Positions 1-64,000 of a DNA stretch of 64,000 nucleotides are shown one piece after another. The notes under the pieces were generated by a model, which worked only from the letters and a program-made list of their open reading frames with translations, did no database searches and was not told where the DNA came from. A program made the translations under genes and the position numbers. Location: positions 44,064,001 to 44,128,000 of the forward strand of contig CP068257.2 in assembly GCA_009914755.4 (NCBI GenBank). Reading direction: 5' to 3'. Within the stretch, counting starts at the first letter, position 1; every line of letters begins with the position of its first letter. This DNA is from the human T2T-CHM13v2.0 reference genome, Homo sapiens.

Positions 1-830
1 AAAACTATGTTTTGTCTAAAAGAAGCATATTTTAAAAGCAAGGATGTAGTTAGGTTGAAAGTAGACGAGAAAAATCTATACCACTTGAACATTAACCAAA
101 ACAAACTGGAATAACTTTATTACTGTAGTCAAAATTGACATTAAGGCAAAATATATTACCAGAGAAAATGAAGGTCATTGCATAATTATAAAAGGGCTAG
201 TTTAGTGGGAAGATGTAACACCCTGAATAGGCATGCATCTAATATTGTCTCCTTAAAATACAAAAAGCAAAAACAGAACTGAAAAGAGGAATAAATAAAT
301 ACACAATCATAGTTGAAAACTTTACATGGCATTACACTGAAATTTGTAAATAAATTTAGCAAGGTTGCTGGATAGAAGGTGAATAAAGACCACTCAATTA
401 TATTTCTATGTAGCAGCAGCAGTAAAATCAAAAGAACTTCTAGAAATAAAACCAGTGCCTCTATAGTAAAGACAACAGAATATCATTGAGAAAAATTAAA
501 GAATGCTTAAGTGGAGGAATAAATCATATTATTTGAATTGAAAAACTCAATATTATAAAAATATCAGTTCTTTCCCAAACTGCTCTTTGAAACTAAAACA
601 CCACGATCGAAATTTCAGCAATTTGTTTTTTTTAGGTGTAAATCAGCATGTTTATTCTAAAACATATAAAGATGTGCAAAAGACTTCGAATAGCACAGGC
701 AGTTGTAATGCAGAATGCCAGTGGAGGATCTCCACCAGCCATTATGAGGATATACTATTAAGCTATAGTAATCAGTACAGAGCCTTGACATAAGATGGAG
801 AAATTGAAATAGAAGAGTCAAGAAACAGAC
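1..830 (+). mobile_element. Old L1 (LINE-1) fragment covering the ORF2 N-terminal/endonuclease region; it is cut off by the window start.
   Basis: The plus-strand translation resembles the L1 ORF2 N-terminus (…HYIM.KG…, …IIVGDFNTPL… style motifs) and is interrupted by stops and frameshifts. It is AT-rich. Confidence 0.55.
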
Positions 831-1493
831 CCACCCAAATGGTGTGCTGTGCCAGTTATCTGTTATTACCTCTTAACTCCTGATCCCACCTGTCTTGGCC
901 CCGTTTGTTGAAATTGGTGCTGGACCCTAAGAAAATTCCTCCTTGACCAGTTGGCATAGTGGTGGGCTTGTCAGCAGAGGGTGCTGGAGGGACACGGGTA
1001 GAGGAAGGGGCTTCTCTTCCAGGTTTCAGGGCTTTTGTTCTTGTTTGATGGCATGGCAGCCAGTGGGCAGTTTCTTATCAAGAGTAGCCAGCACCCCAAT
1101 AGATGACTGCCCAGAGAGTCTCACAGGCACCTCAGCACTGGCTCCAGCCTCAAGTACCTCAGTGAGTTTCTCCAGTGGGTCACAGCCATGCCCTCTGTAA
1201 CAATGCCTGAATCTCAGACTTGTTAGAGAGACCCTCTTCTGAGTTTCTTCCATTTCTTAGGACTTTCCTTTACTGGCTTTTACATTTGTTATTCCTATAT
1301 TCTTTACAGTGGCCTTTACCCTTTACCCATCTTGATAGTTAATCCCTTTTACTAGTTATTCTTTTTATTAAATTTTCCCTACTCAAATTACTTCTGTAAT
1401 TATTGTCTCCTGACTAGAACCTGGTACATAAGGCCACTTGATTTTTAGCAAAGGCACCACCTACAATTAAGCACGAAAAGAATGGTCTTTTCC

Positions 1494-3150
<1,657 letters not shown>

Positions 3151-3154
3151 AAGT

Positions 3155-3463
3155 TGCCAGATGCTATGGCTCATACCTGCAGTTCCAGCACTTTGGGAGG
3201 CTGAGGCAGGAGGATTGCTTGAGTCTGGGAGTTTGAGACCAGCCTAGACAACATAGTGAGATATCACCTCTACAAAAAATTTAAGAATTAGCCGGGTGTA
3301 GGTGTGCACACCTGTGGTCCAAGCTACTCGGAAGGCTGAGATGGGAGGATTGCTCGAGCCTGGCCGGTGAAGGCTGCAGTGAGCCATGATCATGACACTG
3401 CACTCCACTGCACTCCAGCCTGGGCAACAGAGGGAGACCCTGTCTCAAAAAAAAAAAAAAAAA
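3155..3463 (+). mobile_element. Alu SINE, an older and more diverged copy (AluJ/S-like), with a 17-nt A-tail.
   Basis: Alu monomers are recognisable (…cagcactttgggaggctgaggcaggaggattgcttgag…ctgcactccagcctgggcaacagag…) with many substitutions. Confidence 0.9.
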
Positions 3464-5238
3464 TTACAAAGGAATTATTCTCCTACTTATCTTATTAATA
3501 AGACAGAGACAGAACATGTAGCCATGGCTCATTTTTGAATCAGCTGTGTCCTACTAGTTTCCAGAAAGTCCAGAAGACTTCTCCTCTGTTGTGTGAGCCT
3601 CATAAGTGGCCAGGGGTAGATATCACACAGGCTGAAGCATCTCAGTCATCAGACACCAGATGCTGAGTCCCCATCTGGCCCATCCACCTTCCCTACACAC
3701 TACTTCCCATGCACCTTATCCTGTTGTCTCACCTGGGCTTCACAATTTAGTCCCTGGGAGATGTGAAAAACAACTTTTTTCTATTTTACAAGTTAGAAAA
3801 CAGGAGTCTAGGGAATAAAATAATAATAACTCTCCCTTACTGCAACATCCCTATGTGCCAGGCCTGTTCCACAGACTCTCCAAGATTAGGCTGAGGTACC
3901 ATCCTCTTGGGGCTCCTTCCCCTTCTCCAAAGTGCCCACCTCTCTGACACTCCACATTGTTTGTGGAGTGTGTGCTCTTCTCTGATTATGCATACCTGAC
4001 ACTGTATGGCATTGAAGACATTTGTGTTCATGCATTAGCCTCCCATTATGGGGGACACATGCTTCTTGAGGATGGGGGCTGTCGCCCACCAAGCAGCTAC
4101 CAGGACAGGGCTTTTCAATAAATAATTTGTTGGGCTGAATTTCTAGCATCACATCTCAGAGCCTCAGCCTAGCAGGGCTCTCTTGGGGAGAAGGGATCTG
4201 GGGATCATCTGATGAAAGCAAGGACCAGCATGTGACATAGAGGAAAAGAAAGAGCAGTCTACGTGAGGTCTCTGGTCTGGTGCAGTGACAGCACTCATTC
4301 CAGAAGAGCTCTTGGCCAGGAATGTGGGAGCCAAAAGGCTGATTAGCTCATTGCTGCACTGCTGGCAAACATGCTGGCCTCTTGGCCCAGCCCCAAAAGA
4401 ATATGATGTGAACATTATGCACCATTAAGCTGACTCAGAGAACAAATGACTAAGTTTCCCATAATCAAGGAGATTTTGGCTTGGCCCTTCTTCATTTTGA
4501 TGCAACCTGAGTTTAATGCATCATGATGAATGATTCTGGTCCACACCAAAGGAAGTGTCTTTGCTGTGGGGTGTGTTCTTAGCCAGTCTTGCTTCACGGC
4601 AGGGGCAGGGAACATTTTACTGCCTTTCTAATGTTCTCCCAGCTATTCAGAATCCTCTGTGAACACTTTTCTCCAATAGCAAGCTATAAAACAGGTGATT
4701 CTGTTTATTGGAGCTGTGCTATTTAAAGACCAGCTTGCTCATTAACGTCACCTGCCACATCCCTGAGCTTTATGTAGCAACTCAAACATGGCTCACAAAT
4801 GGAGGAAAGTCTTCATACCCCAAGGTAATGAAAGATGTTAGAGGGTAATAAAAGAAATAAAATGGGCATAGACAACCTAATCCACACCTCTAAGTCCCCA
4901 GTGAGGCATGGCCTAGGGCTCTCCCAAGTGACCTAGAAGCTAACAATTCCACATCACTTTCTGCATTTTCATTATTCCTTCATCCTGGAGACCTTTTGTG
5001 GAGGGCACTGACTCCTGCGATTGATTCTTGAATAGCAGGAGACGATGGAGATTAGAAGATAAGCCAGAGTTCAATCTGCCCTCCCTCCACTGCACTCCAG
5101 TAGAGCTTTCAACCAACACCCGCTTCCTGTTTGTTACTAACAGCAAACCTCAGTGCCATCCAGTTTAGAGAAAGAGGCAGTAAGAGAGTCCAGAGTCACA
5201 TATAGCTTGTCATATCTGGAACTCTAGCCCTTACCCAG

Positions 5239-5601
5239 TGTATTAGTCTGTTCTCACACTGCTAATAAAAACATGCCTGAGAATGGACAATTTACAAAAG
5301 GAAGAGGTTTAATTGAAGGACTCACAGTTCCACATGGCTGGGGAGGCCCTCACAATCATGGCAGAAGGTGAAAGGCATGTCTCACATGGCAACAGACAAG
5401 AGAAGAGAGCTTGTGCAGGGAAACTCCCTGTATAAAACCATCAGATCTTAAGAGACTTATTCACTGTCACAAGAATAGCATGGGAAAGACCCACCCGCGT
5501 GATTCAATTATCTCCCACCAGGTCCCTCCCACAACATGTGGGAGTTTCGGGACCTACAATTCAAGATGAGATTTGGGTGGGGACACAGCCAAACCATATC
5601 A
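5239..5601 (-). mobile_element. MaLR LTR of THE1/MST type, with about 150 bp of probable MaLR internal sequence to its right (5601-5760).
   Basis: The reverse complement begins tgatatggtttggctgtgtccccacccaaatctcatcttgaattgta… and ends …tattagcagtgtgagaacagactaatacac. This matches the THE1-family LTR consensus as I recall it. Confidence 0.75.
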
Positions 5602-7208
5602 TTCCGCCCCAGCCCCTCTCAAATCTCATGTCTTCACATTTCAAAACCAATCATGCCTTCCCAACAGTTCCCCAAAGTCTTAACTCATTTCACCATTAGC
5701 TCAAATGTCCACAGTCAAAAGTCTCATCTGTCAGGTTTTCTGATTTCATTTCTGTAGTCAAGAAGCTGAGGGACAGGACCCATGCATGCCAGTGACAATG
5801 TTTGATGAGTCTGGTGGGAGGCTCTGCAATAGCAGGAAAAGCTCCCTGGGTGCTTCTGCTCTGAGACAGGAGATCTAAACCAGATGATTTCTCAGGACAC
5901 TTGGATTACTAATATTCTGTGGTCAATGATGCCCTTAGGCCCTGAAAAATCCTGTCTTTTTAGAAAGACAATCATATTTAATGTGTTCTAGGGAATAAAT
6001 CAGAAACTTAGTCTTACGGTTTAAGGAATTTTCTAATAATGATCTGGAAACTGAAAGGGAACGCATTAATCAGAATTCTCTGTTCCCTGGATTCCCAATA
6101 GAAGAGATGTTCCTGTATTTCCACAAGGAGCCCTGGAAGCAGCCCACAGATGGAGAGGACTGAGGCCAAGTGAGGATGAGTACACAGCACCCCCTGTACT
6201 GTGATCTTGGGCCTGTGTCCCACACCCTCCACAGGGACAGTTCCTTCTGCAAGGTGCCCGCCCAGCAACAACCACCTCTCCGGTGCTAACAGACCTTTTT
6301 TTTCTCCACTGCGCAGTGTGCCATAGGTATCCCGTGCATGTGAGTGAGCCAGCCAGAGAGCTCCATGTCCCGATACCAGGCAGTGAGATGTGAATTCCTG
6401 TCTAGGGCTGTAACCTGCCAGACTGCTTCCAGCCTACATGAAGGCTGGTCACTCCCTCCTTCTCAGGCACTGCGTCCCTCAGCCCAGAGCCTTCTGTAGA
6501 GAGCTGCTGTGGCTCCAGCTTTCCCATCTCCTCCACCATTTTACATCTTCTTAGGCAGCCTTTCAGTGGAGAGCTTGTCCTACCAACATTTTCTCCCTCC
6601 TAAAGTACTGAAAAAAACCCTTAGGAGCGAAAAATCATCTGCAGTATCCCTGATCCCCTTCTCAGAACAGCACAGTGTCCCCACCAAGTGCTAATAAATG
6701 TTGTTGGATAAGAGAACAATTTGGTTTAAATCTCCTCTCACAGAGCAGAATCGCCTGGAGGGATTTTGCCTTGAAAATTAAATTCTGATATCAATTTCTA
6801 AAATTATTTACAATATTAAAGTTGAAATGAATCCATCACACAGTTTCCTTCCAATGTTAGTCTTTCAAGTGAACCTACTTTCCTATTAGCAGTCACCTAA
6901 AAACAAATAAGCAAACAAACAGGTAACTCAGTCTTCCCTCTGACTCAGTGTGAGGAAAGGGACAGGCAGCATCTGGTGACAGCTTACTTCAGTGGGTCTC
7001 CATGGTTCTTCACCAAAACCACTTGTGTTTCCTCTTCAAGCACCACAGTATCCTATGACACTAGGCCAGTGGGCTCTCAAACTTTTGGAATTCAGGACTC
7101 CTTTCCTCTCAACTTCTTAAGTTGGGTTCTATCTATTGATAGTTACATTACTTGAAATTAACACAGATATTTTAAAATTATTCAGAAATTCATTTACAAT
7201 AATAATGA

Positions 7209-7603
<395 letters not shown>

Positions 7604-8087
7604 TAGTGAGGAGAATTTCTAGAACTCTTTAATGTCAGAATTACTATGACAGCTTGATTCTCCTATGTCCTTCTGCATTAATCTGTTGCGATACATTGTT
7701 CTGATTGAATTATGTGAAGAAAACCCAGCCTCACATGAATAGGTGGCTAGAAACAAGAGGAGTATTTTCATAGCTTTATCAGATTATTGTAGATGTTCTT
7801 GTTAGATAGGGCATCAAAACTTGACAGGTGGTAGTTTCTTAAAGGTTAGTTGCAACATGGAGTCTGAAACACTATCAGTAAACTTGTAGTATTTTATTAC
7901 AGCCCATTGTCTGTCAGTCTTGCCCTGCAAACAAATATTTTACTATGCATGATTTTCATAACATGCATTAGTCATTTGGAAATATTATTCACTGAGTTAT
8001 GAAGATTTTCCTAACGTTAACACATTTCTGTATACAGTGTCAAAAAAAATCACTTGATAATTTCACCACTAAGCTCATCAGAAACAT

Positions 8088-9215
8088 CAGGTATAGGCAA
8101 ATCTCGGAGCTATTGCAGGTTATGTTCCAGACCACCACAATAAAGCAAATATCAAAGCAAGTCACATGAATTTTTTGGTTTCTCAAGGCAAACAAAAGTT
8201 ATGTTTACACTCTAGTCTATTGTGTGCAATAGCATTATGTCTAAAAACAATGTATGTGCCTTAATTTTAAAAATACTTTATTGCTAAAAAATGCTAATAA
8301 TCATCTGAGCCTTCAGTGAGTCATCATCTTCTCACTGGTGGAGAGTCTTACCTGGATGTTAATGGCCGCTGACTGATCAGGGTGATGATAGTTGCTGAAG
8401 GCTGGGGTGGCTATGGCAATTTCTGAAAATAAGACAACACTAAAGTTTGCCACATCAATGGACTCTTCCTTTCACGAAAGTTTTCTCTGTAGCATGTGAT
8501 GCTGTTTGATAGCCTTTCACCACGGTATAACTTCTTTCAAAATTGGAGTCAGTCCTCTCAAACCCTGCTGCTGCTTTAGCAACTAAGCTTATGTAATATT
8601 AATATTCTAAACCCTTTGTTGTCATCTCAACAATGTTCACAGCATCTTCACTACTAGTAGACTGCATCTCAAGTAACCACTTTTCTGCTTCTCATCCATA
8701 AGAAGCAACTCCTTATCCATTCAAGTTTGATCATGAGATTGCAGCAATTCAGTCACATCTTCAGGCTCCACTTCTAATTCTAGTTCTCTTGCTGTTTTCA
8801 CCACATCTGCAGTGACTTCCTTCAATAAAGGATGGAACCCCTTAAAGGCATCCGTGAGGGTTGGAATCAACTTCTTCCAAACTCTGTTGATGTTGTGACC
8901 TCCTCCCATGAGTCACAAATGTTCTTAATGACATCGAGAACGGTGAATGCCTCTCAGAAGGTTTTCAATTTACTTTGCCCAGATCCATCAGAGGAATCAC
9001 CATCTGTGGCAGCTATAGCCTTACAAAATGTATTTCTTAAGTAGTAACACTTGAAAGTCAAAATTACTCCTTGACCCGTGTCTTGCAGAATGGATGCGGT
9101 GTTAACGGGCATGAAAACAACATTCATCTCCTTGCACATCTCCATCAGAGCTCTTGGGTGCATTGTTCATGAGCAGTAATATTTTGAGAGGAACCTTTTT
9201 CTGGGGTACAGTGGC
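8088..9215 (-). mobile_element. Tigger1 (pogo/Tc1-like DNA transposon) fragment comprising one terminal inverted repeat and the transposase C-terminal region.
   Basis: It starts with the Tigger1 TIR caggtataggcaaatctcggagctattgcaggttatgttccagaccaccacaataaagc. Minus-strand ORFs read …WKKLIPTLTDAFKGF…EVTADVV..ARELELEVEPEDVTELLQSHD… and …[61 protein letters not shown], matching the pogo-like Tigger1 transposase. Confidence 0.8.
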
Positions 9216-9224
9216 TGGGAGAGG

Positions 9225-10010
9225 GTGAGTTGGTCTTGAAGGGCCTTGGAGGCCGATAGGAGAATTAGACTTTTACTCCGTGGGAAATAGGGAGCCATTG
9301 CAGGGTTTAGAGCAGAGCAATGACATGAATAGACTTAGCCTGTAAAAGGAGGATTGTGCCTGCTGTTTCGGGGGGCATGAACAGAAGAAGGAGCACATTC
9401 ATCAGGTAGGATGGTGGTGGCTGTGACCAGGGTGGCAGCAGTGGATATGCATGGTGGCTGGGTTCTGGGTGTAGTTTGGTGATACATCTCCTGGGGCTTG
9501 CTCATGAACATGCATGTGACATGAAAAGGAGAGGCATCAAGAGTGGCTCTTGGCTTGATAGCCTAGCAAGGTGGCTTTGCAGTTGTCACATGAGGTTGCA
9601 GTTTGGACATGTCCTGTGGTGGATAGCAATGGAATGTTACATGTTAGCAGGGGTTTGGGAGAGAGGACCAGGACATGGAGATGGAGGTTGCGAGTGGTTG
9701 ATGGATGAAATTACCAAGTAGGGAGTACAAGGAGAGACGAGGATCCAGGATGGAGGCTGGCCCTCTGGCTGATGTCAAGAGGTCAGAAGGGAAGACACGT
9801 TTATCTTGAGTTGGGAAGAACAAACTGGTCAGCTGGAGGAAAGCCAAGGGGCACTGCCCAGCCGCTGAGTGGGTGGTGGTGAAGGTCATATCAGATGCTG
9901 GGGATGGCTCCAAGGAGACTCTGGTGGCAACCCTGAGCAGTGTGGAGTCAATGGTGGCTGGGAGAAGGGCCATCACTGCTGGGGTGGAGCAGAGCCCTCA
10001 GGAATGAGGG
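9225..10010 (+). mobile_element. Ancient interspersed repeat copy whose family I cannot name with confidence.
   Basis: The start ggccttggaggccgataggagaattagacttttactc…gggagccattgcagggtttagagcagagcaatgacatgaatagacttagc… parallels a mammalian repeat consensus I recognise (ggccttggaggccatggtaagga…gggaagccattggagggttttgagcagg…). Naming it needs RepeatMasker. Confidence 0.35.
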
Positions 10011-12121
10011 GAGTTGACATAGTTTGTCTGCAGAAAGGAGTAAGGAAACATGGTGGTTGGTGGGGGAACTGGGAACAAGAGCAGGAAGTTTTAAAATGCA
10101 GGACATGCTATCCTCTGTTGCTGTGGTCTGCGGGCCAGCTGCAGACTGGGAGGCCGCAGCGTCTGCCCCCATTTTCCTGCTCTCCCCTGGCAGAGGCGCC
10201 CCAGGGGGCTCCAGGGGAGTGCTGTCTGCTGCTGGCGGTGGGGGGCGGTGATCGGATATGGGAAGGAGGGAGACATGGAGACATAAAACATTGTCTAAGT
10301 GAAGGGCAATCGTATTTGAAGTAATTTGAAGATTGACAGGAAATTCATAAAGGGAATATGGAGTTCCGTTTACAACAGCAAGAGATGCCTTGTCCATAGC
10401 TTCCTGACCTCTGGAAGAACAGAAGTTGCTGCTGGCAGAGTTCCAAAACATGAAAATGTAAAATGGAATTGAATAATCTCTCCTAAATCAATTTTGTGAG
10501 CCAAATGACCTAGAGAGTGATGTGATACAGTGCAGGTAGACGACACAGGGCGCTGCTGTCTGCTGAATACATGATGGCAGTTGATTCTGGAGATAACCAA
10601 ATACCAGCTTCCCTTTGGTCTCTGGAGCCTGGTTTCTACCATTAGCCTCCACAGAGCCCATCTTGGGGAGGTGTGCCTCTTTTTTCTGGCTTCGGTGTGC
10701 TGATTCCAGAGTCTGTTGTGAGGGTCACCTTGCTGGCTGTGAGGAGCTCTCTCTCTGGGCCCAGCCGGAAGGCCCTTGCAGCCTCTTTTCAGGAGCACTG
10801 GGCTGTTGCTTTCTGTGCAGCATGGTGTGGATGCATCCTCTGAGTGAGGCTCATTTGCTTATGTGAGTTCCCTTGATCAGCCAGGTTCCCAGGGAATCTG
10901 TGGAGACTGGCTGTGTCAGCCACTGAGGCCAAGTGAGGGCTGTTGCTGTTTGTACTTATCCAGGGACACCTTCAGCTTGAGGCCCCACCCTTGTGAGCAG
11001 GGGCCTCAGTGAGCATCTTAGGGTCTCTGTGTGAGGTCACAGTAGGACCCAGACTGGAGATGTGGGCACAGTGGGTAAGTGACACCAGGGCTGGGACAAG
11101 CAGAGCCCCTCCTCGGCTGAAGATGTCCCCTGTGCACATAGAGACAAGGGCTCCTGCAGCTCCCTGGGGAGTCTAGCAATTGGTGGCTGTGTTTTCTCTG
11201 GGGATTCTTTACTGGGCGTGCACTTCTACCTGGCTTGACCTGCTTAAGGCATGTCAGGGTGCTCCTGTCTGTGAATTGGCAGGGAAAGTGCCTGTCAGTG
11301 TGGACCCAAACAGGGAACCTCTGGGCACCTGTGGTTGCCACAAATCAGGGATCCGTGGATGTTTTCTGTCAAGTCCTGGATAGTAAATATTTCAGGCATG
11401 AGGGTCACATATGGTCTCTTATAGTCTTTTTTTTTCCCCCTCTCAGCCTTTTAAAATAATAAAAATCATTTTTGGTTCATAGGTTGTACAGAAATGGTCT
11501 GTGGGCCATGGCTTACTGACCCCTGCTGTGAGCCCAGGAGGCAGGAATAAAATACTGACTTGGCCATGGTGCTCACTAATTCAGTCTCCATAGAGGTGAA
11601 GGAGGCACAGAGCACGTCCCTTGTTGGGACAGATCATTCTTTTGCACATGTGTGTTTATGTCAGTGTGAAAGTCAGTTTTGAAGAGGACCCTCCATCTTT
11701 CTTACAGCCTTTCACCATTCAAGACACTCAGTTGTCAAAGAGTCTTTTCCACCTTTACATTAGCAATGTTGTGTTTTAGAAAATCCTCCTCATTGCTGCA
11801 GTACATCAAAGGTAATGAATTTGAACAAACTTTCTCCTCCTGGAGCAGTCTTCTCTACTCTGACTACACATTAGTCATCTGGGGGGCTTTTGCAAAACAG
11901 CAGTGTCCAGGTCCCCTAACCAGGAAAGTCGAATCTCTTGGGGGCCCTGACATCACTGTGTAGCCGGAGGAAGAGCCCTCTGCCCAGGCTCACAGCATCT
12001 AGCAGCAGGTTCATTGATTCTGAGTGTGCTGCCTGGATGCCCAGTCTGGCTGACGTTACAGTATGCAGAGTCTCTTACACATTGGGGTGTGACAGGAGCT
12101 CACTATTGCTGCTAGTGCAGG

Positions 12122-12270
12122 CTTCTCCTTTCCCTCCCTCTGCTCTCTCCCTCCTTTCTCTCCCTCCCCTCTCCCTCTGCCATCTCTCTCTACTGCCCCC
12201 CTTTCCCTACCTATCTCTATTTCTCTCTCTCCCTCTGTATAGCTCCCTCCCCAGTCCCCACTGCTGCCCA
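12122..12270. repeat. Polypyrimidine (CT-rich) low-complexity tract of about 150 bp, more than 90% C+T on the plus strand.
   Basis: ttctcctttccctccctctgctctctccctcctttctctccctcccctctccctctgccatctctctctactgccccc…ctctctccctctg. Confidence 0.85.
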
Positions 12271-12912
12271 TGTACTGTAAATGCTCTAGAATTTAGGAAA
12301 GATTTTTGGCTTAATCAGCAAGTGCTGGTTCAATTAGCACAAATCCCAAATGACATGAGGAGGTCTTTCAGCATTTAGGTTGAGAAGCCCTAGCCAGGCA
12401 GAGGGAGGCAGGCTGATGTGGAGCATCCACCATGTGCACTTAGGGTGAGCACGCTGCCTTTCAGATGTCAGGGACACCAGTAAGCCCCTGTTCTCTCTCT
12501 GCTTCAGTTGATACTGTTTCAGTTCCCAGTGGGACTGACATCTAGGAATTAGGTATTTACTTTAAAAAATATTTCTCTCTGCAACTTGGATCAAACAAAG
12601 TTCAAGAAACTGCTTAGAAAGAGGTTGGTAAAAAGATGACAGAAAATCTCTTGGTTATGAGGCTTGTCAGCAAGTTTATTTTGTCCTTTTCTGTAACTTT
12701 TATTTCTAGGCCCCTAAGGTCAGCTTCTGCTTGCTCTTCATGCTGACTGAGTGTGCACGTACATTATTGATAGCAGGAGCGGGAAAGGAGTAATGCTTTC
12801 TACTTGGAAATATTCCCTGATAGAAGCCTTGAAATTGGAATACTTTTTTGTCTCTGGGGATCTAGGTCAGTGCTTCTGAAACTTTAGCGTGCACGAGTCA
12901 CCTGGGTTTTTA

Positions 12913-13402
<490 letters not shown>

Positions 13403-14659
13403 TTATTAGGAGCATAATATCCAAATAGTGGAGGTGATAGTCCTGCTTCTCTGTGTGCTGCCTGCCTGAACTTGGACTCCTGGGAGAGGCAGGGAGAGAG
13501 TGGGGCCATCACTGGCACGTGCAGACAATGGAAGTGTCAAGACCCCACGCTGAAGCATCTTCTGAACTGCAGAGCTGAGCACCCCAGGTGTCATCTTGAC
13601 TGCACATGTAGCCCCAGGAAGCTGGTCTTCCCAGGTGAGGAGGATGACCTGAGAAGCTTGCTCAAGGTCACTCCACTGGTGTCAGGATTTAGCCCAGGTA
13701 TCTTCAGTGGCAAAGCCGACGTTCTGCTTCATCACTGAATAAAACTATGGGACTGAGGAAGTTTAATTCTACTGAGATAGCCTGACTCAGCATACCCTAC
13801 TTCCCTCCTTCCTAGGGGTTCCACATGCCGAAATTGGGAAAAAGCTTTAGACTGGTTCTATGTGAAAGGAGGATGTTTGGGATCACCATGTGGGTACTAT
13901 GGGGGAGGGATAGGTTGCAGCTTTTCTTCTCAAGGGCTAGAGTGGTGCTCTGGTCTCCTGAAGGTATTCCTGCAGAGGGTGGGCCACTTTATGGGAGGAG
14001 GTGTGGCAGGAGGGTCAGAATCTGCATTTCTGCCCAATTCCAAGGTCAAATTGCTGCTGTGAGAGTTCAGGGATCCTGTGAATCCCCATGGTTTCTGACC
14101 CCCTGAACCCTTGAGGAACACTGTTGATCAAGAAGCCAAGGAGGGCAACACCACTGTTTTGCTGCTTAAGTTTGGAAACCATAGAAATCTTGGAAGCTGA
14201 CAAAGGATTCTCCTAAAATTCAGGAAACAAAGTGAAAGGGATCACTTGTAAAACATAGCTTCATATAAGCAAACTTCATGAGATAAAGAAATAAAAATCA
14301 ATGTCTCATTTAAATAGAAAAAGAAAAGCTAGCAACCGTAGCTTGCAGCAGGGGTGGGAGTTAATACAATGAGGGGTTAATCCCTTCAAAGATTCAGAAA
14401 TACTTTTAGGGAATTAATGTCCAAGATCTAATGGCATATTGGTGACTGTGATTCATGTGGGTTCCGTAGAGGCTTTTAGACCCTGGCTCTGTTTCAAGGG
14501 CGGAAGAATCCTTTGTTCCCCGTAGGAGCATTTGCACTGTTCACACACATGTCCAGTTGTCCAGAAAGCTCTGCATATGGCTGGGCGAGGCCCCCACTGG
14601 CAGGCCCATGTGTGTGCAGAGGCCAAGGGACCCAGCATGGATGAAGAAGCTGGCCTGAG

Positions 14660-14880
14660 CTTCAGTGCCTGGTAGATGTGATTTCAAAGACTGGTTTCCT
14701 TGCTTGCTAGCGGCAGAACTTTTGGACAAATGCTTAGCCTTTCTGGGCCTCCGTTTCCCCATTTGTAAAACAGAAACAACAGTCCATGTCTTGCTGAGCT
14801 GGCATGAGGAGAGCAGCCATGCAGAGGAAGTGCCTGGCATGCTGTAAGTTCTCAGCAGAAGGGGCTGCTGTTATGGCAGG
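14660..14880 (+). mobile_element. MIR (mammalian-wide interspersed repeat) fragment.
   Basis: The core …tgcttagcctttctgggcctccgtttccccatttgtaaaacag…gcatgaggag…cagaggaagtgcctggcatgctgtaagttctcagcag… resembles the MIR consensus (…ctctctgagcctcagtttcctcatctgtaaaatgggga…gcgcttagaacagtgcctggcacatagtaag…). Confidence 0.6.
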
Positions 14881-15837
14881 GTCCAAAATTGCTAGCCTGT
14901 CTTCGGAACATTCGGCCTCTTAAGCTGAGTATTCACTGTAAGAATTAAGAAATATTTTGGGGCAAGGCTGACATTTTCTGCTTCAGTTGTGACTAAGTAC
15001 ATCACATACCTTAGTCAGAGGAGAAACACTCTATATCTTAGATACATGGCATCTAACTGGGTGCCTCAAATGATGAAATATTGAGTACTTCCTGTAAACT
15101 TGGACTTTCTAGGTTCCTCTTCTAAAGACACCATCACCGTGACCTCTGCAATGTCAGTGTCTGAAGATAGGCGACGACTTTTCAGAATTTGGCACTGCCG
15201 TGAGAGCTGCTGTTTTCCCAACATGTTCAGACTAAGACGGGGGCCTTTTTTTTTTCTTTAATTGCTATTTCTTAATATTTTTTCTGATTTTAGAATGGTG
15301 TTAGATTTACAGAATTATGATGAGGATGGTACAGAGAATCTTTGTAAACCCCACATCCAGTTTAACATCTTACATCAGTAAGGGACATTTGTCATAGTTA
15401 ATGGACCAATATCAGCCATTATTATTAACTAAAGTCCATACTTCAGATTTCTTCAGTTTTCCCGTAATGTCCTTTTCTGTTCCAGGATCCTAGCCAAGAT
15501 CCCACATTATATTTAATCATTGTGGTTCCTCAGGCTCCTCTTGGCTGTGACAGCTTCTCAGACTTTCCTTGTTTTTGATGACTTTGACAATTTTGAGGAG
15601 GACTGGGCAGGTACTTTGTAGAATGTGCCTCATTTGGGATCTGCTGGGATCTGGTGTTTTCTGGTGATTAGTTATGGGTTTTGGGGATGAAGACACTGAG
15701 ATAAACTGCCAGTTCTATCACTGTCAGTTTATGTCAAGGAAGCTCACTGTCAGCATGACTCATCACTGTTCATGGTGACCTTGATCACCTGGCTGAGGTG
15801 TGTTTGTCAGATTTCTTCACTGTAAAGTGACTCTTCT

Positions 15838-16345
15838 TTTTTATTATTATTATTAGTGTTATACTTTAAGTTTTAGGGTACCTGTGCACAACGTGCAGGT
15901 TTGTTACATATGTATACATGTGCCATGTTGGTGTGCTGCACCCATTAACTCGTCATTTACCATTAGGTATATATCTCCTAATGCTATCCCTCCTGCCTCC
16001 CCCAACCCCACAACAGTCCCTGGTGTGTGATGTTCCCCTTCCTGTGTCCATGTGTTCTCATTGTTCAATTCCCACCTATGAGTGAGAACATGCGGTGTTT
16101 GGTTTTTTGTCCTTGCGATAGTTTGCTGAGAATGATGGTTTCCAGCTTCATCCATGTCCCTAGAAAGGACATGAACTCATCATTTTTTATGGCTGCATAG
16201 TATTCCATGGTGTATATGTGCCACATTTTCTTAATCCAGTCTATCATTGTTGGACACATGCTGCTATAACGACACATGCACACGTATGTTTATTGCGGCA
16301 CTATTCACAATAGCAAAGACTTGGAACCAACCCAAATAACTCTTC
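15838..16345 (-). mobile_element. Young L1 (L1PA-like) 3'-terminal fragment about 400 bp long plus a 90-bp inverted 5' piece, consistent with a twin-priming inversion.
   Basis: A T-rich head (the poly-A on the minus strand) is followed by gggtacctgtgcacaacgtgcaggtttgttacatatgtatacatgtgccatgttggtgtgctgcacccattaactcgtcatttac…. Minus-strand ORFs read …GIALGDIYLMVNDELMGAAHQHGTCIHM and MIDWIKKMWHIYTMEYYAAIKNDEFMSF.GTWMKLETIILSKLSQGQKTKHRMFSLIGGN (the L1 ORF2 C-terminus). At 16256-16345 the plus strand reads ctgctataacgacacatgcacacgtatgtttattgcggcactattcacaatagcaaagacttggaaccaacccaaat, the immediately upstream L1 segment (AALFTIAKTWNQPK) in opposite orientation. Confidence 0.85.
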
Positions 16346-16939
16346 TTTTTTTCTCTGTCTTTCCATACTGTACTGTTTGGAAGGAAGTCATCTTGTGTAG
16401 TGCACACTTAAAGGGTGGAGAGTTGTGCTCTGCCTCACTGAGGATGGAGTGTCTGTATAAATTATTTAGACTAGTATTATCTTGGGAGATTTATCTGCTC
16501 TCACACTTATTTATTTTTCCAATCATTTATTTATTTAAGCATGAACGCATGGATTTAAAAACAATTCTTGGGTTTATAGTTCCATGTTGCATTTTTTTTC
16601 TCTCAAATTGCTCCAGCTTTGCCCATTGGGGGCACTTTCAGTTGGTTCCTGTGTCCCTTTGACATACCCACATCATTGTGTGTGTGTGTTTTGTTTTTAA
16701 GCACCTCTTTCCTTTCTGGTACTACTGAAAGTGATGATGCTCCAGGCTCATTTTGTGTATAGTATTTCCTGCCCTTGTGCTAGGATCAGCCATTTATCCA
16801 AGGAGTCCTGGTTCCTTTTATTGGAGAATAATATAAGAAACCAATATCTAGGTGCTGAATGTATTTGTTGCTCTGGGAGTTTTGTTGCTTTTAGGCCATC
16901 TTAGCTGACAGAGCAAAGGAGATATATGTTTGTATACTA

Positions 16940-17069
16940 ACTAACCTGTATACATGCACATGTCTATAGATATTTCTATATGTAACCATCTGTATCTTTC
17001 TTGAGCTAACCTGTGTGTATATACATCTATAGATATTTCTATATGTAATCATCTGTACATTTCTTGAGC
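16940..17069. repeat. Local tandem duplication of two copies of about 63 bp.
   Basis: taacctgt.tatacat…ctatagatatttctatatgtaaccatctgtatctttcttgagc occurs twice in tandem, with a few mismatches between the copies. Confidence 0.8.
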
Positions 17070-17299
17070 ATTAGTTCATACTGACATTTGTAACTTGAAT
17101 CCATTGCCACACGGATTATTCTAGCCTTCTCCCCTTGCTGGCTTCTCACTCCAACAGTGAGAAACTGGTTTGCACCATCCACTATTGATTTACTTAATTG
17201 TTCACCTTTAGTATACATGTATAGCAGTATGAGGATTGTTATCTTGTACTCCTTGGTAAACAACTTTATCAATTAGAGTACAGTGCTTATGTACTTCAG

Positions 17300-18240
17300 T
17301 GCTTACAGTTCCTTTTTCCTTCAACCTTAGAGATTCTACTCATTTCTAAAATGACTTAGGTCAGCACCTTATTCTCCAACCCCTTTGTTAAGGTTGTTTA
17401 ATATATTTTTAATACAGTTAGATTGTTTTGTCACTTTCCGCATCCTGTCTTGAGATTGGACATCCTAAATGACGTTTTAAAATAAAGTACATACATTAAG
17501 GTTTAATTTTTGTGTTGTAAAGTTCTATGGTTTTTGAGAACTGCTTAATGTCTTGTAGTTATCATTAGAGTATCATACAGGGTAGTTTCACTGACCTAAA
17601 AATCCCCTGTGCTTCATCTCTTTATCTCTGCCCCTGAATCCCTGATAATCACTGATCTGTCAACCATCTCTATAATTTTGCCTTTTCCAGAATGTCATAT
17701 AGTTGGAGTGATACAGTATGTAGCTTTAGTGGTATGCATTTAAAGTTAGTCTGTCTTCATATCTTGATAGTTCATTTCTTTTTATCACTGAATAATATTC
17801 TGTTGTATAAATATACCTTGATTTGTTTATCCATTCACTTATTGAAAGATGTCTTGGTTGCTTCCAGTTTTTGGCAGTTATGAATAAAGCTGCTATAAAC
17901 ATTTGTGTGCAGGTTTTTGTGTGGATATAAATTTTCAATTCATTTGGGCAAATACCAGGGAGCACAATTGCTGGATCATATTGTAAAAGTATGTGTAATT
18001 TATAAGAAACTAGCAAACTCTTTTCCAAAGTGGCTGTACTATTTTGCATTTCCACCAGCAGTGAATGAGATTTCTTGCTGTTCTACATCCTTGCAAACAT
18101 TTAGTATTTTCAGATTTTTTGATATTAATAATTCTAACAGGTGTGAGGTAGTATCTTGTTTTAATATGCAGTTTCCTAATTTTGATGTGTTTAATGTGGT
18201 GAGCCAGTTTTGAAAACTGACTCTTCTGTACCTCTTTCAA
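17300..18240 (-). mobile_element. Old L1 (L1M/L1PB-type) 3' region covering ORF2 C-terminal remnants and the 3' UTR.
   Basis: The plus strand is the reverse complement of the L1 3' end (…ccattcacttattgaaagatgtcttggttgcttccagtttttggcagttatgaataaagctgctataaacatttgtgtgcaggtttttgtgtgg…). Minus-strand ORFs read …HILLQYDPAIVLPGICPNELKIYIHTKTCTQMFIAALFITAKNWKQPR…EWINK..YIYTTEYYS.IKRNEL and …RYYLTPVRI..IKKS.N.KC..GC.…LIHCWW.CKIVQPLWK.V. Confidence 0.75.
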
Positions 18241-18388
18241 GTAAATTTTTACTTTTCCAAATGACTTGTCTCCGAATCTTTACTGACACTGTACACGTTG
18301 GTTTGTGGTCAGCATCTTATTAGCCTGAGCTATTATATACTAATTATGATGATGATTATTATACATTTCTTGTGAGGGTTGCTCTTTC

Positions 18389-18716
18389 TTTCATTTTTTT
18401 TTTTTTCCTATTGAGACAGGGCCTCACTCTGTCACCCAGGCTGGAGTGCAGTGGTGCAATCATGGCTCACTGCAGCCTTTGACTTCCTGGACTGAAGTGA
18501 TCCCCCTGCCACAGCCTCCTGAGTAGTTGGGACCACCTGTACACACCACCATGCCCAGCTAATTAAAGAAAATTATTTGTAGAGGTGTGGTCTCACTGTG
18601 TTGCCCACACATTTGCCACTGTGGTGTTGTGGTCTCAAACTTCTGGGCTCAAGTGATCCTCCTGCTTTGGCCTCCCAAAGTGTTGGGATTACAGGTGTGA
18701 GCCACCTTACCTGGCC
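18389..18716 (-). mobile_element. Alu SINE (older subfamily) in reverse orientation with a perfect 15-bp TSD (gagggttgctctttc).
   Basis: A poly-T head, then gagacagggcctcactctgtcacccaggctggagtgcagtggtgcaatc…gggattacaggtgtgagccacc. gagggttgctctttc is present at 18374-18388 and 18717-18731. Confidence 0.95.
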
Positions 18717-21039
18717 GAGGGTTGCTCTTTCCATGAGTCATTTACACTGAACTATTAATGCCTTTGCAGGAAGCTACAGAGGCCAGCTTCTAGGACCACA
18801 TGGGAATTTTGGGATAAAATGTATTATCTAGACTTTAGGAAATTACTTCCAGTAGTAATGAATTCCAGATTTCAACATGCCACTACTGCTAAAAAGTTGT
18901 GCTTGGTGTCCGTTTATCTTCCAGATAAAGCACCGCCAGCAAGCCCCTTCCTTGGCCTCGCATTCCAGATCTTCTCGCATTGGCTTGTAGGCTCTCTCTC
19001 TAGCTTGACCTACCATTTCTCCCTTTTAGTTGGTTTATGCTCCAGACAAACCGGGATGAGCCGCTGGCCTTGCTCTTGCTTTCCACCTGCTAGGACTGCC
19101 CTTCTGCAGACTGCATAAGCAGTCCTGCCCACACAGCCCCATACAGACACACCTCGTCTGTCCATGCGGAGTTCTTACCTACCCAGGGCCTGCTTTTGAA
19201 TGTTGTCCCTCACTAACGACCACCTCATGAAGGCAGAGTGAGATTTCTTCCTTACTTTGCACATGGTTATGCATGTACCTGACCCTCTTCTTGAGACAGT
19301 GTGGGCTCCCTGAAGATGTGCCTGCACCTGCTGACGCCATGCTCCGCTACTTGCATGGTGCACGAGGGAGCACAGGACAGGCTGCACGCACTCCTTAGAG
19401 CACCTGCCATTCCAGCAGCCTCTCGATGGTGCTGGTGCTGATGAGAATGACGCTGCAGATGTGCAGCCATGTGAGTCTGCTTCATTGTCTCCTCCCAGAA
19501 CTTTCCCAAAGGAGGAGCCAGTGCTGTTGTCTTGGCCCTGCTTCTGATTTCTGTTTTCTTCATTTGCATGCAATATTTTATTGTTGTCTTATGAAAGGGG
19601 CCTGTTGCCAGGACAGCTAGGGGTGGGGTATGTGCAGAGCCACTTGGTCACACTCCAGTTGTGTTCTTCCTTTATTTCAGTTTTGGGGATGGGAGAATAT
19701 AAACGTTGTACACTTCTGTCCTCTTGTTTTGTCTTTCCTCTAAGGGCTAGTAGTTCCCACACACTCTTCTGAATGTACTGCCTATGCTCTGTGTTTTCGT
19801 TCTCTTCAGCGTGGTTGGTTGCGCCTCCATTTCCCTCACTCCTTTGGGGTCTCATCTCTTCTCTCGACTTTAAATACTGGCTGTGCTCTGATGACTCTTG
19901 CTCTGGGACTCTCCCATCAACTCCAGACTAATTTGTCTCAGTGCCTATTTGACATTTCCATTTGCAAGTCTAATAAGCATTTGAGACTGAATATGTCCAA
20001 AACTGAACTCTTGACCATTCCAGGACAGCTCCTTTTTCTGGTTGCTTAGGCCAAAAGCCTTGGTGCCACACTGGGTTCTACGTCTCTTAACCCTTAGTCC
20101 CATCCTCTAGGAAACCTGTTTCAGGGAACACACACACACACACATGCATATGCAGAGTCACAATGATGAAGCTCACATTACAAGGTATTCATAGACTTAA
20201 AGGAAAAACTACAGATAAGATTATACATTTGAAAATCATATAACTTGAAAGGGATTAATATCAAAGATCTAGAAAGAATAAGCATATAATAGATAAAAGG
20301 CTGTAAAATGACAAGTCAAATTGAAGAAGCCAGAAAGGATATAAGTATATGAAAACTTCATTTTTGAGATGAATCCATGAAATGTGAATTAAAACAGTGA
20401 GATACCATTTCACATTCATCAGCTTGGCAGGCATGAAGTCAGTTAATATGTACTGGTGAGATGTGGGGACCTTGCTCTTGGGAGTGCACATTTTTATAAC
20501 CACTTTGGAGACTATTTTGGAGGCACGTTTTCAGGTAAAGTTGAAAATGTGCACATAATATGACCCACCGATGCCATTTTCAGGCATTTGCTCTAGAAGA
20601 ACTAGTGGATGCCCATGGATATGGGCCTATGGTGTTTGTAAGAGCAAAACACGGTTTAACTGTTCTCAGGAAGGGGAACTGGACATTTGTTTTATTCACA
20701 TAGTCAAAAACTATTCAACATTAAAATGAATGAATTAAATCTATGGGTATCAAAATGGATAAATCTCAGTAACAGTGTTAACAAAGCAGGTTGCAAAAGG
20801 ATAAGTGCAGTTTGGTATTGTTTTTGGATATGCACGTGGCTGGTGAAGATATGTACACGTGAATGTGAGTACTGATTTGCCATCTCTAGATTATATGGTT
20901 TCCTTCCTATACAGAGGGGTATCAGTGGAGTATAGGGCTTCGGTGGTATCTGCAAGCATTTTTAAAAGAGATCCAAAGCAAATCAAAATGTTGACAACTT
21001 TTTAATCTTCCTGGTAAGTATATCGATGTCTATTATGTT

Positions 21040-24000
21040 TATTTTTTGAATTGAGGTATAATTTGCATACCATAAAATCTACCCATTAAAGCGTACAAGT
21101 GAGTAGTTTTTGGTATTAATATATTTACAGAGTTGTGTAAGTATTATCACTAATTTCAGAACATTCTTTATACCCTGAAAATAATCCCATGTACATTATC
21201 AGTCACTCTCCATTCTTTCCTTCCCTGAGAAATGGGAATGAAAATGCCAGAGTGTTTTCCAAATTGGCTGCATCATTTTGCATTCCTGCCAGCAATTTAT
21301 GAGTGTTAACAATTTTGCATGTCTTCACCAGCACTTGTTATTGTCTGTCTTTTTGATTATTACCGTTCTAGTGAATGTGAAGTAGTATATCAGTGTTATT
21401 TTGATTGGCATTTATTTCCCTGATGACTGATGATGTTGGAAAGCTTTTCATGTGCTTACTGGCCATTTGCATATATTTTCTGGGGAAATGTGTATTCAAA
21501 TCATTTTCCCATTTTTTAAGTGAGTCATGTTTTTATTGTTCTAGGAATTCTTTTTTATATTCTGGATACTAGTTCCTTATTAGATTTGCCAAATTTTCCC
21601 CTTGTTCTGTGGGTTGACTTTTTACTTTTTTGATCATGTCCTTGCAAGCATAAAAGTTTTTAATTTTAAGCCCAATTTATTTATTTTTTCTTTCATTGCT
21701 TATACTTTTGGTATCATATCTAGGAAACCACTGCCTAATCCAAGGTCACATTTTCATATTTTTCACGTTTTATTCTAAGAGCTTCAATAGGTTTAGTCCT
21801 TAGGTCTTTGATTCATTTTGAATTAATTTTCGTATATAGTATGAAATAGGGTTCCAGATTCATTCTTTAGCATGTGGATATTCAATTGTCCCAGCACACT
21901 GGGACAATTATTAAAATGAATAGTGTTTCTCCATTGAATTGTCTTGGCAGTCTTAGTCAAAACCAGTTGACTATAAATGTAAGGGTTAATTTGTTGATTT
22001 CCATATCTATATATGGGGAGGGAGAGAGAATATATCTACATCATTATACCCTGAATTAGTCTGCTAGGGCTGCCATAACAACATACTACACTGAATGGTT
22101 TAAACAGCAGAAATGTATTTTCTCATAGTTTTAGAAGCCAGAGGTCTAAAATCAAAGTGTTGGCAGCTTTGGTTTCTTCTGGGGACTCTCTCCTTGGTTT
22201 GGAGATGACATCTTCTTGCTGTGTCTTCACTGTTCTTTTGCTGTAAGGATACCAGTCCTCTTCTTGTAAGGACACTAGTTCTTTTGGATTAGGGCCCCAC
22301 CCTTATGATCTCATTTAATCCTAATTATTAATACCTCTTTAAAATCCCTGTGTTTAAATATAGTGATTTGGGGGATTAGGTCTTCAACACATGGGTTTTG
22401 TGGGGATACAGTTCAGTCCAGAACATGCCCATATAACAATGTATTGAGTGCTGTAGCTTTGTAGTAAGTTTTCAAATTGGGAAATGTGAGTCTTCTGACT
22501 TTGTTTTTCTTTTTTAAGATTGTTTTGGCTATTCTGAGTCCCTTGAGTTTTCATATGAATTTTAGAATCAGCTTGTCAATTTCTGTCAGAAAGTTGGCTG
22601 GGATTTTTATAGAGATTGCATTGAATTTGTAGATTAGTTTAGGACATATTGCCATCTTAATAATATTACATTGAACATAGGATGTTTTTCTATTTATTTA
22701 GGTTTTGTTTAATTCCTTTCCCTTTCTTGTAGTTTTTGGTGTATAAGTCTTGCATTTTTAAAAAATTAAATCTATTCCTAAGTTTTTTATTATTTTTGCT
22801 GCTATTACGAATGGATTTTTTAAAATTTTATTTTTGGATTGTTCATTGCTAGTGTACAGAAATACAATTACTTTTTGTATATTGATCCCTGCCACCTTGT
22901 TGAACTTTATTATACTAGTTTTTTAGTGGATTTCTTAGTATTTTCTATATACAATATCATGTCATCTCCAAATAGAGATATTTGTATTTTTCCTTTTCAG
23001 TCTGGATGCCCTGTATTTCTTTTTCTTGCCTAATTGTCCTGGCTAAAACCTCCAATACAGCGTTGATTGTACTGGCAAGGGCAGGCATCCTTGTCCTGTT
23101 TCTCATCTTAGGGGAAAAGCTTTCAATCTTTTACTATTGTTCATGATGTTAGCTGCGAGTTTTTCATAGATATCCATTATTAAGTTAATAAAGCTTCCTT
23201 TTATTCCTAGTTTTTTTGAGTGTTTTTATCATTAGATATATTGAAATTTGTCAAATGCTTTTTCTGTGTCTACTGAGATGATCATGTGGTTTTTGTCCTT
23301 TATTCCATTAATATGATGTATTGCATTGATCGATTTTTGGATATTAAGCCAACTTTGCATTTTGGGGATAAACCCCACTTGATTATAGTGTGTAATCTTT
23401 TTTATATATTGTTAGATTTGGTTTGCTAATATTTTTGTTGTGATGTTTTACATGTGTATTCATAAGAGACATTGGTCTTTGGTTTTCTCTTGATGTCTTT
23501 GTTTGGGTTTGGTATTGGGCTAATACTGGCCTCATAAAATGAGTTGGGAAGTATCCTTTTCTTGTCTGTAATTTTGAAAGAGTTTGTGAGGGGTTGTTGT
23601 TAATTCTTACTTAAATGTTTGGCAGAATACAGTAGTAATGCCATCTGATCCTGGACTTTTCCTTGTGGAAAGTTTTTTGGTTACTAAACCTCTTCACTTG
23701 TTTTAGGTTTGTTCAGATTTCTCTTTTATCTAGAGTCAGTTTCTGTAGTTTCTGTGTGTTTCTAGGAATTTGTTCATCTAGGCTTTTTGTTGATATAAAA
23801 TTGTTTATAGTATTTTCTTATAATCCTTTTTATTTCTGCAAGGTTGGTTGTGATGTCTCCTCTTTCATTCCTAATTTTAATAATTTGAGTCTTCTCTCCT
23901 TTTTTTTTTTTGCTAGTCTAGGTGAAGATTTGTCAATTTTTTGATCTTTTCAAGAAACTAACTTTTGGTTTTGTTTTCTATTCTGTTTAATTTCTATTTA

Positions 24001-24120
24001 ATTTCTATTTCTATTTAGTTTCTTGTTGCCATAGTATTTGTTGTTTCCTTCCTTCTGCTTGCTTTGGGTTTAGTTTTCTCTTGTTTTACTAATTTCTTAA
24101 GATGGAAGTTTAGGTTATCG
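21040..24120 (-). mobile_element. Old L1 (L1M-type) 3' UTR and ORF2 remnant of about 3 kb, split by a nested DNA-transposon-like element at 22063-22435.
   Basis: The plus strand is the reverse complement of the L1M consensus. It has the 3' end motif …ttgaattgaggtataatttgcataccataaaatctacccattaaagcgtacaa…, then …ccagcaatttatgagtgttaacaattttgcatgtc…ttctggatactagttccttattagat…, and after the insertion …tgtagctttgtagtaagttttcaaattggg…agaatcagcttgtcaatttctgtcagaaagttggctgggatttt…gttcattgctagtgtacagaaatacaattactttttgtatattgatcc…. Confidence 0.7.
22063..22435 (+). mobile_element. Nested MER-type non-autonomous DNA-transposon-like repeat; the exact family is uncertain.
   Basis: tagggctgccataacaacatactacactgaatggtttaaacagcagaaatgtattttctcatagttttagaagccagaggtctaaaatcaaagtgttggcagc…ccttatgatctcatttaatcctaatt…ggtcttcaacacatgggttttgtgggg parallels a common human repeat consensus (…gctgccataacaaa.taccacagactgggtggcttaaacaacagaaatttatt…cagttctggaggctagaagtccaagatcaaggtg…). 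It sits inside the L1. Confidence 0.55.
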
Positions 24121-25127
24121 AATTGAGATCTTGCCTCTTTTTTAAAGGTAGGTGTTTACAGCTTCGAAAGACTCCTGTCCTGTTCTGCCGCTTCCATGCC
24201 AGCCAGGCTGCTGGTTCTCATTGATTGCTGGGCTCTTGGTTTTCAAGGCTTGGATGCAGCTCGGGGGAAGGGGATGGAAGTAGGGTAAGTTAAAATGCCA
24301 CAATGCTCACTGTTCTTACCAAGGTCCAGTTGTTTTTCTTGAATCAGTGATCCTTGGATTGCTGCAAGCCTTTGATGAATTTCCAGAGCTCTTAAAAAGT
24401 TAATTGTGACAATTTTGCCAGGGTTCTCATTGCTTTTATGGAGAGGTAAGCTGTTAGTGGTTATTACTCTGCCATTCTCACAGATGCCATCTGCGTCCTA
24501 TGTTTTATAATGAACACTTTTCAAAAAATGAATGTGATTGCCACAGGATATTTTATGAAAATTGATGAATGGCTTCTAAATGTCACAAGGGGATAAAAGC
24601 ATAAGACTGGCCAACAGTTTGGAAAAGAACAGCAGTGGAGAGCTGCCTATTCATCTGATATCAAGATGCTCTGTAAAATAAAGGAGTGGAAACAGTGTGG
24701 GACTTGTGCTAAGCAGGGCCAAGCAGCAAATCTAGAGCCCAGCTAATGGGACGGGAGGTCAGTGTGTGAGAAATTTCCGTCTTGGGTTAACCCTGGCCTG
24801 GCTGAATTCGGGGAACAAGCCATGTTGTGTGATTAGCTCAGCTGTATCTGGCTGACCGTTCGTAATCCTCACCCTGCAATAAGGTTGGCTTTACCTCAGA
24901 ATTAGAGCTGAGGCAGTTTGGGAAGGGGCTTCTCAGTGGATGCGAGTGACTTGGGGCCGCTCTTGGGGATGAAGGACAGAACAGCAAGTGTTCTCAGGGA
25001 GGCTAGAGGGGCCATCACTGAGAGAGTTAAAAGAAGACAACTGAGGAACTGAGAAGTGAGAACAAGCCATACCCGGTGGCAGGAAATGTGTGCAGAGGGT
25101 TTTTAGTGTGTCTTCTCCAAGACATAC

Positions 25128-25497
25128 TGATATGGTTAGGCTTTGTGTCCTCACTCAGATCTCATCTTGAATTGTAATCTCCATTACCCAAAATCCACAC
25201 ATGTCAAGGGCAGGACCAGGTGGAGGTAACTGGATCATGGGGGTGATTTTCCCCATGCTGTTCTCGTGATAGTGAGTGAGTCTCACGAGATCTGATGGTT
25301 TTATAAGCATCTGGCACTTCTCCATCCTGCCACTCTGTTAAGAAGGTGCCTGCTTCTCCTTTGCCTTCTGCCGTGATTGTAAGTTTCCTGAGGCCTCCCC
25401 AGCATTGTGGAACTGTGAGTCAATTAAACTTCTTTTCTTTATAAATTACCCAGTCTCAGGTATTTCTTCATAGCAGTGTGAGAATGGACTAATACAC
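25128..25497 (+). mobile_element. MaLR LTR of THE1/MST type, followed by about 270 bp of likely MaLR internal sequence (25498-25770).
   Basis: tgatatggttaggctttgtgtcctcac…atctcatcttgaattgtaatc…tgggggtgattttccccatgctgttctcgtgatagtgagtgagtctcacgagatctgatggttttataag…ccttctgccgtgattgtaag…ggcctccccagc..tgtggaactgtgagtcaattaaacttcttttctttataaattacccagtctcaggtatttcttcatagcagtgtgagaatggactaatacac. Confidence 0.8.
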
Positions 25498-25774
25498 ATA
25501 CTAAGTCATGAACACCAAATCTGGAAACTAAAAGATTGCCAGATTTTTGAACCTCTATAGGCAAAATCATTACCCACCAAATTCCAGGGTCAGTAAGAGG
25601 AAGTGGAAACCTGTTCTGGCCTGAGGGACAAGTAGAGAAGGCACCTCCAGATGACTTGCCAGAGATAAGCCAGCAGGACAATTGCAAAGGTCTTTAACAT
25701 CCACCAGTCCTTTATGCCTAAAGAGGAATACTCAGTGCTGCTTGTACTTTATTTAGGGCTCAATATGTTAAAAA

Positions 25775-26225
25775 TATTATACTCGAGTTCTGGGATACAT
25801 GTGCAGAACATGCAGGTTTGTTACATAGGTATACGTCTGCCATGGTGGTTTGCTGCACCCATCAACCTGTCATCTACATCAGGTATTTCTCCTAATGCTA
25901 TCCCTCCCCTTACCCCCGACCCCCTGACAGGCCCCAGTGTGTGATGTTCCCCTCCCTGTGCCTATATGTTCTCATTGTTCAACTCCCACTTATGAGTGAG
26001 AACATGCAGTGTTTGGTTTTCTGTTCCTGTGTTAGTTTGCTGAGAATGATGGTTTCCAGCTTCATCCATGTCCCTGCAAAGGACATGAACTCATTCTTTT
26101 TTATGGCTGCATAGTATTCCATGGTATATATGTGCCACATTTTCTTTATCCAGTCTATCAAACCTGCATGTTCTGCACATATATCTCAGAACTTGAGTAT
26201 AATAAAAAAGTAATAAAAAAAGAAT
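25775..26225 (-). mobile_element. L1 (L1PA-like) 3'-end fragment of about 385 bp in minus orientation, abutting a 55-bp plus-oriented copy of the extreme L1 3' end with an A-rich tail (26161-26225).
   Basis: The minus piece is …tattatactcgagttctgggatacatgtgcagaacatgcaggtttgttacataggtatacg…ccagtctatca, and a minus ORF reads MIDWIKKMWHIYTMEYYAAIKKNEFMSFAGTWMKLETIILSKLTQEQKTKHCMFSLISGS. The plus piece is aacctgcatgttctgcacatatatctcagaacttgagtataataaaaaagtaataaaaaaa. The two terminal copies form an inverted repeat. Confidence 0.8.
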
Positions 26226-26749
26226 CAATTTTTAAAAACAATTTAAGCAGTGTGAGTAAATTATTCTTTTAAATGCCTTAGCAGTAAAAGTATTCAGAAA
26301 TACAATAATTGTAAAATTTATTACTACATTTGGAGTTTTGAAAACACCTTCACTGTAGTTTAATTCTCCATCACCTCTGTACCTTTACTCTTGTAGGGTT
26401 GCAATGGTTTTGACAGATGCTTCTCTTACCTCTCTGGTGCAGATAACGTCCAGCAGCTCAGCACTTGCACACTGACCAGGAGGGTGCAGGCTTCATGTTT
26501 TAGACCAGTTAGTCTGGGACAGGTGACTTGGTTGCATGTTCTAAGATGATTTGGACCTTGACTTCAACGTGAGCTCCTGCTTCAAACTTAAACAAGAATA
26601 TTACTTATTCTCTCCAATGCCAGGATGGCCATAGCTTGGCTGGGTGTGGGGGCCCTTTCAGCTGCCACTTTGTGCTGCCCTGTGCTGCCCCAGATGTTTG
26701 AAGGTACCTTGCTTTCTGGTCAGAACATTCTGTGTGTCAGGCCCTCTGA

Positions 26750-27211
<462 letters not shown>

Positions 27212-28411
27212 TCACAATGATTTCCACAGCTCCTGACCCCAATTTAATTATTATTAAATGACTTATTATTAGGTTCATTTTAAAGTTATTCTAATATTAA
27301 AGACACCAGAATTTCTTATCTAAATGTATTTGCTTAAATTTGTTGAGCTTTGGCCAGAAGCTACTGGTACCACTTTATTTTCATTCTCCGTGTGCTCCAT
27401 TTGGTCCACTTTGTCACTTTCCTGTCGAATTTCACAGAGGTCCATAGACAGGGAGGGGACTGAGTCTTACTGTTGATGAAGCAAATGTATGTGCATTGTT
27501 CTTTGACGATCTCATCTGCATGTATTTTGAGAAGGCTGATAAGATAGAATTTTGGCAAGAAATCACAGAAACTGGAGTCACTTTGCGTGTCTCAGAGGAC
27601 TACTGTAGGGAAGCAAGCTTCTGGGGGCTCTTTGTTCAAGTATATGAGAAGCTCTAAAAATATTTATGCACTTTGGCTGAAAATTCTGTTCTTACGGCTT
27701 TATCTTCAGGAGATAATCGGATAAGCACTAAATTTATGTACAGAGTATGTTCACTACAGCAGTAATTTAAATAATTAACAATTGGAAGCAACCCAAATAC
27801 CCAGTAATAAAGGATTTAGTAAATCAGTTATTGTACTTCACAACACAATGAGATATTAGAAAGCAATTAGCGTTTATAGGAATGATCCATGACATGAAAA
27901 AAATGTACCCAGTATACTGGCACCTAAGTCAGTAATGTATGTAAAAATGGCCTATGTGACATAAAATGTAAGTGGATATATGTTTGCATGTGTATGTGTG
28001 TGTAGAGGTACAACCAAAGGCTTACAGCACCTGTCTCTGAGAGCTGAGGTCACTCTGCTATTTGTTTTCACACATTTCTGAATTTTCTAAGTTTTCCTAA
28101 ATGAATGTATATCACTTTTATGCTCATAGGATAAATAATATCTATTTTTATTGTTGGAGAAGAATTATGTGAATATTAACCTGATCTTTGAAATGCAGAA
28201 GTTTTTTTTTAAGCATAAAAGCAATCCATACAATCTTAAATAATAGAGATTTTCATAGACAAATTTCTTTGACTATTAACAAATATTGTTAAAAGGCTAA
28301 AAACAAGCTGTTATAAATATTTTCTACAAATACTACAGATACAGATTTACTACACTTTCTTAGCAAAAATGTGATCTCATTTTTGTTTTAAAAATGTATA
28401 TAGGTAAATGT

Positions 28412-28806
<395 letters not shown>

Positions 28807-30398
28807 TTACAGATGTTTTTTGCACTTTTCTGTTCTTTCCAGCTTTCTGCACAGAGAGCTGGCATGTGTTTGGCAACCAGGGGACACATAGGCATCCTAG
28901 AGAGTGGCTCTGAGCACATGGCCTGCCGTCTGCGGCCTAGTGGCCTGCTCTCGAGGGAGGCTCTGGGGCAGGCCTCTGAAGAACTAATTCTCCATCAGGG
29001 ATTGGTGATCATATGGGCAGTTGTCTAGAGAGTCTAGCAGATATATTTTAGGCAACTTCACTACCCTGGTGAGAGGCCAGACAGACTTCCTATGTCTAGT
29101 TCTGATAATGAGAGTGACCCATTCAGAAAAGGGTTAAGTAAAAATAGTGAATTTTAAAATTTTAATAAGTTCATGTACTAACTGACATTGAAACAAAAAT
29201 CATTTCGTAAATCATTACAAGTTGATAGTGAGTAAAGCCCATCAGTGTAATTTTGTAAGATTGAAACATGGGTATATGTATCTATATTGACACATACCTG
29301 AAGTATGATCTATCTTAGATATGAAAGTGAAATAAAAAGTACACATTGTGGGCAGATACTGAGTGTCTGGAAGGAGGGAAGGGGCTGCTGTCCCAGCAAG
29401 GGAGCACAGCCCGCACAACACGCAGGTTGGATGCCAGGCCCGGGGTCGAGCTCAGGGTCTGTGGGATCTGCATTCCCTGGCCTTGTCAGTCATGTCATGG
29501 CCATGCCACTTTTGAGGTGGAGGAGTAAAGAAGTTCACCTGCTGACTGCTTCCTTCTTTTTCCGCTGAGACCATCACCGAGAGTGGTAATTATTTATAAT
29601 AGAAATGGTGATTACTGGTGGATTCTGTGATAGGAATTAAGTTGAATCTTCCTTGCCCGTCCTCCTCCAGCATAAGCTGTTTTAAATTCTAGCTCCCCCA
29701 CATCCTGCTTCTTGTTGGCACTGTAAAACTCTCAATTCACTCACCTGGAGGGGGTAAGTTAATGAGACACTCTCTCCCCCAGATCTGGAGAAATTCAGAG
29801 TCAAGGCTGTCCCCCTCCTGAAGTCAGATCCTTCCTGTGGCCTATTTAGGTTTTAGGTAAAAACATAGCATTTGCTCATTTTCCTTTATTGAGATATGTT
29901 GAAGTCTGAGCTCCTATTAACACATTTATCGAAAATGGAACCTATGAGCAAATTCCTAGGAGCTGCATTTCCAGGGGTGTCCAGCTGTGACCCACCCCGC
30001 CCCCTCCCGGTGTTACCCTGAGTTATGAGAATGCAGTCTTTGGAAGTGGTGGGCTAAAACACTCCACAGGGTGGTGCATGGGGGCTGCCCACACTCCCTG
30101 CTGCTTTCTGCTCTCTGCTTGTTCATCCTCTCCCAACGGGGCAGCCCCAGAAGCCAACACTGCATGTTGGAAGGAGTCCCAGCCCTGCCCCTGCCAAGCG
30201 AGGTGGGGACAGCTGGGAATCTCGCTGCCTTCATGGTGGCGGGCCAGGCTGCTCTGTAACACGAACATTAAAACTGATTTGAGGTGTTAGCGGTGTCACT
30301 GTAAGTGTGAGAATGAGAAGCGGTGTGAGACGTGTAGATTTGTGGGCAGTGATGGGGAACAGCAAGGGTGGGGTGCCTCGGTGGGATCTGAAAGAGAA

Positions 30399-30464
30399 CC
30401 CGCCCCCCTCAGCTGGAGTGGCACTCTGTAACCCGCCCCCCCTCAGCTGGAGTGGCACTCTGTT
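30399..30464. repeat. Tandem duplication of two copies of a 33-bp GC-box-containing unit (cccgccccc(c)tcagctggagtggcactctgt).
   Basis: cccgcccccctcagctggagtggcactctgtaa (30399-30431) is followed by cccgccccccctcagctggagtggcactctgtt (30432-30464). The ccgcccc core is an Sp1-like GC box. Confidence 0.85.
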
Positions 30465-30932
30465 GGCTGTTGTTTTCAGGCTGTTGGGCCGTGAGGCTGC
30501 TTTGGTCTGAGAAAGTGGGTGGCAGGAGGACAGGACGGCCTCTCTGTGAGGGAGGCACTGACTCTCAGGAGATGCTGTCATTGGGATACTACAGTATTCC
30601 ATGAACTTCCTCTATAACTTAAATGATGAAAGTTACAGATAATAGCTCAAATAAACTGTTGTGAGCCGTTAAGTATGGCAGTTTGTATCATGGTTAAATC
30701 TGCAGAAGGTGTAACATTTTGCTTGGGTTTTTTTTTGCCTTATTACTGGCCGTGTTTTAAAAATATCTTTCTTATGAAGAAATTCTGTCGTGGCTGTGTG
30801 ATTTCCCCTGCGATGCTAGGATGTGTTTGCAAACCAGTGGCAATGCCAGAGCCTGGGCCCTGGGCTGCGGTGCGTTGGCTGGGTGTGGTCTGTGGTAGCT
30901 TCCACCTGCTGCCTGCGCTTGGGAAGTGCCCT

Positions 30933-30977
30933 GACCTCTGAGCAGATGACCTCTGAGCAGATGACCTCTGAGCAGAT
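30933..30977. repeat. 15-bp tandem repeat of three copies (gacctctgagcagat).
   Basis: gacctctgagcagat gacctctgagcagat gacctctgagcagat ggtttctgatgg. Confidence 0.9.
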
Positions 30978-32489
30978 GGTTTCTGATGGTGGTTTTTTTT
31001 CTGATTAATTGAATTACAAGTATCCTGTGGTAGGTACAGGGTTTTCCCTTTCCCTTGTCCAATAAATCTTAACTTCATTCTGTGATTTTTAGAAAAGGAA
31101 GAATGCCCACAGATGTGGAGGCACAGATGCCCTGGGCCTCGCAGCAAGCTTGTCCTTAACAACCCATTCTCCTTCAGGCCCTGCCACTTAGGGAGAAGAC
31201 TGTGGGGGCAGTGCCTGCCTGTCCTCTCTCCATTAAGCCTCTGCTGGGGGCCTGCCTCCACAGTGCTCTTCCCGGTCTCAGAGTGGCAGGGGACACACAG
31301 GCAGGGTTCTTACCACCATGGAGCTTATTTCTGGTGGGTGGAGGGAGGGCCCACAACCAAAGAAAGTGACTTACAAACACAGCAGGCACATGCTACATGG
31401 AGAGCAGGGAGGCTGAGCAGGAGTGGCTGAGGGGCTGCCTGGAGGGTGGGCAAGGGAGGACTTTCGGAGGAGGAGGTGTTGGAACTGGGTGGCAGGGGGG
31501 AGCCAGGCATGTGTCTAGGCAGGAGGCGTGCATGGAGCAAAGACCTGATGGAGGAAAGGAAGGGGTGGGGGGCAGCTGGGGTGAGGAAGCCAGTGCAGGA
31601 GATGAGGTCAGGAGAGCAGGCCCCCTCTAGGAGGTCAGGTGTCACCCTCAGGGCAGTGGACAGCATGGCCCCAGGCCCCACTGCAGAGGCTCGCCCTGGC
31701 TGTGGGGAAGGCACTGGGGTGCAGGTTTGGTACGGAGGCCGCAGGTGCCCAGGCAGTGTGGTTAGGCCTGCTGAGATGTGGTGCGTGCCGAGGCTGCCAA
31801 TGGGACTGGAAGGAGGACTCAGACCTGACTCCGAGGGGCCTGAGCAACTCAGGCAGGATGACGTGGGGAGGATCAGGTCCAAGGTAGGAGGGGTTAAGGA
31901 TTTGGTCTTGGACTTCAGGTAATAGACGTCCAAGTGGCTTGGCCAGGTAGGCAGTGGATATGGGAGTTCATGGGGGAGAGCAGGGGCAAGGAGATTAATT
32001 TAGGAAATTATCAGCAGAGAAAGAGAGCATGGCTATGGACTGGGTGGGCTCATCTAGGGGAGAGGAGCAGAGGTCCAGGCCCAACACCCAGGGGCCTGTG
32101 GCTGGAGCCCAGAAGAGACTGGTGTGGTTGGAACTCCAGGTGGGGCTTGCTCCACTCTATCCTGGGTGCTCATGCCCCAGATCTCTGTGTGCTCAAGGAG
32201 CGTTGGCAGCATCCTGACCCGCCCTGCTCACATGCCCCATCCCTGCTTTCCCCTGTCAGTGGGTTGCAGGCCCATGATCCCGCCAGGCCTGTCCATCTGT
32301 CCCTGTGTCGCAGACAGTGCCAACCTTCCCTGATGTTTGTGTCTCCCGCCTGAGGCCTGCCTGTGTTTCCAGTGTCTTCCACCACGGCATTCAGGATGTG
32401 GAGGACAGTGACCCGCGTGTGGCTCCCATGGCTGGCCTGGCTGGTCTGGAAAGCATGCGTTCTGCTTTCCTGGCCAGATCGTCTTTTCA

Positions 32490-33060
32490 TGTGCTTATTT
32501 GCCATCTGTATATTTTCTTTGAAGTACCTGATCAAATATTTTGCTCATTTTAAAAACTGGGTTGTTTATTTTCTTATTGAGCTTTGAGAATTTTTTCTGT
32601 ATATATTCTGGATACAGTCTTTTATGGGGTATGTGTTTTGCAAATATTTTCTCTCAGTCTGTAGCCTGACTTTTCATTTTTATAACAGTGACTTGAAGAT
32701 GAAAAGTTTTAAAATTTGGTAACCTCCAACATCAGTTTTTTCTTTTGTAGTTCATGCCTTTTGTATCATGCTTAAGAATTCTTTGTTAAATTGAAGGTCT
32801 TTAAGATTTTATCTTATTCATTCTTCTATAAGCTTTATAGTTTTGACTATTACATTTAAGTCTATGATCCATTTTGAATTAACTCTATATTGGATGCAAA
32901 GAAAATGTCAAGGTTCTTATTTTTCTTGTTTTTAAAAATACAATGTCCAGTTGTTCCAGCACCATTTCTTGAAAAGATTATCTGTTCCTCATTAAGTTGC
33001 CTGGGAAGCTTTGTCAAAATCACTTGTTCATATGTGTGTGTTTTCAGGATATCTGGGATT
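32490..33060 (-). mobile_element. Old L1 (L1M) ORF2 3'-region fragment.
   Basis: Reverse-complement L1 motifs: …catctgtatattttctttgaagtacctgatcaaatattttgctcattttaaaaactgggttgtttattttcttattgagctttgagaattttttctgtatatattctggatacagtc…gtttttaaaaatacaatgtccagttgttccagcaccatttcttgaaaagattatctgttcctcattaagttgcct…. Confidence 0.6.
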
Positions 33061-33569
33061 TGTTTTAATACAGTGTGCTAAGACATGAGACATAGAAATG
33101 ACTGTCATGAAGGAAGAAAGTGTTTGTACCCACAGCTCCCTGGAAGCAGGAGCACGGCTGCCAGGCAGGGCCACATGGGAAGCACCGGGTAGGTCAAGAG
33201 GCAGAGAGAGCAAGGGGACAATGTGGGCAGGGAAAGCCTCACTGTGGTCTCCACAGGAGGAATGGGTGAGGCAGGGGGAGCAGGCTTAGGAGTGGCACTT
33301 TGAATCATTTCAGCAGGCCCTTGGGTGTAGGGTCTGTCCCTAGTTGTCTGGTGCCTGGCCTTGGGTGATTGGGGCAGGTGGGGAGTGGCCCCATGTGAGA
33401 GGAGGTGGTTGGGGTGTGGGCTCTGGATTGGTGGGTTTGTATTTGAAAGGTACACTCCAGGATGGGTTGTTTGCTATTTCTAGGAATTGGCTAACGCTGG
33501 GAGGGCAGTCCCTCCAGGTCAGCAAGCCCTGGATGTCAAAGCATCAGACACAGAAAAGGAAAAACATGG

Positions 33570-36500
33570 TTAATACTGTGTGCAGACTATTTCTGGACTG
33601 TATTCTATTCCATGGGTCAATTTATTTATCTTTATAACTAGCTTTATAATAAATCTTGAAATCGGGCAGTATAAGCCCTCCCATTTTGTTCTCTTTTTCA
33701 AAGTTCTTTGGCTGGTTTATTTCCTCGGTATCTTCATACAAATTCTAGAATTAGATTAGTTCAGCTTTTGGTTGGGGTTGCACTGAATTGATAGATCACT
33801 TGTGGAGGTTGGTATCTTGTTAAAGGAAGTGCTTGGAGGGTACGGTCTAACTTTGTTCCTGAATTTAGGGGTAAACATTCAGTTTTCACCCTTGTGTATA
33901 CTGCTAGCTGTATGTTTCAACTGGAGGTCCTTTATCAGGTTCAGAAAGAGTCCTTAAATTCCCAGGTTGCTGAGGATTTTTATCATGAGTTAATACTGAA
34001 TTTTGTCAAATGTTGTCTCTGTATCTATTGAGATGATCATATGGTGTTTCTTTTTTGTTTATATGGTGAATTACATTGATAGCTTTAAAAAACAATAGTA
34101 AGCCAGTTGCATTTCTGGGTTAAAACCCACTTTATCTGCATGTATTTATTTTATATTGTTGGATTTTTATATGCTAAAATTTAAGAATTTTGGCATCTAT
34201 ATTTCTGAGGAATATTGATGTCTTTTCTTATGTGTATTTTTCTGATTTTTTATCATGTTAATGCTTGCCTTATAGAATGAATTGGGAAGTATTCTCTCAT
34301 CTTCAGTTTTCTAGATGAGTTAGTAAGAAATTGATATTATTTCTTCCTTGTATATTTTATTTTATAGAATTCACCTGCAAAGTCATCTCGGTCAGCACTT
34401 TTCTTTGTGGGAAGGTTTTATCTTGAATGCAGTTTCTTTGGTATGTATATAGGATTATTTAATTCTCCTTAAGTGAGTTTTGATTATTTGATTCTTGTAA
34501 GAACTTGCTCCATCTAAGTTAGCAGATTTACTGACATGCAGTAGTTCATAGCATCCGCTTATTGTATTTATTTATTTATTGAGGTGAAATTCACTTAAAA
34601 TGCAATTAAAGTGCACTTAAAATGCAATTAAAGTACACCAAATTAAAGTGTACAATTTGGTGCATTCAGAATGTTGTACAACCAGTACCCAGTTTCAAGA
34701 CTTTTTCAAAACTTTTTTGTTACCACGAAGGAATACCTCCCACCCATTAAGTAATCACTCCTGGTCTCCCCCTGTCCTTATGCCCTGGAAACCACTAACC
34801 TGCTTTTTGTCTCTATGGACTTGCCTGTTCTAGATATTTCATCTGAAGAAATAATGCAATATATAACCTTTTACGTCTGGGTTCTTTCACTTAGCCCCGC
34901 TTGGAGGTTCATCTGTAACACGTGCTGTACTTCATTCCTTTTGATGTCTGCAGAATACTCCACTGATGCCTGTACCAGATGTGTTTATCCATTCATTTGC
35001 TGATGGACATTTGGGTTGTTTCCCCGTGTTGGCTATTATGAATAGCACTGTTATGAACAAGTATCTGCTTACATGTGTATTTTTAATTCTTTTGGGTCTG
35101 TACCTAGGAGGGAAGTTGCTGTCCTATGGTGATTCTATGTTTAACTTTTTGAGGAACTGCCAGACTGTTTTCCACCCTAGCAGCACCATTTTTCATTTCC
35201 ACCAGCGATGTATGAGGTTGCCTGTTTCTCCAGGTCCTCACCAACACTTCTGTTAGACTTTTTTGATTATAGCCATTCTGGTGTGAAGTGGTATCACATT
35301 GTGGTTTGACCTAATTGTCTTCATAATATCTTTTGTGTCTGTATAATGTTCTATTTCTCATTCTTGATATTGGTAATTTGGGCCTTCTACCTTTTTTCTT
35401 GGTCAGTGCAACTAGATATTTATCAATATTATGTGCCTTATTAAAGAACCAACTTTCGGTTTTATTAATTTTCTGTATTTTTTACTTCTATTTATATATT
35501 TTTAGAGACAGAGGCTTGCTCTGTAACCTTGAACTTCTTGGCTCACGTGATCTTCCTGCCTCTGCCTCTCAAGTAGCTAGGATTACAGGGATGTTCCACC
35601 ATCTACCATGCCTGGTTAATGTAAAAAAATTTTTTTGTAGAGAGTAGGTCTTGCTATGTTGCCCAGGCTGGTCTCAAACTCCTGGCTTCAAGTGATCTTC
35701 CCACTTTAGTCTCCTGAAGCAAGTATTTTTAAAATGGCTTTTCAGCTTATAGATTTTTATTCTTTATTTCCTTTCTTCTGCTTGTTTTGCTCTGTTTTAG
35801 TAAGCTTAGGTAATGGATTTGAGACCTTTTATTTCCCTAATATAATCATTTAGTGCTGTTGATTTCCCTCTTGGTACTGCTTTTACTGCCTCCCACATAT
35901 TTTGATATGTAGTGTTTTCATTTTTATTCAGGTCAAAATGCTTTCTTATTTCCATTGTGTTTTTTCTTTGACCCATATGTTATTTAGACATGTGCTGTTT
36001 ATTTTCCAAGTATTTGGAAAACTTCCCAAATACTTTTTTGTTCCTGTTTTCTAATTTAATTGATTTCTAATTTAATTCCATTGTGGTCAGGAAACATTTT
36101 TTTTATTCCTTTACAGTTTTATTGAAATTTAAAAAAAATTTTCAGAATATTACCTTTGAAAATATCTCATGACCACTTGAAAAGAAGGCATATTCTGTTA
36201 TAATTGTGTGGAGTGTTCTATAAATGTCAGTTAAATAATGTTGGATGATAATGTTATTTGAGTCTCCTATATCCCGTACTGATCTTCTGTGTAGGTTTTT
36301 ACAAAATCAGTTATTGAAAGAGAAGTGTAGAAAGCTTCCATTATAATTGTGGATTTATCTATTTGGTGGGGGGTTGCTTTATATATTTTTAAGCTCTTTA
36401 TTAGGTGTGTGAACGTTTAGGGTTATTATTTTCTCTTGATAAACTGACCCCTTAATTATTATATAATGTCCTTATTTACTTGTGGTAATATTATGTACCC

Positions 36501-36790
36501 TGAAATCTACTTTTTCTGATATTAAGATAGTCACTCCACCTTTTTTTTATTAGAGTTAACATGTCACATTTTTTCCCATCCTTTTTCTTTTAACCTCTGT
36601 GTATGTTTATATTTAAAGTGGGTTTCTTACAAATAGCTTATAGCGTGGTCTTGTTTTTTTATCAAGTCTTAAAAGGTACATTTTAATTGGGATGTTGAGA
36701 CCATTCATATTTAATGTGATTATTGATATGGTTGGGTATAAATCTGTCATTTTGCTGTTGGATTTCTATTTTTCCCACTTGTTATTAGAG
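33570..36790 (-). mobile_element. Composite block of old L1 (L1M) sequence of about 3.2 kb: an ORF2 middle portion (33570-34558), an L1 3' end with a T-rich head at 34560 (34560-35490), and an ORF2 5' portion (35722-36790), with a nested Alu-like piece at 35500-35722. It probably represents at least two nested L1 insertions.
   Basis: The reverse complement of the L1 3' end: tttatttatttattgaggtgaaattcacttaaaatgcaattaaagtgcac…gtacaatttggtgcattcagaatgttgtacaaccagtacc…atggacttgcctgttctagatatttcatctgaagaaataatgcaatatataaccttttacgtctgggttctttcacttagc…gaatagcactgttatgaacaagtatctgc…. ORF2 N-terminal region, reverse complement: …ccattgtggtcaggaaacattttttttattcc…aatgttggatgataatgttatttgagtc…gtgattattgatatggttgggtataaatctgtcattttgctgttggatttctatttttcc…. 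Confidence 0.65.
35500..35722 (-). mobile_element. Alu-like SINE fragment (old and rearranged), nested in the L1.
   Basis: tttagagacagaggcttgctctgt…ggctcacgtgatcttcctgcctctgcctctcaagtagctaggattacagg…gagtaggtcttgctatgttgcccaggctggtctcaaactcctggcttcaagtgatcttcccactt. Confidence 0.7.
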
Positions 36791-37639
36791 TCCCCTTTTT
36801 TCTCTCATTCTCCTTTATTTTGGATTGAGTACTTTCTATGATCAGTTTTATTACCTTTACTAGCTTTGTTGCCCACACAATGGGTGGGTTCAATTGCTTG
36901 GCCACCAATAGTACAATGAGCTCAACCAAGGAGGATTTAACAAGGGAATCTAAAATTGCAGCAAGTAAGGAGGACACCAGGGATAAATCTCCAAAGCAAC
37001 GCCTCCCTGAACAACGCTGAAAACACCGTTTTTAGGCTCGTTAGCTGAATCATTGTGTGTAGAAGGTACAGTCAAGGCAGCACAGGCACAGTTGTCAGTC
37101 ATGCTTCTACATACATCACAGGTATACAAGATGGCAAATAAGCTCTTCTCTGGGCGGAGTTTTTAGTGTGGTAATGAGGAGAGTTTGCCAAAGTTCATCT
37201 CCAACTGAGGCCTCTCTGGATCTAACTGGCTTTTGTTTCACCAGCACTGGGCTTCTTCCTGGAACTTTTCTTAAACAACAACTCAAGATGCAACAGTTAA
37301 AGTGGATACTTTTTACAGTATATGCCTGAAAACCTGAGGACATTGGGTTGCAGCTTATTAGCTTTATCTCTGTGTTTTCAGAGGTTGCTTTAGGATTTGT
37401 TGTATATTTCCTTAAGCTACCATAGTCATCTGCAAGTAATATCATACCAGTTCACATATAATGTAAGAACATTACCAAAGTATACCCTCTCACTTCTGGC
37501 TATTACATTATGCCCTTATCTCCTCACTTCGATATTGTCATAAGCCCCACAATGCATTGCCTTTTTTTTTTTCTTTTGCTTTACATAGTCTATTATCTTT
37601 GAAAGCAATCTTAAAAAATTAAGAACAAAAGGCTTTTAT

Positions 37640-38340
37640 ATTTTACATATTTTCTGTTTCAATGGTTTTCACTTCTTTTTGTAGATCCAGATTTCCTTCT
37701 GGTATTATTTTCCTTTTGTATTTTGTACTTCTTTTAATATTATTTGCAGTTCAGGTATGTTGGATAATGAATTATTTTAGCTTTTGTTTGTTAGAAAAAA
37801 TCTTCTTTTTACTTTTATATTTGAAAGTTATTTTTACTATGTATAGTATTCCAGGTTGGTAGCCTTTTCTTTCATTACTTTAGAGATAGAATTCAATTGG
37901 CTCCTGACTTGCACTGTTTCTGAAAAGTTCTCTGTTCACCCTGTCTGTGCTTGTCTCTTTGTACATAGTTTCCTATTTTAAAAAATTAATTATATTGTGT
38001 ATATCTAAGGTACACAATATAATGTTATAAAATACAGATAATAAAAAGGTTCCTGTAGTGAAGCAAATTAACATACCCATCATCTCACATAGGTACCCAG
38101 TTTTGATTTGTTTTGTTTTTCTGTGGCAAGAGCAGCAAATGAGTAGATTTTAGCTGCTCTTGCCATAATGTTTCTTTTTTACTGGCTGCCTTTACGATTT
38201 TTTTTTTTTTTACATAATTTGATTATGACGTGCCTTGGTTTAGTTTAATGTTATTTATTTATTTATTTATTTGTGGTTGGGGATTGTTGACCTTTCTGAA
38301 TCTATGTATGGGCTTAAATTTTCATCCATTTTTGAAAACT
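37640..38340 (-). mobile_element. Probable old L1 fragment from the ORF1/ORF2 junction region.
   Basis: AT-rich sequence with L1-like strings (…tccagatttccttctggtattattttccttttgtattttgtacttcttttaatattatttgcagttcaggt…). This is a weaker match than the other L1 blocks. Confidence 0.4.
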
Positions 38341-38347
38341 TTTTGTA

Positions 38348-38614
38348 ATTTTTTTTGTCTGTTTTAGAGACAAGGCCTCGTTCTGTCACCCAGGCTGGAG
38401 TGCAGTGATGCAATCACAGTTCAGAGTAGACTTGAATTCCTGGGCTCAGGTAATCCTCCAACCTCAGCCTCCTGAGTAGCTGGACTACAGGTGTGTGCCA
38501 CCATGCCTGGCTGATTTTAAAAATGTTTTTGTATAGATGGAGTCTCACTGTGTTGTCCAGGCTGGTCTCAAACTCCTGGGCTCTCAGAGTGCTGGGATTA
38601 CAGGCTTGAGCCAC
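38348..38614 (-). mobile_element. Alu SINE with an internal deletion; probable TSD ttttgt(a/c)att.
   Basis: A poly-T, then gtctgttttagagacaaggcctcgttctgtcacccaggctggagtgcagtgatgcaatc…ctgggattacaggcttgagccactctgccctgcc. Confidence 0.9.
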
Positions 38615-38892
38615 TCTGCCCTGCCTTTTGTCATTATTTTTTAAAATATGTTTTTGGCTTGTCCCATCCCCTGCTTCTGGGTCTCCAATTACACATATAT
38701 TTTTGTCTTTTGGGAGTAGAGAATCTTTATCTGTGTTTTATTTTAGGTAGTTTCTGTCTGCACAGATTATTCTGTCTGTACATTGACTGATCTTTTCTTT
38801 TGTGGTCTAATATGGTGTTAATCCCAGTCAGTATATTTTTTTAAATCTCAGATGTATTTTTCATCTCTGCATGCTTGATTTGTGTGTTTTAA

Positions 38893-39559
<667 letters not shown>

Positions 39560-41455
39560 TATAATAGCTGTTTTAATGTCTTTGTGTACTAATGATCTCT
39601 GTGTGTATAATTTCTGAGTTTGTATCTTACTGATCAACCAATCTCATTATGAGATATATTTTTGTGCTTCTTTGCATGCCTCGTCAGTTTTGGACGGATG
39701 AAAGACATCGTAAACTTTGTATTGTTGGACTCTGCATTCTTTTAAAATATTTTGAACTATGTTTTGGAATGCATTTAAGTTACTTGGAAAGTTCAGATTT
39801 TTTGGCAGCTTGTTGCTGACTTTGTTAAGCATTGCCTAGTGTAGTACCCCAGCTTAGTCTGCTGCCAGTGCAGTCATTTGAGTGCTCAGTGTGGTGTCCC
39901 CTGTACTGCAAGGCTCCTGCAGCCTAGTTGTTGGGAGTAGGAACTCTTCCCAGATCTGTGTGAGCCATAGCTATTGTCTGTACTTTTTCTTTTCATTGGT
40001 TCTTCCCCCGACCTCCTGTAGTCCACTCACTCACATGTGCCCATCCATGTCCAGGCAGAGACTAGAGAATCCACCACAGACCTCTGGGATGTTTCTCTGT
40101 GCAGGGCATTCCTTTCTGGTACTCTGCCCTCTAATTCTAGCTTTTGCCTCCTGTGCTGTGGGGTCCTGAGTGCAGTGCATCCTGATGAGACGGTGCTGCA
40201 GGCCCAGCCCACCGACTTCCAGAGATGTCAGTTGCATCTCTCCCCTTTCCTCTCTGCCTTTGCCTCCCTGAATTCTCAACTCCGTTTCCAACTCCCCTGG
40301 CCTTGCCTGGGTTCCCCCTTCCTGTGCTGTGGCCCAGGCACTCTCCCCAGGCTGTAGGCTGCAGCAATTGTAGGATGCAACCCATTTGCTTCCCTTCTCT
40401 GGGGATCGTTGTCCTGTGCTGCCTGCTGCTCCATGTCTGAACACCCTCGTCTCATATCTTTTGTCTGACTTTTAAGTGAGGTGGGAGAGTCACCCCAGTC
40501 TCACTCTTTCTCTGTCACAGCTGACCATGGTCCAGGCTTTCTTATGTTTCTGTAGTCTTTGGACATCACTGGACAGAGGCCGGCTGTCTGTCTGTAGGAG
40601 TCTCTGCGCGGTGTTCACCTGCTAATTCAGTCTGCACAGGGAGAACCCTTGGCCTGTGGTCCAGGTGAAGGCCCTTCAGGGTGGAGCCGAGACTGTGGGT
40701 GTTCTGGGCTGTCCCGTCCCGTATACTCTCCCTGTGTTCTTACCTTCCCCTATAGATTCAGAGGGATTTGAGAATCAGCTGTGCCCCAGACGTCAGTCAG
40801 GCCGAGGACTGTGGGTCAAGGTTCAGGGACCCTGGGGTTCTGAGTCTTTATCAGTGTCGTGTATGTTCCAGACTCAGTTTAGAATTGAATCACTTTTTAT
40901 GGAATTCTTTCTCTGGGAAACTGTCTTTGACCTTCCCAATAACTGATTTATAAACATGTCTTTTTAATAGATGACTTTGGTTTGATAAAATTTGGTATCT
41001 AAGGTGATAGATTGTGATTTCTGTCTCTCTTTGGAAAGCCTATGATTTCCAATTTTAATTGTTTTTTCCTTCAACTGTTTACAGGACTGTCTACGAGAGA
41101 GAAGCTCCCCACGTGGTTCCGTGTAAGTAGTGCTTCTTATGATGCTGTCACAGGCGATATTTTTAGACTAAACGACTCTTTCGGTGTCAGCAGAGTTGAA
41201 AGTCTTGCTCTCAAGGGAAGCTGTGTGTCTCTGCTGACCCTCTGGATCCTGGTTTTATGTCTCATGGGGAACCTGCCTCAGGTCACACTACTGCCAAGAG
41301 CATGTAGTGTGAGTGACACGCGTTTTCCCTTCTTGCTTCTGTGGAACCAAAATTTTAAAAGAGGCAGTTTCCTCCCTCTCTGGTAACCTTTCTCCACAGT
41401 TAACCTGACCATGTAGACCAGCAGGAGCTGGAGGGCCAGTTGTTAGTGCACTTGG

Positions 41456-41495
41456 AGCCTACTGCACGAGCCTACCGCACAAGCCTACCGCACGC
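41456..41495. repeat. 12-bp tandem repeat of about three copies (gcctaccgcaca).
   Basis: gcctactgcacgagcctaccgcacaagcctaccgcacgcc. Confidence 0.8.
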
Positions 41496-42223
41496 CTTTG
41501 TTCTTGTGCCAACAGTGCCCACTGCCCGGTAGTGCCTGTGTGTGCGGTGGCCATGATGGCACCACAATGTCTGAAGCCACACAGTGCATGGGTGACATCT
41601 GTGGAAAGGACCTGGCACCGGCCAGCACACAGAGGCACTCACCTGTCTCACACAATGCACTGTGGTCCCAATTCTAGTTTTGTAAAACTACCTTGAGATG
41701 ACTCCTTTTAAAATTATCCTTAAGATGTCTTTCTTTTTCTAAAGCTTATTAAAGGTCATTTTCAAAACGTTTTCAGCAGGAACTTGGTGTATATTTGCAG
41801 TTCTGCATGGAAAACTAATGTAGTCATGATGGCTGCTGATGCTGATGAAGTAGTACCAGCCAGCCTGATTTCATAACTTCCATAGAATCACTCCCTTCTT
41901 CCTCCCAGTGCCCCTTTGAGATAGGGATTGTTATTCCCTGAGGCTTGGCGAGGTGAAGTAACTCACTCAGGTTATCTTGGTGCCAGTGGTGGGGCTGGGA
42001 TTTGAGCCAAGTCTTCCAACTTCACAATAGCAGAGTAAGAAGAGCTGCCTTGTTGATGGGACGTGGGTCGGAGCTCCCAGTGTGTCTTGCCTTCCTGGTG
42101 TGCTTGATGGCAGCCCTGGGCTGCTGTGAGGTCCTGAGCACAGTGCATCCTGAGGAGACAGTGCTGCGGGCCCCGCCTACTAACTTCCAGAGATGTCAGC
42201 TGCAGCAGGGCAGCGCCCTGGTT

Positions 42224-42327
42224 AGAGAGACGGCATGGGGAGTTGGCAGGGGGAGGCCCTCGGAGAGATGGCATGGGGAGTTGGCAGGGGGAGGCTCTCG
42301 GAGAGATGGCATGGAGGGGTTGGGGCC
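42224..42327. repeat. 39-bp tandem repeat of about 2.7 copies (gagagatggcatggggagttggcagggggaggc.ctcg).
   Basis: agagagacggcatggggagttggcagggggaggccctcg / gagagatggcatggggagttggcagggggaggctctcg / gagagatggcatggaggggttggggcc. Confidence 0.9.
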
Positions 42328-43884
42328 TGTGCTCCTAGGTGCTTAGGCTTGCAGGTGACTGGAATCCTGACTAATATCATAAGAGGAGAGTTCTTACTAA
42401 CAAATTACTTGAACAAAGACTTTGTTTGTTCCTTCATTCGTTCAGCACATGTTTACAGTGTGCCTGTGATGTCCCAGGCGCACTGCCAGAATCCTGACAT
42501 CCTTGTGGGGGGATCGAAAACATAAATCTAGTCAGTGAGTTCATCCTGTGGCATGTCAGGGGGTGACAGTGGCTGTGGAGGAAACAGGGAAGGGCAGGGT
42601 GTGGGAGTCCTGGTGCTGTGTGAATAGGCCGTCAGGTCAGCCCTGAGACACGGGGCATCTGCGCGAGTCTTGCTGGAGGTGCACGTGTGAGCCCCTTGGT
42701 GCAGGAGGTGAGGAGCTGCAGGGCCAAGGGGGTTTGGAGCAGAAGCTCGGGTCTGACATGCCTGGTGCATCCATGGGGCAGTGAGGAGGCTGCGGGGCAG
42801 GAGGTGAGAGTGCCGCGGGTTAGGAGGTGAGAGTGCAGCTGGGGCACATCAGGGGTCTCACAGGTCATCCCGAGGCTGCTCTCAGTCCACGTGGCGTCGG
42901 GGCTGAGAGGAGCCCACAGCAGGGTGGGTGTGGGAGCAGGGAGCCAGCCAGTCTCTTCTCTGTGCTAGGTTATTGTTGTGGCTTTAGCTAAAGCTGCTGT
43001 AATACCTGTTTCTTAGAGGAATCCAAATCCCTGTTGCCTTGGGGCCAACTTTGTAATCTTACAAATCTGGATCTAATTTTCACCAAACTCTCAAGGGAAG
43101 AGCCTCTGGGACTCAGACAGATAAACAACACCTGTTATGTGCTGTTCCCATTTTCTCTTCGACTTTGGTGTTGTCCAAATTCTTCTGAGCCTAACTGTAG
43201 GCTCTTCAGACCCAGCCTACAGTTCTGGAAATAAACCAGCGTGCTGGGGTGGGGCGAGCCCGACCATGCAAGCCATGCCCCGGCAGCCAGGCTGAGAGGC
43301 AGAGCAAGCAGTGCAGGTGGACCCATCGCCTGCCAGCATGTGGGTTCTGGAGGCTGCAGCAGGCAGATTCTGGAAATTCCCTGAGGCCTTCGTTCAGTAC
43401 AGACAGGGAACTTTTATAGGTACCTGTGGCCTCTTCTGCTGGTGGGAATGGAGGTGCCATGAGCACTGAGCTGGTTGGAACAGAAGGGCTCTCCTCTCGT
43501 GGGCTGTGTCGAGTGAGTCCTGCAGCTTCTCGCTGTGAGATTCTGGGGTGCCATGATGAAGCAGAGCGGAGCTCATCTGAGTGGATGTTTCCCAGGGGAG
43601 CCAGTAGTTTTGGAAGCACTTGGTTTTTCCATTCCCATGTCTTGGAGGACTCTTCCCCCTTCCTGAGAGAGAGCGATGAATGTAGGCCTCCATGGAGAAG
43701 CACAGGTGCCTTCCCTGGGCTGTGTGTGGTCCGTGCAGACCTCTCAGGTCCACTTCATTTTGCAGGTAAGGACCCATCTCCCATAGCTGGTTAGTGCCAG
43801 AGCCCACTCCTAGCCCCATGTAGGGGCTGTTTTTCAGCTACAGCAAGATCAGGAAATAAGAAGTAGTAATGAATACTTCATTGA

Positions 43885-44247
<363 letters not shown>

Positions 44248-44373
44248 AGAGTTTTTTGCTTTCCGTAAGATAACAATTTTCCTTATAGAACTGAAAAATA
44301 TGAAAAACAATTTAAAAATTCACCTATGCTTAGCCTTAGTGCAGAGAGCAGCTGAAGGGTATCAGGGGATTGT

Positions 44374-45560
44374 CCTCACCCCTTCCTGTCCATGGCCCCC
44401 TGGGTAGCCCCCCCATCTTCATCAGCCCACCCCTTCCTGTCCATTGTCTTCTGCGTGGCCCCTCCCATCTTCATCAGCCCACCCCTTCTTGTCCATGGTC
44501 CTCTGGGTGGCTCCCCCATCTTCATCAGCCCACCCCTTCCTGTCCACGGTCCTCTGGGTAGCCCCCCCATCTTCATCAGCCCACCCCTTCCTGTCCACGA
44601 TCCTCTGGGTGGCCCCCCCATCTTCATCAGCCCACCCCTTCCTGTCCACGGTCCTCTGGGTAGCCCCCCCATCTTCAGCCCACCCCTTCCTGTCCACGGT
44701 CCTCTGGGTGGCCCCACCATCTTCATCAGCCCACCCCTTCCTGTCCACGGTCCTCTGGGTAGCCCCCCATCTTCATCAGCCCACCCCTTCCTGTCCGCGG
44801 TCCTCTGGGTGGCCCCCCCATCTTCATCAGCCCACCCCTTCCTGTCCATTGTCCTCTGGGTGGCCCTCCCCCATCTTCATCAGCCCACCCCTTCCTGCCC
44901 ATTGTCCTCTGGGTGGCACCCCCCATCTTCATCAGCCCACCCCTTCCTGTCCATGGCCCCCTGGATGGCCCCCCCATCTTCATCAGCCCATCCCTTCCTG
45001 TGCATTGTCCTCTGGGTGGCCCCTCCCATCTTCATCAGCCCACCCCTTCCTGTCCATGGTCCTCTGGGTAGCCCCCCCATCTTCATCAGCCCACCCCTTC
45101 CTGTCCACGGTCCTCTGGGTAGCCCCCCCATCTTCATCAGCCCACCACTTCCTGTTTGTCCATGGCCCCCTGGATGGCCCCCCCATCTTCATCAGCCCAC
45201 CACTTCCTGTTTGTCCATGGCCTCCTGGGTGGCCCCCCGATCTTCAGCCCACCCCTTCCCGTCCATGGTCTTCTGGGTGGCCCCTCCCTTCTTCATCAGC
45301 CCATCCTTCCTGTCCATTGTCCTCTGGGTGCCCCCCCGCCATCTTCATCAGCCCACCCCTTCCTGTCCATTGTCCTCTGGGTGGCCCCTCCCATCTTCAT
45401 CAGCCCACCCCTTCCTGTCCATTGTCCTCTGGGTGGCCCCCCCATCTTCATCAGCCCACCCTTCCTGTCCATTGTGCTCTGGGTGGACCCCCCATCTTCA
45501 TCAGCCCACCCCTTCCTGCCCATGGCCCTCTGGGTGGCCTCCCCATCTTCATCAGCCCAC
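44374..45560. repeat. Minisatellite/VNTR with a 51-bp unit (17 codons), about 23 copies over about 1.2 kb. It is GC-rich (about 65%) with approximately one CpG per unit, often decayed to TpG/CpA.
   Basis: The repeating unit is cttcatcagcccaccccttcctgtcca(c/t)ggtcctctgggt(a/g)gcccccccat. The periodicity is visible from the spacing of the tcttcatcagcc landmarks at 44469, 44520 and 44571…. Variants include gtccacgg, gtccatgg and gtccattg. Because the unit is a multiple of 3, it produces the 396 and 405 aa pseudo-ORFs in the track. Confidence 0.95.
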
Positions 45561-46322
45561 AGCACCTGGTGCTGCATTGTAGTCACTGTCACACACACTC
45601 TCTTCGCTTTGCCTCTGTGTCCTCCCAGTGTCCATGTGGTAGAACAAGATCACAGCATTGATGGAGACCACATAGCTGTGCAGACTAGTCTCGTCTAATT
45701 TCACAGCCAAGGGCTTGGATCCACCCTCACTTGCCTAGTCCCAGCAGCACCCCCTTGAAGAATTGCTTTTGCCTGAGTCCATTCTGTTCTGTCTGCTTCC
45801 CCTTCCTCAGATCTCTGATCTAATCAGATGTGAGTCTCAGCTGGCGTCTATGCCTCAGTTAAGGAGAAGAGAGTTGCTTCTCTGCCCCATCCTCCGACCC
45901 AAGGGGCTAAGTCGCGTTTCCTCCCTTGGCCTTTCCTGCCCCTCAAGTGCAAGGAGCCCTCGCTGTTAGCTCAGGACAAGCCCACCCTCTTGTTTCCTCA
46001 GGGACTTGCCCCGCTGTGTGGTCTGTGGTGCCATCTCTCTGCGTGCCCGCCTCACTGGCAGGTCACTTCTGTTAGCATCCGGGATGACTTAGTAGCTCCC
46101 ATGTTAAAATTAAAAAAAATTATTCCCTTGATCCTTGATTTTCAGCCAGATTGGCAAATTGATTTCACAGTGACCTCTGCTTCCTCTTAAAAGCCCACTA
46201 AAATGACAGGCAAGATGTTTTTAAAGGGCAAAAGTCACCAAGAAATTGAGAAAGAAGATGACAGAACTTTGAAAGTTGGAAGGCAAATGGTCAGAGCAGA
46301 TCTGAACCTAGAAAGCTGAGAG

Positions 46323-46552
46323 GTGCGTGTGTGTGTGCATGTGAGTGTGTGTGTGGTGTGTGTAGTGTGTGTGTGTGTGTGTGTGTGAAGTGTGTGTGCA
46401 TGTGTATTTACCCACACAGGTCTGTGTGTACACATGCGTGTGTGTATGTGTGTGCAGGTGAGTGTGTATATAGGTGTGCACGCATGCGTGTGTGTGTGGA
46501 AGGTGTGTGCATGTGTGTGTGGTATGTGTGCATCTGTTATATGTGTGTGTGT
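46323..46552. repeat. Compound imperfect (TG)n/(GT)n microsatellite of about 230 bp, interspersed with gca/gag interruptions.
   Basis: gtgtgtgtgtgcatgtgagtgtgtgtgtggtgtgtgtagtgtgtgtgtgtgtgtgtgtgaagtgtgtgtgcatgtg…gtgtgtgcatgtgtgtgtggtatgtgtgcatctgttatatgtgtgtgtgtt. Confidence 0.9.
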
Positions 46553-49343
46553 TGAGGGGACTGAGAAGTGAGTTTCTTGTGTTGCAGACAGTGCCCCCAC
46601 GTCTTGGGAATGGCGTTACTGTGCAGCTGAACATGGGGAGGCAGTAGAGATACGGTTGACATAGGAAAGCTGTGGAAAGCTTGTCTGAGAAGGAGTCAGC
46701 CTCTCAGCCCTCTCCTACCCAGTCTGGTTCCTCCCTGGAAGGTGACTTGGGAGCCTGCCCTGCGGTGGGGGACTGTCCTAAACGGAAAGCAGGGCACGGG
46801 ATGGCTTCACTCCAGCTCCTCCTTATTTGGCCCCAGAGCACTGGGAACCTAGGAACAGACACAGGAGGGAGGGAAAGGAGCCACTTGGTGGGTGAGGAAG
46901 CTGGACGCTGGGGCCCTGGGGCGTGGCTCCAAGAAGGGCTGGAGGGTGATGTCGGGATGAGTGGGTCTGCAGTGGTCGGCCCCATGGCTAGGAGTTTGGA
47001 AAGAAATCAACCTAAGTTCATAGAACACCAAAGAAAGCAGTGGGGAGGCCCTTATTCACTGTGAGAAGCAGAAACATTGTGCAAGAAGGGAGCTGCAGCA
47101 TCAGGTGTGGGTACCAGGTGCACAGCCAGCGAGGGGAGTCCTGGAAAGTGGGGAGGAGGGCGAGGTAGGGGCTCAGGAGAGTCAGTGCTCATCTTTTATA
47201 GCAGGAAGCTAACAGCTGATACATAAAGTTGTAAGATCAAGAATAGCAATACAAACTCAGTAATTAGAAATATGGAGATAAAGAAATGCCAAAAGAGGCT
47301 AAGAGCTCAGGGAAGGATTGTGATGTAGGGGGCAAGGGAGGGGTAGGGCCACTGCTTTTCATAAGCTTTATCGAATTATTTGCTTTTAAAAACTGTGTAT
47401 ATTTATAGTTTTATTAAAAATAAAAAATTTTAAAGGTTATATGGCAAATATTATTTTATAAAAAATTGATGAACCTCAGGCCCTGAGCTCCCTTGCTTGC
47501 CCTGCTCCTGCCAGGGCAGACTTCCACTGCCCTTGCCCTCTGGTCCTCTCCACTTCAGAGGCCCGGCCTCTGGCTTGGTGAATCTGAGGCAGATCTTTCT
47601 CCTCAGGTTGCTTGAGCTCTGCAGCGTTAGGCCTGGTGAGCGCCTCTTGCCCAGTGCCCTGGGGGCGGTGGGGAAATTCCAGTCCAGACTGTCTGCCTCA
47701 GGCATTCAGTACACACTTTCGTGCCCTGCTTTTTAACTGAATAGTATTCTGCAAAGTGTTCGACCTTACCTAGTTTGAGAACATTATTTTTAGAAGGTTG
47801 CATGGTTTCCCATGTTGTGGATCTAGGTATCATTTATTGGATTATTCCCTTTTTGTTTATTTTTTCTGATTTTCCACTAATATCCATAATACGAGGTAAA
47901 CACCCTTGTGCATAAATCCACAGCAGCTTCCTCTCTTTTGTAGGCAGTGTTCACACCTACAGAATTCCTGGGTCAGAGGACATGGACATTTAAAAGAGGC
48001 ATAATGTGTAATTGCCAGGTTGATCTCAAAAGTGCAAGTTTGTACTTGAACAAGGCTGTACCAGAGTGCCTGTGCTGTTGTATCCTGACACACCAGGTAC
48101 TGCATACGTCTCCATCTCGAAATGCAGAAGCACACTGAACACACATGGCTTAGCTCTTTAACAATAATGTCGTTTTCCCCCATGCTCATAAGCATTCTTG
48201 CATTATTGAAGATACTCTGCTTTTATGTCTGTGGGAGGAATTTTCCCCAGTTGAGTCGTGCACTTTTTCATCTGATCTGTAGCATTTTGGGTAGCTCGCT
48301 CAGTATTTTCCGTTGTGATGTTGTCTCTTATTGTGTTTACATTTAGAAAATCCTTTTCTTGGGATTTAATTAGGTGTATGTTCTTAGGTGAAGATCTAAG
48401 TTATTTTTTCTTATATTAGAAACACCATTTATTCAAAATACTTCATTTTTCTAATGATTCATGCTGCAACTTTTTATGTATGTGTACCACATATGAAAAT
48501 ATTGTGTATTTTAGTGTCTGTTTCTGAATTCTCTAATTGACCTCTTTGTTCTAGTGCTGGTACACTGTTTTAATTATTTTAGTTTCACGATATATTTCCA
48601 TATCTGATAAAGGTAACCAATATTTCAAAAAATATTTTGGTTATTCTTGGCTACCTACTTTCTAAATGAACTTTAGAATGATTTTCAAGTTTAAAAAGTT
48701 AATCATATTGAGGTTTCTTTTCAAATGGATCAGATCTATAATTTAAATTATAAACAGCTGACATTTTAACAATATTTAAATAGTTTCCTATATAGAAAGG
48801 GAATCTGTCTTTCCATTTATTCTGTTATTAGCCTTCAGTTACATTTCATAGCTTTCTTGCTGTAGGTTTTATCTTTCAAATTTTTTTCCAACTAATTTGT
48901 GTTATTTGGTTATTGTAATTGGGATTTTTCCCATTGCATTTATCAAATATTTAACATTATATAGGAAAACTATCAGTTTTTATATATTTGAATGTGGTCA
49001 CATGTTAAAATGGTTTTATTTGCAAAAGGGTTTTCAGGTGAAATTTGACTTATTTTTACCTTGACCCAACATTCACCATGAAGTATGCTCCCTGTAGCTC
49101 TCTGGTATATATTCTTCATTAAGCTACAGAAGTTTTCTTTTATTGCTATTTATTAAGTTACGTGTTTTTTAAAATCAAAAAAGTTGCATTTCACTAAATG
49201 TGTTCATTGCTACTATTTAGGTGGTTGTATGATTCCTGCTTTTGTCTCTCAATGGAGTGAATTCTGTTCCTGACATTCCAAGTGTTGATTCTTGGAATAA
49301 ACCCCGTTAGGCCATAGCTCTTCCAATTATAATATGCTCCCAG

Positions 49344-49500
49344 TATCTTATTGGGACTAGAATAAGGGTTAATAATAGGGTTAGGGCTAGAGTTAAGGCT
49401 AGCATAAGGGTTGGAGTTACCGTTAGTGTTCGAGTTATTGTAAAGGTTAGGATTAGGGTTACTGTTAGGGTTATCGTGAGGGTTATGGCTAGGGTGATAG
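49344..49500 (+). repeat. Degenerate interstitial telomere-like array of about 26 hexamers derived from (TTAGGG)n, with the G-rich strand on the plus strand.
   Basis: taagggttaataatagggttagggctagagttaaggctagcataagggttggagttaccgttagtgttcgagttattgtaaaggttaggattagggttactgttagggttatcgtgagggttatggctagggtgatagtg. It has strict 6-bp periodicity with ttaggg, tagggt and tgaggg variants. Confidence 0.75.
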
Positions 49501-49931
49501 TGCTCTATAAGGTTCTTTTTTTTCTAATTTTTATATGATTTTGGCAATAAATGATAGCTTGCTTTCATAACATGATTTGAGAATTGTCCCATGTTTTTCT
49601 ATCCTTTAAATAACAAATTTTTCTGTCTTCTGTTTAGAAATGCAAATGTTATCAGCCTTCGATAGAATTCTACCTTTAATAGAATTCGTCTATCAAAGCT
49701 GCTAAGCCTGGAGCCTATTTTGGAGACTGATTTTTTAGTGTCTATATAATTTCTACCATGGTTATTGATTTTATACACATTTTCTTATACACCAATGGTT
49801 TTTGCTTAGGAAACAGTCAGTTTTAAGCAAGTTTTTAGGTATATAGGTAAAAATGTGTATATGTTTTATATATATATATATACATATGTATGTATATAAC
49901 ATATATATGTTGTGCTCGTCATTTTTCAGTC

Positions 49932-50246
49932 TTTAAAAATTTTTAACTTAATTTAATTTTTCTTTTTATTATTTTTTTAGAGACAGAGCCACACTCTGTT
50001 GGATGTTGATCCCAGCTCACCGCAGCCTTGAACTCCTGGGCTCAAGCGATCCTTCCACCTCAGTCTCCCACGTAGCTGGGACTACAGGCATGTGCCAACG
50101 CATCCAGCTAATTTTTAAAATTTTTTTAGGCACTGGGGTCTTGCTTAGATGCTCAGGCTAGTCTCAAACTCCTTGGCCTCAAGTGATCTTCCTGCCACGT
50201 CCTCTCAAAGTGCTAGGATTACAGGTGTAGGCCACCATGCCGGGCC
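49932..50246 (-). mobile_element. Alu SINE (AluJ-like) with a long degenerate T-rich tail; TSD tttttcagtc.
   Basis: …tttagagacagagccacactctgttggatgttgatcccagctcaccgcagccttgaactcctgggctcaagcgatcc…gctaggattacaggtgtaggccaccatgccgggcc. tttttcagtc is present at 49922-49931 and 50250-50259. Confidence 0.9.
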
Positions 50247-51639
50247 TAGTTTTTCAGTCATTTTATCTGTTACTGTGTTCCCTTTATTTCTAGTACTTAC
50301 TTCAGCATTTTAGTCACATTTGTCTAATTTTTTCTCCAAAATAGCTTTCATTTATATTGATCATTTATAATTTTACTATTAATTTCTCATTTTAGCATAC
50401 ATTATAATTATAATTCTCTTTTTCTTCAAGTTAATGCTATTATTTTAATAGTTTCCTGAGTGCTTCTTTGAACATTTTCATTTATTTTCTGACTAATGCA
50501 TTTGACTCTCAGTCTTCTAAGACACTTTTAACTCTGTTCTACTGGCTTTATATGTACTGACCTGTTGTCCCTCATGTTTTTATTATTTAATTTAAAAGAT
50601 TAATTTCTTGGTAGTCCTGTCTAGGAGGACTATTCTTTTGTTGTTAAGTTTCTACTTTTTAAGTATCATGTTTGCCCTGTGTGGGTCAGAGAGGGACTGG
50701 GCCCTTTGTGACTGTGGGTGTTTTGTAGGAGATGGCTGTGGGGCTTGGGGATGGAAGAGTGGCACCCACTGTAGGCATGTCACAGGCTGTCACGGAGCAG
50801 CAGGGTACAGTGTGAGCAGTGGAGAAGGTGCCCAGAGGGACCCCATGGGGTTGTATGCTGCCTGTGGTCCTGGGAGATGGAGTGATCGCTCTGGAAGAAA
50901 AACATTCTGGAGTTTGTGGGGAGCAGACAGACTTCTGTGTGAGACCCATAGGAGACATGCCATGGAGGCTTTTGGAATCCTGGCTCACAGCTGAGGGGAC
51001 GGTGTGGGGCATACAGAGAGCCACGTGCCAAGAGGAAGAGTTGAACCCAGGGGAAAGGGTAAGCTGTGGAAATACAGAGCTTCCCAGACCCACCAGCTTT
51101 ATTTAATAAGGTCAGATGCTCTCGTTGACATCAGCGTTCCTGGATGGGAGGGCTGGGCTCTGTGAGGCCCTCCCCGGCCTGGACTCTGGGTGGCCTGCCA
51201 TTCTCGATGTGTGGTTTCTGTCTCTTGCTATGTTGTCATGACTGCAGAGTTGGAAGGAACCCAGGTGCACCTCGTGTGTTCTAGCCTGTGGATGCAACAG
51301 GGGACAACTTCATTTTAAGAACTGGAGGCCCAAGTTATGCTGACGTGTATCATGGTATCTGAGACCAGGTGTGTCTAACATGTGCCAGGTGACCCTCTCT
51401 GCAGAGGAGCTGGGCAATGCATTCTCCCGCTGGGCAGCCTTGGGCTCAGCCAAAGCTCTGTCTTCACGGAGAAAGGGAGGAAGGGACAGGGGAAGAGCTT
51501 CTGCCTCCATAGGCGAGGATGAGGACATAGGAGGCACTGAATAGTGGCCAGGAGAGGAGTGAGTGAGGACCTGGGGGTCACCCACACTTCAGAGTGAGGC
51601 GCACTTGCAAGAGTGTTGGCATCGTGTGAAGGCAGACAG

Positions 51640-52915
51640 TGCCACACGGTGTTGTGTCAGCATCGCTGTGTCAGTCCATTGACGTAGCGCCACACGGTGT
51701 TGTGTCAGCATCGCTGTGTCAGTCCATTGACGTAGCGCACACGGTGTTGTGTCAGCATCGCTGTCAGTCCATTGACGTAGCGCACACGGTGTTGTGTCAG
51801 CATCGCCGTGTCAGTCCACTGACGTAGCGCACACGGTGTTGTCAGCATCGCTGTGTCAGTCCATTGACGTAGCGCACACGGTGTTGTGTCAGCATCGCTG
51901 TCAGTCCATTGACGTAGCGCCACACGGTGTTGTCAGCATCACTGTGTCAGTCCATTGACGTAGCGCACACGGTGTTGTCAGCATCGCCGTGTCAGTCCAT
52001 TGACGTAGCGCACACGGTGTTGTCAGCATCGCCGTGTCAGTCCATTGACGTAGCGCACACGGTGTTGTCAGCATCGCCGTGTCAGTCCATTGACGTAGCG
52101 CACACGGTGTTGTCAGCATCGCCGTGTCAGTCCATTGACGTAGCGCACACGGTGTTGTCAGCATCGCCGTGTCAGTCCATTGACGTAGCGCACACGGTGT
52201 TGTCAGCATCGCCGTGTCAGTCCATTGACGTAGCGCACACGGTGGTGTCAGCATCGCCGTGTCAGTCCATTGACGTAGCGCACACGGTGGTGTCAGCATC
52301 GCCGTGTCAGTCCATTGACGTAGCGCACACGGTGGTGTCAGCATCGCCGTGTCAGTCCATTGACGTAGCGCACACGGTGGTGTCAGCATCGCCGTGTCAG
52401 TCCATTGACGTAGCGCACACGGTGGTGTCAGCATCGCCGTGTCAGTCCATTGACGTAGCGCACACGGTGGTGTCAGCATCGCCGTGTCAGTCCATTGACG
52501 TAGCGCCACATGGTGGTGTCAGCATCGCCGTGTCAGTCCACTGACGTAGCGCACACGGTGTGGTGTCAGCATCGCCGTGTCAGTCCACTGACGTAGCGCA
52601 CACGGTGTTGTGTCAGCATCGCCGTGTCAGTCCACTGACGTAGCGCACACGGTGTTGTGTCAGCATCGCCGTGTCAGTCCACTGACGTAGCTCACACGGT
52701 GTTGTGTCAGCATCGCCGTGTCAGTCCACTGACGTAGCTCACACGGTGTTGTGTCAGCATCGCCGTGTCAGTCCATTGACGTAGCTCACACGGTGTTGTG
52801 TCAGCATCGCCGTGTCAGTCCATTGACGTAGCGCCACACGGTGTTGTCAGCATCGCTGTGTCAGTCCATTGACGTAGCGCACACGGTGTTGTCAGCATCG
52901 CTGTGTCAGTCCATT
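51640..52915. repeat. CpG-rich minisatellite/VNTR with a 45-bp unit (47-48 bp in edge variants), about 28 copies over about 1.28 kb. It has about 58% GC, 5 CpG per unit (observed/expected above 1), and every unit carries ccattgacgtagcgc (a TGACGTAG motif).
   Basis: The unit is tgtcagcatcgccgtgtcagtccattgacgtagcgcacacggtgt. The period of 45 is confirmed by the spacing of the tgtcagcatc landmarks at 52021, 52066 and 52111. Variant blocks are ggtgttgtcagc (about 51900-52240), ggtggtgtcagc (about 52240-52500), and ggtgttgtgtcagc with ccactgacg and tagctcaca (about 52500-52800). It produces the in-frame 202 and 205 aa pseudo-ORFs. Confidence 0.95.

Positions 52916-64000: not shown

What the first reader, a model, noticed from the sequence alone, without database searches (positions are those of the whole stretch)
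49344..49500. Degenerate interstitial telomeric repeat (about 26 TTAGGG-derived hexamers) embedded between old L1 fragments
The 6-bp periodicity with ttaggg, tagggt and tgaggg variants is unmistakable, but the array is heavily mutated, so it is an old insertion or fusion relic. Interstitial telomeric sequences arise from telomerase-mediated break repair or from ancestral subtelomere or fusion sites. They are fragile, recombinogenic and can bind shelterin components. The G-strand orientation on the plus strand hints at the original centromere-to-telomere direction of the relic.
Basis: seen in the sequence. Interest (0 to 1): 0.5.

Follow-up and report, generated by a model that had tools for sequence, protein, structure and literature searches.

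The report
Decayed telomere-like repeat inside old L1
A roughly 130-base run of worn-down TTAGGG telomere-type repeats sits inside a single ancient L1 retrotransposon in a primate genome, most likely patched in during repair of an old DNA break; this is a well-known, ordinary kind of sequence.

Summary
From about 49351/49363 to 49494/49500 the plus strand carries 21-25 hexamers in one unbroken phase. Their consensus is exactly TTAGGG, with 74-76% identity. The 6-base periodicity is the strongest in the window (z about 6.8). The best stretch matches (TTAGGG)4 with 3 mismatches, against 0 expected by chance.

The flanks are two contiguous halves of one very old antisense L1, not two separate fragments. 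ORF2 codons 451-534 lie to the right and codons 544-634 to the left. About 136 bases stand where 27 L1 bases are expected. Two other L1 copies in the window have no array at this site.

So this is an insertion-type interstitial telomeric sequence, of the kind attributed to telomerase-assisted double-strand-break repair. It has since decayed and was partly reshaped by 12-base duplications. It is not a fusion or chromosome-end relic: there is no CCCTAA arm and the same L1 lies on both sides. The strand orientation therefore says nothing about an old centromere-to-telomere direction.

It is too degenerate for the published human catalogues, which require under one mismatch per unit. Shelterin binding and fragility are untested and unlikely to be strong. 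Dating by orthologous loci was not possible with these tools. Interest is low and the kind is already known.

The parts
49369..49494 (+). Core inserted array: 21 TTAGGG-derived hexamers, G strand on the plus strand, one phase, 76% identity to (TTAGGG)21.
   Evidence: It has no similarity to L1 ORF2p (z -1.1). It is absent at the same site in two other L1 copies (alignment A1).
49351..49368 (+). Left junction zone (TTGGGA CTAGAA TAAGGG). It is in phase with the array but could be either L1 antisense sequence or the first decayed telomeric units. It holds the possible TAAGGG priming microhomology.
   Evidence: The ORF2 motif I-S-L-M, read antisense, gives CAT-NAG-NGA, that is a TNAGNG hexamer, by the genetic code applied to the ORF2p sequence verified.
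49495..49500 (-). TGATAG. It looks like a last hexamer but is L1 ORF2 codons S534 and I533 (here TCA CTA on the minus strand).
   Evidence: Frameshift-tolerant alignment, (YRALS against FRPIS).
49441..49494 (+). Right-hand block with a 12-base superperiod (TTAGGG alternating with TTAYNG). It is read as later tandem duplication of a mutated dimer.
   Evidence: TRF period 12 with 80% matches. Repeat spacings are mostly 12. A permutation test on unit order gives p about 0.01. This block is 80% identical to TTAGGGTTATCG and 78% identical to TTAGGG.
49495..49771 (-). Host L1, upstream half: decayed ORF2 codons 451-534, at the start of the reverse-transcriptase region.
   Evidence: tblastn HSPs. Frameshift-tolerant alignment scores 60 against a null of 40.5 +/- 5.7.
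49105..49358 (-). Host L1, downstream half: decayed ORF2 codons 544-634 (NKIL...GFIPG...), colinear with the upstream half.
   Evidence: score 61 against a null of 37.3 +/- 4.3.
48358..48610 (-). Further colinear part of the same L1 (ORF2 codons 872-962).
   Evidence: The HSPs are individually weak (E 0.5) but lie on the same strand and in order.

Best explanation
This is an ancient, decayed, insertion-type interstitial telomeric sequence. Steps marked 'shown' rest on tool results; steps marked 'inferred' do not.

1. An already resident L1 lay antisense to the window's plus strand (shown).
2. The L1 suffered a double-strand break in the ORF2 region that encodes ...RPISLMNIDAKIL... (inferred).
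3. A run of TTAGGG repeats was added to the 3' end of the left-hand plus strand. Telomerase most likely did this. It may have primed on the TNAGNG hexamer that the antisense of the I-S-L-M codons provides (inferred).
4. The broken ends were rejoined, with loss of up to 27 bases of L1 (inferred).
5. The array then decayed as neutral DNA to about 75% identity. It was partly reshaped by tandem duplication of mutated 12-base dimers (inferred from a 12-base superperiod that is shown).
6. It has no evident present function.
For: - Periodicity and an exact TTAGGG consensus are shown.
- TTAGGG fits the array better than any L1-derived 12-mer: 75% against 62-67%. The array's own 12-mer consensus is TTAGGGTTAGGG.
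- The flanks are colinear halves of one L1 ORF2. Residues 451-534 map to 49771-49495 and residues 565-634 map to 49304-49105 (HSPs). NKIL resumes at about 49358.
- As a result, 136 bases stand where 27 are expected.
- Two other L1 copies in the window lack the array at this site.
- Read in the upstream L1 frame, the array falls in its stop-rich frame (frame f2). A retrotransposition-competent source L1 could therefore not have carried it.
- All units have one orientation and there is no CCCTAA arm.
- The literature supports this mechanism. [quoted passage not shown] For 16 ITSs shared by human and chimpanzee, the insertion mechanism was inferred from the consensus of the repetitive element they interrupt, which is the logic used here (PMC2246262).
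- Degenerate ITSs conserved between horse and human are already documented (PMC7215372).
Against: - No empty orthologous site could be examined, so insertion is inferred only from paralogous L1 copies and ORF2 colinearity.
- The junctions are too decayed to show microhomology or to place the break to better than about 12 bases.
- The substitution spectrum is transversion-rich. Transitions are 14 of 34 to 19 of 39 substitutions, giving binomial p of 0.002-0.1 against an expected 60-67% transitions.
- Mismatches concentrate at the first two Gs of each unit (contingency p 0.01-0.04).
- CpG is not depleted: 3 observed against 3.2 expected from composition.
- There is no phase-breaking indel, although the flanking L1 shows about one frameshift per 60 bases (P(0) about 0.1).
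- Together these points leave room for an array that was imperfect at birth, or that grew in place.
Confidence: 0.7

Rival explanations
1. In-place birth. The array is a mini- or microsatellite that expanded by slippage or tandem duplication from the L1's own antisense sequence at this site (consensus type CAT-NAG-NGA-TAT-TGG, for example TAAGGGATATTG). It is telomere-like only by convergence.
For: - The L1 site intrinsically encodes a TNAGNG hexamer. This follows from the verified ORF2p and from the copies, which read TAAGAG and TGAGGA.
- The 12-base superperiod is significant.
- The right block's alternate unit TTAYNG resembles the L1 ATATTG.
- No phase-breaking indels are seen.
- Mismatches are unevenly distributed over the hexamer positions.
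Against: - The L1-derived 12-mers fit clearly worse than pure TTAGGG, at 62-67% against 75%. Both halves of the array's own 12-mer consensus are TTAGGG.
- Lag-6 identity (0.556) is close to lag-12 identity (0.636). A TAAGGG/ATATTG dimer would give only about 0.33 at lag 6.
- A single hexamer copy is a poor substrate for slippage.
- ITSs are reported to arise at once rather than by stepwise microsatellite growth (PMC2246262).
Confidence: 0.15
2. Born degenerate. A pre-existing stretch of variant telomere-like repeats, for example from a subtelomere or the proximal part of a telomere, or a cDNA of telomeric-repeat RNA, was copied or captured into the break by templated repair. Telomerase did not synthesise it at the site.
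For: - This would explain high divergence without phase-breaking indels, the unusual spectrum and the undepleted CpG.
- The neighbourhood is rich in minisatellites. From my own knowledge, that is typical of distal chromosome bands, where degenerate telomere-like blocks occur (PMC6410037).
Against: - The variants present (TTACCG, TTATTG, TTCGAG, CTAGCA) are not the usual proximal-telomere variants TTGGGG, TGAGGG and TCAGGG (my own knowledge). Only one TGAGGG occurs.
- No non-hexamer subtelomeric sequence came in with the array.
- The statistical oddities are each only marginal.
Confidence: 0.1
3. Relic of an ancestral chromosome end or of a telomere-telomere fusion, so that the orientation records the old centromere-to-telomere direction.
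For: Only the presence of telomere-type repeats and the minisatellite-rich surroundings.
Against: - Both flanks are adjacent parts of the same L1 ORF2, only 9 codons apart.
- There is no head-to-head CCCTAA arm.
- The array is only about 130 bases long.
Confidence: 0.02
4. The array was part of the L1 itself, carried by its source element or acquired by template switching during reverse transcription. It would then exist in many L1 copies.
For: It lies wholly inside L1 sequence. Other copies of this particular, unidentified L1 subfamily could not be examined.
Against: - Human ORF2p and two other in-window L1 copies lack it.
- In the upstream L1 reading frame the array is full of stop codons, and the replaced length (136 for 27 bases) shifts the frame. 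This would destroy the reverse transcriptase that the element needs in cis.
- Template switching would require two switches landing 27 bases apart.
Confidence: 0.03

Closest known systems
Short interstitial telomeric sequences inserted at double-strand-break sites (Nergadze et al. 2004/2007, PMC2246262; Santagostino et al. 2020, PMC7215372)
   Same: - It is a head-to-tail TTAGGG array in one orientation at an internal site.
- It interrupts a pre-existing sequence, here a repetitive element.
- It probably came with a small flanking deletion and possibly with in-register nucleotides at the break.
   Different: - It is far more decayed, at 1.3-1.6 mismatches per unit. The catalogues require under one mismatch per unit, so it would not be listed among the 83 or 229 human loci.
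- At 21-23 units it is longer than many short ITSs.
- It shows a 12-base superperiod.
Degenerate ITSs conserved between horse and human (four loci mentioned in PMC7215372)
   Same: These are ancient TTAGGG arrays too degenerate for the catalogue criterion. Like this one, they imply insertions that are old on the scale of the placental-mammal radiation.
   Different: Conservation of the present locus across mammals was not tested here. Whether it is one of those four loci is unknown.
[quoted passage not shown]
   Same: The repeats are degenerate, and the local environment is rich in minisatellites.
   Different: Subtelomeric ITSs mark boundaries between subtelomeric blocks. This array is enclosed by one continuous L1 and brought in no subtelomeric sequence.
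Fusion ITS at human 2q13-q14
   Same: Both consist of degenerate TTAGGG-type repeats at an internal site.
   Different: The 2q13 site is a head-to-head (TTAGGG)n-(CCCTAA)n junction between two former chromosome ends. Here there is one orientation and a single element on both sides.

Membership tests
Short (insertion-type) ITS | Tandem head-to-tail TTAGGG hexamers in a single orientation at a non-terminal site | tested here: met
   The consensus is TTAGGG, in one phase, with the G strand on the plus strand, inside a 64 kb window.
Short (insertion-type) ITS | Catalogue criterion: at least four units with fewer than one mismatch per unit (PMC2246262, PMC7215372) | tested here: not met
   The whole array has 30-39 mismatches in 21-25 units, or 1.4-1.6 per unit. 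Only the local block 49447-49470 meets the criterion, with 4 units and 3 mismatches.
Short (insertion-type) ITS | The array interrupts a sequence that is continuous when empty (an orthologous empty locus or a repetitive-element consensus) | tested here: met
   The test used the repetitive-element route. ORF2p residues 451-534 and 544/565-634 flank the array colinearly. Two paralogous L1 copies are continuous at this site. The orthologous empty locus could not be tested.
Short (insertion-type) ITS | [quoted passage not shown] | tested here: inconclusive
   The L1 antisense sequence provides a TNAGNG hexamer at the site, and TAAGGG at 49363 is in register. The junction is too decayed to tell L1 bases from repeat bases.
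Fusion ITS | Head-to-head (TTAGGG)n/(CCCTAA)n arrays flanked by sequences from two former chromosome ends | tested here: not met
   There is no CCCTAA in or next to the array and no inverted repeat of the array. The same L1 lies on both sides.
Subtelomeric ITS | A degenerate array lying between subtelomeric duplicated blocks near a chromosome end | not testable with these tools
   The chromosomal position is unknown. The immediate flanks are one L1, which argues against membership. Two large minisatellites lie within 5 kb.
TERC-ITS | Telomeric repeats flanked by a fragment retrotranscribed from telomerase RNA (PMC2246262, PMC8537989) | tested here: not met
   A lenient Rfam scan of 48800-50000 (E up to 10) gives no telomerase RNA match. 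The flanks are accounted for by L1.
L1 (LINE-1) retrotransposon (the host element) | Colinear similarity to ORF2 protein on one strand | tested here: met
   Minus-strand HSPs fall in order for residues 451-483, 499-534, 564-584, 588-609, 872-937 and 939-962. Shuffle z-scores are 3.4 and 5.5. Pfam alone did not detect it.

The most novel reading that the evidence does not exclude
The most novel reading not excluded has two forms.

1. The antisense of the conserved L1 ORF2 motif I-S-L-M (CAT-NAG-NGA) acts as a recurrent seeding site. A broken L1 at this motif offers telomerase a ready-made primer, so old L1s would be preferred landing sites for telomeric repeats.
2. The same motif can grow into a telomere-like minisatellite by 12-base duplication with no telomerase at all. 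This would be a convergent 'pseudo-ITS'.
Probability: 0.1. Interest if true: 0.3.

Novelty: already known. Interest (0 to 1): 0.1.

Why it matters
It matters little beyond correct annotation. The locus adds one more ancient, degenerate interstitial telomeric sequence to a class already described in primates, rodents and horse.

Two points are useful:
- It is a break-repair scar inside a single L1, not a karyotype-evolution marker. It should not be used to infer ancestral chromosome ends or their orientation.
- Arrays this decayed escape the catalogues, which require under one mismatch per unit, and they also escape TRF's period-6 call. Counts of ancient ITS insertions are therefore underestimates.

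Tried and rejected
Searches that found nothing useful:
- A Pfam scan of three-frame translations of the flanks found nothing.
- phmmer of the conceptual translation against PDB gave only a spurious low-complexity match of the NPN-rich frame to circumsporozoite protein.
- DNA blastn of the host L1 against the other in-window L1 copies found only one short HSP, because the host is too diverged. I therefore used ORF2p, verified against PDB 8uw3, with tblastn and my own frameshift-tolerant alignment.
- Rfam gave no hit at gathering threshold in the whole window, and no telomerase RNA hit at lenient threshold near the array.

Attempts to reach orthologous loci all failed:
- An exact 24-mer scan of metagenome contigs returned 0.
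- Exact look-ups of five window ORFs, including the 32-aa ORF inside the array, found none on record.
- Because of these results I did not spend a 13 CPU-hour protein search. The collection evidently holds no ORF calls from this non-coding region.

Explanations considered and rejected:
- A coding dipeptide repeat. The (V-R)n and (N-P)n frames are open only because TTAGGG has a stop in one frame per strand. There is no start codon and no recorded product.
- A transposon other than L1 carrying the array. The insert is hexameric from end to end.
- Chance low complexity.

Full report
**1. The observation**

The plus strand between about 49351 and 49500 reads as a series of hexamers in one register. 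I phased them on the exact TTAGGG at 49381. In that phase the 25 units from 49351 to 49500 match TTAGGG at 111 of 150 positions (74%). Nothing breaks the phase.

Three units are exact, at 49381, 49453 and 49465. TGAGGG occurs once, at 49477. The column-wise consensus of 21, 23 or 25 units is exactly TTAGGG.

Autocorrelation peaks at every multiple of six. Lag 6 is 0.556, against 0.297 +/- 0.038 in 5000 shuffles, whose maximum was 0.444. No other 141-base stretch of the window reaches this value. A (TTAGGG)4 probe with up to three mismatches hits only 49447-49470, with zero hits in 100 shuffles.

So the periodicity and the telomeric consensus are real. Some corrections are minor:
- 49344-49350 is not repeat.
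- About 23-25 units are recognisable, not 26.
- TRF reports periods 12, 18 and 24 but no period-6 row.

**2. The surroundings**

The window is primate DNA, since it contains Alu signatures.

The flanks of the array looked like antisense L1, so I tested this. A segment of human L1 ORF2p written from memory was first verified as identical to PDB chains 8c8j and 8uw3. tblastn then gave colinear minus-strand matches:

| ORF2p residues | Window coordinates |
|---|---|
| 451-483 | 49771-49673 |
| 499-534 | 49602-49495 |
| 564-584 | 49307-49248 |
| 588-609 | 49249-49184 |
| 872-962 | 48610-48358 |

Each match is weak on its own. I therefore wrote a frameshift-tolerant local alignment and compared its scores with shuffles:
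- The right flank aligns to residues 451-534 (score 60 against 40.5 +/- 5.7).
- The left flank aligns to residues 565-634 (score 61 against 37.3 +/- 4.3).
- The array itself has no ORF2 similarity (z -1.1).

In the translation, NKIL (residues 544-547) resumes at about 49358. Hence 136 bases (49359-49494) stand where nine codons (27 bases; L-M-N-I-D-A-K-I-L) are expected.

Two other L1 copies in the same window (about 23700-23230 and 34470-33990) run straight through this site without any array (alignment A1).

The 'L1 fragments' on either side are therefore one L1, and the array is an insertion or replacement within it. Read in the upstream L1 frame, the array falls in the frame full of TAG/TAA stops (frame f2). 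The length change also shifts the frame. A working source L1 could not have carried it. I infer that the array entered after this L1 copy was already in the chromosome.

**3. What it is not**

- It is not a fusion-type site. There is no CCCTAA in or beside the array and no inverted copy of it.
- It is not a relic of a chromosome end or of an ancestral subtelomere, because the same element lies on both sides.
- It is not a TERC-ITS. No telomerase RNA fragment adjoins it in a lenient Rfam scan.
- Nothing suggests it codes for protein. The open (V-R)n and (N-P)n frames follow from the TTAGGG unit itself. There is no start codon, and the only ORF (32 aa) is not on record anywhere.

**4. Most likely mechanism**

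The anatomy matches the insertion-type ITS described by Nergadze and colleagues (PMC2246262):
- Telomeric repeats appear suddenly at a double-strand break.
- In 52% of primate cases a few flanking bases are deleted.
[quoted passage not shown] This points to telomerase.
- For 16 ITSs shared by human and chimpanzee, those authors inferred the insertion mechanism from the consensus of the repetitive element that was interrupted. That is the same logic I used here.

The antisense of the I-S-L-M codons is CAT-NAG-NGA. The L1 thus offers a TNAGNG hexamer right at the break. The TAAGGG at 49363 is in register with the array. The junction is too decayed to show that these bases are L1 rather than repeat, so microhomology remains an inference.

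Two readings of the left junction are possible:
- The array is 49369-49494 (21 units), primed on an L1 TAAGGG.
- The array is 49357-49494 (23 units), with 27 L1 bases deleted.

**5. Later history**

If the array was born perfect, 24-26% mismatch corresponds to a Jukes-Cantor distance of about 0.29-0.32. By my own general knowledge of mammalian neutral rates, that is of the order of 100 million years. This fits a host L1 so decayed that Pfam and phmmer miss it. Degenerate ITSs shared by horse and human are already reported (PMC7215372).

The array is not a simple decay product, however. Identity at unit lag 2 exceeds lag 1 (0.643 against 0.553), with a permutation p of about 0.01. Repeat spacings are mostly 12. 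The right block reads TTAGGG alternating with TTAYNG. I read this as tandem duplication of already mutated dimers. That agrees with the known length instability of ITSs (PMC7215372).

**6. The main rival**

The array might have grown in place from the L1's own 12-mer (type TAAGGGATATTG). I tested this directly:
- That unit, or its TTAGGGATATTG variant, fits at 62-67%, against 75% for TTAGGG.
- The array's own 12-mer consensus is TTAGGGTTAGGG in both phases.
- Lag-6 identity is nearly as high as lag-12. A TAAGGG/ATATTG dimer would give about 0.33 at lag 6.

The rival is weakened but not excluded, especially for the right block. I give it about 0.15.

**7. Small unexplained points**

- Substitutions away from TTAGGG are about half transversions (14:20 to 19:20). 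They concentrate on the first two Gs of the unit.
- CpG is not depleted: 3 observed against 3.2 expected from composition, while the window-wide observed/expected ratio is 0.25.
- There is no phase-breaking indel, although the flanking L1 shows about one frameshift per 60 bases (P(0) about 0.1).

Each point is marginal, and several variants are not independent because of the dimer duplications. G-run-specific damage is a speculative explanation from my own knowledge. Alternatively, these points could mean the array was imperfect when it arrived. That is the 'captured degenerate donor' rival, to which I give about 0.1.

**8. Function**

Only two YTAGGGTTR sites survive, at 49453 and 49465. Two long-loop G-run clusters remain. 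Published TRF1/TRF2 occupancy of ITSs depends on length and sequence conservation (PMC6410037). I therefore expect little or no shelterin binding and no special fragility, but neither was testable here.

**9. Limits**

The orthologue test that would date the event and prove an empty site could not be run. The metagenome scan and five exact ORF look-ups found nothing. The other collections hold no primate genomes.

**10. Verdict**

It is not a fusion or chromosome-end relic, and its orientation carries no information about an old chromosome end. It is an ordinary member of a known class and of low interest.

Noticed in passing
window 51643-52915: A large, very regular minisatellite: 45-base unit, 27.8 copies, 96% matches. 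It is CpG-rich (observed/expected above 1, while the window average is 0.25) and gives long artificial ORFs on both strands.
   Followed up: no
window 44377-45560: A second large GC-rich minisatellite: 51-base unit, 23 copies, 89% matches, with a 103-base higher order. Two such arrays within 8 kb suggest a minisatellite-rich, possibly distal, chromosome region. That inference is from my own knowledge.
   Followed up: no
window 16068-16336: A young L1 3' end, 93% amino-acid identity to human ORF2p. Two segments diverge from the same point (16256) on opposite strands: residues 1213-1275 on minus and 1186-1212 on plus. The pattern looks like an L1 inversion of the twin-priming type.
   Followed up: no
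window 22425-24143 (minus strand): An L1 copy aligns to human ORF2p residues 307-891 as a single 599-aa HSP with no frameshift, at only 39% identity (E 1e-80). It is an old L1 lineage whose reading frame is unusually well kept.
   Followed up: no
window 49363-49500: Within the array, substitutions away from TTAGGG are about half transversions and cluster on the first two Gs of each unit. CpG is not depleted (3 observed, 3.2 expected). No phase-breaking indel is present. Each effect is only marginally significant.
   Followed up: partly
window 49867-49908: An imperfect (TA)n tract about 370 bases right of the array, within or next to the same L1. It produces weak, sub-threshold microRNA-like Rfam hits that are most likely chance hairpins.
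   Followed up: no
window 38974-39559: TRF reports a 314-base period with 1.9 copies at 83% identity, which is two adjacent Alu-type elements in tandem.
   Followed up: no

What the first reader, a model, noticed from the sequence alone, without database searches (positions are those of the whole stretch)
51640..52915. CpG-rich 45-bp minisatellite carrying about 28 tandem TGACGTAG (CRE/ATF half-site-like) motifs, with block-wise variant homogenisation
Each 45-bp unit (tgtcagcatcgccgtgtcagtccattgacgtagcgcacacggtgt) has 5 CpGs, which is about 140 CpGs in 1.28 kb. The observed/expected CpG ratio exceeds 1 in an otherwise CpG-depleted window. The array is therefore a repeat-built CpG island. Every unit contains ttgacgtag, so the array presents about 28 evenly spaced TGACG half-sites (the ATF/CREB-type core), spaced every 45 bp, which is roughly 4.3 helical turns. 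Units are organised in consecutive blocks of distinct variants (ggtgttgtcagc, then ggtggtgtcagc, then ggtgttgtgtcagc with ccactgacg and tagctcaca). That pattern is the signature of repeated unequal crossover or gene conversion. Retention of CpGs implies the array is either young or kept unmethylated in the germline. Candidate roles are a methylation-sensitive regulatory element, an insulator, or a polymorphic VNTR. No function can be asserted from sequence alone.
Basis: seen in the sequence. Interest (0 to 1): 0.62.

Follow-up and report, generated by a model that had tools for sequence, protein, structure and literature searches.

The report
CpG-rich minisatellite at a THE1 LTR edge
This is a real but ordinary primate minisatellite: a 45-base unit, made of 31 bases of host DNA plus the last 14 bases of an old THE1 retroviral LTR, was copied about 28 times, and its CpG-island look and its "CRE-like" motifs are by-products of that copying, not evidence of a regulatory element.

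Summary
The array is at 51643-52915, with period 45, 27.8 copies and 96% matches. It carries 27 TGACGTAG motifs (not 28) and 125 CpGs (not about 140). Its CpG O/E is 1.18, against 0.22 for the rest of the window. Variant units sit in blocks: 12 of 26 neighbouring units are identical, against 2.7 expected.

The LTR's terminal 14 bp (TGTGTCAGTCCATT) and its 5-bp target-site duplication are inside every repeat unit. The array was therefore born at the host/LTR junction after the LTR inserted.

The T of each TGACG comes from the LTR end and the GACG from host DNA. The motif exists only because of the tandem junction. The array has no full CRE and only one CTCF-like site.

Each unit also carries an imperfect 11-12-bp hairpin, and it is strongest in the amplified unit types.

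Four of six substitution sites fall in CpGs, which points to methylation-type decay rather than protection. Recent homogenisation is enough to explain the CpG richness.

No coding, RNA or homology evidence was found, and the locus could not be named.

Verdict: an ordinary, probably polymorphic VNTR. A regulatory role is not supported, but these tools cannot exclude it.

The parts
51643..52915 (.). 45-bp minisatellite, 27.8 copies (one 38-bp partial unit plus 27 full units of 45-48 bp)
   Evidence: TRF; unit dissection. The unit occurs nowhere else in the window (blastn).
51643..51956 (.). Left edge: a partial unit plus six heterogeneous units (types G D C E D H). Five of the six carry GCTG (or GC-deleted) instead of GCCG, and hairpins are weaker.
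51957..52226 (.). Block A: six identical 45-bp units (GGTGTTGTCAGC)
52227..52496 (.). Block B: six identical 45-bp units that differ from A by one T>G (GGTGGTGTCAGC), which strengthens the unit hairpin
52497..52824 (.). Mixed 46-47-bp units (types I J C C K F F) with the TG insertion, CCACT and AGCT variants
52825..52915 (.). Right edge units L and E, of the same old type as the left edge. The last 14 bp double as the end of the LTR.
52902..53260 (-). THE1-family (ERVL-MaLR) solo LTR, 359 bp. Its 3' end (in LTR sense) is the TGTGTCAGTCCATT found in every repeat unit.
   Evidence: Two further copies in the window at 73-75% identity. The alignment shows those copies start TGTATTAGTCCATT exactly where the array ends. 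Identity is 80-83% to RepeatMasker-labelled THE1A/THE1B segments printed in the supplement of PMC3389668.
52897..52901 (.). Left target-site duplication ATCGC, present in every unit as GCATCGC
   Evidence: Read from the sequence. The control copy at 25128-25481 has a perfect 5-bp duplication, GTATG.
53261..53265 (.). Right target-site duplication ATTGC (4 of 5 match; the difference is a CpG to TpG change)
   Evidence: chance of at least 4 of 5 matching is about 0.016
52012..52037 (+). Example of the per-unit imperfect hairpin ACACGGTGTTG-TCAG-CATCGCCGTGT; one per unit, every 45 bp
52502..52516 (-). The single CTCF-core-like site CCACCATGTGGCGCT (1 mismatch), made by three variant changes in unit 19 only

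Best explanation
This is a non-coding GC-rich minisatellite (VNTR) in a primate, probably human, genome. I infer its history as five steps.

(1) A THE1 LTR retrotransposon inserted and was reduced to a solo LTR flanked by a 5-bp target-site duplication.

(2) Later, a segment of about 45 bp spanning the junction was duplicated in tandem. It comprised about 31 bp of host DNA, including the duplication ATCGC, plus the terminal 14 bp of the LTR.

(3) The array then grew and was repeatedly homogenised by replication slippage, unequal sister-chromatid or interallelic exchange, and gene conversion. This left two recent runs of six identical units in the middle and older, more diverged units at both edges.

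(4) Each unit contains an imperfect inverted repeat. It can fold into an 11-12-bp hairpin on the + strand and plausibly promotes slippage. The unit types that amplified are those with the most stable hairpin.

(5) The CpG-island composition follows automatically from amplifying a 45-mer with 4-5 CpGs faster than CpGs decay. The 27 TGACGTAG motifs are the repeat junction (T from the LTR, GACG from the host) copied passively.

The array most likely has no sequence-specific function. It is probably methylated like the surrounding DNA and length-polymorphic in the population.

Shown: the anatomy, the origin at the LTR junction, the block structure, the hairpin potential, and the absence of coding or RNA signals. 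Inferred: the mechanism of expansion, methylation state, polymorphism and lack of function.
For: - The period, copy number and identity come from TRF.
- The host is a primate: 11 Alu-core matches against 0 expected, plus THE1, which is a primate-specific MaLR family (PMC6102241).
- The LTR is complete only if the array's last 14 bp are counted. Both other in-window copies begin TGTATTAGTCCATTCTCACACTG, and the array end reads TGTGTCAGTCCATTTTCATACTG. THE1B consensus numbering, extrapolated from position 298 at 52968, puts the consensus end near 52902.
- The target-site duplications are ATCGC and ATTGC.
- The left flank has GACAGTGCCACACGG where the units have GACGTAGCG(C)CACACGG, and it has no TGACG.
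- Block order is non-random: 12 of 26 neighbours are identical, and 0 of 100000 permutations match that.
- Edge unit types recur at both ends, and type C occurs at positions 3, 21 and 22.
- Hairpin: + strand dimers fold at -20 and -21.8 kcal/mol, z about -3.5, with 0 of 200 shuffles as stable. By unit type, A, B, C, F, J and K give -7.4 to -8.4, and D, E, G, H, I and L give -4.6 to -6.1.
- CpG O/E is 1.18 here, 0.13 in the neighbouring GC-richer 51-bp array, and 0.21-0.38 in the flanks.
- Four of six substitution sites lie in CpGs (p=0.025).
- There is no Pfam family above cut-off for ORFs in or near the array, no protein homologue, no Rfam family and no exon-like ORFs.
- About 23% of human minisatellites/satellites are TE-derived (PMC3389668), and GC-rich VNTRs with long units are common and hypervariable (PMC7608644).
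Against: - Nothing here measures methylation, chromatin, transcription or allele length, so 'no function' is a default, not a result.
- Thousands of human VNTRs do associate with local expression or methylation, and those tend to be GC-rich (Garg et al., bioRxiv 10.1101/2020.12.16.423078).
- The link between hairpin strength and amplification rests on 12 non-independent unit types.
- The polarity of the variants (which state is ancestral) rests on the LTR consensus and the edge units, not on an outgroup species.
- Similarity of the left flank to a decayed unit is weak: 28 of 500 shuffles score as well.
- No PRDM9 13-mer lies within 4 kb, so a meiotic-hotspot driver is not supported.
Confidence: 0.8

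Rival explanations
1. Methylation-sensitive regulatory array. In this view the array is an unmethylated CpG island whose 27 TGACG half-sites recruit CREB/ATF-family bZIP proteins and act as a copy-number-dependent enhancer or promoter.
For: - There are 27 half-sites in 1.27 kb, against 20 (TGACG or CGTCA) in the other 62.7 kb.
- The array meets the CpG-island composition criteria.
- A minority of VNTRs are eQTLs or mQTLs, and GC-rich ones are enriched among the mQTLs.
Against: - The array has no full CRE, and none within one mismatch.
- The half-site is created by the LTR/host repeat junction, so its presence needs no selection.
- CpG-biased variation among units suggests germline methylation. 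By established knowledge, methylation of the central CpG blocks CREB binding.
- No exon, promoter island or gene was found within the window.
- The 45-48-bp spacing gives no helical phasing.
Confidence: 0.08
2. Oocyte-methylated, possibly imprinted, CpG island downstream of an LTR promoter. In this view the THE1 solo LTR starts a transcript in oocytes that runs through the adjacent array. Transcription-coupled de novo methylation then makes the array a maternal germline DMR.
For: - In LTR sense the array begins at the last base of the LTR, so any LTR-initiated transcript must cross it.
- THE1 LTRs do initiate transcripts in human oocytes. CpG islands embedded in such transcripts become methylated, and some persist as placental DMRs (PMC6102241).
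- This copy lacks the TTTAAT (ATTAAA in LTR sense) that both other in-window copies keep at the aligned position.
Against: - This is positional only; there is no expression or methylation data.
- Most THE1 copies are silent.
- Only 2.7% of methylated CpG islands in human oocytes overlap LTR-initiated transcripts.
- This island is not a promoter of any gene seen here.
Confidence: 0.03
3. Protein-coding tandem repeat (15-residue repeat, mucin-like or similar), because 45 is a multiple of 3 and one frame on each strand is open.
For: ORFs of 205 aa (+) and 202 aa (-) run through the central 45-bp units.
Against: - The ORFs end where units of 46-48 bp shift the frame, so they cover only 12-13 units.
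- No Pfam match reaches the cut-off.
- The - strand ORF has no homologue among 5.8 billion proteins, and the + strand ORF is not on record.
- Part of each unit is LTR terminus.
Confidence: 0.01
4. Array of CTCF sites acting as an insulator or boundary element.
For: One site, CCACCATGTGGCGCT, with a single mismatch to the core, lies in unit 19.
Against: - The other 26 units have no match within 2 mismatches.
- The mismatch is at a conserved G of the core.
- Window-wide, 10 matches were found against 6 expected, which is not enriched.
Confidence: 0.01

Closest known systems
Classical GC-rich human minisatellites / VNTRs (e.g. MS32/D1S8, MS205/D16S309, CEB1)
   Same: Units of tens of bp in head-to-tail arrays of about 1 kb. 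High GC. Interspersed variant repeats with blocks of identical units. Edges more diverged than the interior. From my own knowledge, not checked here: MS32 also lies in a retroviral LTR-like element, and MS205 has 45-54-bp units.
   Different: Germline instability, polarity and population polymorphism are demonstrated for those loci and untested here. No PRDM9-type motif was found nearby. This unit is unusually CpG-dense. No sequence identity to a named minisatellite could be checked.
TE-derived tandem repeats (Ahmed & Liang 2012, PMC3389668)
   Same: Part of each unit is transposable-element sequence. Initiation and expansion happened after an individual TE insertion. One terminal unit is incomplete, which is a feature of the slipped-strand initiation model quoted there.
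   Different: Only 14 of 45 bp are TE-derived, and the unit spans the TE/host junction including the target-site duplication. That survey counted arrays lying inside or similar to TEs. The array was not found in the stored (truncated) part of their table.
Repeat-built CpG islands / CpG-rich VNTRs that act as methylation QTLs (Garg et al., bioRxiv 10.1101/2020.12.16.423078)
   Same: A GC- and CpG-rich tandem array that meets CpG-island criteria. Such arrays can influence local methylation in proportion to copy number.
   Different: No association, methylation or expression data are available for this array.
cAMP response element (CRE, TGACGTCA) clusters
   Same: Shares the TGACGT core, including the methylation-sensitive central CpG.
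   Different: Not palindromic (TGACGTAG). Not near a detectable promoter. The motif originated as a duplication junction rather than as a conserved site.

Membership tests
Minisatellite / VNTR | Head-to-tail tandem units of about 10-100 bp | tested here: met
   Period 45, 27.8 copies, 96% matches
Minisatellite / VNTR | Internal variant repeats arranged non-randomly (homogenised blocks) | tested here: met
   12 unit types; 12 of 26 neighbours identical against 2.7 expected
Minisatellite / VNTR | Copy number varies between individuals | not testable with these tools
   No human or primate assemblies are available. Scans of the microbial and viral collections gave only chance single matches.
CpG island (Gardiner-Garden & Frommer composition criteria) | At least 200 bp, GC at least 50%, CpG O/E at least 0.6 | tested here: met
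   1273 bp, GC 57.8%, O/E 1.18
CpG island (functional sense) | Unmethylated in the germline; associated with a transcription start | not testable with these tools
   There are no methylation or transcript data. Indirectly, 4 of 6 substitution sites are in CpGs, and no gene was found nearby.
cAMP response element | Palindromic TGACGTCA | tested here: not met
   0 exact matches in the window, and no match within 1 mismatch inside the array
cAMP response element | Half-site TGACG/CGTCA | tested here: met
   27 in the array
cAMP response element | Occupied by CREB/ATF, unmethylated, promoter-proximal | not testable with these tools
   No ChIP or methylation data
CTCF-site array (insulator) | CTCF core motif in the repeat unit | tested here: not met
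   Only unit 19 matches, with 1 mismatch; the other units do not match within 2
THE1 (ERVL-MaLR) solo LTR | Sequence similarity to THE1 LTRs | tested here: met
   83% over 111 bp to an annotated THE1B segment and 80% over 114 bp to THE1A; 73-75% to two other copies in the window
THE1 (ERVL-MaLR) solo LTR | TG...CA termini, about 350-365 bp, 5-bp target-site duplication, no internal region adjacent | tested here: met
   359 bp. In LTR sense it runs TGATATGG...GACACA. Duplications are ATCGC/ATTGC, 4 of 5. Subfamily not determined.
TE-derived tandem repeat | Repeat unit contains TE sequence | tested here: met
   The 14-bp LTR terminus is in every unit, 12 of 14 identical to the in-window LTR consensus
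Protein-coding repeat | One reading frame open across the array, with homologues or domains | tested here: not met
   The frame is broken by 46-48-bp units, and there is no Pfam match or homologue

The most novel reading that the evidence does not exclude
The array may be a CpG island manufactured by repeat expansion directly downstream (in LTR sense) of a THE1 solo LTR that has lost its ATTAAA signal. If that LTR fires in oocytes, the read-through transcript would methylate the array. It would then be a primate-specific, copy-number-variable maternal germline DMR, that is, a VNTR-sized imprint created entirely from junk.

A second, weaker reading is that variants which stabilise the unit hairpin (T>C creating the fifth CpG, and T>G in block B) are preferentially amplified. 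CpG gain and expansion would then be mechanistically coupled.
Probability: 0.04. Interest if true: 0.6.

Novelty: already known. Interest (0 to 1): 0.15.

Why it matters
As it stands the finding matters little. It is one of tens of thousands of GC-rich VNTRs in a primate genome, of a kind already catalogued and mechanistically understood.

It has two modest uses. First, it is a clean worked example of how a minisatellite is born at a transposon/host junction, with the target-site duplication fossilised in every unit. Second, it is a caution that motif arrays and 'CpG islands' inside tandem repeats need no selective explanation. Here the TGACG motif is literally the duplication junction.

If the array proved to be an unmethylated CREB-bound element, or a maternal germline DMR whose size varies between people, it would be a candidate cis-regulatory VNTR worth genotyping.

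Tried and rejected
- Related sequences elsewhere. Exact-pattern scans for GTCAGTCCAYTGACGTAGC gave 7 loci in metagenome contigs, 1 in genome contigs and 0 in viral contigs. All were single chance matches with no similarity to the window beyond the motif. These collections hold no primate DNA.
- Protein route to orthologous arrays. The - strand array ORF has no homologue, and the + strand ORF is not on record. I ran no further search on the + ORF.
- Naming the locus. I found no ORF with a Pfam family, no exon-like ORF by a codon-usage score and no Rfam family. The locus and nearest gene remain unknown.
- Literature. Unit sub-sequences appear in no paper as a repeat. VNTR catalogues either hold no supplements or do not contain the unit, and one paper is not held. 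A search for a printed THE1 consensus found nothing. The family name rests instead on annotated THE1 pieces in a supplement.
- PRDM9 13-mer as a driver. The nearest matches are at 47329 and 57655, and none lies in the LTR or flanks.
- Decayed repeat units in the left flank. The similarity is not significant; 28 of 500 shuffles score as well.
- Also rejected: the CTCF array, the coding repeat, and G-quadruplex potential (the unit has no G run of 3 or more, read from the sequence).

Full report
OBSERVATION

Tandem Repeats Finder reports a single array at 51643-52915 with period 45, 27.8 copies, 96% matches and score 2145. I cut the array at GACGTAG. That gives one 38-bp partial unit and 27 full units: 16 of 45 bp, 3 of 46, 7 of 47 and 1 of 48.

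TGACGTAG occurs 27 times in the array. A 28th, unrelated copy lies at 57468. The array holds 125 CpGs, with GC 57.8% and O/E 1.18. The rest of the window has O/E 0.22. No other 500-bp window passes GC>0.5 and O/E>0.6.

The block structure is also right. There are 12 unit types in the order GDCEDH-AAAAAA-BBBBBB-IJCCKFF-LE. Twelve of 26 neighbouring units are identical, against 2.7 expected, and none of 100000 permutations reaches that number.

HOST AND SURROUNDINGS

The window is primate DNA. An Alu core 23-mer matches 11 times against 0 expected. The window also carries THE1 elements, a primate-restricted MaLR family (PMC6102241).

I found no sign of a gene:
- ORFs of 110 aa or more look non-coding.
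- A codon-usage scan ranks the two minisatellites themselves highest.
- Ten candidate ORFs have no Pfam family above cut-off.
- Rfam finds nothing at gathering thresholds in all 64 kb.

The locus could not be named.

The region is minisatellite-rich. It has a 51-bp x 23 array at 44377-45560, a (GT)n tract and a decayed TTAGGG-like tract. This is the kind of GC-rich VNTR neighbourhood described for subtelomeric DNA (PMC7608644), but that placement is only a guess.

The 345 bp immediately right of the array match two other places in the window (5254-5601 and 25128-25481) at 73-75% identity.

In the three-way alignment, both other copies begin TGTATTAGTCCATTCTCACACTGCTATGAAGA. The array's last partial unit plus its flank read TGTGTCAGTCCATTTTCATACTGTTATGAAGA. 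So the dispersed repeat is complete only if the last 14 bp of the array are counted, and those 14 bp are present in every repeat unit.

The copy at 25128-25481 has a perfect 5-bp target-site duplication (GTATG), which fixes the element's ends. Applying the same ends here gives an element at 52902-53260 (359 bp). It is flanked by ATCGC on the left, inside each unit as GCATCGC, and by ATTGC on the right. Four of five positions match, and the difference is a CpG to TpG change. The chance of at least 4 of 5 matching is about 0.016.

The element is a THE1-family LTR in minus orientation. It is 83% identical over 111 bp to a RepeatMasker-labelled THE1B segment and 80% over 114 bp to a THE1A segment. 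Both segments are printed in the supplement of Ahmed & Liang 2012. Their consensus numbering puts position 298 at 52968, and I recall a THE1B length of about 364 bp, which I could not verify here. Together these put the consensus end at about 52902.

A solo LTR with its duplication, plus an array whose unit is [31 bp host flank ending in the duplication][14 bp LTR terminus], means the array arose at the host/LTR junction after the insertion.

CONSEQUENCE FOR THE MOTIF

In each unit the T of TGACG is the last base of the LTR-derived CCATT, and GACG starts the host-derived part. That adjacency exists only in the tandem arrangement. At the true LTR the same CCATT is followed by TTCATACTG. At the left edge of the array the host sequence reads GCAGACAGTGCCACACGG, without TGACG.

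The motif is therefore a duplication junction, possibly plus small changes, that was copied passively 27 times. It differs from the palindromic CRE at two positions. No site in the array is within one mismatch of TGACGTCA. A CTCF-like core occurs only in unit 19.

HAIRPIN

Each unit contains an imperfect inverted repeat: ACACGGTG(T/G)TG, loop TCAG, CATCGCCGTGT.

| Test | Result |
|---|---|
| Two-unit + strand DNA | -20.0 and -21.8 kcal/mol; z about -3.5; 0 of 200 shuffles as stable |
| Two-unit - strand DNA | Unremarkable; z -0.8 to -1.4 |
| Single units, types A, B, C, F, J, K | -7.4 to -8.4 kcal/mol |
| Single units, types D, E, G, H, L (edges) and I | -4.6 to -6.1 kcal/mol |

The inverted repeat spans the host/LTR junction. 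Two changes strengthen the stem. One is T>C, which makes GCCGTGT and also creates the fifth CpG. The other is T>G, which defines block B.

I read this as a plausible slippage promoter and a possible amplification bias. The unit types are few and not independent, so this is inference.

CpG CONTENT

The neighbouring 51-bp array is GC-richer (63.5%) but has CpG O/E 0.13. The flanks are at 0.21-0.38 and the LTR at 0.22. The CpG richness is thus a property of this particular unit, not of the region.

Among the six substitution sites that distinguish units, four fall in the 10 CpG positions of the 45-bp unit (binomial p=0.025). The unambiguous losses (CACGG>CATGG, ATCGC>ATCAC) are singletons.

I used a per-generation CpG transition rate of about 1.1e-7 and a 29-year generation; these are my own figures from the human mutation-rate literature. 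On those figures a methylated CpG has a half-life of tens of millions of years. The observed 5-10% loss corresponds to roughly 6-13 Myr since the units last shared an ancestor.

CpG retention therefore needs only recent homogenisation, which the identical-unit blocks show directly. It does not imply germline hypomethylation, and the CpG-biased variation points the other way.

Taking the LTR consensus and the edge units as ancestral, the three widely spread variants are all weak-to-strong changes: T>C in 19 units, T>G in 7 and T>C in 7. This is compatible with GC-biased conversion, but there are too few sites to test it.

MECHANISM AND RIVALS

The best-supported account is a neutral, junction-born minisatellite. 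It is expanded and homogenised by slippage, unequal exchange and conversion, helped by a per-unit hairpin.

This fits what is known. About 23% of human minisatellites/satellites derive from transposable elements. An incomplete terminal unit is a feature of slipped-strand initiation models (PMC3389668).

I could not support a meiotic-hotspot driver, because no PRDM9 13-mer lies within 4 kb.

- The regulatory rival keeps some prior. Thousands of VNTRs are expression or methylation QTLs, and GC-rich ones are enriched among the methylation QTLs (bioRxiv 10.1101/2020.12.16.423078). Nothing in this sequence argues for it beyond the motif count.
- A more interesting untested possibility follows from the anatomy. 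In LTR sense the array starts at the last base of a THE1 LTR. THE1 LTRs initiate transcripts in human oocytes that methylate embedded CpG islands (PMC6102241). This copy lacks the ATTAAA-equivalent that both other copies keep.
- The coding-repeat and CTCF-array readings are rejected.

NOVELTY AND VERDICT

The feature is real, and its structure is as described. Its kind is well known, and the specific functional suggestions are not supported by the sequence. The added value of this second look is the origin at the THE1/host junction, the junctional nature of the TGACG motif, the hairpin, and the argument that CpG retention does not require hypomethylation. I score interest at 0.15.

Noticed in passing
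window 44377-45560: A second minisatellite: 51-bp unit, 23 copies, 89% matches, GC 63.5% but CpG O/E only 0.13. It has strong C-over-G strand asymmetry (GC skew -0.37 in the 44-46 kb bin) and long open frames (396-405 aa) with no Pfam match.
   Followed up: partly
window 49360-49502: A decayed TTAGGG-like tract of about 140 bp (GGGTTA/GAGTTA/GGCTAG hexamers in 6/12-bp register, 3 exact TTAGGG). It may be an old interstitial telomere-like sequence, 2.1 kb left of the array.
   Followed up: partly
window 5254-5601 (+) and 25128-25481 (-) relative to the query orientation: Two more THE1-like LTR copies, 73-75% identical to the one at the array. The second has a perfect 5-bp target-site duplication, GTATG. 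The first shows none, so it may belong to a longer element.
   Followed up: partly
window 52502-52516 (-): A single near-consensus CTCF core, CCACCATGTGGCGCT, created in unit 19 by the coincidence of three unit variants (C insertion, CpG>TpG, T>G).
   Followed up: yes
window 46323-46553: A (GT)n microsatellite of about 37 repeats, followed by TG-rich degenerate 15-24-bp repeats.
   Followed up: no
window 42225-42323 and 30397-30463, 30932-30978: Short G-rich tandem duplications: 38 bp x 2.6, 34 bp x 2, and a perfect 15 bp x 3.1. They lie in the two other GC-rich stretches of the window (30-32 kb and 40-46 kb), neither of which is a CpG island.
   Followed up: no
window 38974-39559: TRF reports a 314-bp 'repeat' of 1.9 copies, which is two adjacent Alu elements in the same orientation. 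At least 11 Alu cores are present in the window.
   Followed up: partly
window 52960-52985: The THE1 LTR next to the array lacks the TTTAAT (ATTAAA in LTR sense) that both other in-window copies have at the aligned position. From memory this is the LTR's polyadenylation signal; I did not verify that.
   Followed up: no
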